Of a stretch of DNA of 64,000 nt, positions 1 through 64,000 are shown piece after piece. The DNA lies in contig BQFW01000007.1 in NCBI GenBank assembly GCA_020891255.1, positions 186,001-250,000 of the forward strand, read 5' to 3'. Every line of letters begins with the position of its first letter. Position 1 is the stretch's first letter. A program made the translations under genes and the position numbers. Under the pieces are notes generated by a model. It searched no databases and was not told where the DNA came from. It was given only the letters and a program-made list of their open reading frames with translations. The stretch comes from Entomortierella parvispora E1425 (taxonomy: Eukaryota > Fungi > Mortierellomycota).

Positions 1-3000
1 CCTCTGATTCCTCAGGCGCTCGTGCTCCTCTGCCAACTTGTGCTGAGTGAGCACCATGGCTACGGAGGCTGGAAGTGTTGGATGGTTGGGATGATGAAGA
101 TGAGGACGATGACCTTGAATTTGATTTGGGGCTCGATCCAAGAAACTCCCCCATCCTCCATCTGTGATTCATACAGGCGGAACCGTGGAAGCATCGACTA
201 CATATTACCACCCGATCATCCACGCTGCAGTCTTGACAGTGGTAAATGTCCTCGCCAGGCTTAAAGATATGTCGACAGCGATCGGGGCGGTCCTGTTGCC
301 GGTCGCCTTGAACGGGGGTATCTAGTTTGGGAGTTGGAGGCTCAGATATCGAGCCGTCTCTATCTATTTGATCCGATCCTGGTATTGTGTTCAGTGCCGA
401 GTGGCGTTTTATGGGTTTTTCCTTTGAGGGCGAAGGTCTCTGAGTTTTCGATGGTGATGACAGGGTGGATGACTTGTCTTTAAGGGCCGATGGTATCAGC
501 GGTGATGATGGTTGACGAAGGTACTCTGGTCCAAGCTGGCCCACACTGTGATACGAGCATGGGATGTCTTTGCTCCAAGATTTACTGTCCTGGCAACTGC
601 AAATTGTCCCATCATCAGCTATCTGAGCGGTTGTGCTGTGTCCGAAATGATTTTGCTGTTCAGAAAAAGAAAAAAAAAGCAGTTAACTTCCCTTCCTGGG
701 GTTACCAAAGCACCAAGAGTTGGAACCTGTAACTTACTGAGCGAAAGCAGCGCGCACAAAGAACTGAGGTTTCAGATCCATTGACGGCGCAGGTCTAGTC
801 GGATATATTTTGATAGGAAGTTCATTTTGATATTAGCGTCCAAATCAATATTTTGACGCGACAACAAAGAAGGCAAGCAATTATTGTTTTAAAAAGTACC
901 TGACAACTGTACACCATCTCCCCTGGCTTAAATGTCATTGAGCATTGCTTGCCTTTGCCAAGTCTTGAGTACGTGCGGTGGCTCTCGGCGCAATGGATGG
1001 AGCAGTGCAAAGAGTGATGAGGCTTAAGCCTCGATCGGTCCTCACATACACAGATGGATGTGCCCCAAGAGCACTGTAGGTACATGGTATGGTCTGTATG
1101 GTCGGAGGCTGTCCAATGGAAAAAATAAAGCGGCTGGTGAGAAACAAAATCATCCAAGAGGTCCTGCGGATGAAAAGAATCTCTTGACGGAATCCTAGCC
1201 ACTTACCTCTGAAACATCGCATACAGAGAACATCCGCAGGGCAGGTTTTACAGATCACATATGTTTCGCCATACGGGATAACATGTCGACATGGGGCGCC
1301 TCGCGCCAGTGGCAAGTATTCAGGTAGCTCCATCTTTGCGTTCCTGGTTGAGAACCAGTAGGAGACCAACCAGACGCGGTCACCATATGATACTTTCCAG
1401 TCCTTCCGTGTCCTGATCAGATCCTTGGCTGGTAGAATAATCCACTTTGAAGCGGTGTACATTTTGCTATCACATGCAACTGTCGGGCATCATCAAAATC
1501 TCGGTTCAGTCTAAAACTCTCTGGTATCCAAGCCAATGAACAAGCGCGAGTAGAGGGCCAGTTCTTACCTGCATTCTGCCTAGAAGACCCTTCGTGGTTA
1601 TAAAGCCATGTCCAGATCCATGCGTATTGTTGAGTATTGGCATGCAATAGATGAAGGGTCCATCCGAACTGGACGACAACTCGACTTTCCGATTCTTTGG
1701 CAATGCTTTTGAATGCGGTTCCAGTTTTACTGCCTTTTGCTACTCCCGTCGCCTGTGCTGCTCCCGATGGTACTTCAGCTGTAGCCGTCTTATTCCTAAG
1801 GTCGTGCCATAGAGTATTTCTTGGATATTAGAAGACTGAACGTAATGATGATATTAACCTTGAGAGTATATGTACCTGGATGCGTTCAGACGAACTGTCG
1901 ACACTGCCTTTACTCCAGACACTGTGCTCTTTGTCTGCAAAATTTCTGCTATGCGCCTTTCCAGTGCTGTTGCAGGAGGCTGAGATATGGCTGGTCGCTG
2001 CATCACTTCTGGAAGATTCTCATCCAAGCTTGCAACAGCTCCATCTTCCCCATCATCAGTGGGCTCTGCCGCCTTTGTCGGCAGGCGCGACAGTCTGTAG
2101 CCTTTGTTCGGATTTACCGGTCGCATGGATGAAGTTGAGCTGCTTGGTGAGATGCCTGATGTAGAAACTGATGTTGAGCCTTTGACAATCAAAGACGATA
2201 GTAGTTCTAGAAATCCGGTTGATTCGTCCTGCAACATTTCATTCAATGTCGAAAATGTTGTTGTCGCCTCCAGACTGGGTATACATTTTTCCAAGAACCT
2301 TTGGCGAATCTGCTCAGACAAACGGACAAACTGCATGTAATCCTAGTTGGACATTAATGAGATTATCGCCAGTGATTAGCATCTGACCAGTTGAAGCTTG
2401 TCCGTTACAAGTGAGGGATGCCACAAATCAATGTTCTGCCTTACTTTCATATGGCCATCCTTGTCTGATGTCTCTAGAGGGTTGGACTCTCCAGTGGCCT
2501 CTTCCTCTGCATCTAATGCATCCAATGCTTCCTCGCTGAATGTGCTCTGCCATAACTCATCCAATAAATCGATGTGATAGCTCTTGAGTGCAGAAGCGTT
2601 TGCAGTATAGTATTCCATGTATAGTCCACCTGAAGGCTCCATTGGAGAATAAGTTGCTTTCACATCCGATGCCATCGTGACTGGAAGCGACGTAGGTCGA
2701 TTCCCAACAAGACACATCTCTCGGATTTTCGGCATCAATAACTGCTTCAGATCGACGTCCAAAGGTAGAGTCAAGAATTGAACCTCAGCCATCGCCAACG
2801 CTGTCGACTGAGCCTCATTATGAATCATTGCTAGTGTGTGCCATGGGACTGGAATCGGCGTTTCGTCCAAATGCTTATTCATAGTTTCGTGATAAGTTGC
2901 ACCAGCAGTCAAGAGAATCCGCTCGCTTATAAGTGTCTGTTGTATGACCTGAGGTCGGTGGTGAGAACTGCCGTGCAATCCTCTTCCGGCATCTGACGTT

Positions 3001-4223
3001 GATGGGGGTGGAGATAGTCCAGCTGCCTTTTCTAACTGAGATAGCCCCACTGAGATATTGACGTACAGAAGGAGCCCTGGTTGTCGGAAGGAGCCAATCG
3101 AGAAAGCAGATAGTCAGTGGATGTCAATGTTATTAAGATACTGCCTCAATTATGTCTCATAGATCCATTACCATTGATGAGCTGATCATTCTCCAGTGGA
3201 GAAGCATCCTTATCGGCCACAATATCCTCTGTCCAAGACGCTAACGACTGCATTCCCTTCAAGGTTCCATCCTGTGTGTCATCCTTTTGATCCTGCAAGT
3301 CATTGGTAAGAAGGCCCTCTATACCCAAGTTCTCTGATTGCTGAGAGTCCAATTGCTCCAAAGGCTCTTGAGTTGGCGGCGGATAATAGTTGATGGCCTC
3401 AAAAAAGCGGCCTATTGTCTCTACATCCCTCTGACTGTCATTATTGCGCCAAGCCAGCAGCTGCTCCAGTCCTGCCGAGCCCGACTCCTTCTCAGACTCC
3501 TGCCCCGTCTCTCCATCTGTTTCAACAACAGCTCCATACCGGGACCACCATGACAAAATGGGTCGCCCATAGGTCGCCAAGGAAGGTTCAACCTCAGTGA
3601 CCTCTTCCACATCCTCGAGTGCAGGGCAGATTGTAGCAAGATCGGCTTGAGCATCTTTCTGGTTATCAGAAACGACGGTCAGACGAGCTGAAGTCAATGC
3701 TGTGAGTGCCAAAATGAGTCGATCGACAGGGCTAATGTTCCCATGCTCCTTGCCATGGTTTTGCGAAGAGAGATCTTGTTCTGATCCATGGGCCAATAGG
3801 GGTATCAAGTAAAGGTATCTTGGCGCCGAGGAAGAAATCAAAGTGGGGATACCATCCATGTCCGTGGCCAGTCTTTTAGTCTCCGACACAAAAGCCCATA
3901 TCCCCGTTGTTGCAGCTCCTGTACTGTCAAGATCGTCCTTGTAGAATCGCCGGTAGAGAGCTGACCAAAGAGCTTCTTGAATGTCTCTCCTGCAGGAATC
4001 TGGTTGTTCGTCGAGAGTAAGGAGAATTAGCTTTGGGAAGCAAGGCAAGGCAGGGGAAGTTTCCTTGAATAACATGGTGCAACGCATACTTACAAAACGA
4101 GACAACGACCAGGGGATTGACGATGGACTCGAGGATGGTTCGTGCCGAGTCGGGGATGGTGACAGTCGGGTTGGCCTGCTGCTGGCCAGGACGTGTTGTC
4201 TTTGCCAACTGAAATATCGTCAT
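1..4223 (-). CDS. Multi-exon GBP/atlastin-like pseudo-GTPase with helical domain and three tandem UBR-box zinc fingers; 3' end lies beyond the window edge
   Basis: ATG at 4223; exon 1 4223-4094, intron 4093-4000 (gtaagt..ccag). Further phase-compatible introns join the ORFs 3146-4105, 2376-3050, 1854-2336, 935-1462 and 822-1202. GBP-like blocks: TILESIVNPLVVVSF, TTGIWAF, DRLILALTALTS, RPILSWWSR, IGRFFEAINYYPP, INGGLL, AGATYHETM. UBR boxes: CRHVIPYGETYVICKTC..LCMRCF..H..H..CVCED..CSIH; CSMTFKPGEMVYSCQTC..LCARCF..NHFGH..CSCQD..CSYH; CRHIFKPGEDIYHCQDC..ICSRCF. Confidence 0.8.
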
Positions 4224-4703
4224 GGCGAATAGAGAGAAAAGAAGCGCACAGGCACCCGACCTGCTGCAGAGATGGACCGATGAAATGGACGGAGCGGAAT
4301 GACGAATGCCTTGCCGGAATGAATGCGATTGTAGAAAGGATGGGGGGAAGAATGGAAGGAAGGAACAGAAAAGGACATGCTATGCCCCCTCTTTTGTTTC
4401 CGTCGCCCCCTTGTGTTACAGTCCAAGGGAACGAGGTGGGTTGGTAGGGAGACAAGCAGGGGTGGGACCTCGGGATGTTGCCATGACAACGAGACATGAG
4501 CACATGGGGACATTGGAAGAGGAGAATGCATGGGTCGACAGCATGTGGCGGGTGATGCCGTTCTTGCCAATGAACAGGACATTTGGAAGAGAATAAAATG
4601 AACAAAAGGAACAAAAGGTCAAGGAGCAAAAGGGTGTATACATGTAGTTCAGGCCCAGTTGGCCGCAGACAAGGCGGGACACGGGTCGGACAGACGAAGG
4701 ATT

Positions 4704-4722
4704 CCTTTCTTCCTTCTTTCCT

Positions 4723-4770
<48 letters not shown>

Positions 4771-4785
4771 TCATTCTTTCTTTCT
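4704..4785. repeat. (CTTT)n microsatellite
   Basis: Long run of tandem cttt units, directly visible; it produces the spurious KERK/SFFL ORFs. Confidence 0.95.
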
Positions 4786-5474
4786 CTTTTCTCCTGTGCA
4801 AGATGGAAGGTGCAAGCTGGCCGTCTTGTCTTGTCTTTTGCATCAATGATTCCAGGCAGACTGGCTGTGATCCTTGACATCTCTCGCACGTGCTTGTCCA
4901 AGCTACATCCTGGATCTCTTGCTTGAATCCCGGGCCCCTTGCATCCCCCTCAGCTCCTTGCTTCCTGGTTCGAGACAAGGACGACGCGAACGGGACGCGT
5001 GCAGCCTATGGTTCCCCTGCTCTGGCGGCATTTCTTTTTCTTTTTGTGCATCGCAGTGCCCCCCTCAACAACACGCATCGAGTTGCTCACTTGCTCTCCC
5101 AGAGTCGTCCCCCTTGCTTCTGAGCAAATCCCCATGTGGAACTTTGGGCAATAATGCCAACGACTTAATGCCACCCCCCCTTCGCTCTCATTCTTTCTCT
5201 TTGCCAAGCAGTCCATAGGATCGACTCCAACAAAGCAAACATCCTTGGTTTCTCGTGGTTTATTACATTACTTTTCTTTTGTGCCTATGATATGATATGA
5301 GTTAAGATAAAATGGATACGTGGGATGAAGTATCCGTCAGATGAAAGAGATTTTTTTTCCTTCTGAGAGGCACTGTCCTCCTCCTTGCTCTGTTTTTTTC
5401 AAAAAAGAAACCTGGACTTGATTCGCCTTATTTTTTTGCTCTCTCTCTCTCTCTCTCGCTCTCTCTCTCCTTCT

Positions 5475-6062
5475 TTAAAGAAGAAGAGAGGCCACTGCTG
5501 CAACCACGACCAAGGCCGCAGTTGATCCTGCCTTCAACACGCCCATGGCAGCGTTCGTTGCCTTGGGGGTGGCGGTGGGTGTGGTCACAGTTGGCAATCC
5601 AGTGGTGGTGGCAGCGGTGGGCAAAGCCGAAGTCGTGGCTGCTGCGGTAGTCGCCGTGGGCAAGGACGCAGAAACGGACAAGGGTGGGACCGTGCTCATG
5701 ATCGTGAATTGAGCCGAGTAGCTCTGGTTGCCACCATCGACCACCAAAATGGAGTAGGTTGAACCCTGAGGAACCGTGGCTGGGACTTGGACCTGGGTCG
5801 AACCGGCCTGCGAGCAGTCCAGAGTACCAATTGCAGTTGTGTTGGGTACTTGGACTTGGAGAGTGCCGACCTGGTAGTTGAGAGTGATGGGGAAGGTGGT
5901 GTTACCGGAAACATCGTCGCAGGTGTTGGTCCAAGAGACGGTCGCAGACTGGCCAGCGGTCCACTGAGTGGCGCCGATAGGCTCAGAGAAGGACAGCAGC
6001 TGGGCAGTTGCCTGGGAGGCCAGGGCCAAGGTAGAAAGCGCAACGATAGCGAAGGACTTCAT
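5475..6062 (-). CDS. Secreted, probably GPI-anchored Ser/Thr-rich cell-surface protein (Kre9/Knh1-like N-terminal domain)
   Basis: Single 195-aa ORF: signal peptide MKSFAIVALSTLALASQATA; domain with WTAGQSATVSW, G-TYSILVVDGG and YSAQFTI; Thr/Ala-rich stalk; hydrophobic C-terminus (NAAMG..TAALVVVAAVASLLL). Confidence 0.85.
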   Translation of the reverse strand: MKSFAIVALSTLALASQATAQLLSFSEPIGATQWTAGQSATVSWTNTCDDVSGNTTFPITLNYQVGTLQVQVPNTTAIGTLDCSQAGSTQVQVPATVPQGSTYSILVVDGGNQSYSAQFTIMSTVPPLSVSASLPTATTAAATTSALPTAATTTGLPTVTTPTATPKATNAAMGVLKAGSTAALVVVAAVASLLL

Positions 6063-7366
6063 GGCGGTGATGGATGTAAGAGGGGTGAGTGGAGGAAAGG
6101 AGCTGAAGGAAAAAAGATCGGATGACGGTTTTGTGGACGAAGAAAGAAGAGCAGAAAAGAGAGGACATTTGGATATTTATACTCAATTAGGAATGGTCCA
6201 ACGGACGGGGTTCATTATTTGTCCCTCTTTGTCGCAATGAGATTGGCCTGGAGGAGAGGGGATTCCGCGGCTGGCACGCTCTATCGCACGCACAGGCTGC
6301 TCTCTGGTCTGTGTTGACTCGAGGTGGACATGCCTTCGACTCTCTACCCCCCACTCCGCTCCAGAGAACAGACCATCTCGTTCCGATCCAGCCACATCTT
6401 ATAGCATAATGGCGCAACTATGGCCGGTCAGGTCGGTGCCATAGCCACCCTCCATCGCCCTTGGTCCTCTTTCCTCCTGGATTAAAAAGAGAATACGCGC
6501 ACCAAGGAGAAAAGTGCTACAGCTTGTTCAAGTGAGCATAGAAGAGAGCTCTTTTCATCTCCTCGTCTCTCCTCTTGATACTTGTTGTCTTTGCAAGGAG
6601 GAGGGGGCAAGGCACGATAAACGCGGGGTGCTAACCGGGCCTCTCTCTCTCACTTCCATTCTGCCTCTCTCTTTCTGTCTCTCTTTCTATTTCTCTGTTT
6701 AATTGTTCTCGCCAGAGAGCAGCACGAGAAAAAAGACTTGTTGCATCCTATGATCCTGAACGTTCAAGGAATAAAGGTATTCCTCCCCTCCTTTTATTTC
6801 ACCCTGCATTTCCCCTCTCAGTGAGCGAACCAAGAAGAAAATCCTCGCCAATTTGAGACGAGCTGTCAATCTCTTCTCTATCCGGAGATTAGATGATGCG
6901 AACTTTTGGAACCATGCTGGGTTCGCACCACCTATTTTTTCCTTGTCTCCTATTCCTTGGTGGGCACCTATGTGACTTACCCCTCTCCCCTATCATCCCT
7001 CCCTCCTTTCCTTGTCACCCAGTTTCATTCCGGTGGCAGAAAAGGCTAGCGAGCTAGGGAAAGGCAACTTCTTTCTTTGGGACACTGGACAACGGACAGG
7101 GTAAAATGAAAAATAGACCTTTTTTTTTTCTTTTTTTTTTGCACAAAAGGGGGTGTGTGCGCGTTGGTGTTTGCTGTTGCTGTCCACCCACCCTTTCTAT
7201 TTTCAGCAGAGTGTCAGTAACTGTTTTTTTTTTTGCGGTTGCGATCTGCTGGTTGCACCAAAGTCCAGAAGAATCGAGACTGTTCGCCAATCGAGGTCTG
7301 TTTTTTAAGCGCGTGCGTTATTTTTTTGAGAGGTTGAGCTGTGAGCACTTGGGTCGAGCCAGCCAA

Positions 7367-7418
7367 AGGGTCCCACCCTAGTTAAATGAAAGAGGGTCCC
7401 ACCCTAGTTAAATGAAAG
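7367..7418. repeat. Perfect 26-bp tandem duplication (agggtcccaccctagttaaatgaaag x2)
   Basis: Two identical copies at 7367-7392 and 7393-7418, followed by a partial third (aggg). Confidence 0.95.
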
Positions 7419-8637
7419 AGGGCCCCCTCCTCTCCAATAGCAACATTATCCTCCACCAACGAATCTCGGAACATCATTCGCTGTGCACAACGAGCAGTAA
7501 CATTTGGCTGGTTCCTCCATTCAAAAGACAAAGACTGATGGGGCTATGTCGTCACTGAGGGTCTAGGAGAGCCCAAAGGCAAGCCACATCGAGTCCCCCA
7601 GGAGTGGGCACCTGCCCAAGTTCGAATTGAGAGATTTGGATTGAAAGGATGGTAAGGTAACCCGGTGATCTCCTTAGCTGCTAAAGAGTGCAAGGACACT
7701 TGACCCTTCACACAATTGACTCACTTTGAGATTCTGCAGCTTCACGACTGCAATGACTAAGGATCGTCCCTCAGAAGGACAGGAGTGGTGTTGCTCACAA
7801 GAAATGGGCGTCGTTTTCATTTTGGTGGCAAGGGAAAATCTTTCCACTTGGTGGCAACCAAAAAGGTCACATGACGTCGGGCATTCTGTGCTGGTGGCTA
7901 TCCTTCCAGTACGGAGAACCACCCTCCCACATCGGTGACTCCTCTCCTATGTTGAGGAGTGCCATATCCACCACAGGACACTATGAACAATTGAGCACCT
8001 GCTCCCATGAAAAGAAAAGAAAAAAGAAAAGAAGAGAGAAAAAGAGATGCCCGCTTGAGCATCAAACGAAGAGGCGAACAAGCCCTTGGCACCTAGAGAG
8101 CCCTTTTGCTCTGCCTCTTTGGTGCGACAGACATGGCGGTCATGGGAGAATGCGGGGAGATGCTCGCCCAATTGCCCCTTGCACCTAGACGGTGTGGGGG
8201 GGGGGGGGAAGTAATAATTCATGAGAAGCGAGGGGGTGAGCAAGAGAGAAGGAAAGATGCACGTCCCGGAATCGCCCTTGGTTGGCTCCACCGAACTCTG
8301 TCCGCCTGGATCGATCTTGTCCGCGAGCGCGGGCATTTTCGACCTTATTTTGTTCTTTAAGAAGACAAGACCCGTCATGATTTCATGTGTCTGACACGAC
8401 CAGTATCTGTCCAGCCTAGCCTCCCTCCTTTCATCCTCCATGTCGCTCCTCGTCGTGTCCTCCTTGACCTGCCGTCGTCCTACTTCTTTGTCCACCCTTC
8501 GCTCGCCTCTCTTCTCTTCTATTTCTTCTTCTTTTCATCTCTCTTCTCATTCCCATTCATTCTTCCGTCTCAGACTCAGACTCTTCTCTTCCTCTTCCTC
8601 TCCCTTTACTTCATTCCAATCTCATTCATCCATCACA

Positions 8638-11439
8638 ATGCCATTCGACTCCAAGGTTCCCGGTGTCACCATTCTCGCCAAGGTCACCCCCGAGTACGCC
8701 CAGATCCTCACCCCCGAGGCCCTCCAGTTCGTCGCTACTCTCCACCGCTCCTTCAACCATACCCGCAAGACTCTTTTGCAGAAGCGTGTTCTCCGTCAAC
8801 AACAGATTGATCAAGGCATTCTCCCCGACTTCTTGCCTGAGACTGCCGCCATCCGTGAGGATGTCTCCTGGAGAGGTGCCATCCCCGCCCCCGGCTTGGC
8901 CGATCGTCGCGTCGAGATTACTGGACCCGTCGACCGCAAGATGGTCATCAATGCCTTGAACTCTGGTGCTGCCACCTTCATGGCCGACTTTGAAGGTACG
9001 TTCCTTTTTATAATTCATGTAGACCCTTTATTTCCTTTTCTTTCTTTCTTTCTTTCTCAACCGCTGCATGGTGGTGCCCGCAGATCCATTGACGCCCTCA
9101 AAAAGGGCAAGAGGGGCCCGAAAAGGGTGAAAAAAAAGGTCGACATGGACAGGAAATAGGAGAAGCTTTTTCTGTCGGGATCGTAGTGATTTCTGGGTGG
9201 GGACCACACGAACAAAACGAAGATTGACTGATAGCAAGGAGAAACGGAGGATGAGGTGGGAACAGCGCGTGGTGAACGTGAAGAAAAAAAAAAGTGGACA
9301 CAGTGCCGTCATATACGTTGCGTGTGATTATGTGTGTCACTCTTAGTGCATCCCCACGGACACACACGGAACACAAGAGTTTGTTTCTTGTGCATGAACA
9401 AGAATTAAGCCGACCAGAAGGAAACAAACACATCCACATGGCAGAGGACGTTCTGGAAAACTTTTGACTGGAGTCCGTGGGTGTGCGCATGAGCGAATGA
9501 CTAACAACGAGCCACTTAGTGTTTGACTCTGTTGGAGTGCTGAGCGTGAGCGTGTGAAGAGCTTGTATCCATTACCACGAGGGAGCGATGTGTCTGCTCT
9601 GCCATAAGTCCAATAAGGGAAGGTCGAGCGAGGGCACTGGCCGGGATCACCCCGCATTTTTTCAGCGAATCGGCGTCGAGTCCACCTTTTCGTTCTTTTT
9701 TTACCTCTCCCACAGAAAAGCCGACTGTGAAAAGTGCGTAAAGAGAACAAGGTCAAGAGGCAAAGTCTGTGGACCATGGGTGTGTGTGTCATCGACAATT
9801 GTGAGAGCACCTCGAACAGAGAGAGAAAGGACTCGATCGACCCGACTTTGACCGACAAGCGGGTCGTTTGTTCACTTTCTAGCAACTCTTTTTTTTTTTT
9901 TTTTTTTTTTTGGCGCTAAGAAGGAGTAGTAGAAGGCATTAGTCAAAGGGTGGTCCAATTCTTGACATCATCGATAAGACCATGCATGCTCATTCTTCAA
10001 GAAAGATGAAGAAGAAGGGAAAGGCGGGTGTATGGTGGTAGAGGTTATGCATGCACATTCATGGAAAGCAGTGGATGCGCAAAGGGAAAGAAAAGAAATT
10101 AATTCACACCGATCTTGATTTGCACGTGCTAACCTCCAACGGATCATCGTTTCCAATAGACTCTAACGCCCCCACTTGGGAGAACAACATCTCGGGTCAG
10201 ATCAACATGAAGGATGCCATCCACCAGCGCATCTCTTACACCGCCCCCAACGGCAAGCAGTACAACATCCGCAAGGACGGCAAGGTCGCCACTCTCATTG
10301 TTCGTCCCCGTGGATGGCACTTGGACGAGAAGCACGTCTTGATTGACGGCCAGGTCACCTCTGGATCTCTCTTTGACTTTGCTCTCTACTTCTTCCACAA
10401 CGCCAAAAAGTCGGTCGAGATTGGCATTGGCCCATACTTCTACCTCCCCAAGATGGAATCTCACCTCGAGGCACGTCTCTGGAACGACGTTTTCAACATG
10501 TCTCAGGATTACATCGGGATGCCCCGTGGAACCATCCGTGGAACCTGCTTGATCGAGACCATCATGGCCGCTTTCGAGATGGAGGAGTTCATCTACGAGT
10601 TGCGTGAGCACTCTTCGGGATTGAATTGCGGTCGCTGGGATTACATCTTCTCGGTCATCAAGAAGTTGCGCCAGAACCCCGCTTTTGTCTTGCCTGACCG
10701 TTCTGATGTCTCCATGACCACCCCCTTCATGGATGCCTATGTCCGTCTCTTGATCAAGACCTGCCACAAGCGTGGTGTCCACGCCATGGGAGGTATGGCC
10801 GCTCAGATCCCCATCAAAAACAACGAGGCTGCCAACAAGGCTGCTATGGAGAAGGTTTTGAACGACAAGCTGAGAGAGGTCAAGGCCGGTCACGACGGTA
10901 CCTGGGTTGCCCACCCCGATCTCGTCAAGTTGGCCCTCAAGGTCTTCAACGAGCACATGCCCCAGCCTAACCAGTTGCACGTCCGTCGCGATGATGTCCA
11001 CGTGACTGCTCAGGATTTGTTGAACACCAACGTGAAGGGAGGCAAGATCTCAGAGGCCGGTATTCGTGCCAACGTTTCGGTCGCATTGATTTACATGGAG
11101 GCGTGGTTGCGCGGCGCCGGATGTGTGCCCATTCATAACTTGATGGAGGATGCCGCCACCGCCGAGATCTCACGTTCTCAGCTCTGGCAGTGGGCCAAGC
11201 ACCACGCGAAGACTGACAAGGGCGTGACCGTCACTGCCGACTACCTCTTGAAGGTCTTGGACGAGGAGGTTGATCAGTTGGCCAAGGAGATGGGTGAGCA
11301 GCGTTTCAAGGCCTCCAAGATCTTGCAGGCCAAGAAGCACCTTGCCACTCAGATCACTGGAAAGGACTATGCCGACTTTTTGACCTCTTTGCTCTACGAG
11401 GACATTGTTGTCCTTGAGGATGTCAAGGCCAAGTTCTAA
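8638..11439 (+). CDS. MLS1: Malate synthase (glyoxylate cycle), probably peroxisomal
   Basis: Exon 1 8638-8995, intron 8996-10159, exon 2 10160-11439 join ADFE-DSNAPTW. Motifs [60 protein letters not shown]-terminal AKF resembles a PTS1 signal. Confidence 0.97.
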
Positions 11440-14400
11440 AAAAAATGTATCTCGATCGTTCCCTGTACTTTCCTTAACTCGCATTATTACACAGAATATT
11501 CATGTATAAACCCACTCTCCTCTTACGTATGGTTGCTGCATGGTCATGTTATGAACACCTGAAATGGATGTGACAGTGGATGCATGGGAAAGGTGCAAGA
11601 AAAGAAAAGAAAAGGGGGAATGGCGTCCACAGCGTAAGCGTGTCTCGTTGGCAGGCACCACAAATTGAGAGGTCAATATTTCAAGAGGGCCATTTGAGAA
11701 TCACTCTGGTTACATCCCCTACTTTCCGATTGAATTCCTTGTCAAATCTTTCAAGTTCAGCGATATGACCAAGGAAGCGGCTGATCTGTTGATGTTGGCA
11801 CCCAAGAACCACACCCCGTGGAGAACGTCTTGCTCACTGATCGCTGACCCTGGCCGGGCATGAAGTACACATGACTTCATGGGAGCGTGAGTTGACCTGT
11901 GCTCAGCCACCCGTAAATTGATCAGGACAAAACGAACTAGGAAACAAGATTGCGCGCGTCCTCTCTGGTGAAATGGTCAAATCCAATACCGACCCAATCA
12001 AACTAGACCCTTTCTATTCCCAAGATCGGCGCTCAGAGGAAACTGGATATGAAGAAGGCCTTCCCAACTGGCGATAGAGTCAAATTTAGGCTGCTTACAT
12101 CATGTGGCAGCATTCTGCAGCATGCCTTTATTTATTCTATGGTGCAAATCATCTCTCTGTCGCGAAATGAAAAAAACCGCCTCTCTCGCGACGAGTGAAA
12201 ATCTACTTTCATCGTACTTGCTATTCTAAAGCAAATACGATTTTAGGTAGAAAATTTCCTAAAATCGTAATTGCTGCGTCACCAAATCATGCCAGTGCGT
12301 TGTGGGAAAGGGAAAAAAGGATTCGGGTGATCTGCCGATTTGGCCATCCAAGGAAAACAGTCCAAAAAAAAAAAAAAAAAAAAAAAAGGTCTGGGGAATA
12401 CAAGGAGATGGGACCCAACATGGTTAAGGATCCGTTAATTTGGCCTGGCCTGCCCAGGGTTGAGATCGCGATGGGATAGAAAAAGTCAACACTAAGACAG
12501 CACAAACGTAAACAGCTCAAGGTAGAATAGAAAAGAAAAAAGTAAGTCGTGTTGAATGGACAAAGATCAAGACAGATGAGCTTCAATCGGAAGACAGTGA
12601 CCCCACATCTGAAGACAGATAACAAAACTGGACAACAAACAACAGAATAGGACGACAAGCAATACAATGAGACGACAAATAGACAACTCCACCACAGGGG
12701 GATCCAACGCAGGGCATGGTCGTTGCACGGTGGGATCCAATCATGTCGCAAGACTGCGTCCATTAATAGAAACGGAACCTCTGTGGCCCATTTCGTCACA
12801 AACAAACAACAAATGTGAATGAGGACGGCGCAGACATCCGGGCGGGCCACAACAACCTGTACTGGAGAGAAAAAGCGGGCGCAGCTCAGCACTGCATAGG
12901 AATGCCCTCAGCAGTAACACAAATCAAGGGCCATGAGAGAGTACAAGGTCAATGATTGGAAGAGAGGCTAAAGTGATTCCGCAGTGAAGGGTTGCGATCG
13001 CAGGGTAATCGGCTGCGGAGAAGAGGGGCTTAGGTGATTAAGCAGATGGATGCTCTCGTACGTTGCAGACGCCATAGCGGGTCGCAATCCCGAACCGCGC
13101 CACCATCGACGCTTGCTTGTTTGTGTGTCCTTTTGCCACAGCCAATCCTCTATCGAAAATTCTCTTTGTTGGCAAAAGTCGTAGTTTTGTAGGACTTCTT
13201 GTCCGAAAAGTTGCAAATAGACTTACGCCATTGCGCCTCATTCGCACGCCGCCCTTCGAGTAGACCACAGTAGAACGCAGGAAGTCGGTCGTACAATGAA
13301 GCTAGTCTATAAAGGACTAACTATTTCAAGTTCCCATGCGCCTCAGTGCCCTTTCGTTGGACAATCAAAAATGAAGAGTGGAACCACAGAACGCCCTTGG
13401 ATGCATATTGTGTGTTTTTGGGACAGAAAGAGTAATTAGCCTGCCTCCTTTCTTCGAGTCCAAGAGAATCACTTTCTTTATTCTTTGAGTTGATTGGCCC
13501 TTCTTTCGTTTTTGTGTAACTTGATTCTCGCTGGCAAGCAGAAAAGAGCTGATTTCCAGAGAGAACAAAAACTGATTCTCTTGGGCACACAAGAAAGGAG
13601 GGCGGCTATTATTGTCTATCTTTCCTGTTCTGCTGGCGATATAAAAGGGAGCAAGGAGAAAGAAGGCCTTTTTGCTCCTTTGCATCTCATTACTCCTTAG
13701 GCTACCCTACTACCCGTGTATTTCTCAAAAACAAAATCGACACTTTTAGCAAGGTGCGTACCTTACGTCTTGTCACCTATGCTAATATCATGACCTTGGA
13801 CATGAGGGTCATGGAGAATGCTCAGGAGATCACAGCGTGTATTCACAAACACAACATCCAACGCTCCAAACAATAGATGCTTGGGCTGTCGAAAGAACCG
13901 TAAGTTCATGACAAACCATAAATCACAAGCACAGACCATGCTGGAAAAAAAGTGTTTAGCCCAGGGCATACTGACAATTGCCTTCACAATCTAGTAGCCA
14001 AATGACCAAAGTCGCTAGAACCCAAGGCTCTACCCCTTTTTACGCTTCTCAGGAACTAGCTGAGGCGTGGTCTGTAAGTGAGAGTGACTTTAAGGGTATT
14101 GCATGCTGCACGCAAAGAATAAATGAAAGTAGTCTTGGGGCGAAATCTCACAACGCAGTCTCACCTCCCACAGAGCGATGTAGATTCCCATGATGGTAAC
14201 AATGAGCGCTGAAGTTTGTGTCCGCCTCCCTTATCACTGCCGAAAAGAAGACCTGTTCATTGATCTTTTCCTCTGTCCATTCCTCTCACCTTCAACAGAG
14301 ACAACCGACGTCATGGAGCATCTTCCCAGCTCGCACGACTACATCCTTACTGGATACAACGACAAGAGGTTGAGGACTGAGAGCGAAGAGGTATGTTCAC

Positions 14401-15056
14401 AATAGATTATCCAAGGCAATCTCCAGGTGCAAGTAGTAGCAGAACACTGAACTTGTGTTATCCTCCTTGGAGTAGACCATCTACAATGAAGACCGATCGA
14501 CTGATACTAAATGGTCTTCAGACAGCATTGGAATCCTAGCGACTCAGAGGAGAGTTGATGAAAGGTAAAAACTTCGGATTAGGGATTGGGACCACTCTGT
14601 GGTGCACCTCGGCTCTCTTTTTTTTTTTTCGACCAACAGTTCATTTTTTGGAACCGCGGTTCTGGTGATTTTTTTTTTTTTTCAGATATTTTCCTCGGTC
14701 CATTGTTTTGATCGAACGCAGCCTGAGCCTGAAATACACATCCAACCTCCCGCCTCTTTTCCTGCCGACCCCCCTCAGGGATCCCACTGCTATTGGTGAC
14801 ATTGTTTCCTCACACTTCGCTTTGAAGTCTCTGGATTCTTTTTACGGCCCTTCTGGGCTTAAATGAATTGGTCCAGGGGGAAAAAAAAATGAAGAAAAAA
14901 AATCGAGTGACAGCGTTCTTTGCAGTGAACTGGTTCGGTGCACCGGCTTTTTTCTTTTGAGAGACGCGGTGTACCGGTTCCTCTTTTAGGCTCTCCCCAA
15001 CATGCATTCCCTGTCGGGATTTATAACATCAATGCTAACCTTGGTGCCTTTAAACC

Positions 15057-18000
15057 ATGAACAGCTACTACGCCAAGCCCATGTCTCGACAGACTTCAAA
15101 CACGTCGTCAGTTAGTACCATCCAAGCTAGTGGATCGGACGATGGAGTCATCACCATTAAGGACGCCAGTGAGGACTTCAAGGTCCAATCTACTCTTCAG
15201 CAAAAGAGTATGAATGATGTGCTTCGAGTGCTTGATCTTCCCACTGACCGACGTCGTCCTGTCCAGCATTCCTTTGCTGGAGCAGAGTGCCGATTCGATC
15301 TCGAGATGCCATTGAAGCAGCTGCTTACGGTCCTTGGGCACGATAACACCACGGACCTTGCAGTTGTCCTGCTGGTCGCGTGGAGCATAGTTTTGTATCG
15401 ACTCTCTGGCGAAGACACATTCATCATTGGCATGGGCTATGTTGACGAGAATGGACTGTCAACCCAGCCAGTGCCGGTGCAATTTGATGTCTCAGCAGAG
15501 CCGAGCACATTACTGCTCATCAACAGCGTGAAACTTGCTCTTGAGGTTGCAGACCCCCAACTTTTCGTTGAGGATGACTACGCCACCATCCGAAAACCAG
15601 AGAAGACCCTCGCCTCTTTCCAAGTTGCATTCTACTCGCACAACGGAGGCCTTGCTCAACCACCACTCGACTACGTTTCCATCCAAGGCGATCTCGAGTT
15701 GCATTTGCTCCAAGGCAAGGAGGACTCCGCTTTCAGCATCCATTATGCAACCGATCTATACGACAAGGACACTGTGGAGAGATATGCAGGCTACCTCAGG
15801 GTGGTGTTGCTCAACATGGTTGCCTACAGTACTCATCCAGTTTCCTCATTCAACATCATATCCTCAACCGAGAAAAGGTTGCTTCTGGAGAAGTGGAATG
15901 AAACGACCGTAGAGTACCCTGAAGATCGATGCATTCAACATCTTTATGAAGACCAGGTGGACAAGTCACCCAACGCCATTGCTGTCATCGAAGGAGAGAA
16001 GACATTCACCTTTCTCGAGCTGAATGCCATTGCCGATCGCTTCGCTTGCCAGCTTGTCGATGCCGGTGTGAAGCACGGGGACTTTATTGCTATGCTTCTC
16101 GAGAGATCTATCGAGCTAATCGCCGCCCAGATCGCCGCGCTCAAGGTCGGAGCCGCTTATGTACCCATGGATTCCAAGGCTCCCGTAGAACGGCAAGCAT
16201 TTATCATAAAGGACAGCTCTGCTACGCTTGTCGTCACCGATACCAAAACTGAGGTCCCGTTTAAGCTGCAGTGCCCGCTACTTCGCTTTGGTAGGTCACA
16301 CGAGGTTACCAATTCTTTCTGCTCATAAACCAACTCGCTATTAACTAACTTCAATTTCCTACTATCCTACTCAACGGCAGACCTGGCCGCGCTCACCAGC
16401 ATGGGTGCTAATCACATCCATGGCAACATGGAAAGATCTACCCTCGATACAGCCTATGTCATGTACACCTCTGGCTCTACCGGTCTTCCGAAGGGTGTCA
16501 TGGTTTCTCATCGTGGCATCGCCCGTCTCACTAACAACAATGGATGGTTCGACGTTGGGCCAGGAGATCGCGTGGCGTTTGCTTCCAACACTGCCTTCGA
16601 TCTGAGCACGTTAGATGTCTGGACACCGCTGCTGAATGGTGGTTGCGTAGTTATTATCGACCAGGACACCCTCTTGAATGCCCATCAGCTGGCGGCCGCA
16701 ATGGAGCGACATCAAATCAACGCTCTGCAATTGCCAACAGCGGTCTTCCACCAATACGCGTTTGTCATTGGGTCTGCCTTGTCCAGGCTGAAATATCTCT
16801 TGTTCGCAGGAGAGCAGGGATTGATCGAGGCCTGCACAGAGGTGCTTCGGCATGGTGGACCAGTTCGTCTCATCAATGCTTACGGACCAACAGAGACCGT
16901 GTACTGCACATCATACTCAGTCACCGATGCTCTCAGTCAGTCGGACCTTCTGCCCATTGGAAGGCCCATCAACAACACGCGGTTGTACGTGCTTGACAAG
17001 TATCGCAACCCGGTGCCAGTGGGTGTCATCGGCGAGTTGTATGTCGCTGGACCTGGCGTGGCCAATGGATATCTCAACCGACCAGACCTCACTGCTGAGC
17101 GATTCCTCCCTGATCCTTTCAGCAACAAGCCTCATACGCTAATGTACAAGACCGGCGATCTTGTCCGCTATCTTCCTGATGGCAACTTGGTCTATATGGG
17201 CCGCACCGACTTCCAAGTCAAGATCCGTGGATTCCGAATCGAGATTGGCGAGATTGAGGCACGCCTTGCTGAGCACCCTCAAGTTCGTGAAGTTGTTGTG
17301 CTGGCAGTTGGAGAGAGCGGTGATAAGCGATTAGTTGCCTACGTCGTCGCTACGCCCATTGATGACTTTGCCAGTACCCTTCGCAATTATCTTATGGCTA
17401 GCTTACCAGAGTACATGGTTCCATCGGCATTTGTATGTATGGATGTGATGCCACTGACCAACAACGGCAAGGTCGATCGTCGTGCTCTCCCTGAGCCGGA
17501 CAGCACGTCGTTTGTCAGTGAGGATTACGTTGCCCCTCAAGGCTCTACTGAAGTCGCACTGGCTGCAATCTGGTGCGAGTTGCTCAAGATCGGGAGAGTT
17601 GGCCGCCATGACAACTTCTTTATGTTGGGAGGACATTCTCTTCTCGCTGTCCGCATGATGAATCGTGTGTCCGCTCTTGGAGTACAGTTGCCGTTATCCA
17701 CGCTGTTCTCCGCTCCCACTCTCTCTGCTTTTGCAGACGTGATCAACACCAACATCTCGAAGGACGATTTGTCGCACTTGAACATTTCTCCTATCTCGAG
17801 GGATGGCCCCCTGGAGTTATCATTTGCCCAACAACGGCTGTGGTTTCTTGCGCAGCTGGAAGGTGTGAGCGTTACCTACCATATCCCTATGGCTTTCTCT
17901 CTGCATGGTACACTCAACATTCCGGCCTTGGAAAAGGCATTTGACAGCCTGTTTGCTAGGCACGAATCCCTTCGCTCCATTTTTGTCGCCCTCGATGGCC

Positions 18001-21000
18001 AGCCCAAGGTTCAGCTCTTGGGCGCCGACAAAGGATTGCCTTTGTCATTCCGTGATATACAGGGAGAGAAAAACAAGGGAGACTTGGTCAAGCAGATAGC
18101 CGCTCTGGAAGCTACGACACAGTTCGATTTGGAAAAAGGCCCATTGATTCGGGTGCAGCTCCTTCAGTTGGCTAAAGATGAGTACCTCATCCTTTTGACC
18201 AAACATCACATCATCACCGATGGCTGGTCCAATGGTGTGCTCTTCCGCGACCTCACCGAACTCTATGCAGCATACTGCTCCGGTCAGCCTAATCCTCTGC
18301 CACCGCTGTCTATCCAATACCCCGATTACGCTGCCTGGCATAGACAGTGGCTTTCGGGAGACCGACACAAAGAACAGGTCGCATACTGGCGCGAGACCCT
18401 CGCAGATGCACCAGTGTCGATTGAGCTTCCCACTGATAGACCTCGTCCTCACCAACAGTCATTTTCTGGTGCGAGTGTTCCCATCCGCCTGGATGCAAAG
18501 CTCAGTAGTGCCCTTAACAGCCTAAGCCAGAGGCACGGTGTCACGATGTACATGACGGTACTCGCTGCGTGGAGCGCTGTTCTCTCGCGTCTGTCAGGAC
18601 AGGATGATCTTGTTATCGGTACTGCGTCTGCCAACCGCAACCATCCTCAAGTTGAACAGTTGATTGGATTCTTTGTGAACACTCTTGCGCTTCGTATCGA
18701 TTTGAGTGGAGAGCCGACAGTACAGCAGCTACTCGGGAGGGTGCAAGGCACCACAATCGCAGCTCAGTCATACCAGGATTTGCCTTTTGAGCAAGTGGTG
18801 GGAATTGTTCAACCTCCTCGCCGAGCGGATCAGACGCCGATCTTTCAAGTATTCTTCGCCTGGGAGAACAATGATAATGGCGTGCCGAATTTCCAGGATG
18901 TGGATATTATTTTGGAGGAGACTGAATACAACACAGCCAAGTTTGACTTGGAACTCAACGTTGGTGAAGAGAATGGCGAAGTTGTAGGATGTCTAGGATA
19001 CTCGACCGCTCTCTTTGACCACCACACCATGGAACGCCACGTTGGATACCTGGAAGCGATGTTGAGGTGGATGACCGTCAATACGGAGCAAGCGATAGTT
19101 GAGGCCCCGATTCTTGGGTCGACGGAACTGGAGCTTTTGACACAGATATGGAATATGACCGACAGGCCTTATCCTGAGAACACTTGCATCCACCATCTTT
19201 TCGAAGGTCAGGTGAAGTTATCGCCAGAGGCCATTGCCATCATGCACGGCGACTGGACATTGACATACCACGAGTTGAATTCTCGTGCCAACAGGGTCGC
19301 CCATGAGATCGTTGCCGCCGGGGTCAAGCCTGGAGACAGCGTCGCGATCCTGCTGCCTCGCTCGTTTGAGCTCATCATTGCCCAGCTGGCGATTCTCAAA
19401 GTCGGTGCAGCATATGTGCCGATTGATCCCAAGGCGCCAGTGGATCGACAGGTGTACATTACAAGTGACAGCAATTCGAAGCTGCTGATCACTGATGAGA
19501 GCACAAAGGTCCCTGAGGAAATTCCAGCGCCCTTATTTCGTCTCAAGGCGGATCACGAGAACACTGAGGAAATGCATGGTATGTGCCACTGATACGATAG
19601 GAGCGATATAAATGGAGCGATTTTTTTCCCCTTGAGTACCTATGCAGAGTCGTGCTAACCCTATCATCTATTTGTTCCCACTCTCCGATATCAAGTGTTG
19701 CTAGATGTTTCTGTTCCCACCATGACCTCCAGCCGAAATACGGCTTATATCATGTATACATCCGGCACGACTGGACGTCCCAAGGGTGTCATGGTATCTC
19801 ATCGCGGTGTCGCTCGCCTTGCCATCAACAATGGATTTGCTGATGTTGGTCCCGGTGATCGTGTGTCGTTCGCAATCAACCCTACGTTCGATCCAAGCAC
19901 ATACGAAATCTGGTCGACTCTGCTGACAGGTGCCAGCATCGTCATCATCGATCACGAGACTTACGTGGATGCTCATCTTCTGGAGGCAGCTATGAATCAC
20001 TATCAGCTTACTTCGCTCGTCTTGCCCATGGCGCTCTTCCATCAATATGCATTCATCATTGGACACGCCTTGTCGAAACTGAAGTTCATTATGTGTGGAG
20101 GCGAGCAAGGAATGATCGAAGCTTTCTCAGAGGTACTGAGCCATAACGGCTCTGTTCGACTCATAAATGCCTATGGACCTACGGAGACAACTGTGGTTGC
20201 CACGGCCTACGAGGTGACTAGTGCCATCAGACAGCTGGATCGCTTGCCCATCGGTCGCCCTATGGCCAACACTCAGGTTTACGTGCTCGACAAGTATCGC
20301 AATCCTGTACCTATCGGTGCCGTCGGTGAGCTCTATATTGGTGGACCTGGCGTTGCCATTGGCTATCTCAACCGTCCAGACCTCACGGTTGAGCGGTTCC
20401 TTCCCGATCCTTTCAGCAATGCGCCAGATGCTCGGATGTACAGGTCAGGCGATCTGGTCCGCTACCTTCCAGACGGAAACATTATTTTTATGGGCCGCAG
20501 TGATGATCAAGTCAAGATCCGTGGCTTCCGCATTGAGCTCAAGGAGATTGAAGCGCAACTTGCGGAGCACCCTCAAGTGCGTGAAGTTGTAGTACTCGTG
20601 ATAGGCGAGAAGAGCAGTGACAAGCGACTCGTGGCCTATGTAGTGTCTGCGCCTGATGAAAACCTTGTTCATAAGCTGCGCGAGCATTTGGGCGCCATCT
20701 TGCCTGAGTATATGGTCCCTTCAGCATTTGTGCGTCTGGATGCTTTCCCATTGACCAACAACGGCAAGGTTGATCGTCGTGCACTACCAGAGCCTGACAG
20801 CGCTTCCTTTTTCACTCAGGGCTATGTGGCCCCTCAAGGCGAGACTGAGGTTGCGTTGGCAGAGCTGTGGTCTGATTTGCTCAAGATCGAGCGCGTTGGA
20901 CGTCACGACAATTTCTTCACGCTAGGCGGTCACTCTTTGCTTTCAGTCCAAATGATTGCACGCCTTCATGCCCTTGGATATTCACTTTCGGTACGCGTCT

Positions 21001-24000
21001 TGTTTGACAACCCTGTCTTGAGGGTCTTGGCAGCTACTCTCAGCAAGCATCGGAAGGCTCCTCAGGCACCGTCGAATCTCATCGAGGCAGACATGACCTC
21101 GATCACACCAGAGATGCTGCCCCTCATTAGCCTCAGTCAAGACGATATCGATCACATTATTGACCAAGTTCCTGGAGGCGTGGCCAATATTCAAGATATA
21201 TATGAATTGTCGCCACTACAGGATGGTATTCTATTCCATCACATGATGGCGACCAAGGGTGATCCTTACCTACTCCTTCAATGTACAGCGTTTGACAGCA
21301 GGGATTTGCTGGACCGCTACCTTACCGCTTTCCAGAAGGTTGTGGATCGTCATGATATTTTGCGTACTGCCATCATGTGGAAGAATCTGACTTCACCGGC
21401 ACAAGTTGTCTTGCGTCAGACCAACATGCCTGTCAAGGAACTCTCGCTGGATTCTGCCAATGGGCCTATCATTGAGCAACTGTCAAAGCTCTACAATTCT
21501 CGCCAATGTCGCATTGAGTTGTCCCAGGCTCCACTGCTTCGTAACAGCATTGTCCAAGATGTGGATGGCAGGTGGATTCTTGCACATCAATTGCATCATA
21601 TTATTGGCGATCATTCAACTCTTGAGGTCATGGAAGAGGAGATCCGGGCTTTCATGGAGGGTAGGGGCGAGTCGCTTGAAACACCACAGCCCTACCGCAA
21701 TCTCATTGTCCAAGCGCGTTTGGGCATCAGTGATGAAGAGCACGAGCATTTCTTCCGGAATATGCTGGAGAGTATCGATACTCCTTCCTTGCCCTATGGT
21801 CTGTCCGATATCCACAATGACACTTCCAGTGTCACCGAGTCTCACAGAATGCTGCCTCAGGAGCTGAACAGCAAGCTGCGTGACCATGCCAAGCGTCTCG
21901 GAGTGAGTCTTGCAGGCTTGTGTCATCTTGCTTGGGCACAAGTGATAGCTGCTACTAGCGGACAGACACAGGTTGTGTTCGGCACAGTGCTCCTTGGACG
22001 CATGCAAGCAGGCTCGGGATCAGACCGCACGATGGGTCTCTTTATCAACACTCTTCCTCTTCGAGTCCATGTGGGTGGTGCAGGTGTCTTGGAGGCTGTC
22101 CGCAGAGTTCAGGCCGATCTGGCATCGTTGTTGGAGCACGAGCATGCTTCGTTGGCTCTTGCTCAGCGTTGCAGTAGTGTGCCATCTGGCACGCCTCTCT
22201 TCAGTGCTATTTTGAACTACCGACACAATTCTACAGCATTCCAACAAACAAACATCAGCCCTGGCATGGAGGTCATTTTGGGCGACGAACGCACCAACTA
22301 TCCCTTCATGCTTTCTGTCGAGGACTGTGGCTCATCTCTCGGCTTGACTGCTCAGGCTGTTCATCCTTACGACCCCCTGTCTCTATGCGAATACATGCAG
22401 CAGGCATTGCAGAGTATGGCTGAGGCTCTCGAGCATGCTCCAGAGACTCCTATGCAGAGCCTTCCGATCTTGCCCGCGGAGGAGTACAACCTGGTCATTC
22501 GTTCATGGAACGATACCAATGCATCCTACCCTAGCGAGCGATGCATTCATCAGCTATTCGAGGATCAGGTTCAAAAGACTCCAGAAGCAATCGCCGTCGT
22601 CCATGATGATAACTCGATGACCTACCGCACATTAAATAGCCGTGCTGTCCATCTTTCCCACAAGCTTGTGGACATGGGAGTCAAGTCTGGAGATAGAGTC
22701 GCGATCCTGCTGCCTCGCTCGTTTGAGCTGATCATTGTCCAGCTGGCGATTCTCAAAGTCGGTGCGGCATATGTGCCGATTGATGCCAAGGCGCCAATGG
22801 ACCGTCAGACATATATGGTGGCCGACAGCGGTGCCAAATTACTGGTGATAAACGAAGAAACTCTTGTCCCTAACCAGGCGGAGGTCGCAGTGCTTCTCCT
22901 CGGAACGAATCTGGCAGATCCTCTGCAAGGTATTTCTTTCGCATGCTGCAATTGATTTTCACGTCTCGCTAAACCATTCTGACTCTTTATCAACTATGTT
23001 CTTTTTTGTTTTTTGTTTAGACGCTACTGTGGCCCATGTTCCCGCAACAATTGATACCGAGTCGGCAGTACATCATATTATGGGAACAGATGTGGCAGAA
23101 GATATGCAAGGTAATGTTCTCCACATTTTACAAAAAATATGAACCAACAGTGCCCTTATTTGATCAAACCGTTCTAACTCTCGCTGGCATCTGTACATGG
23201 TTTGCCAACGCTCCCGCCAGACCGATTCGACTCCCATTGCGTTTTAAAATCCAGTTTGGATACAGCCTATGTCATGTACACCTCTGGCTCTACCGGTCTT
23301 CCGAAGGGTGTCATGGTTTCTCATCGTGGCATCGCCCGTCTCACTAACAACAATGGATGGTTCGACGTTGGGCCAGGAGATCGCGTGGCGTTTGCTTCCA
23401 ACACTGCCTTCGATCTGAGCACGTTAGATGTCTGGACACCGCTGCTGAATGGTGGTTGCGTAGTTATTATCGACCAGGACACCCTCTTGAATGCCCATCA
23501 GCTGGCGGCCGCAATGGAGCGACATCAAATCAACGCTCTGCAATTGCCAACAGCGGTCTTCCACCAATACGCGTTTGTCATTGGGTCTGCCTTGTCCAGG
23601 CTGAAATATCTCTTGTTCGCAGGAGAGCAGGGATTGATCGAGGCCTGCACAGAGGTGCTTCGGCATGGTGGACCAGTTCGTCTCATCAATGCTTACGGAC
23701 CAACAGAGACCGTGTACTGCACATCATACTCAGTCACCGATGCTCTCAGTCAGTCGGACCTTCTGCCCATTGGAAGGCCCATCAACAACACGCGGTTGTA
23801 CGTGCTTGACAAGTATCGCAACCCGGTGCCAGTGGGTGTCATCGGCGAGTTGTATGTCGCTGGACCTGGCGTGGCCAATGGATATCTCAACCGACCAGAC
23901 CTCACTGCTGAGCGATTCCTCCCTGATCCTTTCAGCAACAAGCCTCATACGCTAATGTACAAGACCGGCGATCTTGTCCGCTATCTTCCTGATGGCAACT

Positions 24001-27000
24001 TGGTCTATATGGGCCGCACCGACTTCCAAGTCAAGATCCGTGGATTCCGAATCGAGATTGGCGAGATTGAGGCACGCCTTGCTGAGCACCCTCAAGTTCG
24101 TGAAGTTGTTGTGCTGGCAGTTGGAGAGAGCGGTGATAAGCGATTAGTTGCCTACGTCGTCGCTACGCCCATTGATGACTTTGCCAGTACCCTTCGCAAT
24201 TATCTTATGGCTAGCTTACCAGAGTACATGGTTCCATCGGCATTTGTATGTATGGATGTGATGCCACTGACCAACAACGGCAAGGTCGATCGTCGTGCTC
24301 TCCCTGAGCCGGACAGCACGTCGTTTGTCAGTGAGGATTACGTTGCCCCTCAAGGCTCTACTGAAGTCGCACTGGCTGCAATCTGGTGCGAGTTGCTCAA
24401 GATCGGGAGAGTTGGCCGCCATGACAACTTCTTTATGTTGGGAGGACATTCTCTTCTCGCTGTCCGCATGATGAATCGTGTGTCCGCTCTTGGAGTACAG
24501 TTGCCGTTATCCACGCTGTTCTCCGCTCCCACTCTCTCTGCTTTTGCAGACGTGATCACCACCAACATCTCGAATGACGATTTGTCGCACTTGAACATTT
24601 CTCCTATCTCGAGGGATGGCCCCCTGGAGTTATCATTTGCCCAACAACGGCTGTGGTTTCTTGCGCAGCTGGAAGGTGTGAGCGTTACCTACCATATCCC
24701 TATGGCTTTCTCTTTGCATGGTACACTCAACATTCCGGCCTTGGAAAAGGCATTTGACAGCCTGTTTGCTAGGCACGAATCTCTTCGCTCCATTTTTGTC
24801 GCCCTCGATGGCCAGCCCAAGGTTCAGCTCTTGGGCGCCGACAAAGGATTGCCTTTGTCATTCCGTGATATACAGGGAGAGAAAAACAAGGGAGACTTGG
24901 TCAAGCAGATAGCCGCTCTGGAAGCTACGACACAGTTCGATCTGGAAAAAGGCCCATTGATTCGAGTGCAGCTCCTTCAGTTGGCTAAAGATGAGTACCT
25001 CATCCTTTTGACCAAACATCACATCATCACCGATGGCTGGTCCAATGGTGTGCTCTTCCGCGACCTCACCGAACTCTATGCAGCATACTGCTCCGGTCAG
25101 CCTAATCCTCTGCCACCGCTGTCTATCCAATACCCCGATTACGCTGCCTGGCATAGACAGTGGCTTTCGGGAGACCGACACAAAAAACAGGTCGCATACT
25201 GGCGCGAGACCCTCGCAGATGCACCAGTGTCGATTGAGCTTCCCACTGATAGACCTCGTCCTCACCAACAGTCATTTTCTGGTGCGAGTGTTCCCATCCG
25301 CCTGGATGCAAAGCTCAGTAGTGCCCTTAACAGCCTAAGCCAGAGGCACGGTGTCACGATGTACATGACGGTACTCGCTGCGTGGAGCGCTGTTCTCTCG
25401 CGTCTGTCAGGACAGGATGATCTTGTTATCGGTACTGCGTCTGCCAACCGCAACCATCCTCAAGTTGAACAGTTGATTGGATTCTTTGTGAACACTCTTG
25501 CGCTTCGTATCGATTTGAGTGGAGAGCCGACAGTACAGCAGCTACTCGGGAGGGTGCAAGGCACCACAATCGCAGCTCAGTCATACCAGGATTTGCCTTT
25601 TGAGCAAGTGGTGGGAATTGTTCAACCTCCTCGCCGAGCGGATCAGACGCCGATCTTTCAAGTATTCTTCGCCTGGGAGAACAATGATAATGGCGTGCCG
25701 AATTTCCAGGATGTGGATATTATTTTGGAGGAGATTGAGTACAACATCGCTAAGTTTGACTTGGAACTCAGCATTGGTGAAGAGAATGGCGAAGTTGTAG
25801 GATGTCTAGGATACTCGACCGCTCTCTTTGACCACCACACCATGGAACGCCACGTTGGATACCTGGAAGCGATGTTGAGGTGGATGACTGTCAATACGGA
25901 GCAAGCGATAGTTGAGGCCCCGATTCTTGGGTCGACGGAACTGGAGCTTTTGACACAGATATGGAATATGACCGACAGGCCTTATCCTGAGAACACTTGC
26001 ATCCACCATCTTTTTGAAGGTCAGGTGAAGTTATCGCCAGAGGCCATTGCCATCATGCACGGCGACTGGACATTGACATACCACGAGTTGAATTCTCGTG
26101 CCAACAGGGTCGCCCATGAGATCGTTGCCGCCGGGGTCAAGCCTGGAGACAGCGTCGCGATCCTGCTGCCTCGCTCGTTTGAGCTCATCATTGCCCAGCT
26201 GGCGATTCTCAAAGTCGGTGCAGCATATGTGCCGATTGATCCCAAGGCGCCAGTGGATCGACAGGTGTACATTACAAGTGACAGCAATTCGAAGCTGCTG
26301 ATCACTGATGAGAGCACAAAGGTCCCTGAGGAAATTCCAGCGCCCTTATTTCGTCTCAAGGCGGATCACGAGAACACTGAGGAAATGCATGGTATGTGCC
26401 ACTGATACGATAGGAGCGATATAAATGGAGCGATTTTTTTCCCCTTGAGTACCTATGCAGAGTCGTGCTAACCCTATCATCTATTTGTTCCCACTCTCCA
26501 ATATCAAATGTTGCTAGATGTTTCTGTTCCCACCATGACCTCCAGCCGAAATGCGGCTTATATCATGTATACATCCGGTACGACTGGCCGTCCCAAGGGT
26601 GTCATGGTATCTCATCGCGGTATCGCTCGCCTTGCCATCAACAATGGATTTGCTGACGTTGGTCCCGGTGATCGTGTGTCGTTCGCAATCAATCCTACGT
26701 TCGATCCCAGCACATACGAAATCTGGTCGACTCTGCTGACAGGTGCCAGCATCGTCATCATCGATCACGAGACTTACGTGGATGCTCATCTTCTGGAGGC
26801 AGCTATGAATCGCTATCAGCTTACTTCGCTCGTCTTGCCCACGGCGCTCTTCCATCAATATGCATTCATCATTGGACACGCCTTGTCGAAACTGAAGTTC
26901 ATTATGTGTGGAGGCGAGCAAGGAATGATCGAAGCTTTCTCAGAGGTACTGAGCCATAACGGCTCTGTTCGACTCATAAATGCCTATGGACCTACGGAGA

Positions 27001-28613
27001 CAACTGTGGTTGCCACGGCCTACGAGGTGACTAGTGCCATCAGACAGCTGGATCGCTTGCCCATCGGTCGCCCTATGGCCAACACTCAGGTTTACGTGCT
27101 CGACAAGTATCGCAATCCTGTACCTATCGGTGCCGTCGGTGAGCTCTATATTGGTGGACCTGGCGTTGCCATTGGCTATCTCAACCGTCCAGACCTCACG
27201 GTTGAGCGGTTCCTTCCCGATCCTTTCAGCAATGCGCCAGATGCTCGGATGTACAGGTCAGGCGATCTGGTCCGCTACCTTCCAGACGGAAACATTATTT
27301 TTATGGGCCGCAGTGATGATCAAGTCAAGATCCGTGGCTTCCGCATTGAGCTCAAGGAGATTGAAGCGCAACTTGCGGAGCACCCTCAAGTGCGTGAAGT
27401 TATAGTGCTCATGATAGGTGAGAAGAGCAGTGACAAGCGACTCGTGGCCTATGTAGTGTCTGCACCTGATGAACACCTCGTTCACAAGTTGCGCGAGCAT
27501 TTGGGCGCCATCTTGCCTGAGTATATGGTCCCTTCAGCATTTGTGCGTCTGGATTCCTTCCCATTGACCAACAACGGCAAGGTTGATCGTCGTGCACTAC
27601 CAGAGCCTGACAGCGCCTCCTTTTTCACTCAGGGCTATGTGGCCCCTCAAGGCGAGACTGAGGTTGCGTTGGCAGAGCTGTGGTCTGATTTGCTCAAGAT
27701 CGAGCGCGTTGGTCGCCATGATAATTTCTTTACGTTGGGTGGCCATTCTCTCCTCGCCGTGCGAATGATCCACACCATTCGATCCCGTCTGGGATTTGAA
27801 TTTAAGCTGCAGACGCTCTTCACATCTCCTACAGTTGCTGAGCTGACCCTGAAGTTGCTCTCCGGTGCCAGCAGTCAGGACGATGAATACGGCGTATTGC
27901 TCCCTCTCAAGACCCAGGGATGCCGACCTCCGCTATTCTGTATTCATCCTGGATTGGGATTGAGTTGGCAGTATATGAGTTTTGCAAAGCACCTGCACCC
28001 CGAGCAACCATTGTACGGATTGCAATCGCGTGGATTAGATGGAAAGGCCCCAGTGGCTGCATCGATGGAGGAGTTGACTCTGGACTACATTGACCATATT
28101 CGCAAGATTCAGCCTCATGGACCTTATCACCTCCTCGGCTGGTCCTTCGGTGGCACTGCTGCGCACAACATAGCTGTGGAGCTCGAGAAGCAGAGTGAAA
28201 GGGTTCCTTTACTGGTGATCATGGATTCTACGGTGGACGTCTCTTTGATGGACAACGATGAACTCAACGAGGAGGATGGTGCCAAATTGCTCTTTTCGCG
28301 ACTCGGGGACAAGCATTCCACCAGCGATGGCCGGGCGCTCTGGAAGAGGATGAGTCCCATTGCTTTCAACAACTCCACCTTGGCCAAGCGCTTTACCCCT
28401 TCAGTCTATAGTGATGACATTCTCTTCTTCAGGGCAACTGTCCCGCAGAACGAGAGTGCTCCTTTGGTCGACCCTGCCACTTGGACACCTCATACGAGCG
28501 GCAAGCTCCATGTGCACGATGTTGACTGTAATCACACAGAGATGGGCAACCCCGAGAATATCGCGCTGATTGGAGGCATTGTCGCAGGAAGACTTGAGGA
28601 GCTGCAGCGATAA
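15057..28613 (+). CDS. Four-module nonribosomal peptide synthetase, bacterial type: truncated C*-A1-T1-C-A2-T2-E/C-A3-T3-C-A4-T4-TE
   Basis: The ORFs join through phase-1 introns 16291-16380, 19579-19695, 22930-23020, 23111-23220 and 26392-26517. Four A domains ([35 protein letters not shown]); four T domains (GGHSLL); two LCL-type C domains ([19 protein letters not shown]); one dual E/C domain ([28 protein letters not shown]); TE (GWSFGG, Asp, CNH). Two extra 5' exons from ATG 14313 are possible (see findings). Confidence 0.95.
16446..20899 (+). repeat. Copy 1 of an intragenic NRPS duplication (A1 core-T1-C-A2-part of T2)
   Basis: Near-identical to 23259-27712 at a constant offset of 6813 bp, including the intron. 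Confidence 0.95.
23259..27712 (+). repeat. Copy 2 of the intragenic NRPS duplication (A3 core-T3-C-A4-part of T4)
   Basis: Near-identical to 16446-20899, with scattered substitutions (e.g. DVINTNISK vs DVITTNISN; EETEYNTAK vs EEIEYNIAK). Confidence 0.95.
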
Positions 28614-28802
28614 ATGTCCACGTTCATATGGTAGTAGATCTGTATTTATTATATATTGTTTTTTGAATAAAAATTACGTTGTGCGGCATGCCACCCAATC
28701 TGGAGCTTCATGACCAGAATGAGAAAGCAAGAGGCTTGTATTTGGATGGGGATTTGGAGATAGAAAATGGTGGGTTGTTATTATTTTCTGTGCGGGATCT
28801 TT

Positions 28803-30650
28803 TTAGCTGGCTAGGCAGTCTGGCAGCTTGACCTTGAGACGCTTGTCGATGGTCAAAAGACCCCAGAAGCCTTCCACGGGCGAACCAGGCCAGACCTTCC
28901 AAGGGGCATCAAAGAACTCGAAAAAGTAGTAGGGCAACTGTTTTTGGTTGGCGTCGCAGAGCCAAGTATCAATGAAGATCTGCAAGTTGGGGATTGAGGG
29001 GATCGATGAATCTATTTTGAAAAGAAAATGGACAAAGAAAGCAAAAGTTAGGAAAATAGAAAGTGTGATAGTGTCCATGAACGGAGAGATGAAGCAAGGA
29101 AACATCTCGACCTACTGGTGTTGTCCGTTGCAGGGAAAGTAGGCCAACCAACTTCAGTGATCCAGATATCAATAGGCTTCGTGTTGTTCTTGTTCACAGC
29201 AGGCGCAACAGACTGGTTCAGATACTTCCAGAACCAGGCCGCAGATTCCTCAGCGGGAACCCCCGAGAAGAAGGGATGCAGATTGACACCGGCCTTGTCC
29301 TCATGGTTCGTCAGCGGAGGCTTATTGGCAGATTCGAGATCAGAGGTGAACACAGGGATTTCGGGGTGACCCAACTGCACGACCTTGGCCTTGACCTCTG
29401 CAATATGGGCCAACAGCACATCCATGGGTTGATAGTCATCAAAGATGACCTCGTTACCGACCGAGACACCGATGATGTTGGACCAGCCATAGGTGTCCAT
29501 GACTGAGAAGAACTCTTCAGACTGGCGCGTGAAGGTGGCATTGTTGGCGTCGATCCAGATTCCGACCACGACCTGTAAATCGAGCTTGAGCCGCTGGATC
29601 GAGTCGATGGTGTAACGAAGGACGTTGCAGTCCGTACCGTAAAGACGGACACGCTTTGTGCTTTGAACAAGGAGTTTGAGTTCATCGTCAACAGACTGTT
29701 GAGTGTTGTAGCATATGGGCAACTGAGCATTCAGGGGCACATAAGCCATTCCGTAGAAGACGCGCTTCATTGGGTAGTTGACGTTAGGGATGGCGGTACC
29801 ATTGGGCAGGATCACTATCGGAGAAAAAAAATAAGCACGCAGGTGAGCATGTATGCGTACAGAAGGGTATCAGATCCTTGGAGGAAAAGGTTGATTCGCC
29901 AGTTATCCCCCTTTTCAGATTGCAATCCGCAGAGCTCATGTCCACATGCAGGGGTATATAGATATCATGGTAGCGGTTCGCAACACGAAAGAAGCAACGA
30001 AAGAGTCGGATGTTCCACCAAGACTGACTGGAATGTCTCGGCCCATATCACAAAAATAACCTCGGCTCTAAGAAGGCCTCTTCTTCCCTTTCTCTGCTCC
30101 CTTCACCCTGTTTGCTACAATTCGATATCCGCCCATCGTCCTGGCCCTGACCAGGGTTCAAGGGAGGGGAGGGTATTCCATCAAGGCACCTTCCCTCAAC
30201 TGCGCCAGCAGTCTAGTCTAGAGATGGAAGACTGACTGCCTTGGAGATATATGAAAAGAGACACGGAAGCGGAAACTTACAGGTGTCGCCCTGAGGCCCT
30301 CCAGTGCCAATCGTCGTTCCTCCACCACTGTTGCTTCCACCTGTGGACTTGTTGTCCTGGTTCTTCTTGTACGATCCAAAGTACCATCCAAGGACTGCCG
30401 CCACGGCGACCAAGAGCAAGCCCAACAAGGACCACAGAATAGCCTTTTTCTTGCCACTCTTCTTGGGCTTCTTTTCATAACTGCCATTGTAAGAAAGCGC
30501 GCCGGCGGCGGCCTGCTCCTGACGAAGGCGGTCTTCGCGACGACGCTGTTGAGGGGTCATGTTGGTTGCGTAGGCAGCGTCACGGTCATATCCGTAGTCG
30601 TCTGTCTCATCCTCATTGTGGAGGTGATGACGGTCGCTGTGGGTGGTCAT
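28803..30650 (-). CDS. Type II membrane-anchored GH17 beta-1,3-glucanase/glucanosyltransferase (BtgC/Bgl2-like)
   Basis: N-terminal cytosolic tail, basic KKPKKSGKKK then a TM helix (ILWSLLGLLLVAVAAVLGWYF). GH17 motifs YGMAYVP, VRLYGTDC, VGNEV (acid/base), INLHPFF-like VNLHPFF, ITEVGWPT (nucleophile), YYFFEFFDAPWK..EGFWGL. At least two introns. Confidence 0.92.
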
Positions 30651-31053
30651 CAGAAAGGGTTACCGATGTTGGGTGTTTGTGTACAGTCGAGGAGAAGGAG
30701 GAGTGGAGAAGTGGGAAGGAGGCAAGGTGTTGACAAGGGGTCGTTGACGAGGGATAGGGTATTAAGAGGAAGTAAACTGTCGAGGAGAGGGTCGTTAAAA
30801 TGCAGGCCCACCAACGGTTTTTAGCTAGTTCAGGAACGAAGGAAGAACGGTCAGGGCGAGAGTGATTGGGTGCGAACCAACAAATAAAGGAGTGGCCTGC
30901 AAAGGGGGTGCTGCTGCTCTACCTGTGACAGGCAAAAAACGGTCGGATGGAGGATGGAGGATGGAGGAGTGAATGTGAATGAGGGCAGGGATCAATGAGG
31001 GAAGGATGACCGCTATGGAGGATGGAGACACAGAGGAAAAGAGAAACAACAAA

Positions 31054-31227
31054 AGTGACGACGACCTCAGTCGGATGGACGGGCAGAAAGAGAGACAGAA
31101 ACGCACCGCACTGATGCAGACCCAGGGAAGCAACGGACGCCCAGCAATAAATCCAGGTACGGATCCCTGGTTACACACAGACAGAGCACTGCCATGTCTA
31201 TTTCTTCCTCTGTCCGTCTGCCTTGTC
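31054..31227. repeat. Dispersed ~175-bp repeat, copy 1
   Basis: Same-strand near-identical match to 63821-64000 (agtgacgacgacctcagtcggatggacgggcag...ctgtccgtctgccttgtc). Confidence 0.93.
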
Positions 31228-32310
31228 TGTCTGTCTGTCTGTCTCTCTCTCGGTCTGTCCAGAGGGTGCCGGGCTGTTCTCTCGACCTGGTCTTCTCTCT
31301 CCTTATAACACCCCCTGTTGAGGATTATCGAGAAGAATCAATTGTAGCTATTGCAAGGTCGGATTGCACCCACAGAAGGACTGGATTGCGACCACGGAAC
31401 AATCACCTCGCCCAACAGGCTGAGAGCAGACACGGCGCAGAATCTCGAGAGAGTCTTTTTTTTTTTTGTTCCTCCTCCCCTGTCCAAGTGAGTGTCCGCT
31501 CGTTCGGTGGCAGATTTTTTTGATCGGTCACGTGTAGATTAAAAGTCTCTTGATTCCGTACCCATGGTCTTCGTGTAGCGTGCCTGCCCGACTGTCAGAC
31601 TGCCACAGGATAGACTATGGGATGGCAGAGCACAACTGGAGCCATGTGCCCATGCCCTAGAACGTAAACAGGGCCAGACTTGTGGATCCCAAGGCTCCGA
31701 TCTTTGACGTTGGTGTCCATCACTGCAGACTCTCAATAGATAGTGCCCAAGATTCTTTCAAGTCTGTCTTTCTAAAAATTTCATCTTGCGTTCAGAAGTA
31801 ACACAGACATTGGATACTCTGGGTGCTTCTTTCTAGAATGAAAGGCCCCTAGCAACTCAATGCAAGATTACCGCTGGGGTGCCGCAGTGTGACATCATAC
31901 TACAGTAGCGGTGACTTTCGACCGTATCTTACCGACGCGAGGCGACATTTTGCTTCCTCAGCGTCAACTGCCCCCAAGAAAAAAAAACACCGTGGTAAGA
32001 AAGGCAGCCTCACGCCTCATCGCCCAGGCATTGGCTCATCATAAATGGCGTATTCGCCCCATTTGGCTGGGATGTGCACCTTCTTTGGAAGATCAATTCG
32101 CCCTCTTTCGGAAAAAGAGAGCGAAAATAAAAATAATAAAACGTGCTCTGCAACACTTGGCAACCCTGGTGGTCGCACAGGGTTCTTGGCATTTATGGGT
32201 GTTTTGGGTCTGCTGCCGCTTCTTCTCGATCCGCCCTTAAAAGAGGGAAGTAGGAGCACCTCAATACGGATTCCCTCATCCCTTGCTCTTGAAAAGAAAA
32301 AAAATATACC

Positions 32311-34248
32311 ATGAAGATCCTCACTGTCACTCCTCTGCTACTCTTGGGAGCTGCCCTGGCATCCATTGAGGGAGCACCTCTAAACACACGTCAGTCGTCC
32401 TCGAATGTTCACCAGAACTGGCGCGACGCTATTGAATTGGCCAGAAACCAAACTGGTACCCCTGGCCTGAGTGTCGCTGTCCTCCATAAAGGAGAAATTA
32501 TTTTTGCTGAGGGATTCGGCAATCGCAACAACAAAGGCGAACCCGTCACTCCAGAAGTGAGTTGTCCCCCGCATCGTATCCCTCCCCTCAATTGCGCATG
32601 TTGATCCCTAACCACTGTTGTTTACGGTGAACTCTTGCTTCTTAGACGTTGATGCCCATCGGATCGATGACCAAGGCCATGACTGCTGCCATGATTGGCG
32701 AGTTGGTTGCTGAAGGCAAACTGGATTGGGACAAGACCCCAGTTGTAGAGTATGTCCCCACGGCCAAGTTCAGCCCTGTGCTCACTTCTGAATTGACTCT
32801 TTCAGACTACCTTTCCCACCGCACTGTAAGTCACTCTCTTTGGCATTTTCCCCTTTCAACCACTGGACGTTCTTTTCATAAAACGGTTGTGTCTAAATCT
32901 CTCTATCTCTCCATTTCAAAGGGTCTCCCTCATGAGCAAACCCCTTGGACCAAATCAATCGAGACCAACGCCGAGGTTTACAGTCACCTCAAGTACCTCA
33001 ACCTCCCCGACAAACTGAGAACCAATATGCAATACTCCAATATCGGCTACGCGATTGCAGGTTCGGCTGCTGAGAATGTCGCCAAAGTGCCCTACAAGGA
33101 TCTCGTCCGCAACAAGATCTTTGGTCCCCTGGGTATGACCAACAGTGGGTTCTCGCCCATTGAGATGAGTAAAAGGCCCAATCATAGTCGACCCCATTAC
33201 GCAGATTCGTTGAAGGACGCTCAAGACGGTAAATTTCATGAGGGCGAGTTTGACGACTTTTTCGAGGTGGTTGCTGCCGCTGGAGAAGTGTACTCGAACG
33301 TCTACGATATCCTCAGGTGGGGATCGACTATCATGAACTATGGAAAACTAGATGGTAAACAAGTCCTCGACAAAGCTGCGGTGGAAGAACAGCTGGCGGC
33401 TCATACAATTGCTCGAGACAGAAGGGTCAGAAAGGAATTTGGACCTGCGACCAACTATGGTTTTGGATGGGGTATTGACTCTTACAAGGGCCAGGCCATG
33501 TTTGAGCACAGTAGGTGTTTCTGGTGTTTCTTTGACATTATCTCAAAACGAATCGCGACACCTGTTGATGATAATGGATGTTGCCTAACACGGCTTTAAA
33601 CTTTATCTGCTTTCTTCAGCTGGCCATGTCCTCGGATTCTCTTCCGACCTGGCCCTCTTCCCAGATTCAGAGCTCGTGATCGTCACTCTGACCAACATAT
33701 TTGGCTCTTCATTGCCCCCCTTGATCGGATTGTACCTTGTGGATGAGATCCTGGATCTCCCTAGAACCGAAGACTGGCTGGGCAAGGTGGCTTTGGAGCA
33801 GACCAAAGAAACCTATGACGATATGGCCGAGTCCAACAGCGGTGCCAATCTCCCTCCTCGTCTCAAGAACAGCCCCACGGTCCACCCGCTGGAAGAGTAT
33901 GAAGGAGTATACTCTAGTCCCTTGTTTTCGGGGGATGTGATGATCAGTTTGAAGACAGAGATCGATGAGGATGGATCAGAAAAGAGTGGACTCCACTTCT
34001 TGTTCAACACGTTCACAAGCAAAGTGGAACATTACCATTTCGAAACGTTCACGTTCAAATGGGATTTCTGGTCCGTCAGGGACATGCAACTGATGACTTT
34101 TATTACTGGCGGGGATGGCAAAGTAGACGCGTTTCAGATCAAGTACGCACAAGACCAGGATGTTGTATTCAAGAAGCAGGCTCGCGTGAAAGCAGGCAGG
34201 AGCATAAAAGCAGGCAAGAGCGAGCAAAGCGCCTTTAGATTGGCGTAA
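32311..34248 (+). CDS. Secreted serine beta-lactamase/PBP-family hydrolase with a C-terminal DUF3471-like domain
   Basis: Signal peptide MKILTVTPLLLLGAALASIEG; PGLSVAV..GEIIFAEGFG; catalytic SMTK (SxxK), YSN (YxN) and, after splicing, HTG (HTGHVLGF). Three introns; C-terminal LEEYEGVYSSP..F.HYHFETF domain. Confidence 0.9.
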
Positions 34249-34357
34249 GACCAGTACGAGATGTAAACTCTCTCCGTCCCCCATGCGGACCAGTTACACA
34301 GATTTCTCAAAATGTTTAGAGTCGAAAAGTAGAGCAGCCAGGACCCTTTTTTCGCTG

Positions 34358-34364
34358 TATAAAT
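34358..34364 (+). promoter_or_regulatory. Probable TATA box of the 159-aa secreted protein gene
   Basis: TATAAAT about 95 bp upstream of ATG 34453, followed by a pyrimidine-rich leader. Confidence 0.5.
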
Positions 34365-34452
34365 TGTTTGTCCTGATTTCCTTTCACTCCTGTTCCTTCA
34401 ACCGTCTTTCTCCTCTTATCATATCTCCCATCTGTATCCTATATCTCTCAGC

Positions 34453-34932
34453 ATGCTGGCACGCCTCTTATTGACATTAGTGACTCTGGCAGCCTTTGCC
34501 GCTTCAGAGCAGACCCCATTGACTGATGTCGCCAGTGACGGTCGGTATACCTTCACAGTGACTGACTACACAACCGTGCGCGGTGGAGCCGAGCGGGTTT
34601 CCCCCATCTATGAGGGACCACAGACTCTGAGGACCCCCTCTGTTTATCGAAGCACCACTTGGAGCAAGCTTCTTGATCAAGACAAAAAGGCGGCCGTGCG
34701 GGCTGCAGCTCCTTTTAAATGGAGAGATACGGCCGATTCATCCAACTCACACATGGAATACGCCCTACCTTCCCATTCAAAGGGGTACTGGGCTTTTAGC
34801 GCCGAGTGGCACATCTTGAGCGGTCAACTTTCAGGCTTGAATGCCACCGAGGGATTCGTGACAGCCATCGTCCCTGTCAGTCTGGCGAACGGTGCAATCT
34901 CAGGTCTGATGGAGTTCATCGATGTTAAATGA
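34453..34932 (+). CDS. Small secreted protein (159 aa) with an aerolysin-like core motif; probable paralog of the N-terminal domain of the next gene
   Basis: Signal peptide MLARLLLTLVTLAAFAAS; LPSHSKGYWAFSAEWHILSG aligns without gaps to LPPGVHGYQGFATKWVEVKG in the downstream gene. Confidence 0.75.
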   Translation: MLARLLLTLVTLAAFAASEQTPLTDVASDGRYTFTVTDYTTVRGGAERVSPIYEGPQTLRTPSVYRSTTWSKLLDQDKKAAVRAAAPFKWRDTADSSNSHMEYALPSHSKGYWAFSAEWHILSGQLSGLNATEGFVTAIVPVSLANGAISGLMEFIDVK

Positions 34933-35626
34933 TGGCAAGAGTCATGATTTCTCCCCCCGGGGCTCTTTGTTTCTTGTAGCCAACAATGCAATAAAATCAC
35001 CAAAAAAAAAAACAAAAAAAAAAGCCCTGTTCTCGCTCCTTTGTTGCTCACATCTCAGCATCGTTTTTTTTTTTTTTTTGGTCAGTACAGCGTGATCGTT
35101 TGGTTTGTTGTCACGGCGCTTTACCTGGTATTTTCGTCTACACCCATCTAGGTCACAAAGTGTGGAGACTAGGCTGATCCACTGGCCAAAGAAGTCAAGA
35201 ACCTGCCCTGATCGGGCGGACAAAAGAGCACTTTTCCTCGTCGATTCATTGTCACTGTTTGTGGCGCTTATCGTCACCTCTCGCCCCCATCATGCATAGC
35301 AGCAGGGCGAAGAGAGCGAGAAAGGGCTGCGTTTCAATTGTGGGAACACAAACTTTTTTTTTTGTGTCGACTTTCTACGATGTGGGAGCAAGTGGTGTGG
35401 TAAAAGAGGACGGGTCTTGTGGAGGGGGACAATGCGCCATGGGCCAACTGCTTTTTATTTAAAAGGGAGAAACGTACATTTGTAGGCAAACAACTTTTTC
35501 TTCAGATAACCTCAAGGTCCGTCCTCCCATCGTATTCAGAACTCGCAATTACGACTGAGGAATGATGGTCGCTGCCATACTAAACCTACTTTTTCTCTCT
35601 TCACAATGGCTCCAGTGTAAGGCGCC

Positions 35627-35779
35627 ATGAAAACGCTCCCTGTCATCGCCCTCGTTCAACTGGTGTACGCCATCACGATTGTCAATGCTGCTCCTAATGT
35701 CGCCCAACAAGCACCACTGGGATCTGACAGGTATGTCATCAAAGCTCCTTGATCTTTTCCTACAAGTTGCCATAAACAC

Positions 35780-35813
<34 letters not shown>

Positions 35814-49756: not shown

Positions 49757-52601
49757 TTATGATGATGCAGTATTTGAGATGTGCGCTACTTTGGGTTTAC
49801 GAGTTCGGGTTTGGTCATAATAAAACATCTCGATGGTCTTGGGAACACCCCAGCGAGCAAAGATCTCCCTGCATTCAGTTTTCCAGAGAAAGTCCTCCGG
49901 GGCCATGTTGCCACGGGCAGCGTCCAGGATGTTGATGGCTTCTTCGGCCGAGTCCACGACACCTGCAGAGACGCAGTACTCGACTGCCGCAACGATCAAC
50001 TTTTTGCGATTAAACATCCGGTACGTTTGTCTGTCCCACTTGAGTCTGGGTACCAGTTCCGCTCCGAGTGGCCTTACAAGAGCCTCAAGCGAAGGCTCGC
50101 CCTTCCAGCCCACCTTCCATTCATCCCAGACGTCTTTGAAAGAAGAAAGATATCGAACAGGGTAAGGCACTCCTGTAATGGACTTGAAGCGGTAGCCGCT
50201 TATACTATGGAAAGTGGCTGGAACCGATGGCCAGTTCAACGGCCCTTTCCCGTCATCCTTTCTCCTTTTGTCCTCCACGCTGTCCTTCCATATGTTACGC
50301 TGATACTTGTCTTTTTTCGCGTAACTTTCTGGATCAGAAGTGTCATGGTCGTCTTCATCTTCCTTGAAATTCCTCTGGTAGGCGTCGACCACGGAATCCT
50401 CTCGCGTTCGTTTCAAGTGTTTGATAGCACGGCCGTGGCCTTCCTCGCCACTGTCGTCCGCTTCCTCGTCATCCGAGTGAGCGCTGATCACGGATCCCTC
50501 TCGCGTCCGTTTTGAACCTTTGCGAATGCGGGTCGGGTGTTCGTCACCGCTGGCTTCCGCGTCCTCATTTTCAGAGTGGTCGATAGTTATGGTTTGTTCT
50601 TTTGTCCTCTGTGTGGTCTCTTGGGCATCAGCATGACTCTCGTCCTCGTCCTCATTGTCGGTATCGCTGTCGTCCGTGTCACTTTCCTCCTCTTCTTCGG
50701 CTTCCTCTTCCTCTTCCTCTACTTCCTCTTCTTGGACTTCAAGACCGGGTGGATGAGGGGTGAACAAAAGAGCCGCCTGCAAACCCTCCAAGGTTCTTGT
50801 CTCGCGCAGCTCCTCCAGCCACATGATCGCCTTCTTATTCGAGAGTCGATAATCAAGAACCAAACGCACGTAAGCCTGGACGATGGCGCGTCGACACTTG
50901 TACTTTTTCTTCTCAGAGATGACTCTCCAACGACGACCGTATTGATTGTCAAGGTCCTGAATCGCCTGTCCACCTCGAAGTCCGAACCGCCATTCCTGCA
51001 GTACATCTCCCACTGTCCAGACCTCGTTACAGAGTCGAGGAACGAGAGATTCAGGTGTGCCCCATCCTTTTTTGTCGCGTACTTCGTCGTCCTCCAGAAT
51101 CTTGAATTCCTCAGCCCTGAATTTGGTATAGGGGTAGTAAGGGCTGCTCTTTTCCGATTCTGGATCATTATCGTCTGCCTCTTCTTCAATGTTCCTTTCC
51201 TCCTTGATCTCCTCGACCTTGATCCCATTCTCCTTGTCCTCATTTTCGAGTCGTACAAAATCAGAAATCCTCTTTAGCCCGGGCAGACCCCGTTTTCGTC
51301 TTTTCGCATTTTCGGCCCTGAACCTTCGTTTCAATTTTTCCTTCTGCTTCTTCACCAATGCCCTCGCTCGCTTCCGTTTCTCCCGTTCAAACTTTTTTTG
51401 TTCATTGACGTTTCTGACTTGCAATTTCTTGCGCAGCACAATGAGGGAGTCGTATTTTTGAAGTCGCTCCATTTTCCGGATCGCGGCTTCTTCCGTGAAA
51501 CGCTTCTTGTGCACAAACTCCAAGAACTTGTTGACAATGGTCGAGTGCAATTTGTACAGGTCAGCGTCGGCCTTGTGCCTCCAAAAGTGGTCGTATCGGC
51601 GGTAAAGATCCTGTATCGCCGGCTTCCCGTTCATTCCGAATCGCCAGTTCAGCAAGACATCTCGGACACCTTTGGGAAATTCTTCCATTCGAATAATGGG
51701 GATGTCGTGTTTGTCTGGTCGATTCCGTAGAGCTGCCGTCTCGGAGCGAGTCCGTGGCGGATCAAATTCGCCATACTTGAAGCAGGAATAAGGGCTGGGG
51801 CCGCCTGGGAAGGCAGGCTTGGCAATGTTACACTGAGCGATGTTGTACAGGTAGAGCTTCAGCTTGACAATACCCTGACCATCCTGGACTCTCTCCATGA
51901 GGTTGATCGCCTGCGCGTTCGAGAGTCCATCCTCGAGTACCAACTTTGCAAATCTCTCGGCAATGTCACGCCGTGCAATGTATTCCATCTGCTGAGTGGG
52001 TGTATGGCTCAATCTCCATAACTGCTTGTATTTTCGATCGAGTTCCTGGAATGCGGGAGCGCCTTCAAATCCAAGGATGAACTCGTCCAGTACATCGGTG
52101 ACGGTTTCGACATTTTTGCTGGGGTAGTATTGTTTGACGACTGGAAGCTTGCCCACTTTGGCATGGAAGTAAGAGTGGTCGATATAAATCTCGTCGGCTT
52201 TGAATCGTGAAAAGTCCTCGTCGTCAAAGACGGGGAAGGCTGCGTCGCTGAGTTCGCTCTGGCTCATGCTGTTGATGTCGCTGAACTTGATGCTGTTGTC
52301 GTTGTCGTTGTCGGGTATATTATCCATATATTCATCTTCATTGTCGCTGTCCATGAGCTCTGAATCATAATCGTCTTCTTGCAAAGAGTCCTCCCCATGG
52401 CTATGATCAGAGTCAGAGTCGCTCTCGGAAGAATCCACCTGTGAAAAAAAAAAAAAAAAAAAAAAGGAAAAATTGTTGTATATGAATATGCACACGCGCG
52501 AGTTAATGGAATTGCTCTCTCGTGGTGAGGAAACAGAAAAATAGTGGCATGTGCAACTATGTTTGAATGTTTACCCAAGCTTTGGACTTTATGGACTTCA
52601 T
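49757..52601 (-). CDS. Protein with four GCR1_C-type DNA-binding domains separated by acidic and basic linkers
   Basis: Four repeats of TV.DV..EW..G..G.P.I..L...Y...W: TVTDVLDEFILGFEGAPAFQELDRKY; GVRDVLLNWRFGMNGKPAIQDLYRRY; TVGDVLQEWRFGLRGGQAIQDLDNQYGRRWR; SFKDVWDEWKVGWKGEPSLEAL. The start is tentative (short exon MKSIKSKAW from ATG 52601, then an intron). Confidence 0.8.
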
Positions 52602-53536
52602 GGTTCCGTAAAGTTGTTGAATGTGGGAATGTGGGAATGTGACTTGGTCAGGGGATGCAAAAATAAAAAGCCGTTGCAGAAAAACAGAGGTTCGCTTTTG
52701 AAAGAGAGAAGGGGGAAGAGAGAAGAGGAGGCTGAGAGAGAGAGAAGGAGCGAGAAAGAAAAAGAAAAAGAAAAAAGAAGGAATTACAGGAACAGCTAGA
52801 ATTACAACGAGGGCAAAGTGTGGAAGTGTGGTTGCATTACCCATGCAAGGGGTGGCATGTTGATGTTGTGCAGATCAAGCACACCCAAAAAAAACGACCC
52901 TTTTTTTTTCGTGGCGCACACACGTGACCCGCCACCAATCACACATCTGAGACAAAGCCACTTTTTTTTCCCTTCTTCTCGGTCCGAGACACGACCGTGC
53001 GGTCTCGCATTTTTTACGTCTTTCCTTTTTTTCGTGTTTTGGGCCATGTTATGTATGTTAGGTCATGACGCGATGTCTCTCTCACCTTCTCTCTCTCTCT
53101 CTCTCTACCTTTCTTGCCTTGTTCTTTCTTTGCTTCCCTCCTTCCCTCTTTCTCCCCCATACGCTCCCTTTTACTTGCTCTGTTCTTCTGTTCTTCCTCG
53201 CTGCCGCTGTGCTCCTCCTACCTCCTCCTCTCTCTCTCCTTCCCGTCGACTAATCTTCTTTCTTGACCTCGTCCTCCCTTCCCTTCCCTTCCCCACCCCA
53301 TCAGCACAGCTTGCCTTACTCTCTTTTCGCAAAGAAACCGCACTTTCTCTACTGACATACAACATACAGATACACACTCATCTACTTTGGCACGCGCAAA
53401 CGTTAGCTTTTCAATCCTCTTTTTGAAGCAACTCCTTCTTTTCACAGACACACACATCCGCATACGCATAACGCGCATTCTACGCCACGGTTTCTTTTCT
53501 TTGTGAATCAAACACACAAACACGAGAAAACAAACC

Positions 53537-56500
53537 ATGAACAACAACACTGACCGTGACACTGACAATGTACGCTCGTACTTCAAACGCAACCCCGATT
53601 CCATGGTCTCTCAGGCAGACAGAGAGCATGATCATCAGGAGCAGCGCTTTGAAAACAGTCAAAACAGCCACCGGCACGGAGATGCCTCGGCCGTACGCCT
53701 GGGAACCTCTTCCTTGAACCCCAACGCTTCAGAGTTCCATGTTGCTAGTGCAGAGTATGGAGGAAAACCTTCTCAATGTACGTATGACGGACAGCCGTCG
53801 ACGGATCAGGTTCAGATTCTGGTTGATGGAAACGAATCACAAACTGACTCTTTTTCTATCTGGTGCTTTATGGTGCATATTCAAAGCAGTGTCTGGAAAC
53901 ACTGGCCAGCACAGGGATGGAGGAGTCCATTCCTTGTCCGCTCAAGGCAACTCGGGATCCGGCACTAGGTAAGGATGAACCCATAAATTCAAGAGCATAG
54001 AACAGAATAGTTTTCTCACTGCTCCGCTCGTTGTTCTTTGTTCTCTCATCATATAGCAGCTACTATGGCTTGAGCCCGACTTTCTTCAAACGCGAAATCG
54101 CGACCGGTCACTCAGGCGCTACTCCAGGAGGGCATGGTACCACCTTGGGTGGACACAGCACTCACTCTGCTGAGAATCACGGTCACGGTAGCGAGCACCA
54201 CCACCACCATCACGCGTCTGGCTCTTCTGCCTCGCCTGCTCATGGTCAGCATGCCTCATCCCGTGCGTCTCACGGCAATGCCGCCCCCACTTCTGGTAAC
54301 GCCTTGCCTCATAATGAATTGACTCCTGCAGACTATTCAACGGCCTCAGGTGCCGTTGCCGCTGCAGGCACAGCTGCTAATCATGGCTCTGCCACCGCCC
54401 CTGTTACTCTTCCCCCATCCCACCATGACTCACACACAGGTTCAGCCCAGCACGACTCGCACGCAGGTTCGCACCACGAGTCTGCTCATCTCGGCATGTT
54501 GTACCACCCCCTACACCGCGCGACCTTGTACCACGGTACCGGGATCCCATCGAGTGAGGAACATGGACGCAGCAACCCTGCCCATGGCGCAGCTGTCGCT
54601 GCGGCTTTTGGCGGTGCCGGTATGCTCCAGCATGCATCTTCGAGTACTGCGGCTCCCTCCACTGCTCCTACCCATGGTCTCTCCAACTCCATCCCCCTGC
54701 ACCACGAGCCCGCGACTTCTCACCAGCAGCCTACCGCCCACCTCGGATCGTCAGCCCATCAGCCCCTTCAAGGGCCTGGTGCCATTGGAGCAGCATCGAC
54801 GACCCACCATGCGGAGCCTCACACCGCCGAGTATCATGCACCTCAGCAGCTGCATCATAGCGGCCACCACGAGATGCATATTGAGACGATCCACCAGCCT
54901 TACCATGGACAAGCTGCAGATGCTCATGATCCAGCTTCCTCTCAGCATCTGGAGCCTGCACACACGACCTTCTCTTCCAGCCAGCACTCTGGATCCACCG
55001 GATCGACTCCAGCTCACAATGCCACCCATCAACAAACCGCGAACCAGGGAAATCACTCCGCTTCCGCATTCGGACTAGGATCCGTGGCCGGATTGGCAGC
55101 TGGTGCTAGTGCGGTTGGTGCCGCTGCTGCTACTGCCTACCAGCACGCCAATCGCCAGCAAGGTTCTTCGCAGCAAGCGGCGCCTGTAAGCGTGCAGCCC
55201 CATCGCATGGGAGCAGCGGCCACTGGACCTTCGATCCACTCGTTCTCGCCCAGTCAAGATCGCCCAGTTCATGTGCCAGAGACGAGCACAAAGGCCTCTA
55301 CTGCCAAGCCGCCCAAGGGCCACTACTTGACCCACGGGAGCTCTTTCAGCAAGAAGAAGAAGAGCTCTGTGGCGCCTTCTGCTCCAGTGGTTTTGCCAGA
55401 TTTTATCCCGGCCAACCTGCGTCGTCCCCATGCACCTCCGCCTGTACTCGACCCTTCCGTGGCTGCCACGCCTTCCGCTCCAAAGGGTTTGCCAGATATT
55501 CTCCCAGCCAACCTGCGTCGTCCCCATGCACCTGCTCCTGTGCTCGGCTCCGCGGCTGCCGCGCCTTCCGCTCCAAAGGTTTTGCCAGATTTTATCCCAC
55601 CCAACCTACGTCGTCCCCATGTACCTGCACCTGTGCTCGCCCCCTCCGTGGCTGCCGCGCGAGTGGCGGGAGCCCACCATGGTGGATCCCAGGGCCCGGT
55701 GCCAACCACGCTCGCAGTAGTGGCTTCGGGACCAGTTCACGACGTGCCCATTCCCCACCATAGCGGATCCCATGGTCCAATGTCAAACAAACTCGCAGTA
55801 GTGGCTTCGGGACCAGTTCACGACGTGTCCAATCCCTACCATGGTGGATCCCATGGCCCAGTGTCAGACAAGCTCGCAGTGGTAGCTGTGGGACCAGCTC
55901 ACGACGTGTTCACTCCCAGACCTACGAATGGACAGACTGTTCAGGAGCTCCATGCTCATCCTCATCCTTCAAGCGGTCGGGCAGGAACTGACGCTGCGGC
56001 TCATACATCAGATGCACCTCTCCATATGTCTGGCACACATGCAGCTCCAGCTCACGCTACTTCTGCTCAGACCAGCCATGTCCCTGCTCAGACCGGCCAT
56101 GCTTCTCAGTCTAGCCATGGATTGGGAACTGCTGCTGCTGTAGGTGCCGTCGGAGCAGCTGTGGGTGCTGCTGCAGTTGATCGTCATTACGACCACCATC
56201 CACAGCAACCACACCTGTCGCACAAGGTCTCAGCCGACCACCAGACTCCTCATTTGTCGTCCCAGCCTGAACACCTTGGCCACATCAGTGCGCCTTCTGC
56301 CCCACCTGCCGTTGCTCCTACCGGTGGTAACTCCTCGACTCCAGTTGCCCCAGTGACCGCATCAGCAGTTCATCCTTCAAGACAAGCCCACCATTCTGAA
56401 AACAAGGCCGAAGTAAGCCACGTCGGTGCCCACGATATTGCTCCAGAATATGTGCCTGCTAGCAAATCTGGAGCCAAGACTGGTAGCAAAAAGAAGAAAA

Positions 56501-59500
56501 ATAAGAAGGCTGCTGCCGGAGCTACAGGTGCTGCTGGAATTGCTGCGGCATTGAGATCTTCGGAGCCAGAAGATAATGATCATGGTGGGGGGTTTTTTTT
56601 TTTTTTTTTTTCTTGAGTGAAATGAACGACTTTCTAGCGAACAGAATACTGATCCAAAATATCACGCTATAGCTTCCGCCACTACTGCTGCCCCTTCTTC
56701 AAACACAGCGACAGCGTCGCATTCGATTTCTGACCGTCATGTCGAGCCCGTCTCCGACAGAGCCGAGACCCCTGTTGTCTATGTCACAGACAAGGGCACA
56801 TCCACGCATGAAGGTGAGGTCAAGTCGACAAGCACCACACCCGCCACCGCCAAGGACGTCCGCGTGGCCTCGAGTTCGGTGCCTGCCCCAGCAAAGGTGG
56901 ATGCGACCACTCATACAACCTCTGCAGACCATGCGATCGGGCCTTTGGCTGCAGCTGCGGCCGCCATTGGGGCAGGAGCAGCGGCTGTGCGCTCTGCCAT
57001 TAAGCACAACAACAATGACAAAGTCGAAAAGGTCCACAAGGTGAATTCCGAGGCCACTGAGAAGGCAAAGGTCAATGAGGGGGCCATGGAACCTCATGCG
57101 ACCACTTCTGATGAGGCTGCCAAGATTTCCACTGCAGCTGCCCTCGCTACTGCAGCTACTCCCGAGGCCACCACGACCACCACGACCACCACTACAACCA
57201 AGACCACAATAGTTCCAGTGACCACAGAGACTGCCACCGTTCCCAAGGAGGAAGTCAAACTGACCAAGAAGCAGATGAAGAAGGCTGCGAAAGCGGAGCA
57301 GAAGAAGAAGGAGAAAGCCCTGGAGGAAGCCAAGGCTGCTGAAAAGAAGGCTCAAGAAGATGACACCGTCGCTGAGAAGGATGCTGAGAATCACTCTGTG
57401 GCTGCGACATCGTCGACCACCAAGGTCCCTGAGAAGACGACACACATCACCAAGGAGGCCGAGACCGTCGCTGCCGCCGTCCCTGCCGCGGCCGCTGTGG
57501 CTGCACACGCGATCCCAGGCGAGTCCCACACCGCGACTACAACCACAGTCCGTAAGGAGGAGGTCTTCAAGAAGGACGGAAAGGAAGCAGTACATGTTGA
57601 GACGACCACCATGGCGAAGGTTGATGATCAACCAGCGACCACAAGTGTCACGGCTGAGGATCATCCTCATGGTGCCGGTGCCAAGATTGCTGAGAAGATG
57701 GCTGCAGCGACGGCTGTTGTGGGTGCTGTCGCTCACAAGCTGAAAACGTCTGCGGACTCGACCAAGGACGAGAAGACTACTACCTCTACCTCGACCGTCA
57801 AGGATCCAGTCCTTGGCACCGAGACCAAGTCGACCATCACCACGACCACCACCACTTCCAAGACCCCCATTGTCACTGATGCCGGAACCTCTTCCTCGGC
57901 TCCTGCCAAGCCTGTGGAACAGGTGACGACGAATAAGGTGTTTGTTGGCACGGCCCCCGAAGAGGTCGCTTCGCACATTCCCCATCAGGCTGATGAAGAG
58001 GTCGTCATGCTCAAGACCACTACTACAAACGCCCTTGTTCCCCCTGAGGTCGAGTCTCCTGTGGTCTCTGCCGAGAAGGTGGAGGTGACTACAACCAAGG
58101 TCGAGAAGGTAGAGGTGAAGAAGGCAAGGAAGCCTCTCAACCTCTCTGGAAAGATCAGCAGTGCCGCGGCGGTGACTGCGGCCGCTGCTACTTCTGCGAC
58201 TGTAGCCTACAAGGACCGGCAGCCCGAACTGAAGAAGCGTAAGATGTTAGTCAAGGAAGAGGATGTTGAGAAGTTGCCCGAGATCAAGGCGCCGAAGAGG
58301 ACCTTTAAGGTGACTGAAGACGATATCGTGCCACCTACCGTGCCTGAGGTCTCGCACAGGCTGACTGTCACGGAGGATGATGTGGAGTATCCCACGGTTG
58401 ACTTTGAAAAGGTTGGCCATCCCGTCTTGACATTGACCGAGGCCGATGTGTCCCAGCCGGACCCCTCCAACGCCCCACACCCTGTGATCCCTGCCGTGTC
58501 GGTCAAGGCTTGGACCAGCGCTAAGAAGGTCGGAACTGCTCCGAGACCTATGATCCCAGCAGTGCCTGTTCAGGGCAAGGACATCAAGTTCCCCAAGGTC
58601 GCGATGCCAACCATACCAAAGGTCCCGATGCCAACCGTAGCGAGGGTGAAGATGCCAAAGATTTCCAAGCCAAAGATGCCAAAGATGTCCAAGCCAAAGA
58701 TGCCAAAGATGTCCAAGCCAAAGATGCCAAAGATCTCCAAGCCAAAGATGCCAAAGATCTCCATGCCCAAGATCTCAAAGGGCAAGAGCAAGGTTGCGCC
58801 TGATCATGTCAAGTCGGTTACGACAACAGCGAGAACCATTGTGGACGAACCTGTCGTCGCTGCAGCTGCTGCTCCCGTTGTGGTTGAGGCTGCTAGGACC
58901 CATGTTGTGGAAGAGGTCCATCCACCTCCTCCTCCTCAGCCTGTGGTCGTTGAGGCACCTAAGCCTGTGGTCGTTGAGGCACCCAAGACGGTGGTTGTGG
59001 AAGCACCCAAGACGGTGGTTGTGGAAGCACCCAAGACGGTGGTTGTGGAAGCACCCAAGTCAGTGGTGGTCGGAGCTGCGAAGCACGTCGAGGTGGCACC
59101 TCCTCCCCTCAAGTTTAAGCTGGTTGAACCTGCCAAGCCTGTCGAGGTCACTCCTCCCAAGCCAGTTGTCGCTGCTGCGGTGGCCGCACCTATTGTTGCG
59201 GCGGCGGTTCATCACACGCCCGCTCCCCCCAAGCCCGAGCCCGTGGTCACTCATGACATGTTCTCGACCAATGTGGAGAACGTTCCCTCAGGCTACTCAG
59301 GTCCTGTCCCCAAGGTCAGTGATGGCGACACTTTGCTTTGGGTCAAGAAGATCCAGACGACCCATGAGTTTTATGATTCCGAGGATGAAGATGAGCAATT
59401 GGATGAGCTTGGATACAGAAAGGACCGCGATGTCAGTCGTCATCTTTCTATTCGGAATCAGAATCAAGGAAATGGACCACGAAGTGGGAAGAACAAAGTC

Positions 59501-59552
59501 GACTACCACCTTGAGAACCACACCCAACCCAACCCACCACAACAGCAGTATC

Positions 59553-59588
<36 letters not shown>

Positions 59589-59671
59589 ACTATCAGCAGC
59601 AACAACAACCGTTTCAAATCTCACAGCCGCAGATGCAGCACTCAACCGGGAACATGGGATACAACACATAA
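53537..59671 (+). CDS. 1949-aa intrinsically disordered, repeat-rich protein with an N-terminal PAM2-like motif
   Basis: Exons 53537-53777, 53887-53968, 54057-56584 and 56673-59671 are phase-consistent (5850 nt). SSLNPNASEF motif; His/Ala-rich region; tandem repeats; polyQ tail. Confidence 0.8.
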
Positions 59672-60320
59672 CCACGGCAATCCGGTGTCTGAAAATAGGA
59701 ATGCAGATCGTCGAGGAATGGAGTACCCTGTCATATCATCAATTGTTAGCTTTCTTTTCTTTATGAGTGCCATAATTGTACATAGTGTGTCTTCCATATT
59801 TACGCGGAAATAGCAGAATAAATTTTGAATGAACAATCCGCACCCGATCGACAATGAAGGGAAAAAGATAACGACAAAGGAGGAAAGGACAAAAGGCTCA
59901 GGTGGCGACCATTCGCGATTCTCGCGTCGTTTACTTTGCCACAATCAAAAAGGCGCAATTTGCTCACAAGTGGAGAGCATCCATCGCGCACCGGGGTCGA
60001 CGTCCATCGTTTTCTTGCTGGGGGCAGTGCAGCATTTGTTCAGTCAAAGGATGAGGCTCAACAGACGCTAGTGCAATGCATGTCCATGCTCCCAGAGTTG
60101 TACAACGAAAGCGGCGTGGGTAGAGCCAGCAGCAGAGCCGAGACTAGTCCACATTGACTTTGTTTGTTGTTGGACGTTCCAATCTAATTTCAACAAACAG
60201 GGCAAAAAAACGTGCCAATGGTCCATCCTTGTTTTCTTGTCACGTCCCTCGGTTCCAACTTTTTTTTCATTTCTCTTTTTTTTTCGCTCCTGCATTCAGC
60301 CCCAAATAAAGAAAATACCC

Positions 60321-62573
60321 ATGAGGCATATATGCCCCCGTCGTCCTCCTGGCCTGCGCCAACAACCTGCGTTCCCTTCTCCCTTCAGCATCCCTGGTCT
60401 TCCCCTCCTCCTTGCCTGTCTCTCCCTCGTCTCCACACAAACAGCGGGACCAACTCCCAACGAGGAATCTCAGTATGCGACTTTGGGTGAAAAAACCTTT
60501 TTTATCCAGGGTGGACTCACGGGTGATTTGACCTCCATGTACTCGCTCGACTTGACGACCTCTTGGAGCGCTTCCTCTCCTCCCTGGAAATCCCTCCCAG
60601 CTGGGCCTCCCACAGGAGGTCAAACCATGGTAATCTCCTCCGACAAAAAGTCGTTGCTCCTCTGGGATTCCTCCCACGGACTCTCGACGTTCAACCTGGC
60701 CAGCAATCAATGGACCTCGACGCTGGTCAAAATTCCCGATGCCCGAGGCACAGGCCTGTCTCCCGTGGCGCTGGACCCGAACGAGAACACGATCTATTCC
60801 TTGGGTGGGTACTTTGACGTACAACTTGACCACGGCCACGGTCGGGGTGGTGACCATGCCGTTCTTCCTGGACACGAGCATCTTTGAGTACTCTGCGGTG
60901 TGGAGCTCAGTGCGAAACTCGGTCTTGTTCTTTGGAGGGATTGCTATTTCGCCCTCCACTGGGTCGAACCAGCTGATAGAGTACATCCCTTCAAAGGATC
61001 AGTGGAACAACATCGTAGGTCTTTTTTTTGTTGTTGTTGGAAAAAAAAAAAAAAAAAAAAAAAAAGAAGAGAGAAGAGAGAGAATGATGGTAGAGCTGGG
61101 ACATGGACGGGGATGGAAAGAAAGAAAAAGAGAACGAGAGAGATGAAAGAGTAGGCATGCTTCACAGGGACTCAAAAGATGATACTTTTACTTTTTCTCT
61201 TCTGATAGACGGTTTCCGGACAAGTACCGGGCAAAGCGCGCGGACATTGCATGGTACCAGGTACAACTTTTTTTTCCTCCCCTTTTTTTTGCGACCATCT
61301 TTTTTTTAACTCCTCTCCTTTGAATAGCTTACAATGGCAACAAGATGGTCCTCTTTGGTGGATTCGATCCCATGACGGCCGCCCTGCTGGCCATTGGGGC
61401 TATCTACATTTTGGATCTGGCCACGCTGACTTGGATTGAAGGAACAACCCCAAACAGGACTGAATACCGAGCTGAGATGTCATGCGGTGCAGCAGGAGAC
61501 AGCTTTTTTGCTTGGGGAGGTAAAGTTCCAGGGTCCTTGCGGTGTTTATTGGATCAAACGAATAGTCCTTGGGCTGACTTCTCTTCTGTCTTCGCTGAAC
61601 ACAACAACAATGATATCTACAAGGCGGCCAGTCCCCAGTTGCTGGCGGGGGAACCCCAATGATCGTTTACAATATGCATACAAATCAATGGGTCTCTCAG
61701 TTTGACCCCTCCATGGCCGATCCCTCCCTCGCTCTGCCTCCAAAGACAGGATCAGGACAGTCAGGACCGGGATCCACCTCAGACTCAAACTCGAACAGCC
61801 ATGGATCCAATGTTGGCGCAATTGCTGGAGGTGTTGTAGGCGCCCTCGTCGTTGTCGCGGCGATTGTCGTTTTTGTCTATTTGCGGCGCAAGAGAAAGGC
61901 TGTTGTTATCCGGAAAGAGGAACCCATGGACGATTCAACAGAGAAGGCTCATGAAGGCATCACACAGAAATTGGAGCTGGACCACCAAGAGAAACTCGAT
62001 CAAGGCCACACCCAGCTTGTGGATGAGGGTACACCTTGGACACCACCAGCCCTGTCACAGCCGCCACCCCTTGTAAACCGTCCAAACGTTTCTCCTTGGG
62101 GGACTACGACGCGTGTTCATGATCGGCAGGCAACAATTCCAACTGTTCACCCGCAAAACGTGCACTTTGGTCAAGACTTTCAAACATCATAGAGACAGCA
62201 CTCACAGCATGGTGCGTTCGTACCTGTTCATCAAAATATTAATAATCTAGGTCAAGGAGGCAACGGTATCAATGGCGTCGCGACGCATATCTCTCCATCA
62301 ATGGATACCAGGAATCCTCAATGGAGACAGGAAGGGGTTGAGCCAAGTCTCTCTCGGACTCATATACTGCACTATCCATCATCGACCCCTGAACACCACA
62401 CAGCCACAATAGCTCATTCAGGTGGACTGATACCTTCCACTCAAGAGCTCTCCAGCGAAACAAAGGCGACTCTGGCTCAAAAGGAGATGGCCTTGAGGCA
62501 AGCCCAGTATGAATTGGAGATGGAAAGACTGCGAGCTGAACAGGAGATCAGGACGAGGAATCAAAGAGGGTGA
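60321..62573 (+). pseudogene. Kelch/galactose-oxidase-like beta-propeller single-pass membrane protein with an apparent frameshift and a premature stop
   Basis: Hydrophobic leader; kelch-like blocks FFIQGG, IYSLGG, VLFFGG, MVLFGG, FFAWGG; TM IAGGVVGALVVVAAIVVFVYL-RRKRK. +1 frame change at about 60810; in-frame TAG at 62190-62192 followed by 126 further open codons. Confidence 0.6.
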
Positions 62574-63259
62574 AAAGGAGTCGACTGGCTTGTGCAGTGC
62601 GGCTAACCCACTCATCAATAAACTACTTTTGGTCGCCTTCAAAAACGAGTCTCCATGCTTTGACATCTGCGGATTGAAGCACAAAATCAAAAATTTATTT
62701 TCTGGCGAGGTGGGTGGCGATTTGGACAAAATTGCGCTGTGTGAGCTACATGCAACTATCAGATCGACGACATTTTTTTTTTTTTTCCCTCATCAATCTA
62801 CTTTAACCACCATGGCCATGGTATCGCTCACTAGAGCTGTGTTGGTGGCTCCTTGATCTTCATCCTATCCAATTCACCTGTGTCGATGTCGAGCTGGTCT
62901 TGACTGTCTCTGCTAGCACCCGACATGCTTTCTGTCCAGTACTTGAACCTCATCTCCAAGTGCAGTGCAATGAAGCCAGAGACCAATCTCTGTTTGTGAG
63001 CAAGTAAAGCCCCTATCCTCATCCACCAACTCTTTTTTTAGCATTGCGCCGTTGAATAAGAACATTTCGTTTGTTAAAAAAGACGGCGCGTTTCGGCCTT
63101 CCCAACAGTGATGCACGGGCCAGCCCACCCAACGCCGCCGCCCAAAATGTCCTTTGGTGTCCATGTGGAGAAATTATTTTTGGACGGCTTTCCGTCTTGC
63201 ATATTTTTTCATGTCCTCCTGACCTCTGAACAAAAAAAAAAGGTCCGGGGCAGGCAGGG

Positions 63260-63266
63260 TATAAAG
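63260..63266 (+). promoter_or_regulatory. Probable TATA box of the knottin-like peptide gene
   Basis: TATAAAG about 135 bp upstream of ATG 63398. Confidence 0.55.
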
Positions 63267-63397
63267 ATCATGATAAAACTCCCACTCTCCCTTCTTGACG
63301 TTATATCACCTCACTCAACCCTCCTCAATCCTCCTACACCAAAACACACTTCTTTTCTCAAGTTCCCACAGTCCTCTGCCTTGATTTTTTCCGCGCA

Positions 63398-64000: not shown

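Follow-up and report, generated by a model that had tools for sequence, protein, structure and literature searches.

A single gene begins on the minus strand of the window (the complete stretch of 64,000 nucleotides from Entomortierella parvispora E1425 that was analysed) with an ATG at position 4223 and leaves the window at base 1. Nine exons lie within the window, separated by canonical GT..AG introns of 80-105 nt, and encode ~1,159 amino acids of a protein whose full length, read from two relatives, is ~1,785 aa. The part of the gene beyond the window edge was taken from the related locus L002. The spliced window model is collinear with L002 at 84% amino acid identity, the exon junctions are common to both, and the exon phases agree at every junction. 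It is also collinear over its entire length with L001, a locus of Gryganskiella cystojenkinii. Three homologues were compared for motifs: the window model, L002 and the protein P0002, which is also from G. cystojenkinii.

The first three exons, all on the minus strand, encode the GBP-like half. Exon 1 (4094..4223, aa 1-44) starts with MTIFQLAKTTRPGQQQ, which is conserved in L002 and P0002; there is an in-frame stop upstream and no alternative ATG, and the exon ends at the donor TTTT/GTAAGT. Its strand-like stretch PLVVVSF aligns with GBP beta1. Exon 2 (3172..3999, aa 44-320) forms the body of the GBP-like, large-G-like domain. Exon 3 (2445..3076, aa 320-530) completes the G-like domain with INGLLLYVN and continues into predicted helices.

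Exon 4 (1876..2342, minus strand, aa 531-686) connects this half with the MIR/UBR half. In the encoded sequence a Ser/Pro-rich linker comes after a conserved helical stretch, NEMLQDESTGFLELLSS; the exon is conserved in L002 and L001 and matched no Pfam family. Exon 5 (1569..1795, minus strand, aa 686-762) contains the first MIR-like motif, VVVQFGWTLHLLHANTQQYAWIW, at 1680-1588. An alternative acceptor at 1819, which would leave a 56-nt intron, was dropped in favour of 1795 since L002 does not conserve its eight extra codons. In the window, no in-frame ATG occurs from the stop upstream of exon 5 to the donor of this exon. The remaining exons, again on the minus strand, are exon 6 (1207..1479, aa 762-853) with a second MIR-like motif and the first half of UBR box 1, exon 7 (900..1108, aa 853-922) with the second half of box 1 and the start of box 2, the small exon 8 (738..794, aa 923-941; also present in L002) with the middle of box 2 (TCAVNGSETSVLCARCFRS), and exon 9 (1..655, aa 942-1159+), which is cut by the window edge: box 2 ends in it, a spacer of low conservation follows, and of box 3 only the first half is still included.

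The earlier note had reported tandem UBR boxes in this region. Pfam and the UBR1/UBR2 structures confirm the boxes, but they number six rather than three: the window carries boxes 1 and 2 completely and the first half of box 3, and boxes 4-6 lie outside. Box 1 (aa 825-891; 1291-993 across an intron, minus strand) has the full Cys/His pattern, and positions 2-32 of the zf-UBR profile match in exon 6, positions 33-69 in exon 7. Box 2 (aa 908-977; 944-548 across two introns, minus strand) likewise shows the Cys/His pattern. For boxes 1, 2, 5 and 6, the halves separated by introns match complementary parts of the profile. In box 3, the first half (CRHIFKPGEDIYHCQDCSVDDRVVICSRCFHGSACMNHRWRM; 277-143, minus strand, exon 9) is recognised in the window by Pfam zf-UBR (PF02207) with an E-value of 7.9e-09 (35.9 bits; cut-off 25.2). 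Boxes 3 and 4 share an exon in L002, which reaches 80.5 bits. Over the scanned exons the zf-UBR E-values go down to 1e-22, and L002 box 3 matches the UBR2/UBR1 boxes in the PDB at 4e-08. The pattern of zinc ligands is complete in boxes 1, 2, 3 and 5, with a Cys at the UBR2 H133 position in box 3; in boxes 4 and 6 the final Cys/His pair is missing. Box 3 also contains a 108-residue insert.

In UBR2, D150 contacts the alpha-amino group and D153 the Arg guanidinium of an N-terminal arginine (PMC10687169). Box 3 keeps the equivalents of D118, D150 and D153, and its loop reads CDCGD in L002 and L001, in the segment beyond the window edge. The equivalent loops are CVCED in box 1, CSCQD in box 2, CHCGS in box 4, CGCGE in box 5 and CACGK in box 6, and the D150 position in these five boxes is occupied by V, S, H, G or A. 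The proposal of a multivalent N-terminus sensor is not supported: the D150/D153 equivalents are kept by box 3 only. No RING, HECT, U-box or other E3 module was found in the Pfam scan of the window and the L002 exons.

The UBR array is flanked on both sides by weak MIR-like motifs. These remain below threshold in Pfam (MIR, PF02815: 13.1 bits versus a cut-off of 25.6, E=0.09), and in the PDB the MIR chains of PMT2 are matched at E ~2.5. The protein ends in ...ILSDE and has neither a CaaX tail nor a transmembrane anchor.

The likeness of the N-terminal half to guanylate-binding proteins (GBPs) had been proposed on the basis of short blocks compared with human GBP1. The quoted strings are present in the spliced model, all in exons 1 to 3: TILESIVNPLVVVSF (aa 29-43), YSCRRDIQE (aa 44-52; YSCRRDIQ at ~3999-3977, the P-loop site), TTGIWAF (aa 74-80; 3910-3890), DRLILALTALTS (aa 136-147; 3724-3689), RPILSWWSR (aa 189-197; 3565-3539), IGRFFEAINYY (aa 239-249; 3415-3383) and ATYHETM (aa 379-385; 2900-2880). 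“INGGLL” is one letter off and reads INGLLL (aa 318-323). The GBP strings used for the comparison were found nearly letter for letter in mammalian GBPs (P0046). The match between the two is only modestly above chance. The suggested Pfam check for GBP gave no match at E<=10, and with the GBP/RHD3 families (PF02263, PF05879) this holds for P0002, P0001, residues 1-345 of P0002 and the window exons. A PDB profile search with the GBP-like half gave no match, and BLASTP against mammalian GBP returned an E-value of 1.7, out of register.

Profile alignment detects more. With hhalign, a single GBP is matched in register at E=0.25 and a profile of 66 GBPs at P=0.012, with an hhalign probability of 3-5%. 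The alignment is collinear and in register, placing aa 16-449 on GBP residues 14-421, and its Sum_probs of 166 (versus 65±26 for column shuffles and 88±28 for block shuffles) was reached by none of 200 shuffles (100 column, 100 block). The best local match lies in exon 3 (aa 337-423 versus GBP 317-388), and the local score was reached by ~2 of 100 shuffles. Runs with hhalign -glob were discarded, as only the sequence ends were aligned. The hmmsearch score exceeds that of 98-100% of shuffles, also in register; an HMM built from GBPs scores the homologues with only 0.3-3.8 bits. In the ESM Atlas, the named neighbours of P0002, both whole and as residues 1-345, almost all belong to the GBP, RHD3/Sey1 and SMG8/9 families, with scores of 0.92-0.93; the best ten neighbours of residues 1-345 all fall into one clan. 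These matches count as weak evidence because the recognition value of 1977 is under the calibrated mark of 2300; in the calibration, ten same-clan matches were also obtained by a third of shuffled proteins. Exon 2 alone, searched against all clusters, gave unrelated matches and no GBP neighbours. AlphaFold was run with an alignment of the three homologues only, GBP sequences being kept out as circular, and reached a pLDDT of 33 for whole P0002 and 37 for residues 1-372, values too low for usable models. The low-confidence secondary structure predicted there follows the beta-alpha order of a G domain, with a helical region next, in exon 3, as in GBP and Sey1. At sequence level, the N-terminal ~450 aa resemble a large G domain of the GBP/RHD3 type together with the first stalk helices; the likeness is weak but collinear, and we infer a G-domain fold for this half.

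The observation in the earlier note that the P-loop is replaced and the DTEG motif absent was borne out: at the sites that carry Walker A, DxxG and RD in GBPs, each of the three homologues lacks the motif. Among the 66 GBPs, Walker A is present in 64 and xxRD in 63. The P-loop site (GxxxxGK[ST]) reads SFYSC(R/K)R(D/P) in the window model, L002 and P0002; the G3 site (DxxG, DTEG in GBPs) reads YLYLIP (3817-3800 in exon 2 of the window), and the G4 site ((T/V)(L/V)RD) reads SWWSRY, with the Arg alone kept. Judging from these sites, the N-terminal domain is probably GTP-blind.

The gene is under purifying selection throughout, with dN/dS values of 0.03-0.15 across every domain and linker (versus L002: 0.09 for exon 2, 0.09 for exon 3 and 0.15 for the exon 4 linker). 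In exon 5, compared with genomic contigs of a relative (run X4), the differences fall mainly at every third base. So far the gene has been seen only in Mortierellaceae, where the combination of domains is conserved in at least three lineages, and homologous clusters number just two among 1.84 billion representatives. P0003, a candidate homologue from the large search, proved to be a repeat artefact. A length-filtered protein search with P0002 and with the alignment retrieved P0002 alone, and a metagenome scan added no new contig.

We consider it fairly likely that the locus is one Mortierellaceae gene in which a degenerate GB1/RHD3-type G domain is followed by helices, a linker and an array of six UBR boxes set between MIR-like motifs. 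Matching exon phases, conservation, and a conserved exon 5 that has no start codon all argue for one gene, and we infer that the GBP-like half and the UBR array share one transcript. The fusion could instead be an artefact of exon reading, with a GBP-like protein of 550-690 aa next to an independent MIR/UBR protein. In the public annotation, the Gryganskiella locus has one product of 548 aa and another of 683 aa with zf-UBR; read-through of the exon 4 donor in the window meets a stop after 8 codons, and L001 has an in-frame ATG within putative intron 4. However, that annotation is incomplete, since it leaves out 2.3 kb of L001 in which exons 4-9 are encoded with 49-78% identity; exon 5 is under codon-level constraint in spite of having no start codon in the window, the phases agree as described, and even the linker exon 4 is constrained. 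We regard two adjacent genes as improbable. A weightier objection concerns the N-terminal half, which might be a lineage-specific domain unrelated to G domains, so that an orphan domain with a chance likeness to GBPs would be joined to the MIR/UBR array. The lack of Pfam, PDB and BLASTP matches, the low hhalign probability, the local score equalled by some shuffles, the ESM recognition value and the two lone clusters are all in line with this. Yet three different methods give the same family, named beforehand, in the same register; block order matters, as no block shuffle attained the real Sum_probs; and the predicted order of secondary structure elements is that of a G domain with the helical region behind it. 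We regard an unrelated domain as rather unlikely.

The suggestion that the protein is a GBP-style cell-autonomous immunity factor, coating or tagging endobacteria while several boxes read exposed N-termini, seems to us extremely unlikely. It draws on the description of Mortierellaceae as hosts of endobacteria in the earlier note (the relative P0002 comes from Gryganskiella cystojenkinii), on the plausible relation to GBPs and on the N-degron pocket residues retained in box 3. To coat a target, GBPs have to polymerise in a GTP-driven manner, and GBP1/2/5 also require a CaaX lipid anchor. An immune coat is thus unlikely as stated, since the GTP-binding motifs are all lost and the C-terminus has no CaaX tail; in addition, five of the six boxes lack the D150 equivalent, and nothing in the neighbouring genes points to immunity.

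Under the favoured one-gene reading, the protein would run from a GBP/atlastin/Sey1-like G domain devoid of GTP motifs through GBP-stalk-like helices, conserved helices and a disordered linker to the MIR-like/UBR array, and might serve as a non-catalytic scaffold or adaptor. Box 3, with its UBR1/2 pocket aspartates, may bind basic (type-1) N-termini, and the five divergent boxes may have other peptide ligands or a structural role. The GTP-blind G-like domain could act as a nucleotide-independent module for dimerisation or partner binding, as in other pseudoGTPases. A more specific version, in which the GBP-like module oligomerises or binds membranes independently of nucleotide and the six-finger array reads exposed or newly cut N-termini, leading to assembly or sequestration, is a speculation that we hold to be very unlikely. 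If true, it would describe a fungal, E3-free N-degron sensor closer to p62 than to UBR1, with triggers such as protease cuts or an endobacterium.

Compared with known systems, the N-terminal half shares with GBP, atlastin and Sey1-RHD3 the same blocks in equal order, from the N-terminal hairpin and beta1 to the first stalk helix (the T-x-G-I-W switch I, the D-x-x-I-x-A-L helix, the F-x-W-x-x-R strand and the Y-V-N-A-I helix), a helical region after the G-like domain, and the language-model neighbours. It differs in having no P-loop, DxxG, RD, CaaX or transmembrane anchor and in staying below all sequence-model thresholds. It is also fused to a UBR array; UBR appears in the Pfam string of none of the 120 listed GBP homologues. 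SMG8/SMG9, whose partner is the SMG1 kinase complex, also appear among the ESM neighbours (Smg8_Smg9 clusters); this likeness is known from those neighbours and not from a sequence match, and SMG8/SMG9 have other partners and no zinc-finger array. They and other pseudoGTPases such as AAGAB (PMC12490416) are thought to use nucleotide-independent or degenerate G folds as interaction modules.

With UBR1/UBR2, the protein has in common the match of box 3 to the UBR2 box, including the pocket aspartates and zinc ligands. It differs in its six boxes in place of one, in the box 3 insert, in five boxes that are non-acidic at D150, and in that no RING, ClpS-like N-domain or other E3 part is recognised. 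UBR4, UBR7 and the ZZ domain of p62/SQSTM1 bind termini without a classical RING beside the box and may be the closest functional analogy for such a scaffold; p62 couples N-degron binding to self-association. Their architectures are unrelated, and the present protein gave no match to PB1, PHD or hemi-RING. Asp129 of the p62 ZZ domain is mentioned in PMC10687169. Motifs such as LYLHSHPYRSINHQDHNEVSGYRYHNQDNDW resemble the MIR repeats of PMT mannosyltransferases, SDF2 and IP3R/RyR, but here they are below threshold and split by a ~750-aa insertion that holds the six boxes.

The combination of a GBP-like domain with a UBR array was found in no paper in the literature searched and in no database match. 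Known UBR boxes occur singly, as readers within large E3 ligases. A six-box array that has no recognisable ligase part and is linked to a GBP-like domain blind to GTP would put both modules to a new use. The narrow distribution (two sequence clusters) limits the general reach of the finding; still, the gene is a compact and testable case of domain repurposing. Should box 3 bind N-degrons, this early-diverging fungal lineage would have a candidate N-recognin of a non-degradative or adaptor type. Confirmation of the N-terminal fold would place a pseudoGTPase branch within the GBP/atlastin class and give the first case of such a domain in fusion with readers of the ubiquitin system.

Window region 4223-1 was modelled as a single gene on the minus strand. 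The gene starts with an ATG at 4223; an in-frame stop lies upstream, with no further ATG between the two. The model comprises nine exons (4223-4094, 3999-3172, 3076-2445, 2342-1876, 1795-1569, 1479-1207, 1108-900, 794-738 and 655-1, the last truncated at the window edge), separated by canonical GT..AG introns of 80-105 nt each. It places 1,159 codons inside the window, and since no stop codon has been reached by base 1, the gene extends past the window. The protein strings quoted in the earlier note were all recovered in the spliced model, one of them in corrected form (INGLLL for 'INGGLL'). Exon 4 consists of a conserved helical stretch and a Ser/Pro-rich linker, and no Pfam family was matched by it. 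The 1.25-kb region upstream of the gene start contains a microsatellite, (CTTT)n with 20.5 copies (4705-4785), and a stretch of (CT)n with 15.5 copies (5439-5469). The upstream neighbour (5475-6062, minus strand) encodes a protein of 195 aa, probably of the cell-wall or GPI type, in which a signal-like N-terminus precedes an Ig-like domain of the Kre9/KNH kind (Pfam, 2.4e-08) and a tail rich in Ser, Thr and Ala.

With the large exon as query, phmmer was run exhaustively against 1.84 billion representative proteins and gave only two real clusters of related sequences: P0001, a fragment from soil/peat metagenome contigs (82% identical), and P0002, the 548-aa 'hypothetical protein BGZ83_008775' of Gryganskiella cystojenkinii (Mortierellaceae; 39% identical). 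The window model is collinear along its entire length with the loci encoding them, designated L002 (metagenomic) and L001 (Gryganskiella). In L002 the gene is complete, with 11 exons, 1,785 aa and a stop at 9651-9653, and L001 is collinear with this full model up to its own stop. The splice junctions of L002 are those of the window; one intron is GC-AG, namely intron 5 (6023-6129), whose donor reads G|GCAAGT and its window counterpart GTAAGA. Contigs from a public sequencing run (window 751-1803) represent genomic DNA of a further relative under the same species label, which is less than 95% alike in exons 5-8 and less than 90% in five of the six pieces. As this relative carries exons 5-8, at least one additional lineage has the MIR/UBR part. 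The gene is conserved in at least three Mortierellaceae lineages.

Comparison of the window with L002 (dS about 0.9) gave low dN/dS values in all parts of the gene: 0.09 in exon 2 and again in exon 3, 0.15 in the linker exon 4, 0.03 in the MIR-like exons with UBR boxes 1-2, and 0.35 in the spacer ahead of box 3. The gene is thus under purifying selection. In the further relative, the differences in exons 5-8 fall mostly on every third base, and in the introns the sequence has been replaced. As annotated publicly, L001 (10001-16395, GCA_015852425.1 JAAAIG010000056.1) would fall into two separate genes, one with a 548-aa product and one with a 683-aa product (zf-UBR). However, the 2.3 kb left unannotated between these products encode exons 4-9 with 49-78% identity, and the annotated 548-aa product terminates by reading into intron 3. 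Because the gap encodes conserved exons, the annotation is incomplete and provides no evidence for two genes. Furthermore, window exon 5 contains no ATG from the upstream in-frame stop to its donor; as constrained coding sequence without a start, it has to be spliced onto an upstream exon, and its phase is compatible with exon 4 in both the window and L002. From this constraint and the matching phase, a single gene is likely, and the split annotation may hide the gene family from proteome-based searches.

The earlier note had recognized three tandem UBR boxes; Pfam confirms their identity, but their number is six. The zf-UBR profile matches all relevant exons, with 35.9 bits for the first half of box 3 in the window (cut-off 25.2) and 80.5 bits (E=1e-22) for the L002 exon that carries boxes 3 and 4. 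In boxes 1, 2, 5 and 6, the halves on either side of introns match complementary profile positions, and the L002 box 3 orthologue matches boxes of known structure, those of UBR2 and UBR1, at about 4e-08. Boxes 1 and 2 (L002 aa 830-896 and 913-982) lie whole inside the window and box 3 (aa 1073-1243) with its first half only, followed in L002 by boxes 4 (aa 1257-1328), 5 (aa 1386-1477) and 6 (aa 1489-1568). The Cys/His pattern is full in boxes 1, 2, 3 and 5; boxes 4 and 6 are without the last Cys/His pair. Between its HRWRM strand and its CDCGD loop, box 3 contains a 108-residue low-complexity insert rich in serine and acidic residues (L002 aa 1115-1225, nt about 7430-7760; window 140-1). The window lineage and Gryganskiella share this insert, and box 5 carries a comparable one of 36 residues. 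In UBR2, the contacts with the N-terminal arginine are made by Asp150 (alpha-amino group) and Asp153 (side chain), and the D153A mutant no longer binds (PMC10687169). The box 3 loop, CDCGD in both L002 and L001, keeps both aspartates, whereas those of boxes 1, 2, 4, 5 and 6 differ (CVCED, CSCQD, CHCGS, CGCGE and CACGK, respectively). Judged by this loop, box 3 therefore resembles a canonical type-1 N-degron reader, unlike the other five boxes. With five divergent loops, the 'multivalent N-terminus sensor' proposed earlier is not supported.

The proposed relation of the N-terminal half to guanylate-binding proteins (GBPs) is weak, but above chance. Direct searches were negative. Pfam gave no family at E<=10, a PDB profile search came back empty, and a BLASTP alignment to a mammalian GBP was out of register (E=1.7). 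A pattern scan of viral contigs supplied a reference, a bona fide GBP of 1,025 aa (Pfam GBP 3e-62, GBP_C 1.6e-06) encoded by a giant-virus MAG (L007:2341-5415, plus strand; IMGVR_UViG_GVMAG-S-1017244-26_000001). Among its 120 listed homologues, mammalian GBPs contain the GBP1 strings given in the earlier note near-verbatim. When a three-sequence profile of the family was aligned to 66 non-redundant GBPs with hhalign, the best local match (aa 337-423 to GBP 317-388) had P=0.012, its score being reached by 2 of 100 column shuffles. A lower posterior threshold yielded a single collinear alignment of aa 16-449 with GBP 14-421, which reproduces the block order described earlier. Its summed posterior was 166, compared with 65+-26 for column shuffles and 88+-28 for 25-column block shuffles, none of which reached this value (0/200 for both types together). 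Under a GBP HMM run with filters off, each of the three real sequences outscored 98-100% of its shuffles, in the same register. ESM Atlas feature searches with P0002, whole or as residues 1-345, matched almost only GBP, RHD3/Sey1 and SMG8/9 clusters (scores 0.92-0.93), and the 10 best matches of residues 1-345 all fell in one clan; exon 2 alone retrieved nothing. These neighbours are a lead rather than proof, as the tool's 'recognition' value stayed under its confidence mark. AlphaFold models from a shallow alignment were too poor to assign a fold (pLDDT 33 and 37); the secondary structure of the first shows, at low confidence, a beta-alpha order followed by a helical region. A true GB1/RHD3-type origin of this half is probable.

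The absence of the P-loop and DTEG motif described earlier was confirmed: Walker A, DxxG and RD are lacking in all three homologues, and SFYSCRRD, YLYLIP and SWWSRY stand at the aligned places. Walker A occurs in 64 of the 66 GBPs and xxRD in 63. If the GB1/RHD3-type origin is right, the domain is, judging from these motifs, GTP-blind. MIR-like motifs flank the six-box array (window 1680-1349 before box 1, L002 9200-9650 after box 6); Pfam reaches only E=0.09 for them, and PMT2 MIR domains in the PDB about E 2.5. The C-terminus is highly conserved, the last 60 residues being nearly identical between L002 and Gryganskiella, and ends in ...WLRQQILSDE with no CaaX. RING, HECT and U-box families were not found by Pfam in any scanned exon.

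The earlier note's observation is partly confirmed, its sequence features being real, and its interpretation is partly supported, in that the G-like plus UBR architecture holds. No paper was found in the library searched that joins 'UBR box' with guanylate-binding protein, MIR domain, or tandem or multiple UBR boxes, and zf-UBR occurs in none of the Pfam strings of the 120 GBP homologues listed. The individual modules are already known; the combination and the six-fold UBR array are new to us.

Coating by GBPs requires GTP-driven polymerisation and a lipid anchor. Both prerequisites are missing here, with neither GTP-binding motifs nor a CaaX anchor, and the immune coat suggested earlier is unsupported. 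Most likely, the protein would serve as a non-catalytic scaffold. Box 3 would bind basic N-termini, the remaining five boxes may bind other ligands or be structural, and the GTP-blind G-like domain would, together with the helices, mediate nucleotide-independent association.
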